Of a DNA stretch of 64,000 bases, positions 1 through 64,000 are shown one piece after another. The notes under the pieces are model-generated. The model saw only the letters and a program-made list of their open reading frames with translations, had not been told where the DNA came from and ran no database searches. The translations under genes and the position numbers were made by a program. Position 1 is the first letter of the stretch. Each line of letters opens with the position of its first letter. The DNA is from Escherichia phage SP27, in the sequence record LC494302.1; one strand, written 5' to 3'.

Positions 1-29
1 AGTATATTAAACTCAGTGATACTATTGAA

Positions 30-728
30 ATGAAAGAAGAAGATTGTGTAGAACTTTTCATTTTTGAATTCGATGCCGGAAATGGTAATTCATTACTAGT
101 AAGTAATATTGAAGAACATTTAATGTATCATGAAATTGAAGATGTAGATTTTGAAAGTATTAAAAATGTTGTTCATATGGTTGGTGGTAGTATTACTGAT
201 GATTCAGATATCGGTCATAATATTTCACTGTGCTTAATTTCTCATCCAAAAACTCGTGGTTTTAAAGTTCCACAAGATGAAACTTACGTGTCTGAAACTG
301 CTGATGAAGGAATTTATCCTTGGAATGATTATGTAGAATACTATGGTCATTTCTGTTCTGATACAAAAGAACTGAAAAAAGGCGAACAATATTTTGATAT
401 GTTCCGTGCTGCACAGCGTTTAGTACTGAATAATACTGAACTATTTCCTGATCGCGGCGAAGAAAATATGATTGATATTATCTTCAAGAACTACGATTAT
501 GTACAGAACATTCCTGATAATGTACATTTGGAATATGTTCACGGTTCTTCAAACAAATTCTATAATATTGAATTGAATGCTCCAGTGTGTGAAGTAATTA
601 TTGAGTACGGTGCTATTGGTAAAACCAGTACTACAGATGGTGAAGAATTCGAAACTATTGAAGAAGCACGTAAGTTCTTCGAGAAGAAAGTAATTTCTAA
701 AATTAAAAGTGGTTATAGCCCAAAATGA
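30..728 (+). CDS. hypothetical protein (232 aa), acidic
   Basis: Long ORF in the dominant + orientation, tightly coupled to the next ORF (ATGA overlap at 725). No motif recognised. Confidence 0.45.
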   Translation: MKEEDCVELFIFEFDAGNGNSLLVSNIEEHLMYHEIEDVDFESIKNVVHMVGGSITDDSDIGHNISLCLISHPKTRGFKVPQDETYVSETADEGIYPWNDYVEYYGHFCSDTKELKKGEQYFDMFRAAQRLVLNNTELFPDRGEENMIDIIFKNYDYVQNIPDNVHLEYVHGSSNKFYNIELNAPVCEVIIEYGAIGKTSTTDGEEFETIEEARKFFEKKVISKIKSGYSPK

Positions 729-973
729 GAAAAAATATCATGAAAAATATATTCATTACATTAACAATATTTGTATCCATTATTCTCTGTGGTTGTGCTC
801 CTAAAGTTGATGAGATGGATGCTGAAATCATCCGTCAAGGTTTAACAAAACTAAATCACCAAGGAACACTATACGCATGTCATACTATGCGTCATGGGCA
901 AGATCTTAATCTCATGTGCAGGAAGATTGTGAATCGCAAACGTCTTAATACTGTTCCGAAGGATGCACAATGA
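725..973 (+). CDS. putative small lipoprotein
   Basis: N-terminal hydrophobic segment followed by lipobox-like LCGC (ILCGCAPK); translationally coupled to neighbours. Confidence 0.45.
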   Translation: MRKNIMKNIFITLTIFVSIILCGCAPKVDEMDAEIIRQGLTKLNHQGTLYACHTMRHGQDLNLMCRKIVNRKRLNTVPKDAQ

Positions 974-1140
974 AAGAAGTAATTGACTACAAATGTAAAA
1001 ATTGTGGCAAAGATAAGGGTAAGCATTCAGTACAAGGAATGGCTTGCCCGAATCCAGGTCGTGGTAATTTCAGAGGGTTCAGTACTGAAAAGTCTTACGA
1101 ACCGGATCATACCAAACCTGTAATGGGTTATAAATTATGA
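970..1140 (+). CDS. small Cys-containing ORF (56 aa), possible zinc-ribbon peptide
   Basis: ATG at 970 overlaps the upstream stop; contains CxxC (KCKNCG) plus a distal Cys/His; below the ORF-track length cutoff, found by eye. Confidence 0.25.
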   Translation: MKEVIDYKCKNCGKDKGKHSVQGMACPNPGRGNFRGFSTEKSYEPDHTKPVMGYKL

Positions 1141-1496
1141 GTGATTATGTAGCATTTCTTCATCGCTTTGGAGAAGCTAAAGAAAAACATATTATCCGTA
1201 TGCCATTATATGGTGAAAAAGACTGGTACAAAAGTACTATCAGTGTAGGTGCATTTCGTGACCGTGAAGCTGGATTCTTTCTGGGTAAGAAACATGAACG
1301 AGAGGTACTTTGCTCACTGTGGCGTTTGGATGAATGGGATAGTGAGAACGTAAGAACTGCTGAATCAATGCTGGCTATTGTTGGTATTGCGAACTATCAG
1401 CACCCATATGACCTATTACCTACATTTGAACATGCTTCTTTGTTTGACTTTTACAAAGCAGTAGGGTATGATTATAAAAAGAAACGTTACATTTAA
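1137..1496 (+). CDS. hypothetical protein (119 aa)
   Basis: ORF coupled to the upstream small ORF (ATGA overlap) and followed by a hairpin plus T-run. Confidence 0.45.
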   Translation: MSDYVAFLHRFGEAKEKHIIRMPLYGEKDWYKSTISVGAFRDREAGFFLGKKHEREVLCSLWRLDEWDSENVRTAESMLAIVGIANYQHPYDLLPTFEHASLFDFYKAVGYDYKKKRYI

Positions 1497-1500
1497 TATC

Positions 1501-1528
1501 AGTACTGTCATAGTGGCAGTACTTTTTA
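1501..1528 (+). terminator. rho-independent terminator-like hairpin
   Basis: agtactg-tcatagtgg-cagtact stem-loop followed by TTTTT. Confidence 0.5.
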
Positions 1529-1541
1529 ATTGGAGATTACT

Positions 1542-2156
1542 ATGACTACATCGGAAAAGTACTGGTGGATTTTGGGTCATCCTAAATTCATAAACAAAGA
1601 CATGGTTCCAGCTAGGATTGATATAGAACCTCATGATGTGTGTCCAATGACAAATCGAATTGAAGATTTTAAAGCATTGAATACAAAGACTCAATTTTGG
1701 GTAGAATTTCTTTCACCAATGTATATTGAGCAAGACGACGAATGGGTACAAGCACATGATTATCAATTGGATTGTGGTGGTGATACGTATGAAGAGGCGA
1801 TTGATAAATTATACAAAAATGTGCTAAACACATGTGGTGATTACACCCAACAAGAAGCAGATAACACATTTAATAAGATCCATGCATTCAAATCTACTCA
1901 ATCAATTTTTAATCCTACTAAAACTGTTTGGGAGGAACGACACAGTTGGAGTTCATGTGTAATCGATGAAGAAACCAAAGAAAAAATCATCGATGATATA
2001 AAAAATTTAAAAAATACGATAGAAGCCTTGCGTGAATTCATAATGTCTTGTACAATAGAACAAAAGAAAGAGGCAAAGATACATTTGGAGAGTGAAGAAT
2101 GTAAACTTTGGGTTCTAGAGAAATCTATTGAAAAGGGTATAGACTTAGACTTATGA
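1542..2156 (+). CDS. hypothetical protein (about 204 aa)
   Basis: ORF track gives 1530 (TTG); ATG at 1542 sits 6 nt after a GGAG Shine-Dalgarno, so 1542 is preferred. Confidence 0.5.
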   Translation: MTTSEKYWWILGHPKFINKDMVPARIDIEPHDVCPMTNRIEDFKALNTKTQFWVEFLSPMYIEQDDEWVQAHDYQLDCGGDTYEEAIDKLYKNVLNTCGDYTQQEADNTFNKIHAFKSTQSIFNPTKTVWEERHSWSSCVIDEETKEKIIDDIKNLKNTIEALREFIMSCTIEQKKEAKIHLESEECKLWVLEKSIEKGIDLDL

Positions 2157-2521
2157 ATAGTAAATTGGAGAAACTAATAGAAGAATTACGCCAGATGCCA
2201 CCTATTGAACAAGTAGGAAATTACAAACGGTATCGTGTTATTGCTCGTGCACTTGATAAAAAAGGTAGAGTACTGGCAACTCGCACAAATTCTTATACAC
2301 AGACTCACCCAGTACAGAAGGGTTTCGCCATTCGTGCTGGGCGACCGCAAGGTGAGTTTCTTCATGCTGAAATTTCATGTTTACTGGCTGCTCGTGCTGA
2401 TGTTCATACTTTACTGATTGCACGGATAAGTAAAGATGGAATTCCTGTTCCGGCTAAACCATGTGAAATTTGCTCATTAGCAATAAAAGAATATGGGGTG
2501 AAAGAGATTATCCACACATGA
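2153..2521 (+). CDS. CDA-fold zinc deaminase (cytidine/dCMP deaminase family)
   Basis: HAE motif (FLHAEISCLLAA) followed by PCxxC (AKPCEICSLA), the zinc-binding signature of the cytidine deaminase fold; at 122 aa it is smaller than T4 Cd. Confidence 0.55.
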   Translation: MNSKLEKLIEELRQMPPIEQVGNYKRYRVIARALDKKGRVLATRTNSYTQTHPVQKGFAIRAGRPQGEFLHAEISCLLAARADVHTLLIARISKDGIPVPAKPCEICSLAIKEYGVKEIIHT

Positions 2522-2749
2522 AAATTGAAAGATATGCTAAGCATACTGTTGGGTGTGTAAATGATATATTCTATTATTATATTTTTGCACCTGAACTACG
2601 TTTTCAAATCACAACATTCAATGATGGCAGATTTAAAGATACAAACTTCCTCATAACCGACTTAGCAAAGTATGCGAATACAGAACATTTTAATCATTTA
2701 GTATTTGTGTACTGTATACCAAACCCAAATAAAAAGTAGGAGATTAAAA

Positions 2750-3109
2750 ATGGCTAAAACAATTTCTTTAAAAAATGAAAATGTAGGACAACGCAAAGAT
2801 GGTTTCTTTGGTTTTTCTTGGACAACATTATTCTTTGGACCGTTCCCTGCATTGTTTCGTGGTGACTTTATTACGTTCATCGGTGCATTTGTAATTTACT
2901 TCATCCTCAACGCAGTGTCATTTTGGATTGTGGGTACAATTGCAATGGTTGTATGGGCATTTCTTTATAATAAGTACTACACAGTGAATCTCATCAAGAA
3001 TGGGTATAAATTCAATGGCACACATGAAGAAAATGCTGAAGCTGCAATGGCTTTGCAAATTGATTTGAATAAAAACAACACAGTTGATAAAAATAAAGAT
3101 CCTGAATAA
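2750..3109 (+). CDS. small membrane protein
   Basis: ATG at 2750 preceded by AGGAG; two long hydrophobic stretches (FFGPFPALF..., FVIYFILNAVSFWIVGTIAMVVWAFL). Confidence 0.45.
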   Translation: MAKTISLKNENVGQRKDGFFGFSWTTLFFGPFPALFRGDFITFIGAFVIYFILNAVSFWIVGTIAMVVWAFLYNKYYTVNLIKNGYKFNGTHEENAEAAMALQIDLNKNNTVDKNKDPE

Positions 3110-3328
3110 ATGGAAAAATACGATATAATTTACGATTATTATGGTAAGGCTTATATGAAGTGTGGGCGTTATGTTGAACTCTCTAATAGAGAATCAATAG
3201 ATCCCCACACTCTTATAACAATTCATAATTCGTACTATAAAAAAGTTACAATAGCTAATTTTGCAACATACGTAAATAATCCTTTATTTCCTTACATTAT
3301 TCAGTACTACTGTAGAGTTATCAAATAA
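3110..3328 (+). CDS. hypothetical protein (72 aa)
   Basis: ORF immediately following the upstream stop; no motif recognised. Confidence 0.35.
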   Translation: MEKYDIIYDYYGKAYMKCGRYVELSNRESIDPHTLITIHNSYYKKVTIANFATYVNNPLFPYIIQYYCRVIK

Positions 3329-3339
3329 GGTAAAAAGAA

Positions 3340-3750
3340 ATGTTAGCTGATGAATTTATGTCACTAAGTATCAAGATATTTGATATACTAGGTGATGAAA
3401 CAGATTTCAATCTAAGCGACAAAGATATCCCATTGGAAGATGGTGGATACTTTTTTGCGATTGGAACTACGTATAATCTAGATCTTTCAAAGCCTATCAG
3501 TGATGATAGTGATTATAATGCAACAACATATTTTGATTTCCAGCTTGATGGACATAAAGAGCGTTTACTAACGTACAGACGTAAAGGTAGTTTCAATAGA
3601 ACCGAGATTACAATAATGGATTTTGAAAAACGCATTGAACTAGCTAAGAAACATCCATTCATCAGTACTCATACATTTAATAGACTAATCGATCTATTAG
3701 ATAATTATCCATATACAATCCGAGGGTCGTTACGTTTAAATGCAGAATGA
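3340..3750 (+). CDS. hypothetical protein (136 aa)
   Basis: ORF with an upstream A/G-rich stretch; no motif recognised. Confidence 0.45.
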   Translation: MLADEFMSLSIKIFDILGDETDFNLSDKDIPLEDGGYFFAIGTTYNLDLSKPISDDSDYNATTYFDFQLDGHKERLLTYRRKGSFNRTEITIMDFEKRIELAKKHPFISTHTFNRLIDLLDNYPYTIRGSLRLNAE

Positions 3751-3925
3751 AATCTTCAAAAAAGAATACGATGGTGAAAGTCTCTATGATATTCAAAGAG
3801 ACGTACATGAAGCCTTCGATTCAAGATTTAACCCATTAGCTGAACAAATCCCACAAGATGAGTTTGGTTTTCAGGAAGGGACGTTCACAGTGACTATTAC
3901 ATGGAGTCCAGATGAGACTAGCTAA
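3740..3925 (+). CDS. hypothetical small protein (61 aa)
   Basis: ORF overlapping the upstream stop by 11 nt in the gene-dense + strand. Confidence 0.3.
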   Translation: MQNEIFKKEYDGESLYDIQRDVHEAFDSRFNPLAEQIPQDEFGFQEGTFTVTITWSPDETS

Positions 3926-4027
3926 ACTTGTCATAGGTTGTAGTGCAATTGCTGCATATATGATTTTTTCAGCCCCAACCAATGTATTACTGTTAATTTG
4001 GGCAGTTGTCATATTAGCAGTACTTTA
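3912..4027 (+). CDS. small hydrophobic peptide (38 aa, MRLAKLVIGCSAIAAYMIFSAPTNVLLLIWAVVILAVL)
   Basis: ATG at 3912 with GGAG 5 nt upstream; almost entirely hydrophobic; stop abuts a terminator hairpin. Found by eye. Confidence 0.25.
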
Positions 4028-4051
4028 AAGCACCCTAGTGGTGCTTTTTCT
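4027..4051 (+). terminator. rho-independent terminator
   Basis: agcacc-ctagt-ggtgct hairpin followed by TTTTT. Confidence 0.5.
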
Positions 4052-4187
4052 ATTTGTGCAAATAAAAACCAATGTGACTTTTCCTTGATATAGGTCAAGA
4101 GAAATAACCTGTTCTGACGCTATAATGTTGTCTGGTGATATTAAATATCTTCACCCCCAGATGATTTCAAAATACAAGGAATGTACA

Positions 4188-5993
4188 ATGCAATTAGATA
4201 AATTATATACTGACGTAACGAATTTCCTCAATCAGAGCAATACTGATCTTACCAACGAAAATGCGAACAAAGATGCGAAATGCGTCAATACACACAGGGA
4301 TTTACTTGCAGGTATCCTATCTAAGCATTATTCACAAGATGTTATTCCAAATGAGCTAATGCAGTGGCATAATGATGGTTATGGTCATATTCATGATTTA
4401 GACTACTATATCAGCCCATTAACCAACTGTTGCTTAGTTAACTACCCAGATATGCTAAAAAATGGATTTACCATTGGTTGTGCCAAAATTGAAGAACCAA
4501 AGAGTTTTAGTGTAGCATGTACAGTACTGACACAGATTGTACAAGCAGTAGCTAGTTCCCAATACGGCGGTCAATCGTTGGCTCACATTGATGTCGGTTT
4601 AGAACCTTACGTTCAAAAGTCATGGGATAAGCTGTTAGAAAAACAAAAGAAATATAATCTAAGTGATGAGTTCATTGAAGAAGAATTACGAAAAGAAGTA
4701 TACGATGGATGTCAAACATTACTTTACCAGACTAATTCAATGATTAGCACTAATGGACAAGCTGCATTCATTTCTCTTAGTTTAGGGCTTAATACTTCTA
4801 AATTTGGTAAATTAATCACTGAACAGTACTTAAAAGTTCATGAGAATGGTTTAGGTAAAGATAAGATTACTCCAGTGTTTCCTAAAGTAATTTTCTTTTT
4901 ACAAGATGGTATAAACATGAATACCAATGATAGTAATTATGACCTTAAACAGTTAGCTATGCGTTGTGCATCAAAACGAATCTACCCAGACTTTGTTTCA
5001 GTTCCATTAAATCACAAAGTGACGGGAAGTAGTAGTACTGCTGTAACACCGATGGGCTGTCGTTCATTCTTAGGAAAATGGGAAGATTCAAATGGAAATG
5101 AACAATATAACGGTCGTTTCAATTTAGGCGTAGTTTCTATCAATTTACCTCTAATTGCTCTTGAGAGTGCTTCTGATGGAGAGTTTTTTGATAAGATAGA
5201 CGAGCACATGAATATTGCATATCGTGCTCAGATGAACCGTGTGGAGCGTTTAAAAGGCACTAAAGCGAAGCAGAATCCAATTTTGTTCATGGAAGGTGCA
5301 TTAGCACGTTTAGGTGCAGAAGAAACCATTGACAAGCTATTTTACAATGGTTATGCTAGTATTAGTATTGGTTATGTTGGTCTTGTTGAATGTTCAGAAA
5401 TCCTCACTGGTTCTATCAGTAAGGAGTTTTGTATGTCAGTACTGAATTATATGAAAGTAAAATGTGATGAGTTCAAAAAAGAAAGTAATATTGCTTTTAG
5501 TCTATATGGAACTCCAGCAGAGTCGCTTTGTTATAAATTTGCACGTTGCATTGAAGCAAAATATCCTTCAGTACTAAAACGTGATTACATCACAAATTCC
5601 TTCCATCAACCAGTATGGGTAGAAAGTTCTCCATTTGATAAATGGAGTTATGAAGAAGGGTTTGCTTACCTAAGTAACGGTGGAAACATCAGTTATGTTG
5701 AATCTCCAAACTTAGCAAACAACATTCAAGCACTTGAAACATTAGTTAACTATGCGTACACTAAGATACCATATTTTGGTATTAACCAACCAGTTGACCA
5801 TTGTTATGAATGTGGCTTCCAGGGTGAGTTCAGTGTCGATAAACATGGTTTCCACTGTCCTGTATGTGATAATCGTAATGAGAAGACAATCTCAGTGATT
5901 CGTCGTGTTTCTGGGTACTTGGGTAATCCTTCTTCGCGTGGCTTCAATAAAGGCAAGCAACAAGAGTGTTGCGAGCGTATTCAGCACAAATAA
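4188..5993 (+). CDS. nrdD: anaerobic ribonucleoside-triphosphate reductase (class III RNR, NrdD)
   Basis: Close similarity to T4 NrdD as recalled along the whole length (NENANKD, HDLDY, TNCCLV, SQYGG, PMGCRSF); C-terminal CxxC...CxxC zinc ribbon and glycyl-radical motif RRVSGYLGNP. Start placed at ATG 4188 (AAGGA 8 nt upstream) to match the T4 N-terminus; ORF track extends to 4125. No intron interruption. Confidence 0.9.
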   Translation: MQLDKLYTDVTNFLNQSNTDLTNENANKDAKCVNTHRDLLAGILSKHYSQDVIPNELMQWHNDGYGHIHDLDYYISPLTNCCLVNYPDMLKNGFTIGCAKIEEPKSFSVACTVLTQIVQAVASSQYGGQSLAHIDVGLEPYVQKSWDKLLEKQKKYNLSDEFIEEELRKEVYDGCQTLLYQTNSMISTNGQAAFISLSLGLNTSKFGKLITEQYLKVHENGLGKDKITPVFPKVIFFLQDGINMNTNDSNYDLKQLAMRCASKRIYPDFVSVPLNHKVTGSSSTAVTPMGCRSFLGKWEDSNGNEQYNGRFNLGVVSINLPLIALESASDGEFFDKIDEHMNIAYRAQMNRVERLKGTKAKQNPILFMEGALARLGAEETIDKLFYNGYASISIGYVGLVECSEILTGSISKEFCMSVLNYMKVKCDEFKKESNIAFSLYGTPAESLCYKFARCIEAKYPSVLKRDYITNSFHQPVWVESSPFDKWSYEEGFAYLSNGGNISYVESPNLANNIQALETLVNYAYTKIPYFGINQPVDHCYECGFQGEFSVDKHGFHCPVCDNRNEKTISVIRRVSGYLGNPSSRGFNKGKQQECCERIQHK

Positions 5994-6001
5994 GGTAAAT
6001 T

Positions 6002-6334
6002 ATGGATTTAAAGCCAATTGTGGTTAACAAATACAAAGAACCGTATGATGTGTATATTGGACGTGGGTCTAAATGGGGAAACCCATTTACCCATATTAAA
6101 GATAAACAAACCAAAGCCGAGTTCATTGTTAGTACAAGAGAAGAATCAATTGAAAAATTCAGAGAATACATTATTGAACGTATTTCTTGTGGAGAAGTTA
6201 AGATTGATGAATTACTTGAACTCGCAGGGAAACGCCTTGGTTGTTTCTGTAAACCAAAATCATGTCACGGCGATGTTCTTGTCGAAATAGTGAGTGCAAT
6301 ATTAGATGAATTACCAGACGATAATCAAGGATGA
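6002..6334 (+). CDS. conserved hypothetical protein with GRGSKWGNPF motif (DUF4326-like, family assignment from memory)
   Basis: 110-aa ORF between nrdD and nrdG; YIGRGSKWGNPF and CxCxPxxCHGD-like segments; the 3' end overlaps the nrdG start in another frame. Confidence 0.45.
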   Translation: MDLKPIVVNKYKEPYDVYIGRGSKWGNPFTHIKDKQTKAEFIVSTREESIEKFREYIIERISCGEVKIDELLELAGKRLGCFCKPKSCHGDVLVEIVSAILDELPDDNQG

Positions 6335-6776
6335 TTTAGTAAATGGAGAGGGCGTTCGCTGCTCTTTATTTGTTAGTGGGTGTTCGCACGGATGTGATGG
6401 TTGCTTCAATGAAGAAGCATGGGATTACAGAAGTGGTCAATTGTTCAGTACTGAAACAGTTGAGATTATACTACAGGAACTAAAAAAACCATATGTTAGT
6501 GGTTTGTCACTTCTAGGCGGCGATCCATTAATGAAAAAGAATATAGATGAAGTTTTAAATCTATGCAAAGTAGTTAAAGAAACTTATCCTAGTAAAACTA
6601 TTTGGTGCTGGAGTGGGTATACTTTAGATGAGATTATGAAAAATCATGCTAAAGATATACTTCAGTACTTAGATGTATTAGTTGATGGTAAGTTTATTGA
6701 GTCCGAAAAGAATTTAAAATTACCTTTCCGTGGTTCAAATAATCAAAGAATACTATATAAAAATAAAGATTTTTAG
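6306..6776 (+). CDS. nrdG: anaerobic RNR activating protein (radical SAM, NrdG)
   Basis: N-terminus MNYQTIIKDDLVNGEGVRCSLFVSGCSHGCDGCFN matches T4 NrdG as recalled and carries the CxxxCxxC radical-SAM cluster motif; 156 aa as in T4. Confidence 0.85.
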   Translation: MNYQTIIKDDLVNGEGVRCSLFVSGCSHGCDGCFNEEAWDYRSGQLFSTETVEIILQELKKPYVSGLSLLGGDPLMKKNIDEVLNLCKVVKETYPSKTIWCWSGYTLDEIMKNHAKDILQYLDVLVDGKFIESEKNLKLPFRGSNNQRILYKNKDF

Positions 6777-6779
6777 CAT

Positions 6780-6806
6780 AAGCACCCGTTGGGTGCTTTT
6801 TTATTA
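6780..6806 (+). terminator. rho-independent terminator
   Basis: agcaccc-gtt-gggtgct hairpin followed by TTTTTTATT. Confidence 0.55.
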
Positions 6807-6810
6807 TGTA

Positions 6811-6818
6811 TATAAATA
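6811..6818 (+). promoter_or_regulatory. T4-type late promoter motif TATAAATA
   Basis: Exact TATAAATA about 35 nt upstream of the first fibre-like gene, directly after a terminator. Confidence 0.45.
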
Positions 6819-6852
6819 CATTAACTAATATCTAATTTATAAGGGATATATA

Positions 6853-9549
6853 ATGTCAAAGAAAATATATGGTGGCTTAGATGTCACACATAATGTGACA
6901 GTTAATGGTAAAAGAACAATTCAAGGAATAAATGAACAAGTTTTTGATTCCAACGGTAACTTGGAATTAGATACTTATTCCAGAGATGAAGTACTAGATA
7001 TAGTAAGTATGATGCCAATCTCCCATTATGGTTCACAAAACTATCTACCTGCGGGTGTTTCTGGGGATTTCAATGGTGCATCAGAAAACCAGTCACAACG
7101 TAGAAATAAAATTTTATTAGAAAACGATGGTACACTAGTACTTTTACGTAGTGGGACAAACGGTAGTGTTGAGGGATTATTTTATTCATATTTGGCTAAC
7201 GCATTATCAGTTGATGACATGAGCCGTACAATTAACACTAGTCGTCAATACAAGCCTGGGTTTTTTGGTTCAAATAGAGTTGCGATTGGTTTATACAATA
7301 CTGATCCAAATATTTTACTCGGTAGATATATTGATACTTCTAACAGTACTAATGGTTTGTTCATATCAATTACCAATGGTACATTAGATGATAAATTGCA
7401 TACTGGTTTTTTCGTTAACCAAGCAGATATATCACCTGAAGGTGGTATTGAATATGCTATGATGGCAGAAGATGGTTCTATATATGTTTTTAACGTACTT
7501 AATGAAAATAACCAACTACAATTAGTTGTTGTTAAAGTTGTTTATAATATAAGCAATGGTACTTATACTGCAACTCGAATTACTGGATGGACTACTAAAA
7601 CATTTTATAACACGACATATTCTGCACAAAATAATATGGTTATTACTAATCAGGTAACATCAACAAATATTGCTGATAAACCTTATGCTTATGTCCCACA
7701 AAATCTACGCGGTATTGGGATTTACATGACATCAATTGATTTATATGTTGCACAGCAGCCAGGAACGCAGAATTTCCGCTTTAGAATGAACGGGGACGCT
7801 TGGTTTACAATGGCAACATATAATACACGTCCACAGCATAGTTACAGTTTTGTGTTCAATATGAGTACTAAACAATGTACATTAGATGCGGGTAATGATA
7901 TTGGTTCATACCAAGCACCATTAGTTATAACGGATACAGGTTCAGCATTAGTTCCTACTGGTAACGTTTTAAATAACGATCCATTGTATAACCATGCAAA
8001 TGCAAGGAACATTTACAGTTCTTATTTTTATTTAAATTCAGGTGAAGCATTTTGTACTGCATGTCCAAACTTAGCAGAACCATTACTTATGCAAAAAGCT
8101 AAGTTTCCTATTCAAATAGTTTATAGTATGCTGAATGTCCGTGCTGTACTTTCTACTGACTTCAAAGGTGGCATAGTTCGCCCGTCTTTTGGTTCAGCGG
8201 TTGGTTCATTTATTAATGGTGTAGAATTACTACCAGATAACAGTACTAAACAATATTCACGTGCATCAGGTAGTGGTGGATTTAGACCATCATATGCAGT
8301 TCATAAAAGTACTCCTAATTTTACATTTAAATCATTATCTTTAGGAACAATACAAGGTTATGAACCTACAGTTGAACGTGCTAATGTTGATGATAATGCA
8401 AATAATAGAATTTTTATTAGTAGTATTTCTGGGTCAACTGTCACAACCAATGGTGGTATTTTTATGGTTGGGCAACGTTATTCACAATCATTATCCTATG
8501 ATAAAAACTTAAATGGCACAGGAATTATAAGCGTTACACAATCAGTACTGGACAATTTTAGAAATACTGAATATGCCAAAGTTCTAAGTGATTGGAATTT
8601 ATCAGCACAAGCATACCGTGATATGACACTATTTGTTCCACAACAAACAGACATTCCAGCTTTTGTTATGTTGAGTACAATTACTAATGATTATAGAAAC
8701 TATATTAGAATTGCTGAAGTTAATGTCAATACTAGAGTTGGTAATATTACATCTATTACATTTAAGCGTTTAGTACTTGAGAATACGTATGGTGATAACT
8801 TTACACCAACTGGGAATGGTTCGATTGCATCTTCTTCTGTTGGTTTGACAATATATGATGGTGGTTCATTCTACTTCATTGGTGGTTCTGACCCATTATC
8901 ACATCCAACAATAGGTAATACTGCAACTCATCAATTTAGAGCATATGTAACTAAATCAACTGCACAATTTACAAGTTTTATAATTACTGGATCTCATGCC
9001 AGTTATGAACAAGGAAGTCAACCAGCAGCATTACCTGGTATTGGTTTTGGAATTTTTGAACCAATGGATTACTCAAATAAAATGACATTCAAAAAATATG
9101 GAACAACGATTGCAGACTATAATAACTGGACTGCACAAGGTAGCCCAATTAACGTAGTATCCCAGGACGTTGCTCAAGGGTTTATTGTATATTTTACAGA
9201 GGAAACACCAGTTATTCTTTCAGGTAAGTCATTTTCACTACCAGTTTCAAATATTGATTTGAGAACTATTAAGTCTAATCCAGCAAATACAACATTTTAT
9301 GTATATGTTAAATTGGAACAAGGATTGGCAAACTATTACATAACTACTGATGTTATTTCTGAAACAGGAACAACTGCATATAATATTTTTTGGATAGGTA
9401 CAATTCAAACTAATGCAATTCAAATCGAAACAATTAATATACAAAAACGTTCCCGTTTAGATATATTTGGTGCTTCACTTGAATCAGCAGGTTCATCGTT
9501 CCCAGTTAGCTACGGTCTACCATCACAAACAGGAACCATAAACTGGTAA
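6853..9549 (+). CDS. tail fibre-like structural protein A (898 aa)
   Basis: Large Ser/Thr/Asn/Gly-rich ORF behind a late-promoter motif; shares N-terminal, penultimate and C-terminal modules with the two downstream ORFs. Confidence 0.5.
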   Translation: MSKKIYGGLDVTHNVTVNGKRTIQGINEQVFDSNGNLELDTYSRDEVLDIVSMMPISHYGSQNYLPAGVSGDFNGASENQSQRRNKILLENDGTLVLLRSGTNGSVEGLFYSYLANALSVDDMSRTINTSRQYKPGFFGSNRVAIGLYNTDPNILLGRYIDTSNSTNGLFISITNGTLDDKLHTGFFVNQADISPEGGIEYAMMAEDGSIYVFNVLNENNQLQLVVVKVVYNISNGTYTATRITGWTTKTFYNTTYSAQNNMVITNQVTSTNIADKPYAYVPQNLRGIGIYMTSIDLYVAQQPGTQNFRFRMNGDAWFTMATYNTRPQHSYSFVFNMSTKQCTLDAGNDIGSYQAPLVITDTGSALVPTGNVLNNDPLYNHANARNIYSSYFYLNSGEAFCTACPNLAEPLLMQKAKFPIQIVYSMLNVRAVLSTDFKGGIVRPSFGSAVGSFINGVELLPDNSTKQYSRASGSGGFRPSYAVHKSTPNFTFKSLSLGTIQGYEPTVERANVDDNANNRIFISSISGSTVTTNGGIFMVGQRYSQSLSYDKNLNGTGIISVTQSVLDNFRNTEYAKVLSDWNLSAQAYRDMTLFVPQQTDIPAFVMLSTITNDYRNYIRIAEVNVNTRVGNITSITFKRLVLENTYGDNFTPTGNGSIASSSVGLTIYDGGSFYFIGGSDPLSHPTIGNTATHQFRAYVTKSTAQFTSFIITGSHASYEQGSQPAALPGIGFGIFEPMDYSNKMTFKKYGTTIADYNNWTAQGSPINVVSQDVAQGFIVYFTEETPVILSGKSFSLPVSNIDLRTIKSNPANTTFYVYVKLEQGLANYYITTDVISETGTTAYNIFWIGTIQTNAIQIETINIQKRSRLDIFGASLESAGSSFPVSYGLPSQTGTINW

Positions 9550-9560
9550 AGGATTACATA

Positions 9561-10148
9561 ATGGCATATAAAATAAGAGCAGACCTTAAGGCAATGCAAC
9601 AAGTAACAGTTCAGGGTAAAAGTACTGGTCTTGGTGTATTAGGTAATAATATGACTTATTACCCAACAAATTCAAATGGGGAATGTACATTCCCCTCTAT
9701 TACCAAAGATGAAGTTAACTTTATTGTCAATGGATTACCACTTACACAATACGGAGAATTGTATGATGACGCTAGTCTAAATATTACTTCATCAGGCTAT
9801 AGTCTTACATTTAACAGACAGATACCATCATTTATTGGTGGTTATCTTTATAAATTTCCAGCAGTTTCTATTTTTGCTTCAACTGTTTCATCTGGAACAC
9901 AAACACAATACGTATATGCAACGTTAGTTCTCGGTGAACCAATTTATAAAATATCACCAACACAAATACAAGAATCTGAAATTATAATGTTTATTGGAAC
10001 ACTGACCGTTGGTACAAGTGGTATTACAAATATAAACATTAATAAAGTATCCAGATTTAGTACATATAGACCTAGTGTTACACAAAAAGGTTCTTCATTC
10101 CCAGTCAGTACTGGAAAACCATCAGAAACTGGTACAATTGGTTGGTAA
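9561..10148 (+). CDS. short fibre-like protein B (195 aa) sharing the C-terminal module
   Basis: AAAGGA RBS; C-terminus KVSRFSTYRPSVTQKGSSFPVSTGKPSETGTIGW is homologous to the C-termini of the flanking large proteins. Confidence 0.45.
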   Translation: MAYKIRADLKAMQQVTVQGKSTGLGVLGNNMTYYPTNSNGECTFPSITKDEVNFIVNGLPLTQYGELYDDASLNITSSGYSLTFNRQIPSFIGGYLYKFPAVSIFASTVSSGTQTQYVYATLVLGEPIYKISPTQIQESEIIMFIGTLTVGTSGITNININKVSRFSTYRPSVTQKGSSFPVSTGKPSETGTIGW

Positions 10149-10164
10149 ATTAAGGAAAAGAAAG

Positions 10165-12894
10165 ATGTCATCAAAACGAATTATAGGAAGTGCCGAGATC
10201 CTTGGGAACTTGGCAATTGGACAAAGGTACGCTATGCGTACTTTTAATGGAACCTCACCGAATGCCAATACTGGAATTGTTCAATATCCAATATATAAGC
10301 GTTCAGAAGTTCAAAGTATTTTAGATATGTTGCCTATATCACGTGTAGGAGAAATGGATTACTTACCATTAAACGTAAGTGGATCGTATGAAGGTGCTAC
10401 ACCTATGTCAAGTGACCAAGTAGTTCAGCCAACAATTATTGAAGATGATGGAACCGCCGTTGTTCTGCGTAGCGGAACCAATGGTAGTACTAAAGGTTTT
10501 TATTATTCATTTATACGAGATCTCCGAAATATAACTATGATTTCACAAGAAAGTGTTATTTCAACCAATTCAATGTATAAACCTTCAATTATGAGTAGTA
10601 CTGAAAATATTAAGTATTTTATTGGCTCTAATGGTTATGAGATGCTTGGATGTTTAAGTACTGAAGATAATTATATTTTTACTATAACCAATGGCACATT
10701 TAACGAAATATCACATATTCATGCTAAAGTTCCAAGTACTTCTTTTGGTAATGATATGCCAATATATACACATATTGTTGGGACAAAGGTTTATATTTGG
10801 TGTAAAGATAAAAGTGTTTCTAATTTAGGATTAGCACTTTCAATTTATACAGTAGAGCTAAGTGATGTGAAAGCAAGCTCAATGGCATCATTAACAAAAG
10901 TTACTGGGTTATCAGGTCAAACTGTTCGAAACACAAGTTATTCTGCATCTAATAACATAAGAGTGTTCGATAAATTATATAGTGTTGGTACTAGCTCGGA
11001 TTCATTATTCGAAGTTACATCACCAGTATCACGTGTAGAATTTTCAGACTATACAGACTTTAACATTCAAGCCAACGTTAGTCCTGATTTATCAAAAATA
11101 CGTGTAACTTTATATCCAACACATCGAATGGTTACACCTTTGTATATTTCAACAGTTTATGGTACTGGAATAAGTTTTGTTTATAATATAAACTCAAAAT
11201 CTATGTCACTAGATGGTAGTGCTCGTGCACCTGCAACTGTTTCATATAATAATGGATTTCAAGTTTCTAACCCATTTGAAATTAATATGGTCAACTTCAC
11301 AGGGACAACTGCTGCTGGTGTATTAGGAAACGCAGGTGGTTTATGTCAAACTAAAGATGGTTTGGTATTTGCATCTAAATTTAGATGGAGTTCAACTGAA
11401 TTTTATGGTCTACAACGATATAAGGTTAGTGGGACACCGTTTGATTCATGGGTTGCCAGTACTAGAACCGCAAGTAACGTTATAAATGCAAACGTTTTAC
11501 CAGTTTTTGGTAGTGCTGTTGGTGCAAACCTTTTAGGTGTACGTTTCATCGATAATAGAAAAATATTATTAGCATGTTCTGGTACGTATGATGATGTAAC
11601 ATATAATTATAATAATACTGTTTTTTCTGAAATAGGTTCACAACCAACATATCAATATAACTCAGTTCAAAATAATACTACATTAAATGGTTTTGCACCA
11701 CAATCTAATCGTAAACAAATAGGCGATGATTTTACATACACTGCTATGATTTCTCTTGTTGATACCGATGGTAGTGTTAGATGCTATGGAACATCATTCA
11801 TTGAAGGTGTATATAAAACAAGTGGTGGATTATTAAATCCAGATACTTTAGAATTTGATGAAACATATACAATAGAACCAACGGTATTAGAATCATTAAA
11901 ACAAGATATTTTTGCTAATATAGGAAACTCTGGCATTGTTGGTACACTATCTGGACAAATTGTATTATATTATGTACCTGATAATACTTTTTCTAAATCC
12001 ATCGCAGTAGTTTCAGCATATAATCTTAACAATAACCAAGGTTATGCAATCTATGCCGAAGTTGATGTTGTATTATCTGGAACTAACATAACTTCAGCTA
12101 CATTGGTGAGTACTAGATATGAGACACTTAGTTCTGTTACAGGAATTATTACTGAAGCATATATGAAACGTTGTACTGGTCTAACAGTTGCAAAATATTC
12201 AGGATTTGGTTACATTGGTGTTGATGCTGTTCATCAATTTTCACAACCAGGTAATGCACAATTTAAGATGATGATAGCTAAAACAGTAGATGGTGTCATA
12301 ACATCAAATCGTTTTTTATCATCTAGTTACATCCAACTTGGTGCAGCATATCAACATGGTGTTATTCCTGGTGTTGGTTTTGGATATTACAATTTTCAAG
12401 ATTCTGACTATCAAACCAAATCTGTATTCAGCGTTTTTGGTACAACATCTGCTGAAATGGATGGTTTAATTAGCGGAAATGGTAGCGTTAAAGAAAAGAT
12501 TGTGGTAGTATCACAAGACGTTGCACAAGGATTCTCAGTGTACTTTACACGTGAAGTTCCGGTGTTTTTAGGTGGAATTTTCGACAGACTACCTATACAA
12601 AGTGTTGATTTAAGTACTGTAAAAAGTAACCCAGCTAATACTACGTTCTATTTGTATATACAAATGAACAGGAATACTAAGAAAGCGTCATATGTTATTA
12701 GTACTGAAACAATTGATGAATCTTTAACTAGCACTTACATTGGTAAGATAGTTACTGGAACTTCAGGAATAACTTCAATTGATACAGAAAAAGTAACTCG
12801 TTTTTTGACATATCGTCCAAGTACAACGAAACGTGGTTCAGCGATACCTGCCAGTACTGGTGTACCATCAGGTCCAGGTACACGTTGGAAATAA
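10165..12894 (+). CDS. tail fibre-like structural protein C (about 909 aa)
   Basis: Start placed at ATG 10165 (AAGGAAAAG RBS; ORF track gives 10075, overlapping the upstream gene). Shares the VVSQDVAQGF...KSNPANTTFY module and C-terminal module with protein A. Confidence 0.5.
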   Translation: MSSKRIIGSAEILGNLAIGQRYAMRTFNGTSPNANTGIVQYPIYKRSEVQSILDMLPISRVGEMDYLPLNVSGSYEGATPMSSDQVVQPTIIEDDGTAVVLRSGTNGSTKGFYYSFIRDLRNITMISQESVISTNSMYKPSIMSSTENIKYFIGSNGYEMLGCLSTEDNYIFTITNGTFNEISHIHAKVPSTSFGNDMPIYTHIVGTKVYIWCKDKSVSNLGLALSIYTVELSDVKASSMASLTKVTGLSGQTVRNTSYSASNNIRVFDKLYSVGTSSDSLFEVTSPVSRVEFSDYTDFNIQANVSPDLSKIRVTLYPTHRMVTPLYISTVYGTGISFVYNINSKSMSLDGSARAPATVSYNNGFQVSNPFEINMVNFTGTTAAGVLGNAGGLCQTKDGLVFASKFRWSSTEFYGLQRYKVSGTPFDSWVASTRTASNVINANVLPVFGSAVGANLLGVRFIDNRKILLACSGTYDDVTYNYNNTVFSEIGSQPTYQYNSVQNNTTLNGFAPQSNRKQIGDDFTYTAMISLVDTDGSVRCYGTSFIEGVYKTSGGLLNPDTLEFDETYTIEPTVLESLKQDIFANIGNSGIVGTLSGQIVLYYVPDNTFSKSIAVVSAYNLNNNQGYAIYAEVDVVLSGTNITSATLVSTRYETLSSVTGIITEAYMKRCTGLTVAKYSGFGYIGVDAVHQFSQPGNAQFKMMIAKTVDGVITSNRFLSSSYIQLGAAYQHGVIPGVGFGYYNFQDSDYQTKSVFSVFGTTSAEMDGLISGNGSVKEKIVVVSQDVAQGFSVYFTREVPVFLGGIFDRLPIQSVDLSTVKSNPANTTFYLYIQMNRNTKKASYVISTETIDESLTSTYIGKIVTGTSGITSIDTEKVTRFLTYRPSTTKRGSAIPASTGVPSGPGTRWK

Positions 12895-12898
12895 ATTT

Positions 12899-12929
12899 AA
12901 AGCTCGTCTATTGACGGGCTTTTCTTTTA
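12899..12929 (+). terminator. terminator-like hairpin overlapping a promoter
   Basis: aagctcgtc-tatt-gacgggctt stem (one G-U pair) followed by TTCTTTTAT. Confidence 0.4.
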
Positions 12930-12939
12930 TGTGTATAAT
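12911..12939 (+). promoter_or_regulatory. sigma70-like promoter (TTGACG-17-TATAAT)
   Basis: -35 TTGACG and -10 TATAAT with 17-nt spacer, about 20 nt upstream of a GGAGG RBS and ATG 12962. Confidence 0.4.
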
Positions 12940-12961
12940 TGAATAAAAATAGGAGGAAATT

Positions 12962-13528
12962 ATGGTCAAAACTTTATTACCACCACCAAAACGTCACAAA
13001 ATCAAAGAAATGAAAGAACAACGTACATTAAAGATGTACAACAATTTAGTTAAGTTACTGTGTAAAAGTCCATCGCTCAAAGCAGAGTTTAAAACTGATG
13101 ATGACCGTAAAGCACTAATTGAGATGAAATATATGCTCAGTAAAATGTCCTTTTACAAATTTGTAAAAGAATACGCATCTGACCCATTTAGTCCTCGTTG
13201 GAGAGCCAAACCAAGAGAGTATTTTTACGGTGGTTCATATACAGATCGCATTCAAGACACAGTGATGGGAGTTGAATTTGAAATCGATTATGAGCCGAAT
13301 GGTGAGGAAATCTTGCAGATTGAGAAACGTTTACCAAGTGAAGAAGAAATTTATGTTTATGCAAGAAAACTTTCAAATTACAGTTCAAGAATTACTCTAG
13401 GCAATTTAGATTCATTAATTATTTTCTATACACGTGTTGGTGTAGATAAGATGGTAACTAAACTCAATGAACTTTCATTACAACAAAAACAGATTAATGC
13501 ATACAAAGACATTACTGATTTATACTAA
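12962..13528 (+). CDS. hypothetical protein, tandem paralog 1 of 3 (188 aa)
   Basis: Strong RBS; shares the motif [D/N]D.[D/N]R[K/R].[L/I]I[E/D].KY.LSK and a W....F.G..Y segment with the next two ORFs. Confidence 0.5.
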   Translation: MVKTLLPPPKRHKIKEMKEQRTLKMYNNLVKLLCKSPSLKAEFKTDDDRKALIEMKYMLSKMSFYKFVKEYASDPFSPRWRAKPREYFYGGSYTDRIQDTVMGVEFEIDYEPNGEEILQIEKRLPSEEEIYVYARKLSNYSSRITLGNLDSLIIFYTRVGVDKMVTKLNELSLQQKQINAYKDITDLY

Positions 13529-13534
13529 TGAGGA

Positions 13535-14056
13535 ATGGATATGTTTTTTGGATCAGTTGGAAAACAAAACAGTACTTTAATTTGGCATGAAATTATCTTC
13601 AAAATTATATCTAAAAGCTACTCACTAAAGGATATTATCACCACAGATAATGATAGACGTATCCTGTTAGATGCAAAATATAAATTGAGCAAACACCCTT
13701 TACTTTCTTTAATCATTGATTACGTTAATGATTATGAATCTAGTCGTTGGAAGTGGGAAGACGGCGGTTTATTTCGTGGAAAAACATTCTACGGTGCGGA
13801 ACGATATGTTTTCAGTGATGCATCAAATGGCGTTAAGTTTGTTATTAGAAACTTTAACTCCAAAGAAAATGATTATCTTGAAAGTGGAGTGAAAGTATAT
13901 ATCGATAATAATAGCAATGTCCTAACATATGACGAATCACTAATTATGTTACAAATAATGCGTGGTGTTGAAGGTGTAAGAAACAACCTTACTAAATTGA
14001 AAATCCAGCAAAATGATATACATAATAGACAGAAAATTAAGGGTTTATATAAATGA
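13535..14056 (+). CDS. hypothetical protein, tandem paralog 2 of 3 (173 aa)
   Basis: TDNDRRILLDAKYKLSK motif shared with paralogs 1 and 3; start may be 13541 (better RBS spacing). Confidence 0.5.
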   Translation: MDMFFGSVGKQNSTLIWHEIIFKIISKSYSLKDIITTDNDRRILLDAKYKLSKHPLLSLIIDYVNDYESSRWKWEDGGLFRGKTFYGAERYVFSDASNGVKFVIRNFNSKENDYLESGVKVYIDNNSNVLTYDESLIMLQIMRGVEGVRNNLTKLKIQQNDIHNRQKIKGLYK

Positions 14057-14562
14057 TTTCATTTTTCAAAAAGAAACAAAAAGTTGATGAAACAGGATTA
14101 GAATCGTTTCTATGGACTCTTATCATCAAAAAAAGTCCATTGATAAAAGAATATGCTATCAATGATGCTAATAGAAAAACTATCATTGAATACAAATACG
14201 AATTATCAAAATGTGATCCAATCGTTTATCACTTTGCGAAGTACTGTTCAAAAAATTTATCGGATATCACAATAGACCATGAGTCAGTTCCAATGAGCTT
14301 TCCTTATGGTGATTGGGTAGATACTTTTGATATTTTTGATGGGTCCAATGGATTCAGTTTCTTTTACTCGTCAAATAAAGCAAATGTTCGTATTAAAACA
14401 GAGATAGGTTGGGCACAGCATAGCTCAAATAAAGAAGATTATAATTTACTAGCTGACGTATACCGAAGTGTGAAGAATTCAAAGGATATTGATGAAAGAA
14501 TTAAAAAGCAAAATCGTATTTCTTTATCACTTGAAACATACAAGTCAAAGTATGGTGGTTAA
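14053..14562 (+). CDS. hypothetical protein, tandem paralog 3 of 3 (169 aa)
   Basis: NDANRKTIIEYKYELSK motif shared with paralogs 1 and 2; ATGA coupling with the upstream gene. Confidence 0.5.
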   Translation: MISFFKKKQKVDETGLESFLWTLIIKKSPLIKEYAINDANRKTIIEYKYELSKCDPIVYHFAKYCSKNLSDITIDHESVPMSFPYGDWVDTFDIFDGSNGFSFFYSSNKANVRIKTEIGWAQHSSNKEDYNLLADVYRSVKNSKDIDERIKKQNRISLSLETYKSKYGG

Positions 14563-14564
14563 CG

Positions 14565-14966
14565 ATGACTACAGTTGATGATATCTACAGCACTATACGC
14601 AATATGAGTACAGATAGAAAAGTATTTGGTGATAAAGAAAAATCTAAGTGTTATGGTATTGATTCTTTTGATATAATTTCTTATGAGTACAACACGAGTG
14701 GAAATAGTTCACTGAATATCGTCTGCCCTCGTGACCCAGAAAATAATTTTATGTATGTTGAAATTAATAATGATGGAATATTTTTTACAAAAGTTTTTAA
14801 AGGTGGAATTAATTACGAACCAATTGAATGTATGAATGAAGAAACTTTCTTTCAAGAAGATACAATTATCAATTTAGGTTTTAGTTTTGATGATTATAAA
14901 ACATTAGAACATGACTTTAATCGTTATTATAACGGTTTCTTAAAGGAGTTAACAATTTATCTATGA
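14565..14966 (+). CDS. hypothetical protein (133 aa)
   Basis: ORF coupled between the paralog trio and the nucleotidyltransferase gene. Confidence 0.45.
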   Translation: MTTVDDIYSTIRNMSTDRKVFGDKEKSKCYGIDSFDIISYEYNTSGNSSLNIVCPRDPENNFMYVEINNDGIFFTKVFKGGINYEPIECMNEETFFQEDTIINLGFSFDDYKTLEHDFNRYYNGFLKELTIYL

Positions 14967-16195
14967 ATAACCAATATGTTGAACAAACAATAGTGAAACA
15001 CTTGGCTGGGTCACAAGCCTACGGAACCAGTACACCTGAAAGTGATACTGATTATCGTGGTATTTTTCTTGCTAATAAAGAATTTATTCTTACGCCATTC
15101 TATAAGGTCAAAGAAGTAGCTGATAAAAATGAAGAAGATACTAAATTCTATGAGTTAAATCAGTATTTAAAATTATACACTGAAGCCAACCCTAATATAT
15201 TGGAATCACTATGGGTCGAACCAGAACACATTGTAGAAAGTACTGAGATTTATGACTATCTTCGTTCATTTAACCAAAAACTTCTTAGTTCTAAGATTGC
15301 ATTTTCATATACTGGATATGCATATAATCAGATTAAGCGTATGACAAATCACCACGGTTGGATGGATAAAGAGCGTATTGCTGAAAAACGTTTAAATGAG
15401 ATTTTAGAAGAACACCCAGTCGATGAGGTTCTTGCGTGGATGTATGATTCATTTCCACAATATCTTGTTGAACGTTTAGATACATCGAACTTACATCCAT
15501 TTAATGCTAAAAAGATTGATTTTGAAAAATATATGCGTGATACGTCATTGCAGTTAGTTTCGAAAAATCCATTAAAGCAATATCATTTTGTAAAATTAGT
15601 GCATAACTACACTACTGACAAAATTCTAGATCGTGATTTCAATTTATTGAATTTTAATAATGGCTATGAACTAATTCATTACGGAGAAAACATTTTTGCG
15701 ATTATTAAAAATCCGAATGAAAGCACTATCAACGGTGATGGATCATTGCGTTATTTTTCTAAAGAGCGTAGTACTGAAGAGTTGAAAACTAAACCAGAAC
15801 TAATTGTCAAATTTAACGAAAAAGAATATCAGGAAAATAGTGAGAATAGGAAAAGTTATCATAAATGGAAAGAAAATCGTAATGCCAAACGTGCTATTTT
15901 AGAATCACAACACGGATACGATTGTAAACATGCTATGCACACAATCCGACTTTTGAATAGTGCAGAAGAAGCATTACAAAGTGGAATTATTCAAGTTAAA
16001 CGACCAGATGCACAAATGTTGATGGATATTCGTAATGGTAAATGGAAGTATGAAGAAGTATTAGAATATTTCGATGATAAAGTACAATACATTCGTGATG
16101 TTCTATATAAGAAATCAGTACTTCCTAAAAAACCAAACATCAAGTTAGCATCAAAAATTATCATTGATATTAGAGAAATGCAATGGTATAAGTAA
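14963..16195 (+). CDS. predicted nucleotidyltransferase (Pol-beta superfamily, GS-x9-DxD type)
   Basis: N-terminal HLAGSQAYGTSTPESDTDYRGIF matches the G[S/G]...YG...SDxD..G signature of minimal/predicted nucleotidyltransferases; 410 aa. Confidence 0.6.
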   Translation: MNNQYVEQTIVKHLAGSQAYGTSTPESDTDYRGIFLANKEFILTPFYKVKEVADKNEEDTKFYELNQYLKLYTEANPNILESLWVEPEHIVESTEIYDYLRSFNQKLLSSKIAFSYTGYAYNQIKRMTNHHGWMDKERIAEKRLNEILEEHPVDEVLAWMYDSFPQYLVERLDTSNLHPFNAKKIDFEKYMRDTSLQLVSKNPLKQYHFVKLVHNYTTDKILDRDFNLLNFNNGYELIHYGENIFAIIKNPNESTINGDGSLRYFSKERSTEELKTKPELIVKFNEKEYQENSENRKSYHKWKENRNAKRAILESQHGYDCKHAMHTIRLLNSAEEALQSGIIQVKRPDAQMLMDIRNGKWKYEEVLEYFDDKVQYIRDVLYKKSVLPKKPNIKLASKIIIDIREMQWYK

Positions 16196-16272
16196 CATAT
16201 ACAAGTGTAATGGTACTAAAAATGCCATTACACTCAATAAATACTCAATATAAATTAACACAAGGATTAAGT

Positions 16273-16401
16273 ATGGCACAACAAATTTTCACAGATATCC
16301 ACACTACCGGAGTTATTAAATTTCAAAATAATTTTTCAGGTGCAACTGGTGTAGACATTAAAAATGATGGTTTTAACATTGTCAGTACTCGGATCTATTG
16401 A
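16273..16401 (+). CDS. small ORF (42 aa), possibly the 5' part of a frameshifted gene
   Basis: ATG 16273 with AAGGA 6 nt upstream; ends inside the start of the next ORF, which is in the +1 frame. Confidence 0.25.
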   Translation: MAQQIFTDIHTTGVIKFQNNFSGATGVDIKNDGFNIVSTRIY

Positions 16402-16900
16402 TGGTGAAGATAGTTCTCTTAGTGATTCTGTGATTGCATCATTCGGAACTAATAAAAACAGTTCTTTTATTATATCTGGATGGACTGGAATGACTGATTC
16501 TGAAAATAATGTTAAGATAAAAGCTAAATCTACTAACGAGAATCATGAAACAGAATGGGTAACATTATATGATAGTGCAAGTAATAAGTTATATAATGTA
16601 CTAAGTTCTAATAACATTTTAATTAATCCACTGTCGGGTAATGCTGTTTTTAATATTAATTTATCTGATAGAAATACTACTATTTCGATTGGTGCGGCTC
16701 CTACTGAAGTTTATTCAATTACCATCCTATTAACACAACAAACAGGTTCAAACCTAGTTAATTGGGGTTCTAATGTTAAATGGTCATATAACAGACCAGT
16801 TGTTCTTTCTTATGAAATTGGCGAAAAAGATATTATTTCATTAGAAACATATGATAAAGGAGTTACATGGTACGGTGCATTAATTAGAGCAGGAGTATGA
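16364..16900 (+). CDS. hypothetical Ser/Thr/Asn-rich protein (178 aa)
   Basis: ORF lacking a clear RBS at its ATG and overlapping the upstream small ORF by 38 nt; composition resembles virion fibre/decoration proteins. Confidence 0.4.
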   Translation: MMVLTLSVLGSIDGEDSSLSDSVIASFGTNKNSSFIISGWTGMTDSENNVKIKAKSTNENHETEWVTLYDSASNKLYNVLSSNNILINPLSGNAVFNINLSDRNTTISIGAAPTEVYSITILLTQQTGSNLVNWGSNVKWSYNRPVVLSYEIGEKDIISLETYDKGVTWYGALIRAGV

Positions 16901-16901
16901 T

Positions 16902-19691
16902 ATGTTAAACAATAATATTGATAATATTGTACAACTTCTTTATGGGCATCACAAATTTATTGAAAGAAATACTGGTGATACAATAGACCCAACAGTACAA
17001 CATTATGTGGTGAATAATCAGGGTGTTTTGGCGAACAACCGTCATTTTATTAACTATTCTGCAATGGAAGGTCAACCAAACGGTGACGGGACAACAGAAG
17101 GTCAAAGTCTATTAATTTTAGGATACATTTATGCGTATCTGGCAACAAATGATCCAATGTTTTTAGATAAAGCCAAATGGTACTGGGATGCATATCATCA
17201 GTACTTTTATGCTGGGCGTGAATTACCAGACCCACCAACCCCACTGCAATGTAACTGGATAGTTAATGCCAAAGAACCGATTTTGGCTAACTGGCCTTTA
17301 GCTGATGATGGATGGCCTACACATGGTGGTTTCAAGGGTGTAGAATTTACATTTACAAATGGACAATGTAAAATACCACATGGTGCACCTTATTATGGTC
17401 AGTTCTTGGATAAAGTAACATTTGCATTCAAAGGTGCTTTAGCATGGAACCAAATAAATGCGTCAGTAAAAGCATTATTACCAGATGGTAGTGTTGATTG
17501 GGATACACCAGGTGAACAATATGATGTTGACTGGATTATCGATTTCATGGGTAGAAAAATCGACTGGGATGGTAATATTTTAGCAGAAGGTTTTGACGAA
17601 TCTGAAAAAGGAACTGTTCAATTAAAGAATACAACAATTAATGGTGTATATAAATTAAATTTTGCAAATCGTCAACCAGTAGAATATGGTGGTGTGATAA
17701 TTCAACGAAATGAAATGCAACACAACCGCCCTCTTCATGTTCCAATTGATTTGGAATTTGCTGATAACGCATCAGATGCAGAATTATGGTTTAGTGATGC
17801 TTCTTATTTGTTATATAAAATAACAAAAGAAAGAAAACATTATTTGGGTTGGAAATGTTCACTACTAACGTGTTATGCTTATGGTGATATTGACTCCAGA
17901 GATAAATTTTTCAGACAAAGTACAATTGTAACCACACCATTCACTGATGGTATTTCCTATGAATATTTTTATCCAAGTGATGCTATTGCTAAGTTTGGTA
18001 GAAATTCTCTAGGATATATTACTATCAGGCAAGACCAAAGTGCACAAAGTACTATGGAACAACAAGCTATTTGGTTCAGGGTCAATGCTGATTCTAAATT
18101 ACTTGTAGACTATGGTGGTGTATGTGATGATGGTAAGCCGTTATCATTTAAACCAGTACTGGAATTGTCAAAAACAAAAAATGACCATGATGTTGTTCGT
18201 TATCGTTGTGGCTTACCGGAAAGTAAAGACCAAAATATCACACATTCATTAACACCTTTAAGTGCATTTGTTAGAGAAAAGAAAGCAGATGGTTCCCCTT
18301 ATATAATTGCTGATAGTAGAATTGTTGTTCCTTATGGTGCAGCTACGTCCGAAATGATATATAGTACTGATATATTAGTTACACGCCGCGATACCATTAA
18401 TCAGTTAGTTTGTGGTGAAGATGATGGTGCTGTTATTGGATTTTGGCTATTAGCAACAAATAAGTCTGAAGTTAAATCTTTTACCTATCGTTCATATGAA
18501 GATGATTACAATATAAGAATTGTAGATGATAATGGTTGGAGATGGTGGTGGATGATTCCTGCAACACACGGGGAATGGACTACAATCACACTAAGTTCCG
18601 ATACATTACGTTTATCTGGGTATCAGCCAAATCATCCAAGTTCTGACCCAAGACCAGATGCACCAGTTTATAGTGAACTAGAAGATATTACTATTTTACC
18701 TGATACAACCCCAGTAGATGGTGTTGCTGCAATAATTGATTGGTATTGTATTAATGACATTCCAGAATTATACACGGATGCTGACGGTGATGACTATACT
18801 ATGACATTTTCAATAACAATTGCAGGTGAATCACCATATACTGCACAGTTAGGGGATTGTGTAATCAAGGATTATTTGTTAAACTCATTGCATTACACAC
18901 CAGGAACAATACCATTTTCTAACATCACTGACCCGTATGCGAACCAGTATTCAGGATGGCGTGGTTTACCGTATCCAGGTTATCAATATCCTGTGATATA
19001 TTGTTTTAAAGACCAGCCGGTAGATAACACACGCTTAGGAAACATGTTAAGCTTTATGAAAGATTCCCAAACATGGTTTACTCAACAATTCGGTACTGTT
19101 GGTCCGTGTGCACAAGCATATGTTTGGAACCGCTGGGATAACTTAAAATATGGTGAACCAGATACATTTACTATGCTACATTGGGGTGATCAAGCATGGA
19201 GTGGGTATGAACCACGTGCGTTCTTTGGGGCTGCCAGAGCATGGCAAGAACTCGCAGAGAGAGGAATTGAACCACCAGCAGATCTTGTTGAATTTTGTGA
19301 GAATTGGATTCACTTTTTAATTCAATTTCAAAAAGATAATGATGGTCGTTCACCAACAATCTTCAATAAAGATGGCACAGTTGAAGGTCCAGATTGGGAC
19401 TTTACAGGTCATATGTGTGGGTTGTGGTTAGCTGGGGCTTGTGCTGCTGGATTGGCTGGATGTAAAATAGAAGGTCTAACAACACTCGCTGATAACTTAG
19501 TTCTCGAACTTCAAAAGAATTATGTTATTGTAAATCCAGGTTCACCAATGAATGGTTCATGGAGTCCAGCAGTTAGAGAAGGTACTGATAATGGTATGTT
19601 TTTTGGTTTCTGGGCAGGTGAGATTATGCGTGGATTGGGATTATACTCAATGTACCGCTTAAACACACCAAATCGTTTCCGTGATTTATAA
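16902..19691 (+). CDS. large hypothetical protein (929 aa)
   Basis: Long uninterrupted ORF, Trp/Tyr/Gly-rich (WRWWWM, CGLWLAGACAAGLAGC); no catalytic motif recognised. Confidence 0.55.
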   Translation: MLNNNIDNIVQLLYGHHKFIERNTGDTIDPTVQHYVVNNQGVLANNRHFINYSAMEGQPNGDGTTEGQSLLILGYIYAYLATNDPMFLDKAKWYWDAYHQYFYAGRELPDPPTPLQCNWIVNAKEPILANWPLADDGWPTHGGFKGVEFTFTNGQCKIPHGAPYYGQFLDKVTFAFKGALAWNQINASVKALLPDGSVDWDTPGEQYDVDWIIDFMGRKIDWDGNILAEGFDESEKGTVQLKNTTINGVYKLNFANRQPVEYGGVIIQRNEMQHNRPLHVPIDLEFADNASDAELWFSDASYLLYKITKERKHYLGWKCSLLTCYAYGDIDSRDKFFRQSTIVTTPFTDGISYEYFYPSDAIAKFGRNSLGYITIRQDQSAQSTMEQQAIWFRVNADSKLLVDYGGVCDDGKPLSFKPVLELSKTKNDHDVVRYRCGLPESKDQNITHSLTPLSAFVREKKADGSPYIIADSRIVVPYGAATSEMIYSTDILVTRRDTINQLVCGEDDGAVIGFWLLATNKSEVKSFTYRSYEDDYNIRIVDDNGWRWWWMIPATHGEWTTITLSSDTLRLSGYQPNHPSSDPRPDAPVYSELEDITILPDTTPVDGVAAIIDWYCINDIPELYTDADGDDYTMTFSITIAGESPYTAQLGDCVIKDYLLNSLHYTPGTIPFSNITDPYANQYSGWRGLPYPGYQYPVIYCFKDQPVDNTRLGNMLSFMKDSQTWFTQQFGTVGPCAQAYVWNRWDNLKYGEPDTFTMLHWGDQAWSGYEPRAFFGAARAWQELAERGIEPPADLVEFCENWIHFLIQFQKDNDGRSPTIFNKDGTVEGPDWDFTGHMCGLWLAGACAAGLAGCKIEGLTTLADNLVLELQKNYVIVNPGSPMNGSWSPAVREGTDNGMFFGFWAGEIMRGLGLYSMYRLNTPNRFRDL

Positions 19692-19692
19692 C

Positions 19693-19721
19693 TTGACATA
19701 GAAAAAGTAATTATGTATAAT
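19693..19721 (+). promoter_or_regulatory. sigma70-like promoter (TTGACA-17-TATAAT)
   Basis: Perfect -35 and -10 hexamers with a 17-nt spacer immediately after the upstream stop codon. Confidence 0.5.
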
Positions 19722-19722
19722 C

Positions 19723-19753
19723 AGAGAACTTCATATGGAGTTCTCTTTTTTTA
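19723..19753 (+). terminator. hairpin plus T7 tract immediately downstream of the promoter -10
   Basis: agagaact-tcatatgg-agttctct followed by TTTTTTT; either the terminator of the upstream gene or a leader attenuator. Confidence 0.5.
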
Positions 19754-19765
19754 TAAGGTGATAAA

Positions 19766-20185
19766 ATGTTAAATGAACGTATTAAAAATGCACTACATGT
19801 ATTGAACCAAGAAGTAAATTCTATTGATAAAAGTACTGACCGTTATAAAGTAATGCATGAAATCAAACAAGAATTGGAATCTATTAATAAGGGAGAATGG
19901 TGGTATCTTCAGCCCGAATATCAAACTCGTGAATTAAACGATGTTGAAAAAGAAATTGTCAAATTCATCACTACTCGTTACTGTGATACATCAGAGAATG
20001 AGGTATCAGCGAACTTCAATCTTACTAAATTGGAAGTCGAAGAAAAATTCAATTTTGATTGGCTTGATTGGATTGAAATGGTCATGGAACTAGAAGAAAA
20101 ATTCAATGTTGAAGTTGATGAAAAGTTCGAGAATAATGAAACGAAGCTGTATGAACTAGTAGAACATATTCAAAAAATGTTGTAA
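19766..20185 (+). CDS. hypothetical acidic protein (139 aa)
   Basis: ORF downstream of the promoter/hairpin; Glu-rich with coiled-coil-like composition. Confidence 0.45.
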   Translation: MLNERIKNALHVLNQEVNSIDKSTDRYKVMHEIKQELESINKGEWWYLQPEYQTRELNDVEKEIVKFITTRYCDTSENEVSANFNLTKLEVEEKFNFDWLDWIEMVMELEEKFNVEVDEKFENNETKLYELVEHIQKML

Positions 20186-20238
20186 AACTATACAATTGTA
20201 TACTCTAAATAATATCATCAACTATAGGAGATATTATT

Positions 20239-20613
20239 ATGAGTATGTTAGAAATAATTGTTTCAAAAATTCTTATTCCATTTTGGAAACCAATTTCTTT
20301 TGTATTATTAATTGGCGGTTCAGCTTATGCTGGTTGGGAAGCTAATACTTATTACAGTGGATATCAACAAAGCATAGAGCAACAAATAGCTAAAAAAGTT
20401 GATACCGCCTTGGATAAAATGCAACAAGAAAATGCAAAAAATTACCTTGAAACTAAAAAAATCATGGAAGATAATGCTAAAGTTATTGAAACAAAGGTTC
20501 CTTTTATTGTAGAACGTGAAGTTTATAAGAATGTATGTTTAGATGAAGATGGTGTAAAAGTACTGAATGAACTAAAACAAAATTCTCAAGCAGCGAGGAA
20601 TAAATTCAAATGA
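20239..20613 (+). CDS. putative i-spanin (Rz-like inner-membrane spanin)
   Basis: Single N-terminal transmembrane segment (ILIPFWKPISFVLLIGGSAYAGW) then a charged helical periplasmic region; immediately upstream of a lipoprotein ORF. Confidence 0.5.
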   Translation: MSMLEIIVSKILIPFWKPISFVLLIGGSAYAGWEANTYYSGYQQSIEQQIAKKVDTALDKMQQENAKNYLETKKIMEDNAKVIETKVPFIVEREVYKNVCLDEDGVKVLNELKQNSQAARNKFK

Positions 20614-20918
20614 AAAAATTATTAGTTCCGTTTATTTCTTTTTTAATTATAAGTGGGTGTGCCGAACAAGTAAAACTACAATCCCCTGCACCAATTAAAC
20701 AAGAAATTCTGTTAGAAAGATGTGATGATGATACACCTCTACCACAAAAAATTATGATTGACAAAAATGGTTTTAAAGGTTATGATGGTGCAGAAATTCT
20801 TAAAGTACTTACTCGTTGGGATGCAGTCTACAATGAATGTGCTTTAAAACATGACGCATTGATTAAAACTATTCGTGATTTACAAGGTAAAGATATTAAA
20901 ATCAATATCAAGGAATAA
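20610..20918 (+). CDS. putative o-spanin (Rz1-like outer-membrane lipoprotein)
   Basis: Signal peptide with lipobox IISGC, Pro-containing mature region; ATGA-coupled to the i-spanin candidate; separated (non-embedded) as in T4 pseT.3/pseT.2. Confidence 0.5.
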   Translation: MKKLLVPFISFLIISGCAEQVKLQSPAPIKQEILLERCDDDTPLPQKIMIDKNGFKGYDGAEILKVLTRWDAVYNECALKHDALIKTIRDLQGKDIKINIKE

Positions 20919-20919
20919 A

Positions 20920-21531
20920 ATGAACAAATATCATGTTTACTATACGACAAAATTATCACTTCTTGAAGAATTAAATCAACGAAGTACTAAGATGAAACGC
21001 TACACTTTAAATGGTATTACTTTTCGATATTTCCCACAAAAAGTTCTTACTTTTGTTAAGAATCCAAAATGCGTGGCATGTGGGATTGAAGCTACTGAAG
21101 TACGCATTGAACGTTCATTATGTTCTGATCCAGTATATGGTAAACCACATTTAAATGTATATGCTGTATGTGGTCTTTATGAAGTTTTAATGACAGTTGA
21201 CCATAATCATCTGGCATCTAAGGGTGGACCTGATTTAGAGTCAAACTTTAATACTATGTGCTCCAGATGTAATCAACTACGTTCGAATAAAACTGAAACA
21301 GTTGATGAGTTTCTTGAAAAAGTTAAAGGTCGTAATCTTCTCCAAGAACATATGAATAATTTCTTTAATGTACAAAAAAAGAAAAATAACATTGACAAGT
21401 CGAAACTACTAGAAGAACGTAGGTTACGTCAAGAATTATGGGAAACCGATCATCTATGGCATGTTCGAGAGTTTGGTCGTCATATGAAAGCTTTGAAAAA
21501 AGAACAGAAGAAATTGAATAAACATGATTGA
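20920..21531 (+). CDS. HNH endonuclease (free-standing homing endonuclease-like)
   Basis: HNH signature: CxxC, DHNHLASKGG, NFNTMCSRCNQLRSNK; start placed at ATG 20920 with AAGGAA RBS (ORF track gives 20875). Confidence 0.7.
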   Translation: MNKYHVYYTTKLSLLEELNQRSTKMKRYTLNGITFRYFPQKVLTFVKNPKCVACGIEATEVRIERSLCSDPVYGKPHLNVYAVCGLYEVLMTVDHNHLASKGGPDLESNFNTMCSRCNQLRSNKTETVDEFLEKVKGRNLLQEHMNNFFNVQKKKNNIDKSKLLEERRLRQELWETDHLWHVREFGRHMKALKKEQKKLNKHD

Positions 21532-21543
21532 TATGATATTATA

Positions 21544-21573
21544 AGGACTTGAGTATTCAAGTCCTTTTTTTTG
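21544..21573 (+). terminator. rho-independent terminator
   Basis: aggacttga-gtat-tcaagtcct hairpin followed by TTTTTTTT. Confidence 0.6.
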
Positions 21574-21583
21574 GAGAAAATAA

Positions 21584-21940
21584 ATGAAATCTAAAATCTT
21601 TTTACCACAATTAATGTGGCATCTAGCAGAGTTAGATGAAAATGATGAATTTACTGACTATGGTGCATGGGATGACAGTACTGAAACTTTTAAACCAGAT
21701 GTAAAATATAAAATCATCTACAATGAAAGCAAAGGGCACAGAAGGTGGACTGAAGAATTTGATCTCGTATTTCTTGACATGAGCACAAATAAGTTTTATC
21801 ATTGTACTTATGAACGAGGTTTAACAGAAGATAGACCAGTACAACCATTCAGTAATGAAACTGATGGTGTTAAGTGCAATGAAGTTTCTGTAACCAGAGA
21901 AGAAATTATCACTTATCGAACTTTGTGGAAATATTTGTAA
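21584..21940 (+). CDS. hypothetical protein (118 aa)
   Basis: ORF after a terminator with a GGAG-containing leader. Confidence 0.45.
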   Translation: MKSKIFLPQLMWHLAELDENDEFTDYGAWDDSTETFKPDVKYKIIYNESKGHRRWTEEFDLVFLDMSTNKFYHCTYERGLTEDRPVQPFSNETDGVKCNEVSVTREEIITYRTLWKYL

Positions 21941-21941
21941 A

Positions 21942-22340
21942 ATGCTTAAAGAATTAGATTTTTCAAACTTAGAAATTATCAGTGCTGTAAAAAACATTTC
22001 CGATATGGGAGATGAGAAAGCAGTTCTTGTTACTATTACTTTTGTAAAAGAAAAAGATAGCTATAGCCATTTAACTGGTATTGAAGAACTAATTCATAAA
22101 ACCAATCTTGAGAATGATGGTAAACTCATCAAGCTTCAGGCTTCATATACGCAAAAAACGTCAAATTTTATAGACCTAAATAATGTAGTCAAGGTGGTAT
22201 ACAATCATCCTGAACACACATATAGGAACACGACAAGAAATGAAAATGTTGCTAACGATTCGAATATTATCGAAGATGTTGAATTCATAAACACAATTTT
22301 TGATCGTTGTTCTAAGGATTTAAAAAAAGTATACATGTAA
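21942..22340 (+). CDS. hypothetical protein (132 aa)
   Basis: ORF tightly coupled to the upstream gene. Confidence 0.45.
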   Translation: MLKELDFSNLEIISAVKNISDMGDEKAVLVTITFVKEKDSYSHLTGIEELIHKTNLENDGKLIKLQASYTQKTSNFIDLNNVVKVVYNHPEHTYRNTTRNENVANDSNIIEDVEFINTIFDRCSKDLKKVYM

Positions 22341-22892
22341 TGGGACATTATATGTTCCAATGATATAATGTATATAGAAAATGACAACGGACATTGAAAA
22401 ATGGACACTGAGAACCTACTTCTCTTGAAAATGTAAAGGATAGATGAGCTTTACCGTTGTAGCGAACAGCAGAAGAAACCTGTTAGAGTACTGGCATTCA
22501 AACAAACACGATGTAAGACCACGAATCACGGCGACACGGCTGTATAAAGAACTCCGATAAGCATACAGAGAGTTCCTAGATAGATGTATAAGGTTCGCAC
22601 CTTACCAGATTTGCTAAGGGAGTTCAAGGATAGCGGACGCAATTTTTACAAGAAAGTTGCGTCCAAAATTTGAGAACAAGTACTACTTTGATCGAATAGA
22701 GTTAGTACTGAGTGCTGTTGATGAAAAGACCAGCGACCGTTGCATATGACTGCGATAGAGAGAAACCGAGCAACCCGCTTTCGCTCTCTAAATTTTGGTA
22801 CAAGAAAGATCCGTCCAAAATTTGAGAAATTCGCAATTCGATAATATCCGATGCCATCATCGTCAAGAGAGACTTAATTGTCTCTTTTTTAT
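22341..22892 (+). ncRNA. candidate structured non-coding RNA region (family unknown)
   Basis: About 550 nt with no credible ORF, visibly GC-richer than flanks, several hairpins (ggacgcaa...ttgcgtcc; aaattttgg...ccaaaattt) whose loops share UACAAGAAAG, ending in a terminator. Strand inferred from the terminator. Confidence 0.3.
22866..22892 (+). terminator. rho-independent terminator
   Basis: agagac-ttaatt-gtctct hairpin followed by TTTTTTATT. Confidence 0.55.
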
Positions 22893-23030
22893 TACCTTCA
22901 TTCCCCTGTGGGGGGATGTAATAGTCCTCAACAAATCCCGTCAAGTTTTTAAAGTACATTATCATTTTCAGAAGGAACTAGTTTACGAAGTAAACGCAGT
23001 GACTTCTTGAGTTACGAGAGAACGAAGTGA

Positions 23031-23459
23031 ATGAGTAACACAACGAAAATATCCGATAAATCCGAATTAACACAAATGTTATTCAAAGAATATTTTGAGT
23101 TTCAGATAAAAGACGAACATCAATTACCACAGCAATATTTGAAAAGAATTAAAGATCCGTCAGTAATTACTAAAGAAACTAATTTTTATAATAGTATTTT
23201 GGATTTCGTTAAATCAGTTCATACAACAAGACCTATTGTAGTTTTGTTTTTTGATAAATCTATTCCTTTAGTAGTTCCTGAAAATGTATTTTTTATTTCA
23301 GAAACTGATTTAAATAATCAAAGTACTGTAAGTAGATTAAGAAATTGCTTACTTGTAGTATGTGATTCTTCTTTGTATAATAACAGAATACTATGGGATA
23401 GAAGTAAACGCAATGCAGTTTCTGAAATGAATCCTGAAATTACCTTTATTATTAACTAA
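23031..23459 (+). CDS. hypothetical protein (142 aa)
   Basis: ORF starting after the non-coding stretch; no motif recognised. Confidence 0.45.
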   Translation: MSNTTKISDKSELTQMLFKEYFEFQIKDEHQLPQQYLKRIKDPSVITKETNFYNSILDFVKSVHTTRPIVVLFFDKSIPLVVPENVFFISETDLNNQSTVSRLRNCLLVVCDSSLYNNRILWDRSKRNAVSEMNPEITFIIN

Positions 23460-23491
23460 ATAATAAGAGAATAACTCTAAGGAGAGATATT

Positions 23492-23932
23492 ATGGAAGAT
23501 ATTAATGATTTACGACACGTAATGGACTTTATCGGAAGTACTGAAGAAGATAATTCGTATGATGAAGTACTATTAACTTTTATTGAAAATAGTTTGTTTT
23601 TAAGTTCTGCTGCACATAACTGGCACTTACAATGTCATTTTTATACAAAGCATTTACAATTAGATGAACTATATAAAGAATTACCAGAATATGTGGACGC
23701 ATTTGTTGAAGGTATCATGAATAATCGTGGTGCTTTACAAGTTGGAACTGGTAATAGTTATCGTTTTACACCAATTGAAGATTGTGTACCAATTCTTGAA
23801 GAATATGTTGAGCAATGTAGAGCAATTCATGATATGCTTGAAGAATCAGGTGATTACGGCAGTGTAAACACATTAGAAGATATTATGAGTTTTGTTGAAG
23901 GAACACTTTACAAACTTAAAGTTTTACAATAA
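23492..23932 (+). CDS. hypothetical His-rich helical protein (146 aa)
   Basis: GGAG RBS; several conserved-looking His (HNWHLQCH) suggest a helical-bundle metal-binding fold; speculative. Confidence 0.45.
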   Translation: MEDINDLRHVMDFIGSTEEDNSYDEVLLTFIENSLFLSSAAHNWHLQCHFYTKHLQLDELYKELPEYVDAFVEGIMNNRGALQVGTGNSYRFTPIEDCVPILEEYVEQCRAIHDMLEESGDYGSVNTLEDIMSFVEGTLYKLKVLQ

Positions 23933-23939
23933 AATATAT

Positions 23940-23969
23940 GGAGAGTCATTGTGACTCTCCTTTTCTTTT
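23940..23969 (+). terminator. rho-independent terminator
   Basis: ggagagtca-ttg-tgactctcc hairpin followed by TTTTCTTTT. Confidence 0.55.
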
Positions 23970-23980
23970 GGAGAAATAAA

Positions 23981-24598
23981 ATGAAATCTCATGATTTAGC
24001 AAAATTACTACTATCTCAACCAAATCTAGAAATTTATCATTATGATGCAGAGAGTGACTTGCATTATCAGAATTTTGATAATAAATTAATGGTCACCCCA
24101 TCTGGCATTTTCACAACGGTAAAACCCACATCAGTTTCTGAAAATGTACTTACACCATACGAAACCCCGCTCTTGGGTCATGTACAAATTTTCTTTAAGG
24201 ATGGTACTATTACTCCAAAATTGGAGGGTTCATCTATTCAAACTGTTCTTAACTTAGAATCTGGGTTGATATTTAACATTCCTTATGAAAAGCCAATTGT
24301 TTTATTAGGTAAAAATCAATCAGCACCATCAGGGAATCAAAATGCTGTTTGGTATACACCCGATGATATTGATTTCATTTCAGTACTGACAGAATATGAT
24401 CCTAATACTTGGCATGAAACATGGGAAAATATGTCATATGATGAAGCAATTGAATGTGGTAAAAATTTAGCCAAAATGTTATTTCCACAAAAAGAAGAAC
24501 TTTCACAAGAACAAATTGATTCATTTTCTAAAGATTTTCCTGATTCTGAATTCAATGTAAAAGTATCACCTTCTATGATTGATAAAATTGAAAAATAA
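23981..24598 (+). CDS. hypothetical protein, paralog family X member 1
   Basis: ATG 23981 after GGAG; N-terminus MKSHDLAKLLLSQPNLEIYHYD is homologous to the ORF at 25334. Confidence 0.5.
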   Translation: MKSHDLAKLLLSQPNLEIYHYDAESDLHYQNFDNKLMVTPSGIFTTVKPTSVSENVLTPYETPLLGHVQIFFKDGTITPKLEGSSIQTVLNLESGLIFNIPYEKPIVLLGKNQSAPSGNQNAVWYTPDDIDFISVLTEYDPNTWHETWENMSYDEAIECGKNLAKMLFPQKEELSQEQIDSFSKDFPDSEFNVKVSPSMIDKIEK

Positions 24599-24610
24599 AA
24601 GAGGTTGAAC

Positions 24611-24964
24611 ATGAGTGATTACCGCGTAACATCTGGACTAATGGCCCGTCTTATTGAAGCAGTTCCTGAAGATGATTATGAAGCTATTTCAGATCGTCTT
24701 TTTGACGCAGATTCTAAACTCCATATTACATATGATGGTGCATTGATTTACAGTACTGATATTGATATGTCTAGTTATGAATTTGAGATTTCTTTTGGTA
24801 ACAAACTAACTACTGAAGAATTCGCTCAAAAATGTGAGCGTGAAGGGTTGTGTATTGATATTAGTTCAGTTCAGCCATATACATCACTGTGGTATGATGG
24901 TGCTGATAGTCCAATGTCTACTACATCTTTACAGGATTTTCTAAATGCAAATCAAAAAGATTAA
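24611..24964 (+). CDS. hypothetical protein (117 aa)
   Basis: ATG 24611 preceded by AGAGG; ORF track gives a TTG at 24605. Confidence 0.45.
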   Translation: MSDYRVTSGLMARLIEAVPEDDYEAISDRLFDADSKLHITYDGALIYSTDIDMSSYEFEISFGNKLTTEEFAQKCEREGLCIDISSVQPYTSLWYDGADSPMSTTSLQDFLNANQKD

Positions 24965-25337
24965 ATTCCACCAGCATTGTTCTATACATGAATGTGATGA
25001 TTGTGGTATACAAATGAGTGACATTTATACAGTTTCCTGTAAAGGTTTCAAATTCACTCACGGTGAACCTGCTTATTGTTATGGTACAGAAGAAGGTGAT
25101 ATCGAAGTAGTACTGAAAGAATTGTTCCAATACTTGCAAAGTGTAGGTCATGATGTTACAATACCCACATATTATGAAGATGATTATGATGCACATGTAG
25201 AAGAAAATACATATTATAATCAATTCGTTTATGGTAATGGTTTTATCACATACCTACATGAGAATGGTATTGAGGTAAAAACTAAGTACACCAGTGATGA
25301 TTATGATGATGATAATTCTATGGAGATTGAAGATTGA
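24945..25337 (+). CDS. hypothetical protein with Cys/His cluster (130 aa)
   Basis: HQHCSIHECDDCG N-terminal cluster; acidic C-terminus. Confidence 0.4.
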   Translation: MQIKKIKFHQHCSIHECDDCGIQMSDIYTVSCKGFKFTHGEPAYCYGTEEGDIEVVLKELFQYLQSVGHDVTIPTYYEDDYDAHVEENTYYNQFVYGNGFITYLHENGIEVKTKYTSDDYDDDNSMEIED

Positions 25338-25918
25338 AAGCAAAAGACTTAGCAGCACTGTTGTTGCAGAATCCTGAAATGGAAGTGTATCATGAGCACA
25401 TGCACATTGATGACATGTGTGACGCTTACTATTCACCAGAAAATGTGTCTGGTATTGAAATTACCCCTAGTGGAGTATTCATCAGTACTGAACGTATTGA
25501 TTATAATTCCCAGCAAGAAATCAAAACTCCACATAATAAACCTCGCATTGGTACAATTGACCTAGTATTTCATCAGGACCGTTTGGTGGAATATGATGAA
25601 GACGATGGTACTACCCGAACTGATGTTGAGAATGTTGTTTTTCGTTTTTATAATGCATACGAAGACCCAACTACTGGAGAAGATTTCTTCCGTGAGCTAT
25701 TAGAGGATGGAGAAGTTTATGGTCAGGATGGTACGGTTTTTGTACTGGACCCTAACTATGAGCCAGATCACAATACATGGCAATTCTATACACCAGAAGA
25801 TGTAATGGAAGTTAAAGTACTTATCGATATTGACGATAAATGGAATCCTATGTATACTTCAATGACATATGAAGAAGCCAAAGAATACTTCGTTTCTAAA
25901 CTAAACATTACAAAATAA
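25334..25918 (+). CDS. hypothetical protein, paralog family X member 2
   Basis: N-terminus MKAKDLAALLLQNPEMEVYHEH is homologous to the ORF at 23981; shared TW and YEEA segments near the C-terminus. Confidence 0.5.
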   Translation: MKAKDLAALLLQNPEMEVYHEHMHIDDMCDAYYSPENVSGIEITPSGVFISTERIDYNSQQEIKTPHNKPRIGTIDLVFHQDRLVEYDEDDGTTRTDVENVVFRFYNAYEDPTTGEDFFRELLEDGEVYGQDGTVFVLDPNYEPDHNTWQFYTPEDVMEVKVLIDIDDKWNPMYTSMTYEEAKEYFVSKLNITK

Positions 25919-25935
25919 TAAGGATTCACAAATTT

Positions 25936-26217
25936 ATGAAAATTGTTGCAAGTGCATGGATGAAACTACCAGATGGTACAACTGCTTTTGAAGAATATGG
26001 CTTTGTTGAAAGTGTCGATGAATTAAAGCGTTTCAAGTGTGAAAATGATGATGATGTTTTTGATATTGTATTTGTATATCATCATATTCCTAATGATACT
26101 GATTATGAACATTATTATTATCATCCTGATTTGTTGGAAACACTTGTATGCGACAACTATCATGAAATTGATGAAAATACAGCTTTACTAATGTTGAGTA
26201 CCGTATCTCCGGTATAA
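25936..26217 (+). CDS. hypothetical acidic protein (93 aa)
   Basis: ORF with upstream AAGGA-like RBS. Confidence 0.4.
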   Translation: MKIVASAWMKLPDGTTAFEEYGFVESVDELKRFKCENDDDVFDIVFVYHHIPNDTDYEHYYYHPDLLETLVCDNYHEIDENTALLMLSTVSPV

Positions 26218-26225
26218 GGAGTAAT

Positions 26226-34762: not shown

Positions 34763-34773
34763 CGGAGAATATA

Positions 34774-35250
34774 ATGATTCATGAACACCGAGGTAATCTG
34801 TTTGAATTATTCAGTACTGTAACAGATGATAAAACAGCAATACATATAATTGCTCATGGTTGTAACGCACAGGGTAAAATGGGTTCAGGTTTTGCAAAAG
34901 AGCTAAGAAATCGTTACCCAATGGCATATGATGATTATAAAGCATATGAAAAGGAAATGGGATTTCTTAGAATTGGACAAATTGCATATTCAGCAATTAA
35001 CGATAATTTGATTATTGCAAACTGTATTACCCAAAAAATGTACGGTAATGACGGTGCTAAATATGTCAGTTATGATGCAATCGACGATGTGTTCAAACAT
35101 CTAAATTATTTTTGTAAAGTTGATCGAGATGTTCATGTACACTTCCCGAAAATTGGAGCCGATTTGGGCGGCGGTAACTGGAACGTTATCAAAGAAATCA
35201 TTGATCACCGACTGGTCAATGCAGAAAAACACTTATACATTCTAAAATAA
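34774..35250 (+). CDS. macrodomain protein of the TARG1/OARD1/DarG type (ADP-ribose hydrolase family)
   Basis: GNLF...HIIAHGCNAQGKMGSGFAKELRNRYP and FPKIGADLGGGNWNVIKEII parallel the GDLF...AHC.S.D..MGAGIA and PRIGCGLDRLQW segments of TARG1-type macrodomains as recalled. Confidence 0.65.
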   Translation: MIHEHRGNLFELFSTVTDDKTAIHIIAHGCNAQGKMGSGFAKELRNRYPMAYDDYKAYEKEMGFLRIGQIAYSAINDNLIIANCITQKMYGNDGAKYVSYDAIDDVFKHLNYFCKVDRDVHVHFPKIGADLGGGNWNVIKEIIDHRLVNAEKHLYILK

Positions 35251-35269
35251 ACAAAAGGACTTGACAAAA

Positions 35270-35578
35270 ATGACTATGACCGTTAAACTACTAAACATCA
35301 ATAACATTGGCCCAGTACTAGCAGTTCTTCAAACCGATTCTGCTGAAGCTGTTGTAGTTAACTACCCAGCACAACTAGGGACTGACGAAAATGGTGAAAT
35401 CATTCTTCGTGATTATCTAGAGTTTGTTAGTATGGAGAAAAATGTTATTTTTTATAAATCCAACATTATTAGTGTTAGTGATGCAAACCCTGCATTAGTT
35501 GATGCTTATGTTGATGCTATTAAAGCAATCGAAAACACTCCAAAAGTTTTCGTTCCTGAGAATAAAATCATTCTATAA
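35270..35578 (+). CDS. hypothetical protein (about 102 aa)
   Basis: ATG 35270; ORF track gives a TTG at 35261. Confidence 0.4.
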   Translation: MTMTVKLLNINNIGPVLAVLQTDSAEAVVVNYPAQLGTDENGEIILRDYLEFVSMEKNVIFYKSNIISVSDANPALVDAYVDAIKAIENTPKVFVPENKIIL

Positions 35579-35590
35579 TAGAGGTATATA

Positions 35591-35968
35591 ATGGCTGCTA
35601 ATGACGTTAAAGTAAAAACTATCCAAGCTATCGTAGTACTGAAAGATTCTACACCATCCCCTAAAGAATTAGTAATGGCTGGGATGACTATGTTACATCA
35701 ATACAACCCTGAATCACCTAACTATGTTCAAGAATACGAAGCTAAGAAGTTTAAAGAACATTGGCAGTCATGGATTAAAGATAATGAAATGGAGCAGGTA
35801 GTTTATGCTGCTGATGACATTTTCGAACTGGAACAAATTGAATATCTAGCTGGTCAGCAATCAGTACCATTGAGCATTTTCGGTAATGGTGAAGAAGTTC
35901 TGGTATTGGGACCATTCACTGCTGATGATATCATTCACTTACTGAGTAATTGTAAGAAAATTGAATAA
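35591..35968 (+). CDS. hypothetical protein (125 aa)
   Basis: ORF with GAGG RBS. Confidence 0.45.
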   Translation: MAANDVKVKTIQAIVVLKDSTPSPKELVMAGMTMLHQYNPESPNYVQEYEAKKFKEHWQSWIKDNEMEQVVYAADDIFELEQIEYLAGQQSVPLSIFGNGEEVLVLGPFTADDIIHLLSNCKKIE

Positions 35969-36179
35969 AAATTCGAAACTATCAGGTTACCGTAACAACA
36001 CGTTGAAGTACAATGATATTAAGTACTGGGTTGATCCTTACTTAAATAAATCATTGTTAATGTACAGAGATAAATCACGAGATCTATATGGAATATATGT
36101 TACTCAGTTAATATATATAATAGATTCCGAACATTTTACTCCATTGGTATACCTGTACTGCTTGTATAATTCAAAATAA
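35961..36179 (+). CDS. hypothetical small protein (72 aa)
   Basis: ORF with weak signals; may be spurious. Confidence 0.25.
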   Translation: MNKNSKLSGYRNNTLKYNDIKYWVDPYLNKSLLMYRDKSRDLYGIYVTQLIYIIDSEHFTPLVYLYCLYNSK

Positions 36180-36184
36180 CTATT

Positions 36185-36230
36185 AGCACCTCTAAATAAT
36201 GTATATAAACATTAATGAGGTGCTTTTTTA
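36185..36230 (+). terminator. large-loop hairpin plus T-run
   Basis: agcacctc ... gaggtgct stem with a 24-nt AT-rich loop containing TATATAAAC, followed by TTTTTT. Confidence 0.35.
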
Positions 36231-37021
36231 TGTCTTACGATTATATGGGTGGAAACCCTGATGCTCCTAACTTTGACCATCGTGAAAAACTGAAAGATGT
36301 TATCACTCAAATGTTGGGTGCTGGGGCCGTTGAGGTAGAAATTACTGATGGTCAATTAGAAATTGCAATTGATAATGCGGTATCGAATTACAGAGCGTGG
36401 AGTTCTGCTTCTAAAGAAGAAGCATTTTTAAATATGAAATTTTATGATTCACAATCTGTATATATGCTACCAACTGAAGTTGAAATTGTTAAAAAGATTT
36501 ATCGTTATGGTAATGGTTACTTAAGTTCTGGTAGTGGGAACTCAGTAGATCCGTTTTCTCTAGCATTCACCAACACTTACTTATTGACTTCAGCACGAAA
36601 TGCAGGTGGATATGATCTAACTACATATGATTTTAGTTTTCAGTTCCAAGAACTGGTAGGTCGTATGTTTGGTCGTGATATTATATTTCAATTTAACCCA
36701 ATGACCAAAAAATTAATTATAGATCGTGATATTCGCGGTACTGAAGAAGTACTATTACACGTATATCATAATATTCCTGAACCATTGTTGTTTCAAAGAC
36801 AGCAAAGTTATCCTTGGCTACGTGATTGGGCATTGTCTGAAGCCATGATTATGTTGGGTCGTAACCGTGCCAAATTTGCTTCTCTTCCAGGTCCACAGGG
36901 AACGTTTTCTATGGATGGTGATACATTACGTAATGAAGGATTACAACTTCAGGAACAGCTTAAAGAGCGTTTGAAACGTTATCAAGATGGTGCTGAACCA
37001 CTAGGTATGATTATTGGATAA
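36230..37021 (+). CDS. hypothetical protein (263 aa), possibly virion/assembly-related
   Basis: ATG 36230 directly after the hairpin T-run (ORF track start 36215 lies inside the hairpin). Confidence 0.5.
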   Translation: MSYDYMGGNPDAPNFDHREKLKDVITQMLGAGAVEVEITDGQLEIAIDNAVSNYRAWSSASKEEAFLNMKFYDSQSVYMLPTEVEIVKKIYRYGNGYLSSGSGNSVDPFSLAFTNTYLLTSARNAGGYDLTTYDFSFQFQELVGRMFGRDIIFQFNPMTKKLIIDRDIRGTEEVLLHVYHNIPEPLLFQRQQSYPWLRDWALSEAMIMLGRNRAKFASLPGPQGTFSMDGDTLRNEGLQLQEQLKERLKRYQDGAEPLGMIIG

Positions 37022-37029
37022 ATTAAAAA

Positions 37030-37053
37030 AGACTCCTATATGGAGTCTTTTTC
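37030..37053 (+). terminator. rho-independent terminator
   Basis: agactcc-tatat-ggagtct hairpin followed by TTTTT. Confidence 0.5.
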
Positions 37054-37097
37054 ACATTATGTGATATAATGATAATATTAATCTTAAGGAACCTAAC

Positions 37098-37367
37098 ATG
37101 AATAACAACATAGATGCAATGTATAACAAATATAGTTGTGGTGCACCTACATTAGATTATGAGTCAACAGAAAAATTCTGGAAATTTTTAAAAGAATCAA
37201 TCGTTGATGTTTTCGGTAGAGAACGAATAAACGCGTGGGCGAGTATATGTCGTGATGATAATGGAGAAACATTCTACATCACTTATGTTACTATATATTA
37301 TGGGAGCGAGTTTATAGTTCAATTACTTGAATGTTTAGTAGGAAAGGATTTAGTGGTACTTATATAA
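37098..37367 (+). CDS. hypothetical protein (89 aa)
   Basis: ORF with AAGGAA RBS. Confidence 0.4.
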   Translation: MNNNIDAMYNKYSCGAPTLDYESTEKFWKFLKESIVDVFGRERINAWASICRDDNGETFYITYVTIYYGSEFIVQLLECLVGKDLVVLI

Positions 37368-37385
37368 TATACATGGAGAAGTATT

Positions 37386-38012
37386 ATGGAAAGACAAATA
37401 ATTGCAATTAACGGTACTATTGGAAGTGGTAAAGATACTTTTGGAGAAACTTTTATTAATAATGGTTACACCAGAATGTCATTTGCAACTAATCTTAAAG
37501 ATTCTGTTGCTGCTATTTTTGGATGGGATCGTGAAATGCTTGAAGGTTCAACTAAGGAAAGTCGTAAGATTCGTGAAGAACCGGACCAGTACTGGTGTGA
37601 TAAGTTAGGTCGTAATGATGTATCCCCTCGATGGGTATTGCAGAATTATGGTACTAATATTTTGCGTAAGTATTTTCATAATGATATTTGGGTATTCAGT
37701 TTAGAAAAATCAATGCAAGACATAGATGGAAATATCATCATCACTGATTGCCGTTTTCCAAATGAATTAAAAATGATTAGATCGAATAATGGGACTATTA
37801 TTGAAGTTCAACGTGTTCTACCACATTGGTATGGTTTGGCGGCCTCTTATAATAAAGGGGATATTAATATTAAACCAGTTGAACTAGAATCAGTACACGA
37901 ATCTGAGTGGGCTTGGATTGGCATAAACAATCCTGATATAATTGTACAGAATAACAGTACTATTGATGATTTACATAAAAAAGCAATGGACATTATTTAT
38001 TCTAATACATAA
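37386..38012 (+). CDS. deoxynucleoside monophosphate kinase (T4 gp1-like)
   Basis: P-loop IAINGTIGSGKDTFGE resembles the T4 dNMP kinase N-terminus (LSGVKRSGKDTTADF) as recalled. Confidence 0.6.
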   Translation: MERQIIAINGTIGSGKDTFGETFINNGYTRMSFATNLKDSVAAIFGWDREMLEGSTKESRKIREEPDQYWCDKLGRNDVSPRWVLQNYGTNILRKYFHNDIWVFSLEKSMQDIDGNIIITDCRFPNELKMIRSNNGTIIEVQRVLPHWYGLAASYNKGDINIKPVELESVHESEWAWIGINNPDIIVQNNSTIDDLHKKAMDIIYSNT

Positions 38013-38106
38013 ATTATAAACAATAAGGACTGGACAATTAAATCCTTCAATAAATAAGACTATACGAATATATTTCGAATAACCAATTATTTTTGGAGGA
38101 TTTAAT

Positions 38107-40770
38107 ATGGCAGGAGATCTACTCTCACCTGGCGTTTCCATTTCAGTAACTGATGAAAGTATGAGTACCGCTGCTGCTCCTGGCACTGTACCACTATTTG
38201 TAATCGCTACTGCTGAAGACAAACTTGTCCCAGGAAGCAGTGCAATTGCTGCGGGAACTACTAAAGCAAACGCTGGAAAACTACAGCTTCTAACATCACA
38301 AAAAAGCTCACTTGATACCTATGGTACACCAATTTTTCAAATGAATAACGGTTCTGTTGTTCAAGGTGATGAACTAAACGAATATGGCCTACATGCAGTA
38401 TATTCTTATCTAGGCATTACTAACCGTGCATATGTAATTCGTGCTGATATCGATCTAGCACAACTAGCACCAAGTGCTGAAGCACCAACTGGCCCAGTAT
38501 CCAATGGTACTTTGTGGTTTGATACCGCACAATCACAAGTAGAAGCGTATGTAGCGAAGAAAGATAGTCCAAGCAGTTTTTATGATTGGCAACTTAAGCC
38601 AGTAACTATTGTAAGTGCTGAAGAAGTTGAAGATGTAAGTCTAGTAGGTTTAAATGTTGATGATTTAGTTCTACGTTACAAACCAAGCAATGGTCAGATG
38701 CTAATGTATAAACGTTCTGCTTCTGGGCTAGTGCAAATGGAAACTTATCTATCACCAATTAACAAAGTTCCAGTTGGCTCAACTGTAGAAAAAGGTAACA
38801 TTTGGATTCGTGATGGTTACACCCAAAATGGTTCAAACTATTTTGGTACTCGTTTTGTTATTAAACGTTATGCATCCCTAACTCAAGTTTGGAATATTGT
38901 ACCAGCATATACTGGTAATTCATTCCAAGAAATTGAAGCGAAAAGTGGTGTACTAAACAATAGTTATATCGCATCTCGTTTTGATGAAGATAGTAAGAGT
39001 TTCTCTTTCTATATTCAAAGTGCAAAACTAACAACAATTAGTGCTCCTGCTTTGCCACTTGGTGAAACTATTATTGAACAAGCAGGTGCTGATAGTTATA
39101 TGACTTTTGTTTATTTGAATAAATCAGTTAAAGTACTAGCAGTTCCACAAGGCGGTGTTATTAATACCCAAACTATCATCAATAATCTAAATGCAAATGT
39201 TGAAATTATTAACGATGGTTTTAAATTTAAACGTGAAACTAATGGTGGTTTAGTTGTTTCCAATACAAAAGGTTACAGTTTCAAAATCACACAAAGTGGT
39301 GATGATATTTTTGCTGAATCTGAACTACAAAAACTAACAGTAGATAGTAACAACTACTCTCTAATTAACGTGAATAACTTCCGTGTTAGTTATTCAGTAC
39401 CACGTAGTGTAGCAAAAGAAGGAACTCTCTGGTATGATTTCGGGAACTCCGATAATCTAACTGTAACTATGTATGTTGCTGATGTTGCTAATGATGAATG
39501 GGATCTAGTACAAGAAGAAAACAAATATGTACAAGTTGATGAACCAGCGGCTGACCGTTTAATTTGGGTTTGTCCTTTATCCCAAGGCATTGATGGTTAT
39601 GATTTCTATCGTAACGTTGATGGTGAATGGGTTAAACTTGACAGTACTGATCAAAGTACACTAAATGGTATGATTTTCCAAGACTTTAATTTCCCAAGCC
39701 AAGTTCCTGCTGCGGCATTGTATCAAAATGGTATGCTTGCAGTTGACCTAGGTAACACTGAAGGTGTTGTTAAGAAAATGGTTAATGGTCAATGGGAAGT
39801 TGTTAGTGGTGTAAGTCTTGATGGTGCTGGCCTATTTGGTCGTGCTGCACAACGTCAACTAGTAGTTGAAGCACTAGCTGCTGTTATTATTGGTAATGAT
39901 GACATTCGTTCTGAATTTATTGATTTTAACCTAATTTGTGTACCTGGTTACGTTGAAACACTTGATGAATGTGTAACTTTAAACACTGATCGTAAAGAAA
40001 CTGCATTTATTGTTACTGACGTTCCAGCACGTTTGAATCCAACTGGAAACGGTAGTGCTGTACAACAATGGGCTACTAATGCTAACAATGCACCAAGCAA
40101 CGGTTCAGTTGGTCGTACAACTGCTTATGATTATGCTGCTCAGTATATGGGTTGGTGTCTAAGTACTAACGTTGATGGTGAAGAAGTTGCAGTTCCTGGT
40201 AGTACTATTGCAATGCGTACATATGCATACAGTGATAGTGTTAGTTATGTATGGTATCCACCTGCTGGTACAACTCGTGGTGTTGTAACAAACGCTGCAA
40301 GTACTGGTTTTATCAACAGCGAAGGTGAATATCAACCAGTAGTATACAACCAAGGTCAACGTGACGTTATGTATACTAACAACATTAACCCAATTGCAAT
40401 GCGTCCTAACCGTGGTTTGCTTGTTTATGGAGATAAAACTCTATCTGCTAATCAAACTTCTGCACTAAGTCGTGTTAACGTTGCTCGTTTAGTTGTTTAT
40501 ATTCGTCGTCAACTAGAAATTATTTCCGAACCATTCCTATTCCGTTTGAATACTCCAAGTACTCGTCAGGAATTTAGTGGTGTAGTTAATAGCTTCTTGG
40601 CTGAAATTGTTCAACAACAGGGTCTTTATAACTTCGCAGTGGTTTGTGATGAAAGTAACAACACCGCAGAGCGTATTGACCGTAATGAACTTTGGATGGA
40701 TATTGCAATTCAACCAACTAAGAGTATTAACTTCATTTACGTACCAATCCGTATCGAGAAAACTCAATAA
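38107..40770 (+). CDS. tail sheath protein (T4 gp18-like, 887 aa)
   Basis: N-terminal LLSPGVSI and C-terminal NPIAMRPNRGLLVYGDKTLS...LSRVNVARLVVYIRRQLE...RNELWMDIAIQPTKSINFIYV parallel T4 gp18 termini as recalled; codon usage shifts to the high-expression style. Confidence 0.85.
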   Translation: MAGDLLSPGVSISVTDESMSTAAAPGTVPLFVIATAEDKLVPGSSAIAAGTTKANAGKLQLLTSQKSSLDTYGTPIFQMNNGSVVQGDELNEYGLHAVYSYLGITNRAYVIRADIDLAQLAPSAEAPTGPVSNGTLWFDTAQSQVEAYVAKKDSPSSFYDWQLKPVTIVSAEEVEDVSLVGLNVDDLVLRYKPSNGQMLMYKRSASGLVQMETYLSPINKVPVGSTVEKGNIWIRDGYTQNGSNYFGTRFVIKRYASLTQVWNIVPAYTGNSFQEIEAKSGVLNNSYIASRFDEDSKSFSFYIQSAKLTTISAPALPLGETIIEQAGADSYMTFVYLNKSVKVLAVPQGGVINTQTIINNLNANVEIINDGFKFKRETNGGLVVSNTKGYSFKITQSGDDIFAESELQKLTVDSNNYSLINVNNFRVSYSVPRSVAKEGTLWYDFGNSDNLTVTMYVADVANDEWDLVQEENKYVQVDEPAADRLIWVCPLSQGIDGYDFYRNVDGEWVKLDSTDQSTLNGMIFQDFNFPSQVPAAALYQNGMLAVDLGNTEGVVKKMVNGQWEVVSGVSLDGAGLFGRAAQRQLVVEALAAVIIGNDDIRSEFIDFNLICVPGYVETLDECVTLNTDRKETAFIVTDVPARLNPTGNGSAVQQWATNANNAPSNGSVGRTTAYDYAAQYMGWCLSTNVDGEEVAVPGSTIAMRTYAYSDSVSYVWYPPAGTTRGVVTNAASTGFINSEGEYQPVVYNQGQRDVMYTNNINPIAMRPNRGLLVYGDKTLSANQTSALSRVNVARLVVYIRRQLEIISEPFLFRLNTPSTRQEFSGVVNSFLAEIVQQQGLYNFAVVCDESNNTAERIDRNELWMDIAIQPTKSINFIYVPIRIEKTQ

Positions 40771-40776
40771 AACACT

Positions 40777-40803
40777 AAGGGAACCTTTTGGTTCCCTTTT
40801 TTA
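40777..40803 (+). terminator. rho-independent terminator
   Basis: aagggaacc-tttt-ggttccctt hairpin followed by TTTTTATT. Confidence 0.55.
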
Positions 40804-40849
40804 TTGATTAAAATTAAATACCTTTATATTGATGTTATAAAGGAACATT

Positions 40850-40975
40850 ATGGATATGGAAGAAATACTAAAAAAAACAATACAAGATGTCAGTAAAATA
40901 GTTTTAACTCAGTTGGAATCAGTACACATACTAAATATATTTTTAAAAAATTTGGAAGATTGTCGGTATAATTGA
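40850..40975 (+). CDS. small ORF (41 aa)
   Basis: ATG 40850 with AAAGGA 5 nt upstream; found by eye. Confidence 0.2.
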   Translation: MDMEEILKKTIQDVSKIVLTQLESVHILNIFLKNLEDCRYN

Positions 40976-41165
40976 AAAATACGAAGTATACACAAATGGA
41001 AAATGGTCTATATCAGTAAACTATATTGACCACACTAAACGAAAAAGATACTTATATTGTGTTAATATTAATTGGTTCCCTGTTGATGACACTTTAGTTA
41101 ATTAAAAATATACTTCCAGATAGATAAATAATATAAAGATGTCATTCCATAATAGGAGAATATAA

Positions 41166-41852
41166 ATGGCTACAATGCTTGATCGATATGGCGTACCGCT
41201 CGCTGGCGGTGGTCGTATCTCTATGAAACAACCAAAAGCAAAATACAAATTTCGTGTTATTTTCTTTGGTTTTGGTACTAATGATGATGGTAATATGATT
41301 ACACTAGACACCAATACAGTTGGGGCAGTATCTGTATCACATGAAAATGTTACTGTTCATAGTTACAACAGTTCTGCACACTATAAAGGTAAGTACACTT
41401 GGGATACAATTGATGTTGCTTTCCGTGACTCAGTAGGTAATGCTTCTGCTAAAGCACTATACAACCAAATGCGTAAAGAATTCAACTACTACAGTCAAGA
41501 ATCTCGCATGACAGATTCACAATTTAAATTTGAAATGTGGATTCAAGAGCTTGATGGTTCTAATAGTGAAAATACAACAAACTTGTTTGAAGGAACATTG
41601 AGTACTTGGGTATGTCAAGGTTGCTTTATTGAATCCAGCAACTTTGGTGATTGGGATTATTCCTCAAGTGAAGCACAAGTTATTTCAATGACTGTTCAAC
41701 CAGATGGTTGTGCTAAATTGGGTCCAAATGGCGAAGCGTTCGGTGATGAAGTTAGTGGCTTCGGTAATCCATCAACTGCTACCTCTATTTCTGGTGCACA
41801 AACTAATATTAGTAGTACTACTCTACCAGATAGTAACTTCTACGAAAATTAA
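41166..41852 (+). CDS. tail tube-like protein, paralog 1
   Basis: Directly downstream of the sheath gene; KAKYKFRVIFF and YTWDTIDVAFRDSVGNASAKALYNQM loosely parallel T4 gp19 segments; paralogous to the next ORF. Confidence 0.45.
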   Translation: MATMLDRYGVPLAGGGRISMKQPKAKYKFRVIFFGFGTNDDGNMITLDTNTVGAVSVSHENVTVHSYNSSAHYKGKYTWDTIDVAFRDSVGNASAKALYNQMRKEFNYYSQESRMTDSQFKFEMWIQELDGSNSENTTNLFEGTLSTWVCQGCFIESSNFGDWDYSSSEAQVISMTVQPDGCAKLGPNGEAFGDEVSGFGNPSTATSISGAQTNISSTTLPDSNFYEN

Positions 41853-41873
41853 TTTTATTTAAACTTAATATAT

Positions 41874-41902
41874 AGCCTCGAATCTATTCGGGGCTTTTTT
41901 TA
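41874..41902 (+). terminator. rho-independent terminator
   Basis: agcctcgaatc-tattcggggct hairpin followed by TTTTTTT. Confidence 0.45.
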
Positions 41903-41946
41903 TGCTAAATAAAGTATAATGCCTTATAAAATAAAAAGAGGTTGCT

Positions 41947-42723
41947 ATGGCAAATAACATGATTAATAAATATGGCGTTCCTTTACCATCGGGGCGTAAT
42001 CGTTCAATGCTACAACCGAAAGCAAAATACAAGTTTCGTGTTATTGTGTATAATTTCGGTACTGATATAGATGAACGTGATCACATCGCATTAGATGTTG
42101 ATAAAATTGATAGACCTACTGTAACATTTAGTACTCATAAACTATATCAATTTACTACTAATACTTCCTATATAGGTAGTCATGATTGGGAACCAATTAC
42201 AATATCTATCCGTGATTCAGTTGGTAATGCATCAGCAAAAGCATTATCACGACAATTACAAAAACAACTTGACTTTCAACGTAGAATAACTTCCAGAAAT
42301 GACCAAGATTATGGTTCTTATAAATTTGGTTTGGTTATACAGATGTTGAGTGGACGTAACTCAGATGATACACTAGGAAATCTAGGAAGAGATACTCTAG
42401 TAGATGCTGCAACTGCTGCAACAAATAATTCTGGCTTAGTAAATGCAGTAGATCAATTTATTGGTGGTTCTTCATATAACAGTGCTGGTGTTATGGAATA
42501 CTTTGTTTTAACCGGATGTGTTATTCAAAACATATCATACGATTCATTAGATTATAGCTCAAGTTCTCCAGTTGAAATGGTAGTTACTATCAAACCAGAT
42601 AATTGTATACAATTTGATAATATTGAAGAAATGTATAGTACCAGAATTAATTCACTTTTACCTGAAAATGTCAATCAAGGTTTAGATATCATTGATCGTG
42701 TTTTTGGTAGTGTAGGATTTTAA
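41947..42723 (+). CDS. tail tube-like protein, paralog 2
   Basis: N-terminus NKYGVPLPSGRNRSMLQPKAKYKFRVIVYNFG is homologous to the ORF at 41166; shared WEPITISIRDSVGNASAKAL segment. Confidence 0.45.
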   Translation: MANNMINKYGVPLPSGRNRSMLQPKAKYKFRVIVYNFGTDIDERDHIALDVDKIDRPTVTFSTHKLYQFTTNTSYIGSHDWEPITISIRDSVGNASAKALSRQLQKQLDFQRRITSRNDQDYGSYKFGLVIQMLSGRNSDDTLGNLGRDTLVDAATAATNNSGLVNAVDQFIGGSSYNSAGVMEYFVLTGCVIQNISYDSLDYSSSSPVEMVVTIKPDNCIQFDNIEEMYSTRINSLLPENVNQGLDIIDRVFGSVGF

Positions 42724-42734
42724 GGAGATAATGA

Positions 42735-44842
<2,108 letters not shown>

Positions 44843-44869
44843 CTTAAACGACCTTATGGAGTTATTAAA

Positions 44870-45406
44870 ATGAATAGATTACAACAAATCCTAACTGAAA
44901 AGAAACCAGTTTATGAATACCGAGTTAAGTTTGCAGTTGAACCAACACCTGAGCAACTTAGTAAAGTAACACAGCGACTAATGGATCGCTATGATGCGTT
45001 TGAAATTGGAGCACTAAAGAAAACAATTTTTATGGAAAAACCATTAGATTTCTATGAATTAGATTGTGGTGAAATTTGGATGTTTGACTTTAAATGTCAT
45101 CGTGGCGTTCAATCAAATGTACTAATGTATGAAATTGGCAATTTACTAAGCATGACAGAAGCATTGATTCGTGTTCGTAGTAAAGATGAACCTCGTCAAA
45201 TTGAAATGACTGATTTGGAAGATGATATCGATTTTGATGATGTTGATGAACCAGTTATTGGAGTGGATTTTGGTAAACCAGAAGACAGTTATGACTTAGC
45301 TGGACAACAACGTGCAAACACTGCCGTTGATGATGCAATTGAAGCATCGAAAAAAGACAATAAATACTCTCAATATATGAGTGCTGGTTTTGGTAAAAAG
45401 GATTAA
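44870..45406 (+). CDS. hypothetical protein (178 aa)
   Basis: ORF with GGAG RBS. Confidence 0.45.
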   Translation: MNRLQQILTEKKPVYEYRVKFAVEPTPEQLSKVTQRLMDRYDAFEIGALKKTIFMEKPLDFYELDCGEIWMFDFKCHRGVQSNVLMYEIGNLLSMTEALIRVRSKDEPRQIEMTDLEDDIDFDDVDEPVIGVDFGKPEDSYDLAGQQRANTAVDDAIEASKKDNKYSQYMSAGFGKKD

Positions 45407-45409
45407 CAC

Positions 45410-45952
45410 ATGAGTATACTTAATGAAATGTTAGATTATGAAGACAATGAGTTAAATGAAGCTCGTCCTTATAGTCGTTCACAAAGTGCAGTTGATAGTG
45501 CAAAAGGAAAAGTAAAAGGCTTTTTTGGTAGTGGACAGATTGAACAAGGTGCACAAGAAGTTGGTGCTGAAGCCAACCGCTTATGGGCAGAGTTTAAACG
45601 TTATGTTGGACGTAAATATGGTAAAGCTCAACCATCAGTACCTTACGCTGATGTGGCACAGTTTTTTAAAGGTAACAATCTTGATATTAAACATTTAGGG
45701 AACAATCCTCGTCGTTCTTTTACACCAAAAGATGTAGGTACTGCTCTATTAAATGCTGCTCGTGATATAATGAATGACTACCGTGACCAACAAGGTGGCG
45801 AAGAAAGTTCAGAATCACAACCATCACAATCGACCTCAACTGAGCAACCAGCACAACAAGAACAACCAAAAGCACAAGGTTCCAGTATCCCTGATGCTCT
45901 ACAAAAATTAAGTCCAGAGCAACGCGACCAACTGTTACGTATGCTTTCTTAA
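45410..45952 (+). CDS. hypothetical protein (180 aa) with Gln/Ser-rich acidic tail
   Basis: ORF with a low-complexity C-terminus. Confidence 0.45.
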   Translation: MSILNEMLDYEDNELNEARPYSRSQSAVDSAKGKVKGFFGSGQIEQGAQEVGAEANRLWAEFKRYVGRKYGKAQPSVPYADVAQFFKGNNLDIKHLGNNPRRSFTPKDVGTALLNAARDIMNDYRDQQGGEESSESQPSQSTSTEQPAQQEQPKAQGSSIPDALQKLSPEQRDQLLRMLS

Positions 45953-45965
45953 GGAGAATCAACAC

Positions 45966-47483
45966 ATGGATAATTTTTTCAGTACTGAAACTACCACAGT
46001 TCCTAATGGATATGTATATACGTCACATACTGGTGCAAAATATGTATTTCTTGAAGGATTCTGGTTCAATGACAATAATATGTTAATGGTAGACCCTAGA
46101 AAATACCCATCCATGTACGCAAGTGCTCGACAACAGATTGTCGAGCACAATCTAGCTTCAAATGAATATAAGATTGGTAACAAATATATTGTTGAAGGTA
46201 AAGAGTGTACATTTATTGGTGAAAACCGTTTCAATTCAAAAGATGGAATTCTATTAACTGAAAGTGAATTCATCACTGAATTAATGGCAGATGATCATCG
46301 AGTATATAATGTTTCTAAAGAAACACTACAAAAAGAATGGAATGCATTAAAATTTTACATTCTTCCACCATATGCTGATGATATATCAATTCCAGCAGGT
46401 ATGGAAGTAAGTGGTTTTAAATTTGTGCCAAAGAATCACCGTTTTGTTGATATGAAATCAGGACGAGCAGTTGATCCAGCAATGACCCGTAAACTATCAG
46501 ATGAAGGTATGCGTATTGCTCGTCAGTTAGCTTCTAAAAATAAACTAATTCCAATCAAATCAACCTTAGTTCAAGGCAATACACGTTGTGAGTGGAATGG
46601 TAAAGAATTTTGTGATAATGATGGTAATGTAGTAATTCCAGAACAAAATGCACATGCAATTATTAATGCATATCAGCAATTTGTTAAGAATAACCCAAGT
46701 GATTTTCCTACATTAACGGGTGAACAAGAACATAGTGAGCAACGTTTTGGTTCAGGTGAAAAGCCACATAAAGCTTCACACCCTGCTAAACAGCCAGTAT
46801 TTGCAACTAAAGAATCAATTAATGAAGCAGATGAAGAAATTGAAGAATTTGAAAGCATTACTGTTCCTGACGGTTATAGAATGACTTCTTCTAAAGGAAA
46901 AACATACGCTAAGAAAAATAACTTGTGGTATGATATCGAAAGTAAAAAGCAACTTAACACAAGTGCTTCTAAAAGTGTTGAACGAGCAGCACAGCGTGAT
47001 ATTTTCCGTCATAACAATTCCGGTGCTATGAAAATCGGTACAAAAGTTAAATCCAAACAAGGCAAAGAATATTCGTATGTTGGTGGTGACAGATTCATTA
47101 GTGCTGATGGTAAGTTTATACCAAAAGCAACTGCTGCTAAATTACTTGCCAAATATGAACAAGATAAAGAAGTTAAAAGTGATGAAACACCTGAAGTAGA
47201 CTCTGGTACTGAGCAAATTCAATCAAAAGAAGAACCTAAGAAAGAACCAGAATCTGAACAAAAACCAGACGAAGTTTCTGAACCAGAAACTAAATCTGAA
47301 ACAATTGCTGGTGATGATGTACAATCATTAGCTTCTAAAATTAAAGAGTCACCTTATGCTAAAAAAATCACAGTACTACTAACTCGTGGTGATGAGGTTT
47401 CTCTACTTGCTGCTGACATTTTACTTTCAGGTAAAAAGGATGAAACAGTGCAAATTTTAAAATCATTAAATAATAATGATTGA
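45966..47483 (+). CDS. hypothetical protein (505 aa) with an internal domain duplication
   Basis: Two copies of a module beginning VP[N/D]GY..TS..G..Y and containing IG.K...G.E...G..RF.S.DG; Lys/Glu-rich linker. Confidence 0.5.
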   Translation: MDNFFSTETTTVPNGYVYTSHTGAKYVFLEGFWFNDNNMLMVDPRKYPSMYASARQQIVEHNLASNEYKIGNKYIVEGKECTFIGENRFNSKDGILLTESEFITELMADDHRVYNVSKETLQKEWNALKFYILPPYADDISIPAGMEVSGFKFVPKNHRFVDMKSGRAVDPAMTRKLSDEGMRIARQLASKNKLIPIKSTLVQGNTRCEWNGKEFCDNDGNVVIPEQNAHAIINAYQQFVKNNPSDFPTLTGEQEHSEQRFGSGEKPHKASHPAKQPVFATKESINEADEEIEEFESITVPDGYRMTSSKGKTYAKKNNLWYDIESKKQLNTSASKSVERAAQRDIFRHNNSGAMKIGTKVKSKQGKEYSYVGGDRFISADGKFIPKATAAKLLAKYEQDKEVKSDETPEVDSGTEQIQSKEEPKKEPESEQKPDEVSEPETKSETIAGDDVQSLASKIKESPYAKKITVLLTRGDEVSLLAADILLSGKKDETVQILKSLNNND

Positions 47484-47505
47484 TAACTAAAAGGATTTAT
47501 TTAAA

Positions 47506-48486
47506 ATGGCTAAAAAAATTAATGAAGCACAAGTTAAAATCGATATCGCAGGTTTAGAATCTGATGATTTGGAAACTCTATCACGTATGTTAGCTCTTGC
47601 TGGTCAAGCTGAACGTCAAGACCCAGTAGTTGCCGCTCCAGTACCATCTATGGGGTCTATGACTCCATCTCTTCCACCTATTGCTCCACTAGATCTCGAT
47701 TCTATTGGTGCTGAAGAAGAAATTGGTGGAATTGAAACTTCAGTTGAAGACCCACTAGCAGCGGCAGTTGATGATCTTTCCGCTGATGTTGGTGATTTTG
47801 GTGCTGACACAGATGAAGTTAGTATGGATGCTGAATTTTCAGAACCAGGTGTAGAAGGTGAAGAAGATTTTTCTCTTGACCTTAGTGGTCAACCTCAACT
47901 AGAATCAGTTGAAGAAGACGATGAGGAAGAAGAAGAAATTATTGAAGAAGAATTCGATTTTAGTCGTATGCTATCTCTTGCTGGTATTAACGAAGAAGAA
48001 GACGAAGATTTTTCAGTAGAGGGTAATCCTGCTACCGATAAAGAAATGAAAGATACCCAATTTCTACCAGATCTAAGTATCTCTGAAGATGAAGAACCAT
48101 CTAACAGTACTGATTATGGTCCATATGATACAGAAGCTGATGCCGTTCGTGATGGTCAACTAAAGACTAATGGTGTTGAAGGTGACCATTTTGTTGTAAT
48201 TGCAAAAGGCAATCAATTTTATTGGAGACGTGTTGTAGATGAAGATCTTGACAATCGTCCAGAACCTGAGTATTATGATAATGAAGGGAACGAAAATCGT
48301 GTTCATAAATTTGAACCAAAATTCCCAGGCACTGCATTAGGAGATAACCCACTAAATGTTAATGAAAGTGAAGAAGATGATTCACCTGAAGGTAACATTG
48401 ACTTGGAAGATGATTCTGATGAAGAAGTAGAAGATATTTTTGAAAGTCTCCAAGAAAAATACAAGAAATTTTTAGGAGACAAATAA
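47506..48486 (+). CDS. highly acidic protein (326 aa)
   Basis: Asp/Glu runs (EEDDEEEEEIIEEEFDF) and a duplicated LSRMLALAG / FSRMLSLAG motif. Confidence 0.5.
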   Translation: MAKKINEAQVKIDIAGLESDDLETLSRMLALAGQAERQDPVVAAPVPSMGSMTPSLPPIAPLDLDSIGAEEEIGGIETSVEDPLAAAVDDLSADVGDFGADTDEVSMDAEFSEPGVEGEEDFSLDLSGQPQLESVEEDDEEEEEIIEEEFDFSRMLSLAGINEEEDEDFSVEGNPATDKEMKDTQFLPDLSISEDEEPSNSTDYGPYDTEADAVRDGQLKTNGVEGDHFVVIAKGNQFYWRRVVDEDLDNRPEPEYYDNEGNENRVHKFEPKFPGTALGDNPLNVNESEEDDSPEGNIDLEDDSDEEVEDIFESLQEKYKKFLGDK

Positions 48487-48487
48487 T

Positions 48488-48883
48488 ATGCAATATAATT
48501 ATCGTGAACTAGTTGAAGCGTTAGACGAAATTACCGGAAGAGATGAAGACGAAAGTTTTTCAGTTGAAGTTGAATCCGATGTTGTAGCAGTTGATGTTCT
48601 TAAGGATATTACCAAATGTCTTATTGATATTGTTGATAAGATTAAATCTGGTGAAGACCAAAAAGAAATTGTAGATAAACTACAAAAAGCCTGTGACATT
48701 TTGTCTGACATTCGATATAATGATGAAAGTACTGAAGTTGCTGATGAAGAAGTGTTGGAAGCCATTGCAGGTTGTTTTGGAACTGAAGGTATGGGACCAA
48801 CAATTGACAAAGAAGGCGTACAACACTATAATGAGCCTGGTGCACCATCATATGCTGCACGTCAAGGTTTTGTTGGAGACTAA
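48488..48883 (+). CDS. hypothetical acidic protein (131 aa)
   Basis: ATGA-coupled to the upstream gene. Confidence 0.45.
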   Translation: MQYNYRELVEALDEITGRDEDESFSVEVESDVVAVDVLKDITKCLIDIVDKIKSGEDQKEIVDKLQKACDILSDIRYNDESTEVADEEVLEAIAGCFGTEGMGPTIDKEGVQHYNEPGAPSYAARQGFVGD

Positions 48884-48886
48884 TAT

Positions 48887-49267
48887 ATGTTTCCAGAACC
48901 ATCACATAACAGTACTGAATATCAAAATAATGTACTTTCCAAAGTTAGGGAAGTACATGAATCAGATTCAGAAATAACAGACCGTATGCTTCTGATGTCA
49001 ATTTTTGAAAATTTCAGAACTGGCGGTGGTTTACGTCTTAGCAAGTTTGGGTATGGAATTTGTAAAGAAAATAATCTTTATGAATTTACAAAAATCCCCT
49101 TGCAAAGAGAATTTAAAAGTTCTATAATGTTTACATCACTTGACAGAATATGTACTTCACCTTATTATGTTGAAGGTCAGTACATATATCTGACAGATGC
49201 AATGATAATAACTGAATTAACATTGTGTTGTGACGATTTTAAACAGTTATTTTCTATTCATATGTAA
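48887..49267 (+). CDS. hypothetical protein (126 aa)
   Basis: ORF ending just before the tandem-promoter region. Confidence 0.4.
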   Translation: MFPEPSHNSTEYQNNVLSKVREVHESDSEITDRMLLMSIFENFRTGGGLRLSKFGYGICKENNLYEFTKIPLQREFKSSIMFTSLDRICTSPYYVEGQYIYLTDAMIITELTLCCDDFKQLFSIHM

Positions 49268-49291
49268 GAAAAAATGAATTAAAAATAAATG

Positions 49292-49319
49292 TTGACAAGA
49301 TAGAATGATGTGATACAAT
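49292..49319 (+). promoter_or_regulatory. sigma70-like promoter P1 (TTGACA-16-TACAAT)
   Basis: A-rich upstream tract, TTGACA at 49292 and TACAAT at 49314. Confidence 0.45.
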
Positions 49320-49386
49320 AAGCATCAGACATAAAGTTTTCAAGCGACACAAGATGTGAGTTTGAAAAAAAAAAGAAAAAAAGTGA

Positions 49387-49414
49387 TTGACAAGTTGAAA
49401 CGATGTGATATAAT
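49387..49414 (+). promoter_or_regulatory. sigma70-like promoter P2 (TTGACA-16-TATAAT with A-tract UP element)
   Basis: Consensus -35 and -10 hexamers inside repeat copy 1. Confidence 0.5.
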
Positions 49415-49480
49415 GTTCACATCAAGACAGCAAAGAGATTTACCTTTTAAACACACGGAAAAAAAAAAGAAAAAAAGTGA

Positions 49481-49508
49481 TTGACAAGTTGAAACGATGT
49501 GATATAAT
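49481..49508 (+). promoter_or_regulatory. sigma70-like promoter P3 (TTGACA-16-TATAAT with A-tract UP element)
   Basis: Identical to P2, inside repeat copy 2. Confidence 0.5.
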
Positions 49509-49572
49509 GTTCACATCAAGACAGCAAAGAGATTTACCTTTTAAACACACGGATGATTCATGAAGTAACAAA

Positions 49573-49636
49573 GGAACTGATAAGTTAAATTATTTTAACA
49601 CAGTTCCTTTACTTTTGCCCACGGATTGGCTATAAT
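49573..49636 (+). promoter_or_regulatory. leader hairpin with T-rich tail, then a weaker promoter (TTTACT-17-TATAAT)
   Basis: ggaactg ... cagttcc stem followed by TTTACTTTT; TATAAT at 49631, about 40 nt upstream of the AAA+ gene start. Confidence 0.3.
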
Positions 49637-49677
49637 AGAAACTTAAACGATTTTATCCAACAAAAGGAAATATATAC

Positions 49678-51003
49678 ATGACTACTCAAAACGATATCCT
49701 GAACGTTAAACTGACTCCAAAGAAAGCTAAAGAAGCAATGGCACTAGCTGACATGATTCAAGATAGCCTGATGATTTGGGGTAGCCCAGGTATCGGTAAG
49801 TCTGCAATCGCTCGTCAATACGCTGATGAAAATTACCCACTGCGTAAAGATAACGTAGCTAAAATCGAGTTCATGAAACAACAAATCGAAGCTGACCCTG
49901 AAAATGCTGATCAGCTACGCCGTGAACTGGCTGCATTTGAAGCAAAACTAATCGACCAAGATACTAACTTTATCGATTTCCGTTTGTCTCAAATCGAACC
50001 AAGTGACCTTCGCGGTATTCCAGTACCAGAGAAGCTTTTCCGTAAAACTGACGGTTCTCTTCTGAAAGAATCTGAGCTTGCCGAAGCAAAAGATTATGTA
50101 GCTGAAACTGCGGTAGTATGGGCTGCACCTAAAGTTCTGAAATTGTCCGAAGATTGGAAAGGTGTTATTCTGTTTGACGAAATTAACTCTGCAATGCCTA
50201 TTGTTCAGGCAGCGTCTTATCAGCTAATCCTCGACCGTTGTGTTGGTGAGATGAAGCTACCTAAGACTGCACTGATTCTTGCAGCAGGTAACCGTGAAAC
50301 TGATGGCGGTGTAACTTTCTCTCTTGCTACACCACTGCGTGACCGTATGACTCACATTGAGATGATTCCTTATCATCAAGATTGGATTAACGATTATGCG
50401 ATTGCAAAACGTTTGAACCCAGCAACTGTTGCGTTCATCAACAACACTGGTTCTAAGTACTTTAACACACTTAGTCCACAAGATCCTTCTCACAGTGGTG
50501 GTACTTCTCCACGTTCATGGGAAGCAGTAGCACGCTACGAAGATCTCAAGAAAACTAAGACAATTGATAAAGAAGTGTTCCGTGCAATGATTGCTGGTCG
50601 TGTTGGTGAAGGTGTTGCAACTGAATACATTGAGTACGTTGAGAACGTTGCTAAACTACCAGATACTATGTCTATTCTGTCTGGTGAAATCAAAGAAATC
50701 GACGCAACGCTGGATATTTCTGCGAACTACTTTATCACTCTGAACTTGGTTTATAAAATTATCGACCTGTTCAATGAGAAGCAAGAACAACGTCTACCAG
50801 TGGAAGAATGGGGTAAACTGTGTAACAACTTCATCACCTTCCTAGACCATAACTTCTCTGCAACTCAAGCAGAACTGGCAGTACTGGCAATTCGTACCAT
50901 CACGCTTCATAAGGTTGCGATTTCCATTAAAGATGTACCAGCGTTTAAAGATTTCATCGCTAAGTACTCTGAACTTGTACGTAAAGCACGCTCTCTTGGC
51001 TAA
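49678..51003 (+). CDS. MoxR-type AAA+ ATPase (AAA_5-like; CbbQ/NorQ/CobS-related)
   Basis: Walker A GSPGIGKSAIA, Walker B VILFDEINSA, MoxR-like sensor region AAGNRETDGG...LRDRM; codon usage (CTG, CGT, ATC) is distinctly higher-GC than surrounding genes. Confidence 0.75.
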   Translation: MTTQNDILNVKLTPKKAKEAMALADMIQDSLMIWGSPGIGKSAIARQYADENYPLRKDNVAKIEFMKQQIEADPENADQLRRELAAFEAKLIDQDTNFIDFRLSQIEPSDLRGIPVPEKLFRKTDGSLLKESELAEAKDYVAETAVVWAAPKVLKLSEDWKGVILFDEINSAMPIVQAASYQLILDRCVGEMKLPKTALILAAGNRETDGGVTFSLATPLRDRMTHIEMIPYHQDWINDYAIAKRLNPATVAFINNTGSKYFNTLSPQDPSHSGGTSPRSWEAVARYEDLKKTKTIDKEVFRAMIAGRVGEGVATEYIEYVENVAKLPDTMSILSGEIKEIDATLDISANYFITLNLVYKIIDLFNEKQEQRLPVEEWGKLCNNFITFLDHNFSATQAELAVLAIRTITLHKVAISIKDVPAFKDFIAKYSELVRKARSLG

Positions 51004-51024
51004 TTAACAAAGAGTTGTTGACAA

Positions 51025-51057
51025 GAAGGATGCCTAATGGTATCCTTCTTTTATCTT
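51025..51057 (+). terminator. rho-independent terminator
   Basis: gaaggatgcc-taat-ggtatccttc hairpin followed by TTTTATCTT. Confidence 0.5.
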
Positions 51058-51077
51058 AACTAAACGAGGAAATATAC

Positions 51078-52502
51078 ATGTCAGATAACAAATCTACTTC
51101 CAGATTCAATGAAGTATCTCCGGCACTCCAGAAAGAATGTCAAGATCGTCTGGTTCTGGCTCGTACATCTTTGATGTTAACTGCACCATTCTTTGGTGTA
51201 CTCGCTTCACGTTTACGTCCAGTTCCTAATAATACATGGTGTCGTACTCTAGCAGTTGATGGTAAACATCTATTCTACAACGTAGAATTTGTAATGGGTA
51301 TTCAAGACCCATCTAAAAAGAAAGAATATGAAGAAGCTATTCGTGAAAAGCATCCTGAAGTTACAGACGAACAATTAAAAGAAATGACTGAAGGTTTGAC
51401 TGATGAAAACCTTATTGCTGTAATTTGTCATGAAATTCTACACTGTGCTTACGATCACTTCCTTCGTCGTGGTATGCGTGATCCACAACGTTATAACCGT
51501 GCAGCGGATTATGCCATTAACCAAATCATCGTTCGTGAGAAAATTGGAAAAATCCAAAGTTCATGGTTGTATGATAAAAAATATGAAGGTATGACCGCAG
51601 AAGAGATTTACATTCTTCTTGAAGAAGAAGAACAAAAAGAAGATGGTGAAGGTGAAGGTCAACCACAAAGTGGCGGCGGTGAAGGTGAAGGTAAAAATCG
51701 CGGTACTTTTGGTGATATTAAAGATGGTAAGGGTAAACCAAAAGGTACTACCATTGACCAGCATGACGTTCCACAAGAAGGTCAAGAAGGTGGTTCAAGT
51801 GAACAGCAAAAACGTGATTATATGGATGATTTCAAAACAGCAATGATGAATGCTGCACGTGCAGGTGGTACACCAGCAGAAATCGCTCGTATGATTAACA
51901 ACTTTAAAGAACCAAAGATTGACTGGCGTTCAAAACTTCAACGTACACTTCGTAGTTGGTTGAAGTCTGATGCAACGTATCAAAGTCCTTCTCGTCGTTC
52001 ATGGGGTGCTGGTTTTGGTTCTAATGGTTCATTCTATGGTAATCCAATTTACCCAGGGATGAAACCAGATGATGATATTGATATTGCGATTGCACTAGAT
52101 GCTTCTGGGTCTATTTCTGAAGATATGCTTCGTGATTTCATTAGTGAAGTTCTTGGCATCACTAAACAATTCAAACAGTTTAAGATTCGTATCATGACTT
52201 TTGATACTGAAGTTTATACTGTAAAGGATTACAAAACTGGCGAAGAACGTAAGATTCTGGAATATCCAGTAAAAGGTGGTGGTGGTACTGACTTTGAAGC
52301 AGTATGGGTTCATATGAAGAACGACAACTACAAGCCTAAACAGCTTGTAATGTTTACTGATGGTGAACCGTGGCAGTCATGGGGTGATCCAAACTACTGT
52401 AAAACACTGTTCGTGATTCACAGTAACCCAAATAAAGTTGCACCATTTGGTGAGACTGTACACTACGAATATGAAGCTGATAAAAAGCGTCAACGTAGTT
52501 AA
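51078..52502 (+). CDS. vWA-domain protein with N-terminal HExxH putative metallopeptidase domain (MoxR partner)
   Basis: HEILH (VICHEILHCAYDH) in the N-terminal half; Gly/Glu low-complexity linker; C-terminal vWA MIDAS motif DASGS (IALDASGSISEDM) followed by alternating hydrophobic strands. Confidence 0.7.
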   Translation: MSDNKSTSRFNEVSPALQKECQDRLVLARTSLMLTAPFFGVLASRLRPVPNNTWCRTLAVDGKHLFYNVEFVMGIQDPSKKKEYEEAIREKHPEVTDEQLKEMTEGLTDENLIAVICHEILHCAYDHFLRRGMRDPQRYNRAADYAINQIIVREKIGKIQSSWLYDKKYEGMTAEEIYILLEEEEQKEDGEGEGQPQSGGGEGEGKNRGTFGDIKDGKGKPKGTTIDQHDVPQEGQEGGSSEQQKRDYMDDFKTAMMNAARAGGTPAEIARMINNFKEPKIDWRSKLQRTLRSWLKSDATYQSPSRRSWGAGFGSNGSFYGNPIYPGMKPDDDIDIAIALDASGSISEDMLRDFISEVLGITKQFKQFKIRIMTFDTEVYTVKDYKTGEERKILEYPVKGGGGTDFEAVWVHMKNDNYKPKQLVMFTDGEPWQSWGDPNYCKTLFVIHSNPNKVAPFGETVHYEYEADKKRQRS

Positions 52503-52513
52503 GTACTAAATAA

Positions 52514-52543
52514 AGAGAACGGAATTTTCCGTTCTCTTCTTTT
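52514..52543 (+). terminator. rho-independent terminator
   Basis: agagaacgg-aatttt-ccgttctct hairpin followed by TCTTTT. Confidence 0.55.
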
Positions 52544-52596
52544 ATAAGTGGGACAACTTATAAAAATATGATATAATAGTTAATGTACCAATATAC

Positions 52597-52857
52597 ATGG
52601 AGAGTATTAAAATGGAACAAGAAAATAATCAAATTCAACTAACCCTTCTAGACCTAATCAATGCTGCAAAAATCATGGAAGCTGCTGTTGCACGAAACAC
52701 CTTTAAAGTTGAAGAACTTGTTGAGGTTGCTCCAGTTGTATCTAAATTTGTTTCTTTTGCAAATGTAGCTCTTGAAGATATTAAAGCACAAGAAGATGCA
52801 GCTAAAGAAGAAGCTGAATCACAAGATAGTGAAACTCAAGAAGATAAAGGAGAATAA
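52597..52857 (+). CDS. hypothetical acidic protein (86 aa)
   Basis: ORF with GGAG RBS. Confidence 0.4.
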   Translation: MESIKMEQENNQIQLTLLDLINAAKIMEAAVARNTFKVEELVEVAPVVSKFVSFANVALEDIKAQEDAAKEEAESQDSETQEDKGE

Positions 52858-52859
52858 TT

Positions 52860-53516
52860 ATGGCAGCTATTCGTCATGTTGGTGTAATGCGTAATACAGG
52901 TTCTCGTGTTTTTGTTGTTTGGCGTTCACTACCAGATGATCCTGAACACTGCCTTATCGTTTATCGTGATTCACTACCAGAAGCATATGTTCACGCAGTA
53001 ACTGATATTGTTATGGGTCATGGTCAATCTAATATTGATTTGTGGGAAGTAATGCATAAAATTGGTTATCTCGATGGACGCAAAATGCTAGATGTTCTAC
53101 ACAACATGCAGCATCTACGTCGCGTTCGTACTTGTGACATTGATATGCACACTGGTGGTAATAATAAAATTTCTCTTGATGTTCTAAACAAAGCATTAGA
53201 TGAAAATCAAGCGAAAGTACAAGAAGATGGTAAAGTAAAAGACTTTAACCCATTCAATCCACAAGAAGCGGACACTAAAGTAGAAGAAGCTACTATTGTA
53301 GAACAACTTCTCACTGATGCACAAAAATATGAAAAACTGGCTAAAGAACATTATGAACGTGCATACAATTTAGAGCCAAGCTTGCGTCCGCAAACACAAG
53401 TTGTTGAACAACCGAAAGATAGTAAAACAATTTATCTAGAAATTCCAGAAGGTATTTCACAGACTAAAGCTATTGAGAAAGTAAAACAACTATTTGCAGA
53501 ACGTAAAGCAAAATAA
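52860..53516 (+). CDS. hypothetical protein (218 aa)
   Basis: ORF coupled to the upstream gene; no motif recognised. Confidence 0.45.
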   Translation: MAAIRHVGVMRNTGSRVFVVWRSLPDDPEHCLIVYRDSLPEAYVHAVTDIVMGHGQSNIDLWEVMHKIGYLDGRKMLDVLHNMQHLRRVRTCDIDMHTGGNNKISLDVLNKALDENQAKVQEDGKVKDFNPFNPQEADTKVEEATIVEQLLTDAQKYEKLAKEHYERAYNLEPSLRPQTQVVEQPKDSKTIYLEIPEGISQTKAIEKVKQLFAERKAK

Positions 53517-53519
53517 AAT

Positions 53520-54113
53520 ATGAAAAAGAATGAATTAGATGAAGCAATTAAAGGTTTATCTAATGTATGTTTTAGTGGCGGGGCAGCAGGTGCTGACCGC
53601 CTTTTTTCTATCTATGCAAAAAATAATGGATTTGAAGTTATTAATTTTTCATTCAAAGGTCATGAGCATAGTGTAGATGAAAGTACTATATTAGAAATAC
53701 CATCCAATATTCTATCTGATATTTCTATATTAAATCAACTAAACATTGCATGTTACTCGTTGCAGCGAAAAGTACCAAAACCTGGTTCTTATGTTTACAA
53801 CTTACTTGCAAGGAATAGTTATCAGATACTTAATACAGAAAGAATATATTGTATTGCAAATATCACATCACCAACTAAGGTAAGTGGTGGTACTGCATGG
53901 GCAGTACAGATGTATATGGATTCAGTTGAAAATCCTGAAATTTATTGTTATGATATGAATTCACGTTCAGTATTTTATTTCGATACAGTACTGAAAGAGT
54001 TCACACAAACATTCGTCGTTCCAGCACCACATGGTAACTGGACTGGTATTGGTTCACGCAATGCCACCGAAAAACATATGGAACATTTTATTACATTTTT
54101 CAAGGAAGAATAA
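53520..54113 (+). CDS. hypothetical Rossmann-like protein with GGAAGAD motif (SLOG/DprA/YpsA-like; speculative)
   Basis: VCFSGGAAGADRLF near the N-terminus resembles the GGxxGxD loop of SLOG-superfamily folds; lies where T4 carries frd but has no DHFR motifs. Confidence 0.45.
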   Translation: MKKNELDEAIKGLSNVCFSGGAAGADRLFSIYAKNNGFEVINFSFKGHEHSVDESTILEIPSNILSDISILNQLNIACYSLQRKVPKPGSYVYNLLARNSYQILNTERIYCIANITSPTKVSGGTAWAVQMYMDSVENPEIYCYDMNSRSVFYFDTVLKEFTQTFVVPAPHGNWTGIGSRNATEKHMEHFITFFKEE

Positions 54114-55042
54114 TGAAACAACTACAAGAACTATATCAAAAAATTCTAGATGAAGGCGTAGAAAGCGTTGACCGTACTGGTGTTGGAACAATCAAACTTA
54201 TCGGTCAACAAATGCGTTTTGACCTTAAAGATGGTTTCCCAGCAGTGACGACAAAACGTCTAGCTTGGAAAGCAATGACTTCAGAATTACTATGGTTTAT
54301 TGAAGGTTCCCATGATGAGCGTCGCCTTTGTGAAATTTTGCATGGAACTCGTGATACAGAAAAGAAAACTATTTGGACAGATAATTACCTAAATCAAGGC
54401 GTTGCTCTTGGTTATACTGATGGTGAGTTAGGTCCAGTGTATGGTAAGCAATGGCGTGAATGGGAAGATTATAAATTTAGTTCCAGTACTGAAGAAATTC
54501 AAGAATTAAAAGATAAAGGATACAAAGTTATCGATTATACTGGTTCACATGGTGTTGTTATGAAACGTACAACTGACCAATTACAAGAACTAATCAAAGG
54601 TATAAAGTCCGATCCATATGGCCGTCGCCACATTCTAAGTGCATGGAACGTTGGTGAGCTTGATGATATGACGTTACCACCTTGTCATAGCTTTGTGCAA
54701 TTTTGTGTAGTGCAAGGAAAACTAAGCTGTATTCTGCATCAACGCTCCGCTGATCTATTTTTAGGAGTTCCATTTAATATCAGTAGTTACTCACTACTAA
54801 CTCATATGATTGCACAAATTACTGGTTTAGATGTTGGTGAATTTATTTGGAATGGTGGTGATTGTCACATTTATAAAAACCACGTTGAACAAGTAAAAGA
54901 GCAACTACAGCGAAAACCTCGTGAATTACCTGAATTGTGGCTTGATCCTACAATTACTAATATTGAAGATTTCACTATGGATTCTTTTAAATTAGTGAAT
55001 TACAACCCAATGCCAACAATTAAAGCACCTATGGCTGTATAA
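54113..55042 (+). CDS. thyA: thymidylate synthase (ThyA)
   Basis: Catalytic LPPCH, QRSADLFLGVPFNISSYSLLTHMIAQ, GDCHIYKNH and C-terminal ...PMAV all match ThyA; no intron interruption. Confidence 0.9.
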   Translation: MKQLQELYQKILDEGVESVDRTGVGTIKLIGQQMRFDLKDGFPAVTTKRLAWKAMTSELLWFIEGSHDERRLCEILHGTRDTEKKTIWTDNYLNQGVALGYTDGELGPVYGKQWREWEDYKFSSSTEEIQELKDKGYKVIDYTGSHGVVMKRTTDQLQELIKGIKSDPYGRRHILSAWNVGELDDMTLPPCHSFVQFCVVQGKLSCILHQRSADLFLGVPFNISSYSLLTHMIAQITGLDVGEFIWNGGDCHIYKNHVEQVKEQLQRKPRELPELWLDPTITNIEDFTMDSFKLVNYNPMPTIKAPMAV

Positions 55043-55049
55043 ACGAAAA

Positions 55050-64000: not shown

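What the first reader, a model, noticed from the sequence alone, without database searches (positions are those of the whole stretch)
49678..52502. MoxR-type AAA+ ATPase plus vWA/HExxH protein pair with high-expression codon usage
Two adjacent genes encode an AAA_5/MoxR-like ATPase (GSPGIGKS, FDEINSA) and a partner with an N-terminal HExxH motif (HEILH) and a C-terminal vWA MIDAS motif (DASGS). MoxR-vWA pairs act as remodelling or metal-insertion modules in cells (CbbQ/CbbO, NorQ/NorD, CobS/CobT) and have been proposed as components of NTP-dependent conflict systems. Here the pair is phage-borne, sits behind three near-consensus promoters, and uses a codon style closer to the sheath gene than to neighbouring accessory genes, which suggests abundant expression. 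Candidate roles are virion or replication-complex maturation, or a counter-defence protease switch; none is established.
Basis: partly seen in the sequence, partly recalled or inferred. Interest (0 to 1): 0.65.

Follow-up and report, generated by a model that had tools for sequence, protein, structure and literature searches.

The report
Phage MoxR ATPase with vWA-peptidase partner
Two adjacent, highly expressed genes of a 121Q-like jumbo coliphage encode a MoxR-type ATPase and a partner that joins a zinc-peptidase domain to a metal-dependent protein-binding (vWA) domain; this pair was already described from sequence in phage N4 (gp24/gp25) and in jumbo phages, and its role in infection has never been tested.

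Summary
ORF A (49678-51003, 441 aa) is a divergent MoxR-class AAA+ ATPase. ORF B (51078-52502, 474 aa) has an N-terminal HExxH zincin domain (DUF2201_N, E 2.7e-34) and a C-terminal vWA-like domain (DUF2201, E 7e-21). All catalytic and MIDAS residues are invariant in homologues. The window is a 121Q-like jumbo phage and the genes correspond to gp563/gp564. The codon claim holds more strongly than stated: the two genes rank 2nd and 3rd of 81 ORFs by E. coli CAI, above the sheath gene. The three sigma70 promoters exist, but two arise from a 94-bp duplication missing from the public relatives compared. A conserved, covarying terminator-like hairpin also lies between the promoters and the start codon.

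The pair is not new. It is the N4 gp24/gp25 module, two of 14 N4-like core genes. It occurs in hundreds of phage records and was described for jumbo phages by Iyer et al. 2021, who proposed virion assembly. It is neither CobS/CobT nor an HNH endonuclease, which is a propagated misannotation. Promoter type, N4 middle-gene timing and neighbouring genes point to a pre-late remodelling and processing machine. However, the ATPase alone appears in three virion proteomes. Function is untested. Interest is modest.

The parts
49292..49319 (+). Promoter P1: TTGACA, 16-nt spacer, TGaTACAAT (extended -10), preceded by an A-rich tract
   Evidence: 11 of 12 matches, TG present; also present in the deposited 121Q record.
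49364..49553 (+). Perfect tandem duplication of a 94-bp unit. Each unit carries an A-tract and a consensus promoter TTGACA-16-TGaTATAAT (P2 at 49387-49414, P3 at 49481-49508).
   Evidence: Tandem Repeats Finder: 2.0 copies, 100% match. Promoter scan 12/12. Only one copy is present in NC_025447 and in IMG/VR locus L041.
49570..49617 (+). Leader hairpin AAAGGAACTG...CAGTTCCTTT followed by ACTTTTG. It is terminator-like and lies inside the transcript made from P1-P3.
   Evidence: Conserved in all 18 IMG/VR relatives plus K64-1, GAP32 and Yen9-04. 91.4% of cells are paired, against 18-53% in slid controls. 4 of 10 pairs show compensatory changes; 0 of 500 shuffles reach the covariation score. RNAalifold predicts the same helix independently.
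49617..49630 (+). Short second stem GCCCA-CGGA-TTGGC with a conserved NGGA loop, directly after the T-run
   Evidence: Fixed-register check: 12 of 14 sequences have at least 4 contiguous pairs, and the arms covary. The motif occurs only once in the window. It is short, so this is a lead and not a proven element.
49608..49636 (+). Weaker promoter-like site TTTACT-17-TATAAT downstream of the leader hairpin
   Evidence: 10/12 matches. Not conserved as a consensus in relatives.
49678..51003 (+). ORF A, 441 aa: MoxR-class AAA+ ATPase (121Q gp563, phAPEC6 gp265c, N4 gp24-like). Walker A at nt 49780-49803; Walker B D167/E168 at nt 50176-50181. Also sensor 1 N205, Arg finger R223 and sensor 2 'SPR' P278/R279. 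A clade-specific helical hairpin insert spans aa 56-90.
51023..51059 (+). Intercistronic hairpin (12-bp stem, 4-nt loop) followed by UUUUAUCUU; a likely partial terminator that lowers partner expression relative to the ATPase
   Evidence: RNA fold dG -21.8 kcal/mol, z = -5.0. An equivalent hairpin with a T-run sits between the two genes in K64-1, GAP32 and Yen9-04.
51078..52502 (+). ORF B, 474 aa: zincin-like metallopeptidase domain (DUF2201_N, about aa 10-300; HExxH at nt 51429-51443), variable acidic/Gly-rich linkers, and a vWA domain (DUF2201, aa 335-462; MIDAS DxSxS at nt 52098-52112, plus T404 and D428). It corresponds to 121Q gp564, phAPEC6 gp264c and N4 gp25-like proteins.
52513..52538 (+). 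Terminator-like hairpin with a T-run that closes the two-gene unit
   Evidence: 11-bp stem, 5 GC pairs.

Best explanation
The two genes form the phage 'N4 gp24/gp25-type' module, a two-component ATP-driven machine for remodelling and processing proteins.

Shown here: A has every catalytic element of a MoxR-class AAA+ ATPase. B has an intact HExxH zincin site and a complete MIDAS site in a vWA fold. The two genes are linked in the order ATPase then partner wherever there was room to check.

Inferred from CbbQ/CbbO, NorQ/NorD and midasin: A forms a hexameric ring and one copy of B docks on it. The MIDAS-bound metal ion of B captures a carboxylate side chain of a specific protein substrate. ATP hydrolysis pulls on or remodels that substrate, and the fused peptidase domain cuts it.

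Expression, inferred from sequence: the pair is its own transcription unit. It is driven by host sigma70-type promoters (extended -10) and gated by a conserved leader hairpin. An intercistronic hairpin should give more ATPase than partner, matching a 6:1 complex. Host-optimised codons should make both proteins abundant.

Biological role (the least certain step): a conserved function that starts before the late phase and is co-expressed with replication and nucleotide-metabolism genes. It would mature or process a phage or host protein complex and is not a tail-specific or head-specific assembly factor. The substrate is unknown.
For: Domains and residues. Folds.

Linkage: an ATPase homologue lies upstream on the same strand in every genome contigs locus with room upstream (26 of 30 loci; the other 4 are truncated). 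The genes are adjacent in N4, K64-1, GAP32, Yen9-04, Aeromonas 4L372XY and S-TIM66.

Mechanistic precedent: CbbQ6:CbbO1 stoichiometry, MIDAS binding of Asp82 of the substrate, and substrate-stimulated ATPase activity (PMC4660213).

Stoichiometry: the hairpin between the genes is conserved. The ATPase but never the partner is detected by MS in phAPEC6, PA5oct and DC4.

Abundance: CAI ranks 2 and 3 of 81.

Pre-late timing: sigma70/extended -10 promoters are conserved upstream in all relatives examined, whereas structural genes in the window carry an AT-rich T4-late-like motif instead (by eye). N4 gp24/gp25 are middle transcripts and belong to the 14-gene N4-like core (PMC4193335).

Neighbours: ThyA/ThyX, dCTP deaminase, dUTPase, thymidylate kinase, MazG, rIIA, DNA ligase and beta-clamp.

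The pair occurs in podoviruses and several unrelated myovirus groups, which argues against a role tied to one virion architecture.
Against: There is no experiment on any phage orthologue.

In the whole Rak2-like clade the pair sits directly after a block of virion structural genes. In S-TIM66 it lies beside Hsp20 and structural genes.

The ATPase was found in three virion preparations, which could mean real virion association.

Timing in 121Q-like phages is inferred from promoter sequence only. The leader hairpin could block most transcription from the strong promoters. The late-promoter motif was identified by eye.

The zincin fold was not confirmed by structural comparison, because the vWA domain dominated all hits. 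MoxR ATPases are not known to feed substrates to peptidases, so the coupling of remodelling to cleavage is inference.
Confidence: 0.5

Rival explanations
1. Virion-assembly chaperone with a processing protease (the proposal of Iyer et al. 2021). The MoxR-vWA pair would help assemble head or tail structures and cleave structural proteins during maturation, by analogy with the p618/p892 pair needed for tail development in Acidianus two-tailed virus.
For: Published proposal (PMC7824862). Conserved position right after structural genes in the Rak2-like genera. An Hsp20 gene and virion genes flank the pair in cyanophage S-TIM66. The ATPase was detected in purified virions of phAPEC6 (6 peptides, 19% coverage), PA5oct and Staphylococcus phage DC4. 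High codon adaptation is typical of abundant morphogenesis proteins.
Against: The pair is core in N4-like podoviruses and also present in rV5-like, PVP-SE1-like, PA5oct-like and phage G-like phages, whose virions differ. In N4 it is a middle gene among transcription, replication and nucleotide-metabolism genes. Here it has sigma70-type promoters and not the late-type motif. The same virion MS lists contain ThyA, SSB, RecA-like, RNase H, GroEL and UvsX, so abundant non-structural proteins carry over, and the DC4 authors say so themselves. The peptidase-bearing partner was never detected in virions. These phages already encode a T4 gp21-type prohead protease.
Confidence: 0.27
2. Host-takeover or counter-defence protease switch. 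The vWA domain would recognise a host protein such as a defence or regulatory factor, and the module would inactivate it by ATP-dependent remodelling and cleavage early in infection.
For: Early-type promoters. The genes lie beside rIIA in N4 and rV5-like phages. vWA-MoxR pairs are components of predicted conflict systems (PMC7159879). Relatives occur in prophage or mobile-element contexts in bacterial genomes.
Against: The pair is a conserved core gene set across phages of many hosts, from Escherichia to Roseobacter, Bacillus, Staphylococcus and cyanobacteria, and its active sites are invariant. This is unlike typical fast-evolving, patchy anti-defence genes. It has no PADLOC match. No third conflict-system component was recognised next to it.
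Confidence: 0.13
3. Auxiliary metabolic chelatase pair (CobS/CobT-like or BchI/BchD-like) that inserts a metal into a cofactor or enzyme.
Against: There is no CobS, CobT or chelatase family hit above threshold in Pfam or NCBIfam. The partner's N-terminal domain is an HExxH zincin and not a CobT or BchD N-domain. No cobalamin or porphyrin genes lie nearby.
Confidence: 0.03
4. ORF B is an HNH endonuclease, as RefSeq and PHROG phrog_1314 label it.
For: Only the database labels themselves.
Against: No HNH family appears among the Pfam matches at E <= 0.1. The whole protein is accounted for by DUF2201_N plus DUF2201. The conserved His residues form an HExxH(x4)H zincin-type motif. The C-terminal fold is vWA.
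Confidence: 0.01

Closest known systems
Coliphage N4 gp24 / gp25 (N4-like core genes 24 'unknown' and 25 'vWFA domain')
   Same: The pair is homologous: gp24 shows 29% identity with E 2e-21, and gp25 shows 25.7% identity over 455 aa with E 6e-26. Gene order and adjacency are the same. phAPEC6 and K64-1 already annotate their genes as N4 gp24/gp25-like.
   Different: The jumbo-phage ATPase is about 90 aa longer. It has a helical hairpin insert after Walker A (aa 56-90) and an enlarged beta-hairpin insert. The partner has longer acidic/Gly-rich linkers. In N4 the genes are transcribed by the phage RNAPII as middle genes, whereas here host-type sigma70 promoters lie upstream.
MoxR AAA+ / zincin-vWA pair of 'group 2.2' jumbo phages (Iyer et al. 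2021, Viruses 13:63)
   Same: The architecture is the same: a MoxR ATPase plus a vWA protein fused to an N-terminal metallopeptidase, in jumbo phages mostly infecting gammaproteobacteria.
   Different: That paper proposes a virion-assembly role without experiments and does not note the N4-like or rV5-like distribution. The evidence gathered here (promoters, N4 timing, neighbouring genes) leans towards a pre-late role. The paper's example proteins are ASV44729.1 and ASV44728.2; I did not check which phage they come from, and the paper does not name 121Q in that passage.
CbbQ/CbbO and NorQ/NorD (cellular MoxR-vWA remodelling pairs)
   Different: CbbO and NorD have long, non-enzymatic N-terminal regions. 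Here the N-terminal region is a zincin peptidase domain, so cleavage is probably added to remodelling. No Rubisco or NO reductase genes lie nearby. This ATPase falls below the Pfam AAA_5 and AAA_3 thresholds.
Acidianus two-tailed virus p618 (MoxR-like) / p892 (vWA)
   Same: It is a virus-encoded MoxR-vWA pair, cited as the precedent for a viral role.
   Different: According to Iyer et al. it lacks the peptidase domain. It comes from an archaeal virus with extracellular tail growth. Homology to the present pair was not tested here.
Cellular and mobile-element DUF2201 proteins (COG3864-type 'predicted metal-dependent peptidase') with an adjacent MoxR-like ATPase, e.g. Synechocystis sll7028/sll7029
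   Same: The Pfam architecture and linkage are the same. The family has 14,674 representative clusters at E <= 1e-3.
   Different: The function of these proteins is also unknown. The one isolate-genome locus I annotated (Brucella pecoris) looks like the replication module of a prophage or mobile element, with a DNA ligase and a beta-clamp, and not a cellular operon.

Membership tests
MoxR-class AAA+ ATPases (Pfam AAA_3/AAA_5 neighbourhood) | Walker A GxxGxGK[ST] and Walker B hhhhDE | tested here: met
   G35, G38, K41, S42 and E168 are invariant and D167 is at least 90% conserved across 36 homologues.
MoxR-class AAA+ ATPases (Pfam AAA_3/AAA_5 neighbourhood) | Sensor 1 Asn, Arg finger in a 'DR' motif, sensor 2 'SPR' motif and a 'PxDLxG' helix-2-insert motif, laid out as in MoxR proteins (the MoxR layout is recalled from memory) | tested here: met
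   N205, R223, P278/R279 and D110/R112/G113 are invariant or nearly so. The AF2 model shows a beta-hairpin insert at 114-123/140-149. The functional roles of these residues are inferred by position.
MoxR-class AAA+ ATPases (Pfam AAA_3/AAA_5 neighbourhood) | Score above the Pfam gathering threshold for AAA_5 or AAA_3 | tested here: not met
   This protein scores AAA_5 15.6 (cutoff 22) and AAA_3 16.7 (cutoff 27); only generic AAA passes, at 21.3 vs 21.2. Among aligned homologues AAA_5 matches 13/36, AAA_3 12/36 and bpMoxR 4/36 at E <= 0.001. It is therefore a divergent branch linked to the family through intermediates.
MoxR-class AAA+ ATPases (Pfam AAA_3/AAA_5 neighbourhood) | Fold closest to solved MoxR-family members | tested here: met
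MoxR-class AAA+ ATPases (Pfam AAA_3/AAA_5 neighbourhood) | Genomic pairing with a vWA/MIDAS protein | tested here: met
   An ATPase homologue lies upstream on the same strand in every genome contigs locus with room upstream (26 of 30). The genes are adjacent or nearby in all the phage groups examined.
MoxR-class AAA+ ATPases (Pfam AAA_3/AAA_5 neighbourhood) | Hexamer formation and ATPase activity stimulated by the partner | not testable with these tools
   This needs purified proteins.
DUF2201_N + DUF2201 proteins (putative zincin peptidase fused to a VWA-like domain) | Both Pfam domains above the gathering threshold, in that order | tested here: met
   PF13203 scores 119.5 bits (cutoff 23.2) and PF09967 scores 75.1 bits (cutoff 26.4). 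Nearly all of the 120 listed homologues carry both domains.
DUF2201_N + DUF2201 proteins (putative zincin peptidase fused to a VWA-like domain) | Intact HExxH zinc site | tested here: met
   H118, E119 and H122 are invariant and H127 is at least 90% conserved. D144, D227 and H229 are further invariant candidate ligands. Catalysis itself was not tested. The zincin fold was not confirmed by fold search, because vWA hits masked it.
DUF2201_N + DUF2201 proteins (putative zincin peptidase fused to a VWA-like domain) | vWA fold with a complete MIDAS site (DxSxS...T...D) | tested here: met
CobS/CobT cobaltochelatase or BchI/BchD Mg-chelatase | Match to CobS/CobT or chelatase family models | tested here: not met
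   No CobS or CobT family appears in Pfam at E <= 0.1. Mg_chelatase matches only at 16.4 bits (cutoff 20.3), over the P-loop region. NCBIfam gives nothing.
HNH endonuclease (current RefSeq/PHROG label of ORF B) | HNH/His-Me finger domain | tested here: not met
   No HNH family is among the Pfam matches. The protein is fully explained by the zincin and vWA domains.
vWA-MoxR ternary conflict systems (VMAP or beta-propeller type, Kaur et al. 2020) | A third conserved component (VMAP or beta-propeller) and effector domains next to the pair | tested here: inconclusive
   The flanking genes gp562, gp565 and gp566 have no Pfam match and fall in PHROGs of unknown function. PADLOC has no hit for A or B. 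VMAP was not searched for specifically.

The most novel reading that the evidence does not exclude
The N4 gp24/gp25-type module could be a general, essential, pre-late ATP-dependent site-specific protease of large virulent phages. It would act on a replication-associated, nucleotide-metabolism or host factor and not on virion parts. In the Rak2/121Q-like clade, its expression could be gated by a previously undescribed leader: a strong promoter followed by a conserved, covarying terminator hairpin and a small stem with a GGA loop. That leader could work by antitermination or attenuation, or through a CsrA-like RNA-binding protein, or it could yield a small RNA of roughly 60-150 nt.
Probability: 0.2. 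Interest if true: 0.6.

Novelty: already known. Interest (0 to 1): 0.33.

Why it matters
The pair is one of the few gene sets shared by very different large virulent phages: N4-like podoviruses, rV5-like and Rak2-like myoviruses, PA5oct, phage G and Staphylococcus jumbo phages. It belongs to the 14-gene core of N4-like phages, it appears to be highly expressed, and yet it has no tested function. Finding its substrate would fill a real gap in the biology of these phages, several of which are candidates for therapy. It would also show whether a MoxR-vWA machine can be coupled to proteolysis. For this scan, though, the finding is a correct recognition of a module already described in the literature and not a discovery. 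One practical point is that the 'HNH endonuclease' label on ORF B in RefSeq and PHROGs is wrong and keeps spreading.

Tried and rejected
- PDB sequence searches with single sequences and with profiles. The vWA-peptidase protein found nothing, and the ATPase found only P-loop-level hits.
- NCBIfam and PADLOC: no hits.
- Rfam on the leader and the operon: only chance-level hits.
- PA5oct RNA-seq: the main text gives no gene-level temporal class, and the supplements are not held.
- The CBB proteome paper has no mention of the pair.
- The CRISPRi-ART paper, the transposon-mutagenesis preprint and the 2026 jumbo-phage review contain nothing on this pair.
- My first promoter pattern used the wrong spacer length and missed the real sites. 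I redid it in Python.
- Recent horizontal transfer as the cause of the elevated GC and CAI: rejected, because the pair and its synteny are conserved across genera at 54-80% protein identity.
- The CobS/CobT and HNH readings were rejected on domain content.
- The tRNA scan of the window found none.
Full report
**What is there**

The window is a jumbo coliphage of the 121Q/phAPEC6 type (genus Asteriusvirus). The region 49400-52600 is 100% identical to 121Q and phAPEC6. Over 27 kb the window is 99.6-99.8% identical to 121Q, so it is a closely related but distinct isolate.

ORF A (49678-51003, 441 aa) corresponds to 121Q gp563. ORF B (51078-52502, 474 aa) corresponds to gp564.

ORF B matches Pfam DUF2201_N, a putative metallopeptidase domain, at E 2.7e-34. 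It also matches DUF2201, a VWA-like domain, at E 7e-21.

ORF A is only borderline in Pfam: generic AAA scores 21.3 bits against a cutoff of 21.2, and AAA_5 scores 15.6 against 22. It does match the phage family phrog_1297 'ATPase' at 3e-107. NCBIfam and PADLOC return nothing for either protein.

**Are the active sites real?**

I aligned ORF B with 34 homologues reaching down to 42% identity.
- H118, E119 and H122 (the HExxH motif) are invariant, and H127 is nearly so.
- All five MIDAS positions are invariant: D341, S343, S345, T404 and D428.

I aligned ORF A with 35 homologues reaching down to 33% identity. These elements are conserved:
- Walker A: G35, G38, K41, S42.
- A 'PSDLRG' motif: D110, R112, G113.
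- Walker B: D167, E168.
- Sensor 1: N205.
- A 'DR' arginine: R223.
- An 'SPR' motif: P278, R279.

From memory, this layout is that of MoxR proteins. The homologues support the link: AAA_5 matches 13 of 36, AAA_3 matches 12 of 36, and bpMoxR matches 4 of 36.

There is no CobS/CobT signal and no HNH signal. The 'HNH endonuclease' label in RefSeq and phrog_1314 is a misannotation.

**Is it new?** No.
- phAPEC6 annotates the genes as 'MoxR ATPase' and 'N4 gp25-like protein'. K64-1 calls them 'gp24-like' and 'gp25-like'.
- tblastn finds the partner in 617 of 50,697 phage records and the ATPase in 815. The groups include Rak2-like jumbo phages, PA5oct-like phages, rV5/PVP-SE1-like Vequintavirinae, N4-like Schitoviridae, Bacillus phage G, cyanophage S-TIM66 and others.
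- N4 genes 24 and 25 are two of the 14 core genes of N4-like phages, and they are middle transcripts (PMC4193335).
- Iyer et al. 2021 explicitly described a MoxR ATPase plus a vWA protein fused to an N-terminal metallopeptidase in group 2.2 jumbo phages. They proposed a role in virion assembly and processing, without experiments (PMC7824862).
- An exhaustive search finds 14,674 representative clusters related to B at E <= 1e-3.
- I found no experimental work on any phage orthologue.

**Linkage and neighbouring genes**

In a scan of prokaryotic genomes, every locus with room upstream (26 of the 30 loci; the other 4 are truncated) has an ATPase homologue upstream of the partner on the same strand. 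The one isolate locus I annotated, in Brucella pecoris, is flanked by an ATP-dependent DNA ligase, a beta-clamp and unknown ORFs. That looks like the replication module of a prophage or mobile element.

| Phage | Neighbours of the pair |
|---|---|
| N4 | After the RNAPII genes, before dCTP deaminase, upstream of rIIA |
| rV5-like | Next to rIIA |
| PVP-SE1 | Thymidylate kinase, MazG |
| RG-2014 | dUTPase, ThyA |
| S-TIM66 | Hsp20, a virion protein gene, ThyX |
| Rak2-like genera | After a structural-gene block; followed by a DprA-like gene and ThyA |

**Expression signals**

The three near-consensus promoters exist. Within the window they are the only sigma70-type sites that combine at least 11 of 12 matches with an extended -10.

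Two of the three come from a perfect 94-bp tandem duplication. The deposited 121Q record has only one copy. The match lengths and the IMG/VR copy of 121Q indicate the same for the other close relatives.

In every relative examined, an A-tract and an extended -10 promoter (TGnTATAAT) lie about 145 nt upstream of the ATG, or further upstream in 121Q and the K64-1-like phage.

Structural genes in the window are instead preceded by an AT-rich 'AATAAATA'-type motif. I judged this by eye.

Between the promoter and the start codon lies a terminator-like hairpin.
- It is conserved in all 18 IMG/VR relatives and in three further genera.
- 91.4% of cells are paired, against 18-53% in the slid controls.
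- 4 of 10 pairs show compensatory changes, and 0 of 500 shuffles reach the covariation score.
- RNAalifold predicts the same helix independently.

A short stem with an NGGA loop follows the hairpin. The motif occurs only once in the window, and Rfam has no match. Strong promoters therefore do not guarantee strong transcription of the genes. The leader may act as an attenuator or antitermination site, or it may yield a small RNA.

A second strong hairpin with a U-run lies between the two genes (dG -21.8 kcal/mol, z = -5.0). It is conserved in position in K64-1, GAP32 and Yen9-04. It should make the ATPase more abundant than the partner.

**Codon usage**

Among 81 ORFs of at least 70 aa, the E. 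coli CAI values are 0.464 for A (rank 2) and 0.412 for B (rank 3). The sheath gene scores 0.320 (rank 16) and the median is about 0.25.

A has the highest use of C-ending pyrimidine codons among long genes, 0.54 against a typical 0.2-0.35.

The pair and its synteny are old in this lineage, so this reflects selection for translation and not recent transfer.

**Proteomics**

The phAPEC6 virion MS list contains the ATPase (gp265c, 6 peptides, 19% coverage) but not the partner (PMC7247149).

The PA5oct GenBank record flags its ATPase, but not the partner, as detected by ESI-MS/MS.

Staphylococcus jumbo phage DC4 has an adjacent AAA ATPase and metallopeptidase, and only the ATPase was found in virions. 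I infer that this pair is homologous from a weak tblastn hit in the related phage MarsHill. The DC4 authors warn that chaperones can carry over during purification (PMC10638138).

All three lists also contain clearly non-structural proteins, such as ThyA, SSB, a RecA-like protein, RNase H, GroEL and UvsX.

Seeing the ATPase alone fits an ATPase:partner ratio of about 6:1, as measured for CbbQ6:CbbO1 (PMC4660213). It also fits the hairpin between the genes.

**Most likely mechanism**

The biochemical reading has high confidence:
- A forms a MoxR-type hexamer.
- One copy of B docks on it.
- The MIDAS metal ion of B binds a carboxylate side chain of a specific protein substrate.
- ATP hydrolysis remodels the substrate.
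- The fused zincin domain cleaves it.

Each of these steps is inferred from homology. What is shown directly is that the residues are intact, the folds match, and the genes are linked.

The biological role is unresolved. I favour a pre-late function that is not tied to one virion type, at about 0.5. The reasons are the N4 middle timing, the sigma70-type promoters, the replication and nucleotide-metabolism neighbours, and the distribution across unrelated virion types.

The virion-assembly proposal remains a serious rival, at about 0.27. It is supported by the conserved position after structural genes and by the three proteome detections. A counter-defence role is less likely, at about 0.13, because the pair is a conserved core gene set. 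The chelatase and HNH readings are rejected.

**Verdict**

The module is already known from comparative genomics and from existing annotations, so novelty is low.

The new points from this check are:
- a quantified codon-adaptation signal;
- the isolate-specific promoter duplication;
- the conserved leader and intercistronic hairpins;
- the recurring detection of the ATPase alone in virion proteomes.

The conserved leader is the least expected item and would be cheap to test.

Noticed in passing
window 49364-49553: A perfect 94-bp tandem duplication carries a consensus sigma70 promoter. It gives this isolate three tandem promoters, whereas the deposited 121Q record has two. Match lengths suggest the other public relatives also lack the extra copy. 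It may be a natural promoter amplification, or a repeat collapsed in other assemblies.
   Followed up: partly
window 49570-49630; loci L041-L058 about 70-120 nt upstream of position 2501; L038, L039, L040: The ATPase gene has a conserved leader: an extended -10 promoter, a short leader with 'TTAAGA..ATGGA', a covarying terminator-like hairpin with a T-run, and then a small stem with an NGGA loop. The promoter-before-terminator order is conserved across Rak2-like genera. Rfam has no match. It could be an attenuator, an antitermination site, a small RNA, or a CsrA-type binding site.
   Followed up: partly
window 51023-51059; L038 3405-3497; L039 4818-4859; L040 3434-3482: A strong hairpin with a U-run lies between the ATPase and partner genes (dG -21.8 kcal/mol, z -5.0). 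An equivalent hairpin is present in three other genera. It probably sets an excess of ATPase over partner.
   Followed up: partly
window 19693-19765 and 30701-30775: At two other sigma70 promoters a terminator hairpin starts directly after the -10 box, so the transcription start would fall inside its 5' arm. This compact design would stop upstream transcripts but not those made by the promoter itself.
   Followed up: no
window upstream of 6853, 16364, 38107, 41166, 41947, 57041(-) and 63495(-): An AT-rich 'AATAAATA/CTAAATA' motif recurs upstream of structural genes. It resembles the T4 late promoter TATAAATA and may be the late promoter of this phage. I saw it by eye only.
   Followed up: no
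window 51078-52502 and public records (NC_025447 gp564, phrog_1314, many N4-like and rV5-like phages): The vWA-peptidase protein is widely labelled 'HNH endonuclease', and the 121Q record notes it as 'T4-gp25-like'. It has no HNH domain. The 'gp25' refers to phage N4 gp25.
   Followed up: yes
window 52550-53516: The two downstream genes (86 aa and 218 aa, both in PHROGs of unknown function) also have high CAI (0.349 and 0.355, ranks 8 and 6). They have their own extended -10 promoter after the terminator and are syntenic in GAP32 and Yen9-04. The 218-aa protein had one peptide in the phAPEC6 virion MS list.
   Followed up: partly
N4 L004, RG-2014, PVP-SE1 L061, S-TIM66 L060, Yen9-04 L040, window 54113-55042: The pair lies repeatedly near pyrimidine deoxynucleotide enzymes in unrelated phages: ThyA/ThyX, dCTP deaminase, dUTPase, thymidylate kinase and MazG. 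This may reflect only shared timing, or it may reflect a functional link.
   Followed up: partly
L037 (PA5oct 234078-239264) and L036 (PA5oct 216595-221821): In PA5oct-like phages the ATPase and partner genes are separated by three small ORFs and a homing endonuclease gene. The DNA polymerase gene of the same phage is also split by a homing endonuclease.
   Followed up: no
window 33945-34193: An 82-aa ORF has the highest E. coli CAI in the window (0.479). I did not examine it further.
   Followed up: no
window 53520-54113: The gene annotated 'DprA-like' gives only a weak SLOG-family (YAcAr) Pfam match at E 5e-4, below the cutoff. The DprA label may be loose.
   Followed up: no
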